Source: Fimbriosthenelais zetlandica (taxonomy: Eukaryota). Taken from it: a stretch of 64,000 bases of DNA. Of this stretch, positions 1 through 64,000 are shown piece by piece. The notes below the pieces were generated by a model. That model did not search any database, was not told the origin of the DNA, and worked only from the letters and a program-made list of their open reading frames with translations. The stretch spans positions 20,646,001 through 20,710,000 of the forward strand of contig OZ365110.1 of the NCBI GenBank assembly GCA_977030845.1, in the 5' to 3' direction. Numbering within the stretch: the stretch's first letter is position 1; each line of letters begins with the position of its first letter. A program made the position numbers and the translations under genes.

Positions 1-728
1 TGGTGAACTTGATCTGGTTTCAGTATAAACCCAATGACCTCCACAGTGCTTTCACTGATTGTCACTGGGCGAGAGTTATTATGTCGGGTCTGTTTGATCA
101 GTGATAGACATCTTAGAGAGCTGTCAGACAATGTGTCATATCTACAGGCATTATGTTAGAACACATCATGCTCCCGACTTGATCGACTGCGTACCATTGT
201 AATGAATTATTGTATGTGATAAGGGGCATGTAAGCAAAGAATGACACTCTCAGCAATATACGCCCGCATGACAGGCGCTGCATTGGGATTGCACTGTTTT
301 CATGCACTTATGCATAGTCTGATACATATTTTACCTTGTTTCCATGAGGTATATTATCCATGGGTATATCACAAATGCTCCCATATATAATTATATTCAC
401 ATGGATGCAATAAAATGCACACGATGGCAAATAATTAATATCTTTCTCTCTGATATCGCCCCGTCGGATGAATATAAATAATAATATTCATTATGTATAG
501 GGCTAGTTTGGACCTATTCCCTCCATTTATCATTGACTTTCCCTGCATTTTCTTTTGGTTATGTATTGTCATAATTCTGAGGGCATTTGTTAACATATTT
601 CCATTTTAGAAAAGTCCAATTGCCTGAAGATGAAGGTAGCCCCTAACTAGATCACAACTGGTTGATCATGGAAAGGTGGCCTAGTTTGTCTGGGGACTGG
701 TAGAGGGCGGCAGTGTAGCGGTAGTGGT

Positions 729-768
729 GGCGCCACTGTGCCGGCGCTACTGTGGTGGCGCTAGTAGG
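729..768 (+). repeat. short degenerate tandem repeat, period 14
   Basis: ggcgccactgtgcc / ggcgctactgtggt / ggcgctagtagg; GGCGC starts at 729, 743 and 757. Confidence 0.6.
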
Positions 769-1899
769 AGGTGCTTGCAAGCAGACGCTTCATTGTCATT
801 CCCCTCACAGTCAGCCTTTGAAGGCTTCAGTCCTGCAAACAGGTCGTGGCGCAGTGTCCTTTTAGTTTAGCATGCGCTTCTTCTCAACACCGCTCCTTTC
901 ACTGCCCCATCTTTATACTTCAAGGTAGGATACTTCTTCATATTCATTGAATATCACCAAACTAATCAGCACTCTCTTGCTCCCGGGTTTCCCTTTTCTG
1001 GGTGGGGACGATTCCCGGCTGCTTACTGCTGGTCTTGGCTCATTGTTCGCAGTGGCTTGCTTCTGTTCCCTTCCTTGATTTTAAGGTCAACCTTGGATTT
1101 TACCTCTTTATTTGATCCCCAAGCTCCTGGTCCATCTCTCATATCATCGGTTTATCATGGAGGCCGAGGATAGGGTGATTTAAGGGCTGGTTTTGGGATG
1201 AAAATCGGTATTACTGTGGTTGGGAAATGGTCACGATTGTGCATCACTGCTGGGTGCTGTAAGAGAGGTGTGCATGGTGGCTGGGTGGAGAGAGACAGCT
1301 GCCCCTGTGTGAGTATATACAGGTTGGAGAGATGCTATTGTTTGTGAGCGCGACTCGCGATTGTTATCTCAAGTCCTTCAATTGACTTTTATGCCTCGTA
1401 TCTATTAAGGGCAGGTGTTGGACATTCAAAGACTCGGCCTTGAGTGGCTGCCGTTTTTACACCCCAACCTTTAGTTAACCTCAGTTCGACCTGAACATTT
1501 AAATGATAGACATCTCGATCTCATGGCCTTTCAATTGATTTGTTGGTGATAACGATTTGATTTCGGTTTGATTTGCCATGATTTCGCTGACCTTTATTTA
1601 ATTTTATGGACTTCTGCTTGACCCCAATAAAGGGTCAGCTTTTTTCGTAGAAAATACTCGTGGTATAGTTTTTCACAATCAAGTTTGAGATATATAGATT
1701 TCTCGCCGGGGAAAATCATTTTTGTTCACATGTTCCTAGTATACCACCATTGGATATATTTTATCTCTATATTATGGCGCACGGCCGTGTATATATCTCT
1801 CGGCAAATGACAAGAAAGTTGCTTGTGCTCCCTTCACCGGAAACAAGGAAGATTATTTTTGCCCCCAACTCGAGTTTCGCCCATTATTTGTAAACCGCT

Positions 1900-2330
1900 G
1901 AGCCAGGCATTGTTTGACGGTCAGAAACTCTCGGCTCAAGCACCACCAAGCTGTCGGGGTTGGCTAGAAAGGGAGGTGGAGGTAGAGGGGGGCGGGAGAG
2001 AGAAGGGGGGTTGAGGGGGCTTTTGGTGTTGTCTGAAAGCAGCGTGGCCATAATAGAGGACTGACAATGGTCGCTGTCGACCCCCCTCCTCCACCTCCTC
2101 CCCCCATCCTCCTCCTCTTCCTCCCGCGCTCTCTGTAGTGATTGATATTTTCGGTGTAGGGCGGGTGGGGGGAAGGCTGGCTTGCTCACAATACTACCCC
2201 CACAACCACCCTGCAACTTGCGCAGGAGCTGAGGGAGGAGGAGGAGGAGGAGTAGAAGGGAGGCTGGCTGGTGGATGGATGCTGCTAGTGGGTGAACTTA
2301 CACTGTAGTAGTACAGCCTACACAGCCATT
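1900..2330. promoter_or_regulatory. GC/CpG-rich, purine/pyrimidine-biased promoter or 5' leader-like region
   Basis: Much higher GC than the flanks, G-runs at 1968-2020, (CCT)n and (GGA)n tracts, immediately upstream of the first strong + strand donor. Confidence 0.4.
2085..2251. repeat. imperfect (CCT)n (2085-2123) and (GGA)n (2236-2251) microsatellites
   Basis: Direct reading: cccctcctccacctcctc...cctcctcctcttcctccc; ggaggaggaggaggag. Confidence 0.8.
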
Positions 2331-2388
2331 GCCGCTTCAGCATCGCTACTGGCTAGTCCTGTTTGTGCTGCTCCTTCTCCCTTTCCTC

Positions 2389-2416
2389 TACTACTACTAC
2401 AACAACCTCTACTACT
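2389..2416 (+). repeat. (CTA)n/(CAA)n microsatellite
   Basis: ctactactactacaacaacctctactact. Confidence 0.8.
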
Positions 2417-2593
2417 GGCGCTACCAGTGAGCACTTCAACTGTGAGCCAGCAGCCAGCCAGCACGCAACCATTGCATCCAACAACGCCAGTTTCCCCCTC
2501 ACTACCTCACCATTGGCCTGCCCAACAGCCAGCCCCATCACTGCCATCTCCAGCCTCGGCTTGCCTCCCTCTTTCTCTGTGTCTCTCTCCCAG

Positions 2594-2680
2594 TTAGTTT
2601 CTAATCTGTGTTGGTTCAACAGCATCCTTACCATTACCAGACGCGTGCCTCTGGGTCCATTTTAAAGCTGGAAAAAAGAG
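2594..2680 (+). ncRNA. candidate non-coding exon of the mir-184 host transcript (may be the 3' part of a longer first exon)
   Basis: Pyrimidine tract ...ctctgtgtctctctcccag acceptor at 2593 and consensus donor GAG|GTAAGT at 2681. All three frames contain stops. Confidence 0.5.
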
Positions 2681-3476
2681 GTAAGTCATTGTGGGTGAAC
2701 TAAACACGCACCACACTTGCTCATCCTGTCTCCCTCTCAAACACGCGCTTTCTACCCGAACACACGGCCATCCACAGTGATGGACCGGTTCTAAAGCTAA
2801 ACAGAAAGAATCAATCAGTATTGGACTACAGTAATATGACCACTCGGCTATTAATACGTGGACGTGCGTAGTCCAAATAGAACACTTCTTGTTCATTGGA
2901 TGAAGCCATCATATTGACTTTCCAATGCTTCTGAAAGACAGTGGTCTGAACTGGGAACATTATAAGGAAACCTGTTGAACTAAGTGTACATATACAACCT
3001 CACTATTCCTCTGTATTTCAAATGACGCTTCGACCAGCAAACTCTTCTTTAAATTCCCCGTGAAATTTGTAGAGCTTGGATTGCATTGAGAGTGAGAGAA
3101 AGCAATACCACCGCCTCACCATGTTTTAGTCATTCTTCTGTTGGTTTTATTTTTACCGTGCCCGTGTGCTTTCAAGTGCTGTCCTCGTTTAAAAATAGTG
3201 ATCCATTTCCAGGTTAAGATTGTGTAACATGCCATTTGTGTGTGGGTGAGTGTGTGACTGTGTGTGGCTGATTTGACCTCATAACACCTGGCTAGGCGCG
3301 GGGGCGGGAGAAGAGAGAAAGGGGGCAGGCCAGTGAATCCCAACACCGCCTAGTATAGAAACCATTGCTTTTCGCAAATGGCCAGCTTTTACTCAATCTT
3401 TCTCCCTATTAGTGTGCATTTCACCCCCAGACAATTCACGCTTTTATTCACAAGCACTGCTTATTGTATTTTCCAG

Positions 3477-3957
3477 GTGAACTGACTGACAGTTGCACTG
3501 GGGAGAGAGTTGTTGGAAGGAAGCTTATCCAAGAAGCAACCGATGCCTTGATGCTGAAGGACAGACAGTTAGAATGCCTCTGGCGGCAAGAGCAGTAACT
3601 AACTCACGGATGCGGCAAGGGAAAGCTGGAACAACAGTCAGAGGAGGGAGAAAGGGACATTTTGACAGGAGGCGCAAGACAGTGTTGGTGGAGCTACCAA
3701 CGAGTCAAAAGCTGGTGTTAAAGTTTTTTGGCAGCAGAGGCTCAGCTTACCTTAAATTTGACATCTAACGCGACTGGCCGGGTTAAAAGACACCAGTGAC
3801 TCGCTATGTGGTGAGATCAGGCCCAGCCTGGATACATATAAAGATGGCAAGCCTTCCTCACTCCATGGGCATTCCTCCAGTGGTCATCCACACTGATACA
3901 TCTCCAGGTCTCCTCCAGTAACCCAGCACCTCAACTTACATCATTATACTACAACTG
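3477..3957 (+). ncRNA. candidate second exon of the mir-184 host transcript
   Basis: Acceptor ttattgtattttccag| at 3476 and donor CTG|GTATGC at 3958. Only short ORFs inside. Confidence 0.45.
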
Positions 3958-5081
3958 GTATGCACCTTCTCCACCATTCACACACATACAACACAAGGTG
4001 ACTATTATATACACACATATCCAACACTGGAGATCTTGTATATATTATATCTATGTCCTCTGCATTTCCGAAGGGAAGTGAAACTGGTGTTGAAAAGAAT
4101 CTGGAAATATTTCTATGTAGGATTGTTAGTAGAGAGATCTGTGAATCAAGCCTCAGATGGATACAGACTTGTGGTCTTTTTTTCCTCGCAGGGAGATGAA
4201 GATGAAACAAGAGTTCATACATGTCATGTAATACCGAGCAGAAAGCATTGAGTAGGGAAGATTTGAAACCATGGAAAACCTGAGGATACCCTCCTTATTT
4301 GGAACTGTGATACAAGCATAGTATTTCTGCAGGGCTCCAGATCTATTAGCTATTGTAGTAGCATCGACATGTCTTAAATATAGGCTGAATATTTGCTATA
4401 TTAGACGTAGAAAGTATCTCTGCAGGTGCGATTTCACTGCTTGATTGTATTATTTTGTTTTGAATTTCTTTAGTGCTTGCTCTCTTGATGCTATCTGCTG
4501 CTTTTGGTGGTAAAAATTCTCAGAATTTCATCTTTTCTGTCTCTATCACGGCTAGGTCCTTTTGTTTGCTCTCTTTCCTGAGTGCAGACAGGAGGAGAGA
4601 CACAGGTAAAGGGATTTCATTTGAGTAACCTAGTTGTCCGCTTAGTCACGCTTAGTACGGCTGAGTGCCGCCAGAGGTGCCTAGTGGCGTGTGGGGAGTT
4701 ATTAAGGGGGAAGCCATAGTGCTTGGAGTCGACCTCAGTGTATTCCTATACGTAACGCTTTTAGTACAAAGCACCTGGCCCGTGTTACCTTAGCACCTTC
4801 TGCGTTGCATTGAACAATGGGGCAGGCAGTGCCCTTTTGAACTCTTCTTTCTACTGAGATTTTCCTTGGCATTAACTCCTCAAATATTATTCATTAAAAA
4901 GGAATTATTCGGTATTTCGAGATTTTTAAACGTTTTTTATGACAGAAAGAGACTACATATGAGGCCAATACACGTACAAGGAGAGCGGACGGACATAGTT
5001 GGATTTACTTTACCTCCTGTGATAGGGCAACGTTGGATTCAGCCGATGAAAGAAGAGGATACTCATTCATTTACCACGTTT

Positions 5082-5141
5082 CCTTAGCACTTCGTCGTCC
5101 AGTTTAATATTTGAATTATTGGACGGAGAACTGATAAGGGC
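5082..5141 (+). ncRNA. mir-184: microRNA mir-184 precursor hairpin (mature 3p arm 5120-5141; star arm about 5082-5103)
   Basis: 5120-5141 reads TGGACGGAGAACTGATAAGGGC, identical to mature miR-184 as I recall it for invertebrates (human ends GGGT). Upstream arm CCTTAGCACTTCGTCGTCCAGT pairs with it across a 16-nt AT-rich loop (5104-5119). Flanks ACCACGTTT / GCGTGTGGT extend the stem. Confidence 0.95.
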
Positions 5142-5332
5142 GTGTGGTTAAATGGACTCTGCCATAAACTTGTAAAACTACTTTGACATCTGAGCACCAG
5201 GCCCGCCTAGAACACCATGTATAAAAGGAACGAGTTGATCTTTCCAGCTTTAATGCTGCCCTCATTTTGCTCATAGAAGCGTTCTTTTTCCAATCTTTAT
5301 ATTGGTTGTAATTATAAATGTTTCATTGTCAG

Positions 5333-5430
5333 GTGTGCAATATAAGGTATAGTTCAAACTGATAAGGAACATTGCAGTCAGTGATAAAGGGAAGTACAGT
5401 ATCAATAAACCTTACCTGATGACTGATAAG
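5333..5430 (+). ncRNA. candidate terminal exon of the mir-184 host transcript
   Basis: Acceptor tttcattgtcag| at 5332 followed by AATAAA at 5404-5409. The 3' end is approximate. Confidence 0.25.
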
Positions 5431-8400
5431 CGAGTCATACCACAGTACAGCAATTATCTGTGTGAGGAAATACAGAAAAGCTGATCTATAAACCATCACC
5501 CTTACATATTGTATAATAGGTGAGTTCTGTGGTAAACGTATTGTTGTCTAGGTCAGTGCTGAATCAGCTACAACATGGTTTTGTAAGTCAAACATACAAT
5601 CCTTCTGATAAATATGCTTAATCAGAAATAATTGTGACAATAATCGAGATCGTATTGTTCAAAATAACAGATGGAAGCATCCGCTTGCCATTGCTTTACA
5701 AACAGGTAAAGTTGACCTCAGAAAATCTTTTATTCCAGGAATAGTAATTAGGGGCATAGACAACTGGAAACGGTGTGACAGTCTGCAAGCAATAGAGTAC
5801 ATTACCCAAGTATGCAGATTGCAAATGACTATACACACAGCTGCGAGTTCCCAATTCTATCCCCAAACCCAACACGTTTTGTCTCTGCGAAGGGGCCTGG
5901 GTGTCTGGTACCATTTGCGGGGCCATAGTGATGCTTTATTACTACCGGGTGATGGGCGAGAGGGTCAGGGAACAAAGCCTTTTGTACTGGTGCAGTCAAT
6001 GGAGCCCAAATCCGTAGGCAGATGTCAGTGGAATGATGTGTCGGTGATTTATTCCTGTGAATGGCTACTTGGAGTGATTTGCTAGCGTCCCGTCGAGCGG
6101 CGCTGGCTCTCCCAGGACAGTTTGGGATGGGTCCCGCCCTGGCTAAAGGTCAATAAACGATTGGTAATTTGTTATCTTTTTTTTCTGGGAACGTAAGCCT
6201 ATCCACCGGGAATAGGTATATTCGACACGGCTAGATATTTTTTGGCTTTTTATTCCTTGTGTATAATTAGTTAATTTTGGATACCAAAGCTTTCCCCTTC
6301 GCTAAAGTGGGATGTAATACTAGAGGCCTTTTGGATGGGTTCAGATTGTATAAAAGGGTTTGCCTTGACATTATATAAGAATATCTGACGGTAAGTATCT
6401 GGACTCATGCTGGTTTTCATCGCCTCAAGAAATGGGAGCTTTGACGGGATTAAACCATCTCCCCGTGAGTCTTGAGGTCTCGGCCATTGTTGTGCGGCCA
6501 GGTAGCTACATCTGCTAACAGCAGGAGAGAGGGAGGGAAGAGAGGGGAGTCTGGCAGATGGGTAGCCCCAGGGCTACTATCCAACCAGTTAACGGGACTT
6601 GGCTGGGCTAGGTTTGACAAGGTGTCGAAACAAACTGCCCCCTCCACCTCAAGGCGTCTTACCTCCACAACACTCTCATTTACTCACCTCCACCTGTCCC
6701 CTCCAAGTTTTTCATTATTTTCAAAATCCCACTTAAAGTATGGTATTGACTGTCAAAAAGCCCCTATATATAATATAACTGCAGTATGCTCCTTTCATTG
6801 GTACTGAAATCGTGAGTCTGATTTTGGACTTGACTGAGATATTCCATGTGAAGGAATTTTTCTTATTTTTTCCTCATTTTGGTTGACCTGTAAAGCCCTT
6901 TCATGCATTCCTACATCCTACCTACACCTGGCCTTTCTTGGCGTTGTCGCTAGGAAACGCCTCCCCATTCCTTACCCTCAACTCTTTTATGTTCTACCTC
7001 TTGCTCGCCCCCGACCACCTGGCACATCCGAGATGTCCCCCTTTCCCCCATCAGAACTTCAGTTCCCATTTAATCACCTATTGCCTCCAGTATAGCGGAC
7101 CCACTCAGACTACATGGTCTTCATCTGTCATAAGAATTACACCCTTGGCAAGCGCCCTTCAACCTCCCTCCCCTAGGAGCCTGATCGTTCCAGGTGGTAC
7201 AAACATTGACAGGTGCGATCCTATGGCACGCGCCCAATTACAGACATTTATCCCAGCTTCTACATGACTAGCAGCCAATACAGTCTGAACTGACGCGCTG
7301 GGGTAAAAGAGGAGGATTAGCATTGTTTGTACTAGTTATTCCAAGGGGCAATCCCAGTCCATTCCCCTATGGGATCAAGCTAAGCTTTTGAGGCTCCCGC
7401 GTCCATGTCAGCAAGAGCGTGACCTCAACTTCCGGTAATGAAATGCTAGACCGTGTCATTGACAGTATTCTCAGTTTTTCCCCACCATTTCCCTCTCATT
7501 GTCTTCTTGAAATCTCCCTCCCTATTGCTGAAGTAACGAGCGATTCCCTTATGAAATCGCAGACAATAAAATGAAACGAGGAAAAAGCATATACAAATCC
7601 TTTCGTTTCTCGTATTATCGCCCATGCCTGAGTTGAGTCATGTGTGATTTCAATCGGTTCGCGTTACTCACCTTATCTGAAGCAGGGCATTTAGCACGAT
7701 GTGGAGGCATTTAGATCCATATCTCCCATGGTAATTATGCGGCTCAATGTAGCTGGATTTTGCTATAGGATGGCTATTGTCCTGCCGTGATTGTCGTTGG
7801 TGGGAGGGACAGATGTGGCCTCTTGAAAATCCCGCCGAGTCTCGCGCCACCAGCGCGACTGCCTCTCCCCGGCTAAGCTTGGGTTTCAACGCATTTAGTC
7901 CGGGCCATATGTCAGTGTAAACCAAGCCGGTCAGAGCGGTTGTTTTGCTACTGTTAATCATCGGTTTAGCCTCGAATGCTTATTACATGGCATCGTTTGG
8001 CACCGTGGGAGCGCGGCTAAACCATAAGCTGTCACGTCCTGTCACCCTACCTGGTCGCATTACATTAATTTATAGCTGTCACCCTCTGTACTTACCAGCT
8101 AATAATCTCATGGTCATTGGAGCCTGCTCGATAACTGTAAAATATTGAAACAGTCCTGGGTTAGTGCTGAATAAAGATTGATACACCTCCATTATACATT
8201 GGTAATTCGAAACAATAACAGTAGAAAGGGTACATAGAACCAAGAACGCTGTAAATCTCGCTCAATGCCCTTGGTCCTTCAATTACAACAGTTAATATAT
8301 GAAATTTAATATGACTGTGGCTTTTTAAAAAAAGAAAAAAGTTTGTTTTCTAGTAGGCTTACATTTGCAGGCCGTTATACAACAATGCTTTACCCTGTGG

Positions 8401-8654
8401 TTGTACAATGCCTGCAGATAATACTGGTTGGGAATAAATACTTCGATCTTGAGTCAGACTTGAGGCCTATAAATAGCCTAGGCCTATGCATCCTTTAATC
8501 TCCCTTTTACATGGCCGGCAAATAAATTGAACCTGCATAGTCAATTCTATTAACATTTTCCAATTATTGATTAATTGTGATGCAATAACAACATAATTTG
8601 TTTTAATACAACTATTTGGAAAACTCGACAGCATTCTGATCAATTCCACGGAGA

Positions 8655-9130
8655 ACAGGCAGATTCCAATGATATTTCCATAACAAGATTATCTTCAAGA
8701 CATGGATGGCTAGGATGGAATGGAAGATAAAATGATAATCTCTGTTGAAAGCAAAACCCGCGTATTTTTCACTCATTTAGGAGGAAACCAGTACCTTCTT
8801 TGTACTACAGCAAAACGTATACTTTATTCTAATCACCAAAAACGATGTGTCAAGCCATTCCTTTTTTATTCCGGAGGACTATGTTCCAAAGAAAAGAAAC
8901 AAATTCAATTATGTGGATTATACTTTTTCATATTCCAACAAATGACTTCTTTCTAATCATTGTATCTACGATAAAGGCTTTCTGTAACATGTGTCTATCC
9001 AACACTGACTGTTTTGCAGGCAGGTGTCATTCTCCTTTCTTGGATGCAGCTACGATCAGAGTTCACGATAATTGATCTCTATACAACAGCTATACCTTCT
9101 ACCCAGGAGACAGGGGGATACATACATGAT
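8655..9130 (+). mobile_element. decayed PIF/Harbinger (ISL2EU-like) transposase fragment
   Basis: Collinear motifs across frames with stops: GRFQ*..KIIFKTW (cf. YRF..SRIF.TW), TRVFF (cf. RVIIDCTE), LYSNHQKRCVKPFL (cf. TYSNYK..NT.KFL), YDKGF at 8967-8981 (cf. ADKGF). Confidence 0.4.
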
Positions 9131-12100
9131 ACCTGCCCCCTTTTGGTCCTTAGAAGGCCTTCATCCTCTCCATTGTGTATCTACAGTCAATCATAAGCCA
9201 CACTGTTGGCAGCCCATATGCTTCTTAATGCCAACCACCTGAGCTTGGGAAGAGAGGAGGCAAAAAAGTGCCCAGGCTTTGAGGAGACCAATCCAATCAC
9301 TCTGGGTCTCTTCTTGTGTACAACACGCACTTGTCATAGATCAGGGGGAAGACTCTGGTTGCTGGGCCGGGGTCGAGTGGACTGTTTAGGCAGCTTGATA
9401 TGATGCTGATGCTTAGTTCCCATCAATCAAACAAGCATGACCCGAGTAGCTCTCTCAAAATCACCACCAGGCCCCTCTGCCTCTTTATTCATCTGCTGGC
9501 CTTTAAGGGGCTGTCTGAAGCAGTAAGGTGGCTAGTCAGGGGGCATCCATACAACAGGAATCCGAACTGGAGAAGTAACAATGAAAAGTAACGACGGGAA
9601 GTTTGAAAACTTAAAAATTCTATATATGCAGTCCTTTAGTTCTGGACAATAAGTTTGGAGAGACAGAATGCAGAGTTTTGTGAAGCGAGACAATAATGAG
9701 ACTGAGCAAATAGGATGTTGCTTTTGTATTTCAAAGTTCATTCTCTTAAATGAATTCTGAAGTATTGTGTTGAATTTAGAGAATTAATTCATTTGGGCAT
9801 GAATTCATGTTAGGGATATAGGACCTACTGCTCAATAGAAATTCATAATACCCCTGGCCAAAACTCCATGGGGCAAGACAGACCGGATTAAAAGTATCTG
9901 TTAAGATCGGGAATAATGTTTCTTGTATAATGTCATGCATTGTTTGGAGGCTCCATGTTATTGACACAATACTCTTGCTTTTACAACAGAGTACACGTGG
10001 ATTTTAAGCCCAAACCAGTTGCAACCCCTTGATACACAGTACTCTGAAAAAAAGAGCTGAAAAAAGAGCTTATGGAAATCAATCCATTTGTCCAGTTCCC
10101 AAAATATTTTAATCTTCTTGGCGTCTCACTTCCCGACGGCAGGATACATTTAATTGGGGCGGACGGTAAAAGGAAAAAGAATTGGGTGGAATTTGGCCGA
10201 CATTATCCATAAAAAAATGGTTTAAAAATATCAACTTAAAATTGCTTCATGAATGAAGAACGATGGTGCGGAGTGAAAATTTATGGACCAGTCAACAAAG
10301 TTGGCGCTAATCATGATTGGTCACCAATATCATGTCACTTGATTGGGTCACATGCTTCCCCCATCTCGGGCCGTTATCAAGGGTGGATGAGAAATCAAGC
10401 GACTTTTACACTATGGGCGAGATGCGAGGCGACAGAGCGATTGTCGCCGACAGGATGAAGAAAAGCCAGGCCATGATGTTTGCTCGTCCATCATGCCGTC
10501 TTGGATGCGACCTCATTAAGTGTGTATTGAACAGTTATCATCACCTCAGAATGTGGCCTTGGAAAAAGCTTTGTTCCGCCTTGATCAGTCAATCTCTTTG
10601 GTAATTCATTCCAGGAAATTCAAAACTCCATTAAGTAGTGGTATGAAAAATTCAAGTAGCAGCCAATTTTTTTCTTCGATTAAAAGTTTTGAAGGGAATT
10701 GATTTGTTTTTGATTGGCTTTCGCTGATGACCTTAAATCTTTTGAGCTCCAATTTTCCATGGCTTACTTGACCCCAAGAAAATCAGTAAATTTGAGCGAT
10801 TTTTCCCTCGTTTTACACTAATGATTTGGGCCATGTACTAGTGATATAATTTCCACCTATATTTATCTATTCCTCAAGTGCAAGCCCCTCATCCCATGAA
10901 TGAATGTTGGTACTTCAGATACGGACTGCTAGAGAATCTGCTGAGCTACTCCTACCCTTGAGAACATGTTTCTCTTCACAAGGGAAATAGGTCAGAACAG
11001 CTCCTGGTTCCATGACTACTTTAATACGTTCTAATTCCAATCACTAATTAACTGAAAATGATGCTTCATTCATCCTCATTGTCATGAATTCTCAAGCAAG
11101 AGTGTGATAAATACCCATAAGTATTAATGCCCGCGAAATTTTAGGTCCGGATTATACCCATAACAAACAATAATTGCAACACTAGATAATGTTCTAGATT
11201 ACAGATTCAAGAACTATGTCATCTTTAGGTATTTCGTTTAAAATCTGGAAGACAATTGACCAAAGTCTTCTGTTATAAATAGAATTGATTGATTCGATGA
11301 TCAATTGGAAATGATTTTCAGCCAATTCCACAGGTGGAACACTTTTTAATTCTGATGAAAGGAGCGAAAACACTCGCTAAAGGATTGCATAATTGAGAAA
11401 GAACATGAATGTTTTAAGTTCGTTCCCGTTTCTAAATGGGGAATTAGGAAGTTGGTTTTCATATTGATTTTCTGACTAAATGTGCCAGAAAAAGGAGGGT
11501 GAAAATGGAATAATCGACAGACTTAAAGGAAGTTGATGCGTTGATAATCTGTGAAAATTATCTCAAGATTTCCTTTCTGTTTAATGAAGATGACCTTAAT
11601 TTGGGGCATGCTGAATTTAAAAGAGGGAAAAACATCCTCAAGAAGATATTCCGAGTATGGACATGGAATATTGGGAGCTCAGGAAGGTCCAGAAACTAGC
11701 TAATTCTAACAACCATTTCCCATGGATACATCGTTCGCAATTCCTTCTTACACATCCTTCTTCCTTCATCCTGTCTGAAGCTATATTTGATAATAGGATA
11801 TACTGTCATAATCTCCCACCTGACAGGCCTCGAAAGTCAAGAAGACTTTTGAAATTCGAAAAGTTTATAATTTAGTTGTCTTTCCCTCGAAGGGATCGAG
11901 GATTTCACTTCTAAAGCTATGACTTTGGATAGAGGGCAATTACATTTATACGCCATAATCCCCAACTCTGAGCCCCGAGAGTTCCCTGAAGAAAAACGTA
12001 GAACGCTTCCATTTTTCCATGCTCCACATTGCCCGGACCCACAGGAGAGGCGGACTCATCGCCGAAGCCAGAGTTAATTAAATAAAAATGGTCATTCGTC

Positions 12101-12540
12101 TTAATTACAGCCAATGAGAAGGAGGCTACGACGTGGCCCCGACGTGCCGCTGGCGTTCACCTCTGGACGCGGCTCTAGGAGAGGAAGCGGAAGTAGGCGG
12201 CGTGGCAGTCGGTTGCCGATGATAGCCGACAGCGGGCGTTCAGGCTTGAAGGCTCTCTCCGTCCCCCACCCTCAGGCTGGACCCCACTTCTTCACCTGTC
12301 ACTCAACCAGCACACAATCAAGGCAGAATTTCATTAAGATATCCCCTTTGTTCCCCAAGGTATAGTAGATAGAAGGGGTCCGGGCGAAGCGATAAAATAA
12401 CCCTCACCACCCCTAGATTCTCTTTGATGCCCGCAGACCAGCAAAACATCAAGATTGGCAGAATTTCCCTCACTTCCTTTCTCTTTCTATATTTTTATCC
12501 AAGTTAGCATCCTGTGAGCTTTTGATGCCCGATCGATTTG

Positions 12541-12620
12541 GGTGGATGTGGGTGGGTGGGGGGGTGGGGGGTGTTGGACGTTGAGTTGGGAGGTGGGGGA
12601 GCTGGGGTGAGGAGGGAAGG
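12541..12620 (+). other. G-quadruplex-forming motif
   Basis: Multiple G3+ runs: gggtgggtgggggggtgggggg ... gggaggtggggga...gggg...ggg. Confidence 0.5.
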
Positions 12621-14299
12621 GGATCTTTGTTGGAACGTCTGAATGCCTCAGCATGGTATACATCCTAGGCCTGTGCGGACCACCACTCTCCATGGTAGGC
12701 TACAGGAGGGGATGAATTAGGAGCAGACTGAATTGACCTTTACCTGAATGGGTCGCCACGACAGGTTTATATAGAATGTCCAATATAACCGACAGAGACG
12801 TGCTCATCGTGATTTATCTTAAGCCTTCGACACACTATGTTATTGTTTTCCTTCCTTATTACAGTAGTTGACCATTCATAGTCAGTGTTATGTAATTACA
12901 TAGCTAAACAACGTGTACGACCAAAATTAGGCAATTCATTCATTCTTCCTCGTACAAAGGCCTTATCATCAATTAAGTGTTCTGCTCTTGATATACAGGT
13001 TAATGTCTATTTATAAGTGATAAAATTAAATCCCGAGTTTAGTCATCCGCTTCTGCACACAAAGGGCTATGCTATAGGTATTTTTCTTCTATATATAGGA
13101 GACAGGTAAAATGGGGATGAGGAAGATAGCGATTGTTCTTATTATTAGATTATCTGGAGGTAGTGCCTTCAATCATACCCACAACATCAAAGGTTCTTAA
13201 AGTGTCGTATTAGCTGGAGATAAACGGGCTTTTATCATAGTAAAGTTTATATTTATACATCACAATTCGAATTACGTCGAAGACTATACCATTACCAACA
13301 TACCAAGATTTTATCCGTCCATACTCAAGCTTCCCAGGTTCTTACATACTCATTATGATAGACATGATCGTTCGTAATTTAAAAAGGACATTCATTGACC
13401 TATTTTCACCCATATTATATGCTCAGCTAGTTATTTCTTTTAAATCCTCACAGGAAGCAATCTGCGAACACCGCCTCCCAAGTTTTCTAGTCATGTTCCA
13501 AAGACAGCGGCGGTAGAATACATGTTGTAAGTACAATTCCCTTGATGTCTAGCTAGCTCACACAGGGACTACTTCTTAGGGCGGACGTACTTCTTCTTGC
13601 ATGGAGGATCCAGCGATCCCGGAGGTTTAAACCAATACCCAGGGGGTTAGGTCTATTCGGGTCAGTCCCTATAAGAGACTTATCAGCCAGTGACCATGTG
13701 ACATTCCGGAATTACAAGCCCAGTTCGGATAGAGTGCGCATGCGTGATAAGCACACGTTATGTAACATTGCTGGTTATACATATCACCCGTCCATAACAT
13801 ATAGAGGCGCTAATATTAATCCTTACAATATGAATTCATCCCATTTAGTCCTAGTTCTATGATTATATTTTAGATTGAAACGATGTATTAAACGATGTGT
13901 AAAAAAGGGGTAATATTTCTTAATTAATACTTAATAATAATCATGTGTTGCATGTATCCATTGTATGATTGACATGAGCCAATTAAGTAAGTCATATGTA
14001 TAAGCCAATGAAGCTGCTTTAGCAGTCCACAGAGCTTAGATTTACATTAATTGGCTGATGTAAAATTTCCATTACACAATTATTAATGAACATTACCATG
14101 TCCCACCTGTGCTTGCCTTTGTGTGAGAACAGGAAGTGAAGTACAGGGAAAAATTGTGCCAGAGTGAAAACACGTAAGAGGATGAAATTTAATACCAAAC
14201 CACCAAGAACTATTTGGCATTTCTACAACTTTTAGTAAACAAATATTGTAAGTAATAAAAGACAAGTTTGTGGTCTTTCTACGATGGAAGGTGGAAGCC

Positions 14300-14800
14300 A
14301 GAGGCCGAGGCTTCTCTGACCTACTTAGGCAAGTCTCGCGGCAACTTGCGAGACCTTTTAAACATGCCCCTGATCACAGTAGATGTATATCTTTGCCTAT
14401 TTGTAAGTATGAAATAGCTCCACATAGTTGGCACACATCGTGATGTATTGCCGAAGGTATATCGCTCGACCCTACACAGTGCACTAAAGAGAGTGATCTG
14501 CTTATCTCTGTAAGTACTGCTCATATATTTTGCCCCTTGACAAAGTCTCATCCAACCTCCGCCCAGGGGCACAGTTCTAATTGTTCTTATCAGTTTAAAG
14601 CCATTGTCCCCTCCATGCTTCTTTCATTCACGATGTGTCCTCAGGCTTTATATATTGGATTATAAAGCCAGTGATCTACAGTAGTTGGGTTGCCTTTTGA
14701 AGGACTGGTGGAGGTGGTTGCTACATTATTCAGTTGGGTTCCTGCGATCGTTCGTCTTGAATGTCATAACCTGCCAGCAATAGAGGCTGTGAGCCGTATA
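14300..14800 (-). mobile_element. possible decayed RTE-like LINE fragment (post-RT region)
   Basis: TIAGTQLNNV, YRDKQIT..SALCR (cf. WQDKITN.EVL.R) and RDLPK (cf. RLPK); weak. Confidence 0.28.
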
Positions 14801-14939
14801 GCCAGCACAGCAGTCTGTCAAAACTTTTCCCCCCACCGACAACCACCCATCACCCCACTTGTGACGCATGTACTACACCCCATATAAAGTGTTGTATACA
14901 CGTAACCCTCGAGGTAAGTGAATAATGCATGCTGTCTAT

Positions 14940-15060
14940 CGCACATGAAGGAAGGAAGAAAATGGAAGAGAAACGATGAGATCGATGAGAAAGAGAGGAA
15001 AAAGAAAAGAATGAAGACTAAGAAGTTGAAAAAGAAGACAATACAAGGGAATTTAGTATA
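14940..15060 (+). repeat. purine-rich low-complexity tract
   Basis: GA/AAG-rich; yields a spurious Lys/Glu-rich ORF (14918..15247). Confidence 0.6.
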
Positions 15061-15714
15061 TAACAGAAGAAACAAGATTTTAGAAACTGGAATTGGAGGA
15101 TTGGTAACTTGGCAAGAAGAAACCGGAAGAGAAGCATCAGTAACTATGTGTCCTTGTAAAGGCCAAGCGGATGGATCAGATGAAGGGAAGGGAGAGGAAC
15201 GTCCTACAAAAAATGCGCAGGTTTGTTTTAAGTTATGTTCCATATAGCATTCCTTTCAACATTATATAGGATATATATATATAAGAGATAATTTAAAGTT
15301 ATCCTCTATTTCCCTGCCACTACTGGTGTCCCGATGCTTAATGCATCCTAGGACATTGCCATATGGTGAGCCAGTAAGTACATGTAAGATCACTGAATCA
15401 GGGTGACCATCAAAAATGCGTCATGTTATTTGCGATGCTCTTTGAGGCTTACACATCAAGAACCAACACTATGACAGCAATGACTTTGAACCTCGTGAGC
15501 CTTCGTCAAGCAATGCCCATTATTCTGACTCAGTCGATGGGGCCATTCGGTGCCCCTAATGTACATGTGGCCATTGCTTTGGATCCTACTATATGCTCCT
15601 CTGTGTAATTTGCCACTATTCCAGTCTCTGAGGCAGATAAGAGCATACAGGGATCGAGGGAGCGAGTGGTTGAGGAGTGGGTGGCGAGCAGCAGTATATA
15701 CAGAAGCAGGACAT

Positions 15715-16200
15715 CCTAGGCCTGAATCATCAGGCTTTGGAATGATCACAATGGCTTCACAGTTGCTGCGTCATCTGAGACAAACAGCCTCTGCCTATTC
15801 TACCAGTTGCATTTATCACTACGTCGGAACGCTAAATTACAGGTGCTGCCCGTTTACACTCAACAAGCAGAGCAAAGGCATTCGATGGAATCCAATAAGC
15901 CGAGCGTATGCCATGCCCTGGCAGTCAGCACATCAACTCTCAGACGTGGAGTCCCGCAAGGCCCTTCTTTGCCCCCCACATACGCTCTCAAAATAATCCT
16001 AAGTTGACTCGTTCAATACACATACACATGCTAACATTGTCAACAAGATGTGCAAACATTTCAGTGCCTAAATCTTCCTCACTGTATCCCCCAAGTTGGG
16101 TTTTTGTCGCCTCGAGCTCTTGTGGTAACAAATCGGTACTTACAGCCCTCCTAGGAAGCACTTAAGTATCTAGATGGCATTTTATTGATTGTGAGATGGG
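15715..16200 (+). mobile_element. decayed non-LTR retrotransposon reverse transcriptase (RTE/CR1-like)
   Basis: Ordered RT motifs in shifting frames: PESSGFG (15721), LRHLRQ, KAFD (15875-15886), GVPQG (15948-15962), HANI at the expected YADD position, LKYLDG (16161-16178). Confidence 0.62.
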
Positions 16201-17463
16201 AGCCGTCGTCATTGTGTAAGCGATGCCGGTCGTGATTTTAATTGCCAGATTCTGTAATTTCAAGATGTTCACGTGACCCCGCTTTGATTATGGATTTGGC
16301 TGAGGGCCTTTTCTTCTTTAACAGGGAACCTTCGTCAGTGCACCTTTAATTAACACATGTTAAGATGAGATGAATATAAGCAATCTGATGATTAGGTGGG
16401 GACCGTGGTGAAGGCCATTTCCATAGCGGTAGGCATACAAGGAGACTTCACAATGAAGGTCACAGATACGGTTAGAGAAGGGTTTAATGTGAGCAAGCTT
16501 GTCTGTTCATCGATAGGAGCCTTATTTTCCTGAACGGTTTCCATGAATGACAGAGGAAAGAAGATGAGACGAAAAAACTGAAGATCTCATTTATTTTGCT
16601 GTTATTCATTGCGAGCTTGTTGTCTGAAATCATTCATTTGATGTTTTATTTAAGCGCATGATCTTCATTTGAAGGAATGTTCACACCAAATTACAAAAGG
16701 GAAGGCCACCACTGAGGGTCCACCATGAGCATTTCCAACGAAAGAATTTTCTAAGCTCCAGTCAATACCATTTATCAGGGTCTTGACTGAAGTGAACATC
16801 AATAAAAAGAACACATAATGGAAGGAGAATCGCAAATTTTAAAAAAAACCACTCACATAGATGATCATAATTTCAGGGCACCGTCATTTGATTGACTCCC
16901 TAAACAATACTAAAACCAGAGCTGACCCATCCAACAACTAGAACAAGGCGTCTTTTCCTGGGGAGAGAGATGTGTGGTGCATTTGTCATTATCCCTGCAT
17001 GCAGAAAGCCAATGAAGTGAGCAAAAGCCTTTTCTTAGGAGGAGCATACTGTTACCATCAGGCCTTCTAAGTCCCGAATGTGTGAGAGAAATGGTGATAA
17101 ATCCGTCACTAATCATACTTCATGATGGGCTATCCTTTCATCCTTTCAGGCCTGCGCCTGCGCCTTTGCCTTCAAATCATTTTTATGATGTGTTATGGTG
17201 TGACATAGCGATTTTTCCCTTTCCTTCTGGGGACCTTTAAACTCCTCGTACAATTATCGTTTGAGTATAATGAACTTGGTGCATAAAGCCTGCGGGGGGA
17301 CGATTCTTGAGGGGCTGGGTCTGGTACAGATTGTCGTCGACACAAGCGGATGTTTGCCATTTAAGCCGAGCAGGAAAGAACGGCTCGACGCCCTAATGAA
17401 AATATACAGGCTCCAACTGGTAATATATAACGCTGACTGGAGCGCGATTTAAGAGCGCGCTAA

Positions 17464-17477
17464 CGCCCTCTAGGAGG
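17464..17477 (-). promoter_or_regulatory. CTCF-like motif
   Basis: Plus strand CGCCCTCTAGGAGG; reverse complement CCTCCTAGAGGGCG versus core CCACYAGRKGGCG. Confidence 0.35.
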
Positions 17478-18329
17478 AAACTATATGTTATATGTATCGT
17501 TGCTGGGATCATCTGTTGCGAACGGTCCCCTTTTGATGGCTATTAACAGGAAAGCTTTCATTCATTTTTCTTTCTCTGAGGGCGGCTAGCGATTGACCTG
17601 AGGATGTTGATATGATCTTTATTATGACCCCAGCAACTCCGAAGCAGCTTGTTTCTCTCCATTGCGCCATTGTTAGTGGTGAAATAAGATGAGGCACTGC
17701 TTTTCTATGAAGAACATGCCATGAATCTTCACTTGGGGAATGCTCCCATCTATACCTCCCCCGCTTTCGCAACCACCCACTCTTCCGCCAACCTTATTAT
17801 TTCTGTATTTGAAAATCTGTAGACAGTTTATTATAATTATATCTAATGGTAGGCCCATTTAAGTTTAAGTCTATCTAAGTAGATCATCCTTCTACAAAAT
17901 TACTGTAGTTTACAAACTGTTCACCTTTCTATTGATTTCTTAACAAATCTCGTAAGATAATTAAATTACCGTAAATTTTATTTGTAGGTTAAATTTCAAA
18001 TGTCAAAATATAATGGAATTAAGATTATTTTTGTTTCACACAAACAACGTGCTAATGGTGGAGGGTTGAAGTCTGAAGAGATTGCGTGAACTAAAAACCT
18101 ACTTCCACCAGTAAGGTATTTACAAGTGGCAATTAAGAGGATGTCACCAGACCTTTAGAGCCGTGCTTAGTGCTTCTAGAGACGATTCAATATCGATCAC
18201 TATCTATGAAGACACTCGCTGGGATCGAGAAACAGTGCTCGACTTTATCTACACTGGACCAATTCTTCCGTTTTCATTGTAGAAAGATAAAGTTAAAAAG
18301 CAATCGCTGCTCTGAGATATGATCAGGAC

Positions 18330-19880
18330 CTTCAAGAAGAATCGTTTCCTAGGAGAGCTCGGCTTATCGCTAGCTCTCGTGCTTCTCGGTCTCCAACGGG
18401 ATTTCACGGGACTCCCCACATCCGCCGAGGCTTCCCAGGCAACACTGACGTCACAGATTTTGTAGGTGTGGACCCTAAAAGGTTTGATTTTCGCCTGGTT
18501 GTTGTCAATACTGGGTTGGTTTGTATCAATAACGTCTTCCGCTGCACCTGTGTCCATCGGAGAGAGCTCTGGGGTGGTAGTAATCGCGCAGTTGTGGCAG
18601 GATGACGGTGACGTGATGTATTAAGACGGGCTGTGTCGGCGCGCTGGTGCTCGGTATATGATGGATGAATGCTGGGCTCTGGTGATTGCACCCCGCCATC
18701 TTTGCCCATCTGGGGAACACCCACCGATAGTAATCCAATGCGTCATTGAGAGATGTCTCCCGTATGTTGTATGACACTATCTTAAATGATAATGATACTA
18801 CATGGGGCCTTGCTGTGTGCGGCCGTCAACATGCACCAATAGGAGTTGGCGGGAGTTCACTGCTAGAGCCTGGCCAAGGGCATCGTGTTAGCCCCACACA
18901 CGAACTTCATATTGAGCCATGCCTTCAGATAAAAAAACAATCGACTGGCAAAATGTTCAATCATTTTGCCCTGCTTGTGGGGAAAGCTTGGGTGGGTGAA
19001 CTTTAAGTAGGATCGGGAGGTTGGGAGTGTTGTGTGCCTTAGCTGGCATTTTCACAAGGTTACGGTTCTATGGTTGTTTTTTGTACTGGGCGGAAATTTA
19101 CATGGCTGACGGTCTATTCTTGTATTTAGACAGTAATTAGCATTTAGTTCCAGTTAAAGTTCCAGTTTCTTATCCAGAACTTCAGCTACATTTCCCAAAG
19201 CATGGTTATATTATTTCTTAGACACCTGCCTAAGACATTATATATAACCAAAATGAACACGAACTGATGAGCCTGGACCAATGTCCTCTTTTCATATGCT
19301 ACTGCCTCTATTCAATAAGGTTTAAGTAGTATATGGAATGGACCCTATGGTCATTTCAAAAGGTCAAAATATGCATCATAATCTAGGAGTCTTTGTGGTT
19401 ACAAAGCTTTCATGTTGTCAGGGATTTGATTTTAAATAAATTGCTAAGCATTCAGTAGCCTATTACAAAAATGATGCAAGTTGTATGAACCAGAACAAGC
19501 TGAAGGGAAATAAAACCATTCCACATATTGTTCAATTTGTGTCAGTGTTAAGCGAGGACCAGGCTTCTGGCAGCCAGTCAGCGACTACGTGCTAGGAATT
19601 AGCCCATCCATAGGAACCAGCACCATCAGTCACCTTCTCCTAAAGTATATCTATTTCCTAGATGTTTAACGCCTTGCCAAATGTCAAGAAAAGCATCGGG
19701 TTCACTCGCCCGTCTTATCCCCTGCTCAGTGGTTGTCCAACCTGGTGATTGACCCCAACATTTGAGATTTAAGACAGGTCTGGGGCTAGTTTTATGAAAA
19801 AAAGTTCTCTTCAGATGGTGAGCATACCTATACCTTGTGGCACAGCTCATACCATCTGGTTATATTAATGAGGTCTGCAT
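18330..19880 (-). mobile_element. decayed RTE-clade LINE 3' region, interrupted by AT-rich sequence at about 19060-19530
   Basis: In order on the minus strand: GIRRASEPDAF..W (cf. RI..AS.AF), SYGW (cf. LLYG.E.W), MPLARL (cf. RMP..RLPK), RQLLL...GRTQQGP (cf. KQLLYGEL..G.R..GG), TSLND.LDY..W then DGQRWRGAI (cf. AQDR..WR.AI). Confidence 0.55.
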
Positions 19881-20812
19881 TCTTCACAATGTCCTACATC
19901 CTCTTACAACCTTGATCGTAGACTCTACCAGATTTAATCAGAACTAGTATGTATAGATCTTGTAAAGTTTTCACAATAAATCCCTCCTCATTGTCATTTG
20001 AGAGTCAGGACTTGTCTTCATATCTCACATAGCAGAGATTAACTTTATATATATATGTTTTTATGAAACATTCCCCTGGACATGGTGGGTCTGACCACTA
20101 CTTACTCTCGTGGTCACAAGCTGCTGACCTTACTGTCAGTTTAGTTGAGTCTGGGCCTTGGTTGGTGGTGGTTAGTATTCGCGGCATGGACTTGTGTCAA
20201 CACCGTCTACTCCATGAGCGGGTGACAGGAGAGAGGTAGGTGGGGCTGGACCAGTGTGAAAAAAGCCTCAGGATTATGTATACTTATCTACCTTTGTGTA
20301 ATTCATACATTTTACCCAACGCTGCCCAAAATAATACCTGGTCCAGAAGGTTATCGACATTTTCGTAATTGTGCCAAACAATATTCAAAATATACAGACA
20401 AAGCTCTTTCATTTAATAATGTTCAATGACAGTTTCTTGGTAAGCAGATTTGTACCAAATGAAAATCAAGTCTGAACCGTTGTAGAAGCAGTGCGTCTCC
20501 CCCGATAGCATCCTTATAATACTTGAATTGATACTCGACTTTGTCGACAGTTTCTAGTATATCCATGAGTAGCAACCAACCCATTCCTCTCGTTTTCCGC
20601 CTTGCCCGGACATATAGAGAAGGCTGATGCCAGTATAACATCCATATTGGATATATCATGAGGCTAGCGCTCGGGCGTACTTCGTTAGCTGGCCTTTAAC
20701 CTTTCTGACGGTCATTTTGTGAAGTGTTAATGCTTCCTCTGCGTGCCGGAAGAATAGATGAAATTCCTCTTCCGGCTCGCTCCCTTGTGCACCACCAGGG
20801 GCCGGGCTCATC

Positions 20813-20826
20813 GTTGCCATGGTTAC
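20813..20826 (-). promoter_or_regulatory. RFX X-box motif
   Basis: Minus strand GTAACCATGGCAAC matches GTNRCC-N2-RGYAAC exactly, within a CpG-rich patch. Confidence 0.55.
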
Positions 20827-21827
20827 GCCGCTTATGGCGTTTTTCACAGCCACGTCACCCCTCCTCTGACCCCTACGAGCGACCTTTCCTCCGCTCGTTG
20901 CGTGTTGGGCTCTTCAGGTGTCGCTGTTGCGGGGACAGTGGATGCCTTATGGCAACATGACGCGCTCTCCTACAAGACAGTATGGTCCTAGCCTCTATAT
21001 CCTCACTATCTACCTCTCTGACTCCATAGGGCAACTAACTTTGACTCAGATACATGATCAGAGGTTGCGATAACTGTGAGCTTAGATCAACTATATACTC
21101 ATAACAAGTTTCAGGCGTTGTTGTGAGAAAAGTTGTTGATTTTGATTTAGTTTGATCAGCACTTAATGATATAATTGTCAGGAAAACGGTTGAAATATTG
21201 GAGTTATTTTTTTTAGATCGAGGAAAGTTCAGTATACAACTGTACACATCAGCTCATCAGAGGCATCCAAAAACTGATGCTGTACCTCAAGTTGGGTGAC
21301 AATTGAGGGGTTGGAAGTTGAAGTCTGTGATGAAAAGAGATTCATTATAAGCAAGAATCCAAATTTCTTAGCAAAATATAATTAAGGCAGTATAGGCCTA
21401 ACACTTAGACATATAATGAATCCAGTACAAAAGGTTATTGCATTGTGTTTTAAACTCTCTGTCCACATGATATTCCCAAGGCCCCAAAAAGTATAAATAC
21501 CTTTTGCTTTATTTTTAGCAAACAGAAAAAGAAACAACCACAACTTGGCATGCTTGGAACTAAGCAAAAAGAGGGTTTCACGCTGAGATAGGAGCATATT
21601 CCGGGGGCGGAAAGACTCGCCCTTTGCCTATTTTTACATCAGCACGCACCACACAAGCACACAGTATTAACACACCCACACGAAGACAGCCTTTACCCAT
21701 CTACCCACTCACCCACTCCAAGGGCAATGTCATTCTCAAAGTTAATTTGGCGGAAACTGGCGCGGAGGACCAAAAGAGACGAAGACACAGGGTCACCTGA
21801 GCTGAGCAACCTACTGTTAGCGCTGCT

Positions 21828-21841
21828 GTTACCATGGGAAC
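21828..21841 (+). promoter_or_regulatory. RFX X-box-like motif
   Basis: GTTACCATGGGAAC (one mismatch), flanked by half-sites GAGCAAC and GTTGCC. Confidence 0.45.
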
Positions 21842-22547
21842 ATTTATTTTGAACAAATCGTTGCCTCAGCATGTCCTTGATGAATTATGTAGCCATTTTC
21901 CCAGACTGGTAATTCATTGTAAGGGGAGGACTTAATACTTTATGTCGCCGCAATGTAAGCTCATCTAAGGGCTATTTACTGGGCATGAAAGCCATGTTTT
22001 ACAGGAAAGGATGAATGAGTAGAGGCAGGCACCTCTCTCACTCAGTATAAGCATTCGTTGGCTTGCAACAATCATTGCAAGCCTAAAGGCAATGTTCGCG
22101 TTAATAATTCCGCAATCGGATTTTAATCACCCAATTCAGATCTTTCATAAATTAATGATAATCGGCGAATAAAATTGAGATGAATCGTAAAAAAAATCAT
22201 ATACATCAAGTTGACTTCCGAAAGACAGATATATCTCGGTAAGTATAGCCACTCAGATGTGAAATGACATGACCAATGCTCATAATGATTTCAAAACCAT
22301 CCATTTGAAGACATGCTCTACAACACTAGCCGTTATTGGTATGAAAAACAGGCAATCAAGATGAAGTAGAAATAACAGTTACATGATAATAATCTCTTTA
22401 ATTCCAACAGTTGTTTGGGGAGAAACTACGCCTATCAAGGATAAGAAGTCCTTGGGTATAATTGAACAAACTATCACAGAGTGCGTCAAAGACCAGATTT
22501 TGAATGAAGATTACATTGTAAACAGTGTACACATGTAGATTGTAATA

Positions 22548-22553
22548 TTTAAT
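22548..22553 (-). terminator. candidate poly(A) signal ATTAAA for the WDR49-like 3' UTR
   Basis: Plus-strand TTTAAT about 420 nt downstream of the stop in an AT-rich UTR-like stretch. Not the only candidate. Confidence 0.3.
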
Positions 22554-22971
22554 GTATTGTGTTTCTTGAAATGGAATAATAAACGCCAGCATCAAAAACA
22601 ATATTTCATGTTATAAAAACAATAATTCTTCACATTGTGTACATAAAAACTAAAATTACACGCACTGATTCTTTTCAGAATACTACGTATAGATAAAACT
22701 CCAGCAGTGGAATAAAAAGTATCACATCACTTCAGTCCAAACAAAGAATTGAGCTTGAACTGGCAAGGACAAAAAAGGCACCCATCTGCATTTATATAAA
22801 TTGGCGTTTGTCTGTTTGCATATTGAAGGCTTGGGCCAGCCACCATTTGCAGAGAGCCAATATATTGAACCGCTCCCCTGATTTCATGCCCCACAAGTGG
22901 CCTCGGTTGGTGCATCGTTCTGCTCACATTGACGAACCAGCTCATCGGTTGAGTGACAGTCGGGTATTGTT

Positions 22972-56051
<33,080 letters not shown>

Positions 56052-59000
56052 CTGTTTCAAATATAGTACGCCATTAAAATGTGTATAGATGAAGCTATCA
56101 ACATTTAAAAGGCCAGATATCAATGAGTTATGGATTAAACAGTTTATTTTTGACAAAAAGTGTGATGGGGAGGCAAGTATGAAAAACGAAATGACATTTT
56201 GAGACGCACATGAATACACATTTAAAATTGCACATCAATATTATTTTCCCAGTGAAAGTTCAAAAAACACATTACTTCAAAGTATGACCCTTCATGGGAA
56301 CATAACTGGATCACCCTAAGCTAAGGAGGACACTTATAATCTGAAGCCAGCGAACGGAAACTTCTCCTGATATTTTTTTGGGCAGCCATACCTTCTCCTG
56401 TATGAACAAAACTTCATTTATTGCTTTCATTGCGACCAAAATATTTAAGAGATTAAATTATTTTTAAGAGAAGTTTCTACAAGTAAAACTGAGTGAAGTA
56501 ATGGAGGATCGTTAAAGTGACCTTAAATTCTAAGTAGGTCTTTTCTCTGGGAGATGTGGGCCTATAGGGGGAATTACCTCCACAAGTGAAGCCACGTGGA
56601 AGTAAAGTCAAGGAATTAAGTTTTGGTTGCGATAGCTTTTCAGTCCTGCCTTTAATCACAGGAATATGATTGAAAATACATCAGAGACCATTTTGCTCTG
56701 TAAAAGTCAGCAAAAAAGTAATTATTGCGATCCAAATGGCCTCCCAACTGACCAATAGTAGTGACCTGTAGGCCTGGTCAAGATATCCCATGGGAGGACC
56801 TTTCGTTTACTTATTATAGTCGCTAGGGCGAGTAAAGCCCACCGCTGAGCGGTCTATGATTTCATCACGACCATCTAACTAGGTTCATACTTTCATCTCG
56901 AGCGTCTTGGACGTAACGTCTAGATTTCCCAACGGTCGGTGTAATTTCTTGGATCTCCCTTCAGGGCCTCGCTATAGCTAGGCGGTCGGAGTGAAGACGT
57001 ACTACCAATCAGGGGCTCCCGCTCCCCAGGGCCAGTCCTACAACAGAGCTGGAGCACATTAGCATAGGCCACCATTATTCTTCGGCCTTTCAGGTGTCAC
57101 GCTACTGATTTGTTGTGACAGAGATACCTCTGTCGCTGAGAGCACCACTTTAATTAGACGGAGGCTGGGTTTTGCCAGTTAAGACTGTAGTGACCCCTGA
57201 GCGGTAAAGGTAACCATGTTAGTCGGAGGCTTATCAGTGTTAATTTACCCAGCGACATGGCCAGATCGCGAGGAGGAAGGAGGGGAGGGTGGGATCTTAG
57301 AAGTGACAACAACAGAATGGCTTTTATCTCGTGTCCAAGTGAAGGCCGAGTACAAGATTAAGTCGCTTAGACTCTGTCACGACTGGCTTTCTTATTTCCT
57401 ACTCTTACAAAGATCAATACGAAAGGTTGTCCATAAATTAGTGCATGGAAACCAGCGATTATCTACATTTACTTAGCTATATTATAATACATTATGTTTA
57501 ACTAATGGATGTTTATTGGCTTAAATTAAATTTCAAACATCTTCCCTTAAAGTCTGCAAAACATGGTCAGGTAACATTCCCACCAACCACCTGCAGCTCA
57601 ACAGGCAAAAGAGCAGTCCACGAAGTGGCATAGGGAGTGCAATATTATCTATTTGATATTTATGTATGGCAAGTACAAAGACTGGAATCCCTGTCAAGGG
57701 AAGGGGTAGCAATAGGGAAGCTAACATTGCCAGCGAGGAGTGCCTTGAAGCTTCAGATAGAGTGGGCCCTAGGGAATGGGGCTAAATTGCCAGCCCTGCA
57801 GCCAACAGGCTGTAGGCCCGTCCCCCTACCGCCAGGTAATGTCCCTAGGCAACTTGTTTCATTCTTAAGACGCCACCAGCTCCTGCTGAGTTGCTCAGTG
57901 GTGGCTTGGTGAGCTGCTCCCCCGTAGGGCCACAGAGACAGGGCCTTCTCCCCCTTCTCCTCCTCTTACCACCTGCCACCACTAGTACACACCCCATTTC
58001 AGGCCACCACCACCACCACCCACTACCCTGTGCCTGCCTCCAACCCAGCCAATGGCCTTAATCGCATCAGATTTAATGCAATTTCCCGCCAAATGGAGAT
58101 CAAGCGGTGGTAGGGTGTCATGGATGATCTTGGGTTATTGTGATCATTTTGACACCGGATCAGAGGCGCTCATCTGCGCCAAGACGAAGAAAGGCGAGCT
58201 AATTAAGTCAGTAAAGTTTCCAAGGATCCAGATGGGCAAGCTACTCGTTTTCACGGTGCAAGACCCTGCCAAATGGAAACCGACAGACTCTCCTATTGAA
58301 GGAGACCAATGCAACTCCGTTGACTGGTAACTTCCAGTCTATCAATGAATAATAAATTAAATTATGCTTCAATTAATTAGTCTACATTTTGAATAAATTT
58401 GTCTACAATTTCCTTTTCGTGCATTTTGCAGCCCAGTTAATTCACGTATGATTTCCACATACATGTACTTAGTTGCACATTGCATCCTTAATATTATGGC
58501 GATCATCTATTTTTCCAACCATGATAAGAATCGCGTATGGGAGGATAAAAAGTGAAATAAAAGCACATACATACAATATGGAATGATGACGGATGTTTTG
58601 CTGCCTACAACCATTTATTGGTAAAAACGCAGAAACAAGTAAGCAAACCAAATCCAAACAGTAAAGGAAGCCAATGGCAAGAGAGTTTTGTCATAGGCAG
58701 GAATGGGAAACAAGGTGATATATCCAAACACATGACATTATATGCCACTCATTATGGACACTGGTCTGCCGCTGAGAGATCAATATGAGCAGTATATATA
58801 TACGACTGACCATCAACAAGGCAGTGTATAGCTTCACCATGCAATGCCTACCAAAGGCACAAACCACTCTTCCTGATCGGCTTTTGATAGCAACACGTCT
58901 GGGTGTTCTCTTTTTATACATTCCTCTCGGCTTGGTCCTGACAAACGAGAATAAAATGAAATTATGATATTAGAGAGGAAAGCTCCGTGAACGGGGACAT

Positions 59001-59749
59001 ATTTGGCTCCGGGCTTTTGTGATGTGGCCATAAATTTAAGATGGGATCGCACGATTGAAGATTAGCCTTGAGATTTCTTATATCCCACGGTCATTCTCAT
59101 AGGTAATCTAAGGCCCTCAAGCACTTCCAATTGCCTTTTCGAGCCATCCCTTCTACCTACATAGCTGGAAAGTGATTTAACAGGTGGATGGGCCCAGACA
59201 TACGGCTTCTTACATTTTGATGCACCTTCTGAATAAGCCAAAAAAAATAGGTCAATGTAGTGGCCCTTTCAAAAGGATTGCTCTTTTTCTGTTTTTTTCT
59301 GGCTACACAGTCATGTACATTTTAAGCATTGCTAGGGCCTGATGTTAAAAAATAGTAGCTAGCATTTAACTTCTAATTGAAATGAGGTTTGAAACCCAGC
59401 AATTGCTAGGTTGGTTCTATGCCTGCAGGCATCTTGCTTTCAGCCTATAGCATCATATTGCTAAAGCGCACAGGCTCCAAATGCCCTCTCCAGCCGTTCA
59501 CAACTGTCAAGCCAGAGCCGTGCTCACAATGAATGTTTAATGACAGTGTCCAGCCATATGCTGCTGGGGCATGCTTGCCAAGGGCCAAGCCAAGCAGCTT
59601 GGTCGGCGTATTTAGATTGTATTAGATGGCTCGCCCCATCCTTTTTTAGCCGGGATCGAATTCTCTGACACCAAGTTGTCACTGGCCATGAACTTGGTTT
59701 GTGGTGTCTGTGGGGGTTTTGTGTTGAATGACATGTTTCCTATCAAAAG

Positions 59750-60600
59750 CTTCCCATGCAAGGAGCCATTAAGCCAGCCCTACGGCGACCTTCAAAGCCT
59801 CCTGAGGCAGCTTTCGATAGAGGAGCAGGAATCTGCCTTTTTTGAACCATTTGCTATAGTATATGGGTGGCTCGACTCGCATGGAATGCCCACAAGAGCT
59901 ACAAGGCATTGTCTCCCGCTTTCAGACCTGCTAACCCAATCTCTGTGTGGTTGAAGGCAGAAAATTGAGATTTCAGAGTCACCATCTATATTGATCAGCC
60001 CAGATCCCATAGCATTGAGATATTCTTTCCAGGGTTCAGACACATGTCAAGGGGTGATCTGCTTAATGTCATTGCTTGGCACGGATGCTTGGCTACGACG
60101 GTAAAAAAACACCACAAGCTTTTTGTTTCACTGAATGCCCGGCACCAACCGGAGTCTCCTGAGCGGCTCGGGCCCCTGACCGCCACCGTAAGCGTTTGCT
60201 CATCCCCCTCCCGATCAATGACATTGATAGTGCATTGACCTTAATATTAAGCAATTTCCCCATGCCCACAAAGCGACTAATTATGAAAACACCAGCAGGC
60301 CACACGGACTCTGACCCTGGACGCTGGACTCAATGGGTCCAGCATTGTCAAGAGCTGCTCATGTTTTGGACTATAGTTGAATATGTTTGCACTTACCCAT
60401 CGCCCAATAAAAGACCCGTGGAAATGTGTTCCGACCCCGGATTTTGTCATATGTACATGTTCGGTTAGGAAGCAGGCTGTTGCTATTTGCAAGTAAAATC
60501 ACTTCAGGTATAATGTTGAGAAGGGTTTTAGATACTGGGAAAGCACCTCCCATGAGTCCAGGTTGTCTTAATTCTTTATATATAGTGGCCACATGTGGAC
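59750..60600 (-). mobile_element. decayed hAT-superfamily transposase C-terminal region including the dimerisation domain
   Basis: Ordered motifs: WEVLSQYLKPF (cf. W..L...L.PF), LLTMLDP (cf. AT.LDPR), KEYLN...IDGD, DNAL*LLW (cf. DPL.WW), QIPAP (cf. L.IPATS); frameshifts and stops. Confidence 0.5.
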
Positions 60601-61954
60601 ACTTAGTGGCCATTTAGGCCTCATTTTATGGGCAGCTTTAGATGTCCTTAATTAACTTAAATGGATCATGGATGTTTAATTCATAGACCTCATGGGGTAT
60701 TGTACCGTGGGTTTCAAAAATCACATCGAAGGCTAAGATGTCTAAATCAGTGTATTCAAAAGATGCAGAGGAGAGGGGTAGAGAAGTAGATAAAAGGTCA
60801 ATGTGGTAGAGAAATCAATTGTCTTATCGTGTTGCGGCAAATGAATATAAAACTTAAAACGGAGCCTCGTAGAGCTCTTTGATATCCACCAATTGGATGG
60901 AAAACAATACATTTATAGATAATAATATATCTTCCACTCGAAACCACCGGATTGTTTATCACTGTGACAACAGGTTGGAATTCTCGGTTGTTTTATCAAT
61001 CGTTTTATCAAGATTTTCTTTACAACAGGCTCGTTTTACAAACTCAACAAGAGAATAAATACCACGTCCTATTAATAGGTTCCGTTTCCACAAAGCATGC
61101 TTCAGAAATGCAACAGTGGTTGTATTAGAATGGCTTCCGGTATCAGGAGGCTAATTTTATCATTGTATCATCAGACTTGTTACTGACTGTTTAATTCTTT
61201 TCAGATCTGCACCAGTCTGACCCCCCAGAGAGTCAGATTCTAGGATTAACATGGGGGACTGCTTCCAGCCCCGCTCTCATATTGATAAAATCGTTTTTTA
61301 AGATGCCCCGAGTGAGTGCAATCAAAATGGCTCACTTCCACCATGGCTACCAGTTTTTGTAACTCTGCCTGGTTGAAAGGGGGTTTCAATCATTAAAATG
61401 CTGAACAAATTTGTTTGTGTCAATTTTCTACTCAGATCAGCCAGTGCCTGAGGATGCGTTTCGTTTTATCACGTGTTGCCTATCTCTCTAGTAATCTAAA
61501 CTGGTAGGGTTGTATTCATATATATTCATTACAGATAATACACCATCAGAATATGCATGGGTTTTCATGCTTTAATGCAGGCTTGATTTATTGGAATCAT
61601 GTATGAGACATCATCAGAACTATCAATAATTCACATATACTGTTCACAAATAATAAGGACAAATGAAAATTATATAAGCATGACATGAGTATGGGGTTTC
61701 TTCAGGCAAGGGCCTCAATGATATGAGAATAAAAAGGGGTGGGATTCCATTTCTATCCATATGAATAACACATTGGTATAACGCTTGCTCTAAATGTATC
61801 TATTCCAAAGGGATTTCTCTTCCACCGGTGCACGTAAAATCGTGTAATTCCAGGCAAAATGAGATCTTTCCGCGATAAAGACAAAAAGCAGAAAATATCC
61901 ACGAGGCCTGTGTTGGAATAATCTCCCTAATCAATAGCAAGGGAAGGGATGGTA

Positions 61955-62020
61955 GGAATGCATGGAGGCTTTTCATTGGTGGGGGGAATGCATGGAGGCT
62001 TTTCATTGGTAGAGGGGAAT
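61955..62020 (+). repeat. tandem duplication, period 30
   Basis: GGAATGCATGGAGGCTTTTCATTGGT at 61955 and 61985, plus a partial third start. Confidence 0.9.
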
Positions 62021-63374
62021 CGGCAGCAGACCTAGGCAGGGCAGGTTGGCCCTTGGATCCTCCCTCGTTGACTTAAACGGATCATCCTGGAGGATTATTG
62101 TCATCGCGCGATTACCCACGATACTCACGCGCGATTAATATTGTTGATGTGATAGTGCTGTAACTTGCACCACACACCAGCAACAAGGGCGACTAACATC
62201 CTTAAATACATTTTCATATTCACCCCAGGAGGAAATGCCATGATAGCTTGCTATCAATCTTAAGGGAACAAAACCCACGATGACTTGGCACATTGAGCGG
62301 ATGCATTATGTATTAGAGCTCCATTTGCCTTCTTCGCTATGATAAATGACTTTATGATTTGGATTATTAATTCATTCAGCCCAAAAGGAATGGGAGTCGG
62401 TCCCAACAACACAGACACACACAAGAATTTTACTAGCAATCTTTCCAAACGCAGTCAAGTTAGAGCCGCAATCTCTAGAGTGCAGCGCTCCTTACAAGGT
62501 GGAATAATGCATTGGTAGCAGCAGTGGCACTTCTCTATAATAACTTTTGCATTTAGGGCTTGGAGCTGATAATAAAATAATGCTGTTACTCTAATCATAC
62601 AAGACAATAATCCCTTCAGTGTTACAAACGTTTCTTGCAAGAAATGGCGGAAAAACAGAAGTGATTACGGTCGCGATCAATGCAAATTTTGGAAAATTTC
62701 AAATTCACAAAATTTCACAATCTGAATTCTCAAACAGGGAAAATCATTCAATCATTACTTTATCATGCTATGAAATGTCACACATCACACTTAAGAACGC
62801 AACAATTCATCTTTGTTCATGTTCATAAAGTGGCCTAGTTTCAGGCCATTTTCTAAAACTCATGTTTGAATTATTAAGAAGCAATCAGAATTAATTCCAA
62901 TTTTCAGAGCAGCAAAGTAAAGAAGCCCTGTTCATTTCTGTATGACTAACTGCACAGTAGCCTTTCTCAGTGTTGAAGAAAGGTGGACAAAGAGAGAAAA
63001 AGAATCCTGTGAGAAGTGTAGCATTAGCCCCTTATTAACCTGTTTCTGACCGTAATGACCTTCCTGGTCAGTCTAAAGGGTGTGGTGACCTTACGGTGGC
63101 ACACGAGTGGCGGGGATCTAGAACCATTATCTGCAATAACTATAGTCTCCTGGCCACAACTCACACACCCTGACGCACCCAACCACCCACATCACACACC
63201 CACACTTTATACACAGCCCAGTCTGTAGCCAAGCCCACATTAATCATCGGCTACTCTGACCTGTCTAGGTTAAATGTGATAGAAAAGATAGGCTGACATG
63301 GTTATGTCATTAGCAACCATTAGGAATGACTGAGAAACACAATGCTTTGACTGTTACTATATTGATTATCACGA

Positions 63375-63600
63375 GTTGCTGGGCATGTCACTAAGCATAT
63401 GCAGCTCTTCTGAAAGGATAATATTCCCTGCTTGCTGCTTATATTGAAGCTTTTCTTGACACCTTCCTCAAAGCCTTTGTACTCAAAATCCAAGCGCTCA
63501 GAAAATGACTGATCGATGAGTGTTTTTCCATTCTAATCCTTCCGGTTTACTTGTAAAAACCGGATCACTTATACAAAATGGCTGCAAAGCCCTTCTTTAT
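63375..63600 (+). mobile_element. decayed LINE (CR1/L2-like) RT fragment
   Basis: GHVTKHMQL (cf. GHST.HA..L) followed by AFLD-TF-LKAFV...LRK*L (cf. FLDL.KAFD.V..LL.KL). Confidence 0.35.
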
Positions 63601-64000
63601 GAGCTCTTTCAAGGCGGTTATTGATAAGTTACAAATACATACTTTATTTAAATGCCTTTGAATGTAACTAATGCAAAATATGTGCTTTATATTTTTGTTC
63701 GCAAACACAAGCAAGGTGTTTACGAACGTGTACAGACTTTGATATACACAACTTAGATCATAGTGTCTCCACGACCCGGATATACCTTATTTACAACATA
63801 CAGAATACATGATCCATCCCACCGAAATTTCTTCCCATATCAATTCCTTCGGGAACCTGTTTGTACAGAAATATTACCAATTACACTCTATTGCTCTTCA
63901 TTAAGGAAACCAGCCACATTTCACCTGAGGTGAATTCAAGATTTATTGCCAATTTGAAGCCAACAAATTATGTTTGGTGATCACTTATTAGATAGAGATA

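What the first reader, a model, noticed from the sequence alone, without database searches (positions are those of the whole stretch)
5072..5162. Intact mir-184 hairpin that the ORF track cannot show
Seen: an exact 22-nt miR-184 mature sequence on the 3p arm, a complementary star arm, an extended basal stem and a CNNC (CTGC) at 5159-5162, 18 nt past the predicted 3' end. Known: miR-184 is an ancient bilaterian miRNA, and CNNC about 16-18 nt downstream aids Drosha processing. This is the most clearly functional element in the left third of the window. It is a known family rather than a novelty.
Basis: partly seen in the sequence, partly recalled or inferred. Interest (0 to 1): 0.75.

Follow-up and report, generated by a model that had tools for sequence, protein, structure and literature searches.

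The report
Ordinary conserved mir-184 microRNA gene
This is an intact, single-copy gene for miR-184, one of the old microRNAs shared by nearly all bilaterian animals; it has the expected anatomy and is a routine annotation, not a discovery.

Summary
Rfam's mir-184 model matches window 5070-5151 (+) at 62.8 bits (cut-off 54.1). It is the only Rfam family above cut-off in the 64 kb. The 22-nt miR-184-3p lies at 5120-5141 with no mismatch. It is the only real copy in the 447-Mb genome. The hairpin folds at -34.9 kcal/mol (z -4.3). It has 17 pairs between the arms, a 14-nt loop and a long lower stem. The structure predicts a 5p star at 5082-5103 with 2-nt overhangs at both ends. CTGC sits at 5159-5162, 18 nt past the 3p end.

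I recovered 72 distinct mir-184 hairpins from animal DNA in public metagenomes. The window's hairpin fits them:
- 93% of the cells of the consensus structure pair, against 34-44% in slid controls.
- The lower stem shows many compensatory changes.
- CNNC lies at +16 to +18 in 37 of 39 non-redundant hairpins, against about 13% by chance.
- Similarity to these contigs stops at the hairpin's edges.

Expression could not be tested, because no sequencing run was listed for this genome. The basal UG and apical UGUG motifs are absent. Verdict: a real, canonical mir-184 orthologue of a known family, of low interest.

The parts
5070..5151 (+). Match to the Rfam mir-184 precursor model (RF00657), full model length 1-86
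   Evidence: 62.8 bits against a gathering score of 54.1, E = 2.8e-11. The minus strand scores only 36.2 bits.
5066..5081 (+). Lower (basal) stem, 5' strand. C5077 is the conserved C at -5 of the predicted 5' Drosha cut.
   Evidence: Pair table. Column 22 of A1 is C in 63 of 73 hairpins. Compensatory changes occur in columns 18-24 with 100-106.
5082..5103 (+). Predicted miR-184-5p (star strand), 22 nt, starting CCUUA
   Evidence: Follows from 2-nt overhangs on the pair table. The 5p products reported for whitefly and chicken also start CCUUAUCA. CCTT and CA are invariant in A1.
5104..5119 (+). Segment removed by Dicer: a 14-nt unpaired loop (5104-5117) plus two paired bases (5118-5119)
   Evidence: This is the least conserved part of alignment A1.
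5120..5141 (+). Mature miR-184-3p (guide), with seed GGACGGA at 5121-5127
   Evidence: Exact match and the only one in the window. It is the only exact copy in the genome. It is identical to published miR-184-3p. The seed is listed for the bilaterian mir-184 family in PMC4326209.
5142..5156 (+). Lower stem, 3' strand, with GUG at 5144-5146 (the GHG / CmR position, +3 to +5 of the 3' cut) and a bulged U at 5148
   Evidence: G at +3 occurs in 68 of 73 hairpins and G at +5 in 66 of 73. Motif definition from PMC11701709.
5159..5162 (+). CNNC motif (CTGC), with its first C at +18 from the 3p end, 3 nt beyond the end of the stem
   Evidence: Sequence. CNNC lies at +16 to +18 in 37 of 39 non-redundant family hairpins, against 4.7% per position in the window.
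5404..5409 (+). AATAAA, a possible poly(A) signal of the primary transcript (weak, inferred only)
   Evidence: AATAAA occurs 8 times in the first 12 kb, so one within about 300 nt downstream is not unusual. There are no transcript data.

Best explanation
Window 5066-5162 (+) is the genome's single, canonical mir-184 microRNA gene.

Inferred mechanism, by homology with the standard animal pathway:
- A Pol II primary transcript folds into the 38-position stem with a 14-nt loop.
- The Microprocessor (Drosha with its partner protein) cuts between 5081/5082 and 5141/5142. It is helped by the conserved C(-5)/G(+3)/G(+5) context, by the C.C mismatch opposite guide position 12, and by the CNNC in the single-stranded 3' flank.
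- This releases a 60-nt pre-miRNA, 5082-5141.
- Dicer cuts at 5103/5104 and 5119/5120, giving a duplex with 2-nt 3' overhangs.
- Argonaute keeps the 3p strand (5120-5141). That strand starts with U at the weaker U-A end, whereas the 5p strand starts with C in a C-G/C-G end.
- The guide represses mRNAs that carry sites complementary to the seed GGACGGA (UCCGUCC, with or without a following A).

Shown here: the sequence, the fold, family membership, single-copy status, pairing conserved across the family, and the conserved flank motif. Inferred: transcription, the exact cleavage sites, strand choice and targets.
For: - Rfam RF00657 scores 62.8 bits (cut-off 54.1), and it is the only family above cut-off in 64 kb.
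- The 22-mer is exact at 5120-5141, with 0 of 100 shuffles matching.
- The locus is single copy. The covariance model finds only this place in 447 Mb.
- The two 3-mismatch pattern hits, L003 and L004, equal the reversed-pattern control in number. They do not fold better than shuffles (z +0.3 and +0.5) and have no Rfam match.
- MFE is -34.9 kcal/mol with z -4.27. The sense strand folds better than the antisense (-37.8 against -30.8 kcal/mol), because six G.U pairs exist only on the + strand.
- In family alignment A1 (73 distinct hairpins), 93.4% of the cells of the consensus structure pair, against 34-44% when partners are slid. There are 115 cells with changes on both sides against 22-45, and the covariation score is 0.295 against at most 0.117. 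Four of five measures were reached by 0 of 500 shuffles and the fifth by 1.
- CNNC lies at +16 to +18 in 37 of 39 non-redundant hairpins.
- BLAST of window 1-12000 against all these contigs matches only 5066-5148, an island of conservation the size of the hairpin.
- 5p products starting CCUUAUCA are reported in whitefly and chicken, which fits a cut before 5082.
- mir-184 is described as a bilaterian family with seed GGACGGA.
Against: - There is no expression evidence. No sequencing run was listed for this genome, either around the hairpin or on a WD40 exon. The 5' end at 5120 and the star reads therefore remain predictions.
- Three of the six processing motifs described in PMC11701709 are missing: the basal UG, the apical UGUG and the bulged GWG.
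- The -6/+4 position is an A-U pair here, not a mismatch.
- The lower stem has 14 pairs beyond the 3p end, against a family median of about 8. This could shift the Drosha cut.
- G5087 is unique among the 73 hairpins and makes a G.A mismatch opposite guide position 15.
- The comparison set was chosen by an exact 21-nt match to the mature strand. Conservation of that arm is therefore by construction, and only the 5p arm, the lower stem and the flanks are independent.
Confidence: 0.93

Rival explanations
1. The hairpin is conserved in sequence but silent in this species. It would be a recently inactivated copy or a locus without a working promoter.
For: No transcript or small-RNA data could be obtained. 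No promoter was identified. The basal UG and apical UGUG motifs are absent.
Against: It is the only copy in the genome, and it belongs to a family kept in most bilaterians. The mature strand, the 5p arm, the lower-stem pairing, the GHG context and the CNNC are all intact. A dead copy would be expected to have accumulated changes, as its flanks have.
Confidence: 0.03
2. The functional product comes from the minus strand. An antisense transcript would be processed into different small RNAs, either instead of or alongside miR-184.
For: The reverse complement also folds into a hairpin (-30.8 kcal/mol, z -3.5). It scores 36.2 bits with the mir-184 model.
Against: The score is below the gathering score of 54.1. 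Six G.U pairs become A.C mismatches on the minus strand. The CNNC and the GHG context are on the + strand only. The invariant 22-mer reads as miR-184 only on the + strand.
Confidence: 0.02
3. It is not a canonical microRNA gene. It would be a chance hairpin, a transposon-derived inverted repeat, a mirtron, or foreign DNA in the assembly.
For: Genomes contain many hairpins, and a lone CNNC is expected by chance about 13% of the time.
Against: - By my own arithmetic, an exact 22-mer is expected about 5e-5 times in 447 Mb on both strands, and none appeared in the shuffles.
- No direct or inverted repeat family occurs in window 1-12000, and the locus is single copy.
- The predicted pre-miRNA starts CC and ends GC, not GU...AG, so it is not a mirtron.
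- The locus lies inside a 57-Mb contig.
Confidence: 0.01

Closest known systems
mir-184 family (Rfam RF00657; called MIR-184 in MirGeneDB), e.g. snail bgl-miR-184-3p and insect miR-184-3p
   Same: The 22-nt mature strand is identical, with seed GGACGGA, and lies on the 3p arm. The 5p arm starts CCUUA. The pre-miRNA is about 60 nt (family mode 62-63). G at +3 and +5 and CNNC at +16 to +18 are conserved.
   Different: G replaces the usual U at 5087 (unique among 73 hairpins), giving a G.A mismatch opposite guide position 15. U replaces the usual C just before the mature strand. The lower stem is longer and A/U-rich. The loop sequence is unrelated.
Metagenome contigs L106 and L098 (JAAUXW010004612.1, JAAUXT010071469.1), the nearest hairpins found
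   Same: They are 82% and 79% identical over 79-82 nt, including the CCACGUUUCCUUA lower stem and 5p start. Both pass the Rfam cut-off, at 65.6 and 57.7 bits.
   Different: There is no detectable similarity outside the hairpin. The source organisms of these contigs are unknown to me.
Vertebrate mir-184 (mature strand ending in U)
   Same: The seed and the first 21 nt are the same, as are the arm and the overall hairpin. L063 carries the U-ending type.
   Different: The last base here is C, the variant printed for insects, ticks, molluscs, echinoderms and some fish. The 5p arm's distal half differs: CGUCGUCCAGU here, against UUUCCAGCCCAGC in L063 and L107.

Membership tests
mir-184 (Rfam RF00657) | Covariance-model score at or above the curated gathering score | tested here: met
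   62.8 bits against 54.1, covering the full model 1-86. The same result came from the whole-genome search.
mir-184 (Rfam RF00657) | Seed GGACGGA and family-level identity of the mature strand | tested here: met
   22 of 22 bases are identical to published miR-184-3p. The seed is as listed in PMC4326209.
mir-184 (Rfam RF00657) | Mature strand on the 3p arm, with a 5p arm starting CCUUA | tested here: met
   Pair table, alignment A1, and reported 5p products.
Canonical animal microRNA (MirGeneDB-style structural criteria; recalled from my own knowledge of Fromm et al. 2015) | At least 16 complementary positions between the two arms, and a loop of at least 8 nt | tested here: met
   17 pairs between 5082-5101 and 5120-5139, and a 14-nt loop.
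Canonical animal microRNA (MirGeneDB-style structural criteria; recalled from my own knowledge of Fromm et al. 2015) | 2-nt 3' overhangs at both the Drosha and the Dicer cut | tested here: inconclusive
   The structure allows exactly this, with 5082-5103 and 5120-5141. The cuts themselves are inferred from orthologues, not from reads.
Canonical animal microRNA (MirGeneDB-style structural criteria; recalled from my own knowledge of Fromm et al. 2015) | Small-RNA reads from both arms, with a homogeneous 5' end on the mature strand | not testable with these tools
   No run was listed for this genome in either search, so read laying could not be used.
Canonical animal microRNA | Hairpin pairing maintained in evolution by compensatory changes, with conservation confined to the hairpin | tested here: met
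   93.4% of cells paired against 34-44% when slid. Nine pairs have changes on both sides, and the covariation score is 0.295 against at most 0.117. BLAST similarity covers only 5066-5148.
Microprocessor-licensing motifs (PMC11701709) | CNNC in the 3' single-stranded flank | tested here: met
   CTGC at +18. The family shows it in 37 of 39 hairpins at +16 to +18.
Microprocessor-licensing motifs (PMC11701709) | CmR/GHG context: C at -5, a purine at +5, and a mismatch between -6 and +4 | tested here: inconclusive
   C5077 and G5146 are present and conserved across the family. However, -6/+4 is an A-U pair here. It is mismatched in 23 of the 73 hairpins.
Microprocessor-licensing motifs (PMC11701709) | Basal UG, apical UGUG and bulged GWG | tested here: not met
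   There is no UG at 5060-5079. The loop starts UUAA. The bulged U5148 lies at +7 and is not flanked by G on both sides. These motifs are helpful but not required for family membership.
Mirtron | Hairpin ends coincide with the splice donor GU and acceptor AG | tested here: not met
   5082-5083 is CC and 5140-5141 is GC.

The most novel reading that the evidence does not exclude
This orthologue may be processed differently from the family norm. Its unusually long A/U-rich lower stem, its paired -6/+4 position and its unique G.A mismatch opposite guide position 15 could shift the Drosha cut or the balance between the arms. The species would then make a 5p product or a 3'-shifted isomiR in appreciable amounts. 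Separately, the near-universal CNNC at +16 to +18 (37 of 39 hairpins) suggests that mir-184 depends on the CNNC-reading factor unusually strictly across phyla.
Probability: 0.07. Interest if true: 0.25.

Novelty: already known. Interest (0 to 1): 0.1.

Why it matters
The locus matters mainly for annotation. ORF-based gene finding misses it, and it should be recorded as the species' single mir-184 gene. Its seed, GGACGGA, can then be used to predict targets. The family comparison made on the way may be of modest use to people who study microRNA processing. It gives 72 hairpins from uncultured animal DNA, with CNNC and the GHG context almost invariant. It does not change what is known.

Tried and rejected
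- Expression. The look-up of sequencing runs returned no listed run, either for window 4600-5600 (kind any) or for a WD40 exon at 55728-56234 (kind rna). Read laying was therefore not used. This is a blank, not evidence of silence.
- Paralogues. The two 3-mismatch pattern hits elsewhere in the genome (L003, L004) were rejected. Their number equals the reversed-pattern control. They do not fold better than shuffles, and Rfam finds nothing in them.
- Clustered partner microRNAs. A permissive Rfam scan of the whole window gave only mir-184 on its two strands, plus one far-below-threshold Hsp83 3'UTR match that I take as chance.
- Protein-coding host. Ten ORFs within about 4 kb have no Pfam match.
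- Repeat or transposon origin. No repeats were found in window 1-12000.
- Primary transcript. I looked only for hexamers. AATAAA at 5404 is compatible with a transcript end about 265 nt downstream, but it is not significant. I did not evaluate the separate note on a spliced host gene at 1900-5430 beyond this.
- Organism. It was not identified. Earlier notes call the genome annelid-like, and I did not test that.
- Literature. A search for an annelid-specific miR-184 report was badly framed and gave nothing usable.

Full report
**What is there.** I read window 4950-5290 directly.
- It is the only match in the window within three mismatches, and none of 100 dinucleotide-preserving shuffles produced one.
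- The same 22-mer is printed as miR-184 or miR-184-3p in 23 papers covering mosquitoes, ticks, mites, silkworm, a snail, sea urchin, sea cucumber and fish.
- I checked one of these directly: bgl-miR-184-3p of Biomphalaria, an abundant intergenic microRNA.
- Rfam's mir-184 covariance model (RF00657) matches 5070-5151 (+) over its full length at 62.8 bits, against a gathering score of 54.1. It is the only family above cut-off in the 64 kb.
- A permissive scan added only the same hairpin read on the minus strand (36.2 bits) and one chance-level hit.

**Anatomy.**
- Window 5060-5165 folds at -34.9 kcal/mol (z = -4.27), and 0 of 200 shuffles fold as well.
- In the pair table, 5082-5103 pairs with 5118-5139. 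Of these pairs, 17 lie between the two predicted products.
- The terminal loop is 14 nt (5104-5117).
- The lower stem is 5066-5081 with 5140-5156: 15 pairs, one U.C mismatch at 5080/5141, and one bulged U at 5148.
- The 5p arm starts CCUUA. The 5p products reported for whitefly and chicken also start CCUUAUCA. This supports a Drosha cut before 5082 by homology.
- The guide starts with U at a U-A end, and the star starts with C at a C-G/C-G end. Loading of the 3p strand is therefore expected. This is an inference from the standard asymmetry rule.
- Six G.U pairs exist only on the + strand. The antisense strand folds less well (-30.8 against -37.8 kcal/mol).
- The hairpin is not a mirtron, because its ends are CC and GC.

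**Copy number.** The window lies on a 57-Mb contig of a 447-Mb genome.
- The covariance model finds only this locus.
- A pattern search allowing three mismatches finds two other places. Their number equals the reversed-pattern control.
- Neither of those places folds better than shuffles, and neither has any Rfam match.
- mir-184 is therefore single copy here.

**Comparative test.** No related animal genome can be reached with these tools. I therefore scanned public metagenome contigs for the first 21 nt of the mature strand.
- The scan found 104 contigs, evidently animal DNA within metagenomes.
- Of these, 72 distinct hairpins with a recognisable 5p arm within 50 nt were aligned with the window, giving alignment A1.
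- The mature arm is fixed by how the set was chosen. Only the 5p arm, the lower stem and the flanks carry independent information.
- RNAalifold returns the expected hairpin.
- On that structure 93.4% of cells form standard pairs, against 34-44% when the 3' partners are slid by 1-3 columns.
- There are 115 cells with changes on both sides, against 22-45 in the slid controls.
- The covariation score is 0.295, against at most 0.117. Four of the five measures were reached by 0 of 500 shuffles and the fifth by 1.
- The seven lower-stem pairs (columns 18-24 with 100-106) carry most of the compensatory changes. One pair, for example, is UA in 23 sequences, CG in 19 and AU in 12.
- The window's hairpin obeys this structure throughout.
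- BLAST of window 1-12000 against all the contigs matches only 5066-5148. This is the hairpin-sized island of conservation expected of a microRNA gene.

**Processing motifs.**
On its own it is weak evidence, because CNNC occurs at 4.7% of positions in the window. That gives about 13.5% for at least one in a 3-position target.
- The family comparison makes it meaningful. After removing near-duplicates, 37 of 39 hairpins have CNNC starting at +16, +17 or +18. The frequencies are 51% at +17 and 33% at +18, against a few per cent at most other offsets.
- In the window the motif lies 3 nt beyond the last stem pair, in the single-stranded flank. PMC11701709 describes it there and links it to SRSF3 and SRSF7.
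- That paper defines six motifs and argues that they date to the bilaterian ancestor. The window scores as follows:
  - CNNC is present.
  - A mismatch at guide positions 10-12 is present (C5131 opposite C5090).
  - The C(-5) and G(+5) parts of the CmR/GHG motif are present. They are conserved across the family: C in 63 of 73 hairpins, and G at +3 and +5 in 68 and 66 of 73.
  - The -6/+4 mismatch is absent, because that position is an A-U pair here.
  - The basal UG, the apical UGUG and the bulged GWG are absent.

**Peculiarities of this copy.**
- G5087 is unique among the 73 hairpins; 69 have U and 3 have C. It turns a U-A pair opposite guide position 15 into a G.A mismatch.
- The base before the mature strand is U, not the usual C.
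- The lower stem has 14 pairs beyond the 3p end. This is longer than in most family members, whose median is about 8.
- None of these features breaks a family criterion. They are the only basis for the small-probability reading that processing differs here.

**Surroundings.**
- Ten ORFs within about 4 kb have no Pfam match.
- No repeats occur in window 1-12000.
- AATAAA lies at 5404, but this is not significant.
- At least four WD40-like exon ORFs lie on the minus strand between 39 and 56 kb. This gene is convergent with mir-184, and I see no link between the two.
- I did not evaluate the separate note on a spliced host gene beyond these points.

**What could not be done.** Both searches for sequencing runs returned no listed run. 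Expression, the 5' end at 5120 and the star reads remain untested. This is a gap in the evidence, not evidence against the gene.

**Comparison with what is known, and verdict.**
- mir-184 is described as a bilaterian family with seed GGACGGA. It is broadly expressed in amphioxus, flies and vertebrates.
- This locus meets every sequence and structure criterion for the family that I could test. It differs only in minor, lineage-specific details.
- It is a known microRNA in its expected form.
- Novelty is nil and interest is low.
- The organism was not identified here. Earlier notes of this scan call it annelid-like, and I did not test that.

Noticed in passing
A1 (window 5058-5171 plus 72 metagenome hairpins, L005-L108): Across diverse mir-184 hairpins, CNNC starts at +16 to +18 in 37 of 39 non-redundant sequences. 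C(-5), G(+3) and G(+5) around the Drosha cuts are 86-93% conserved. The family keeps these licensing motifs almost without exception.
   Followed up: yes
L006, L009, L022 and similar, against L007, L008, L018 and similar (contig series Ga0056xxx, Ga0126xxx, Ga0209xxx): Two clearly different mir-184 hairpin types recur in the same series of metagenome samples. This suggests two paralogues in those host animals, whereas this genome has one copy.
   Followed up: partly
L100:215-513 (-): Two mir-184 hairpins lie 185 bp apart on the same strand of one 1-kb contig, which looks like a tandem duplication.
   Followed up: no
L014, L026, L075, L053, L060, L076, L094, L078: In these contigs no 5p-arm motif was found within the 62 nt upstream of the mature strand (in L014, L026, L075 the 5p arm's end lies some 50-70 nt upstream). 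These look like mir-184 precursors with very long loops, or otherwise divergent ones.
   Followed up: no
window 39369-56234 (-): At least four WD40-repeat-like exon ORFs lie at 39369-39641, 40608-40847, 46717-47094 and 55728-56234. The last has a sub-threshold Pfam WD40 match (23.9 bits against a cut-off of 27, E 5.8e-5). They point to a large WD-repeat gene convergent with mir-184.
   Followed up: partly
window 13314-13321 (+): There is one perfect 8mer site for miR-184 (TCCGTCCA) about 8 kb downstream on the same strand. Whether it lies in a transcript is unknown, and a single 8mer in 64 kb is near chance.
   Followed up: no
window 5087: G at this position is unique among the 73 aligned hairpins (U in 69). 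It creates a G.A mismatch opposite guide position 15.
   Followed up: partly
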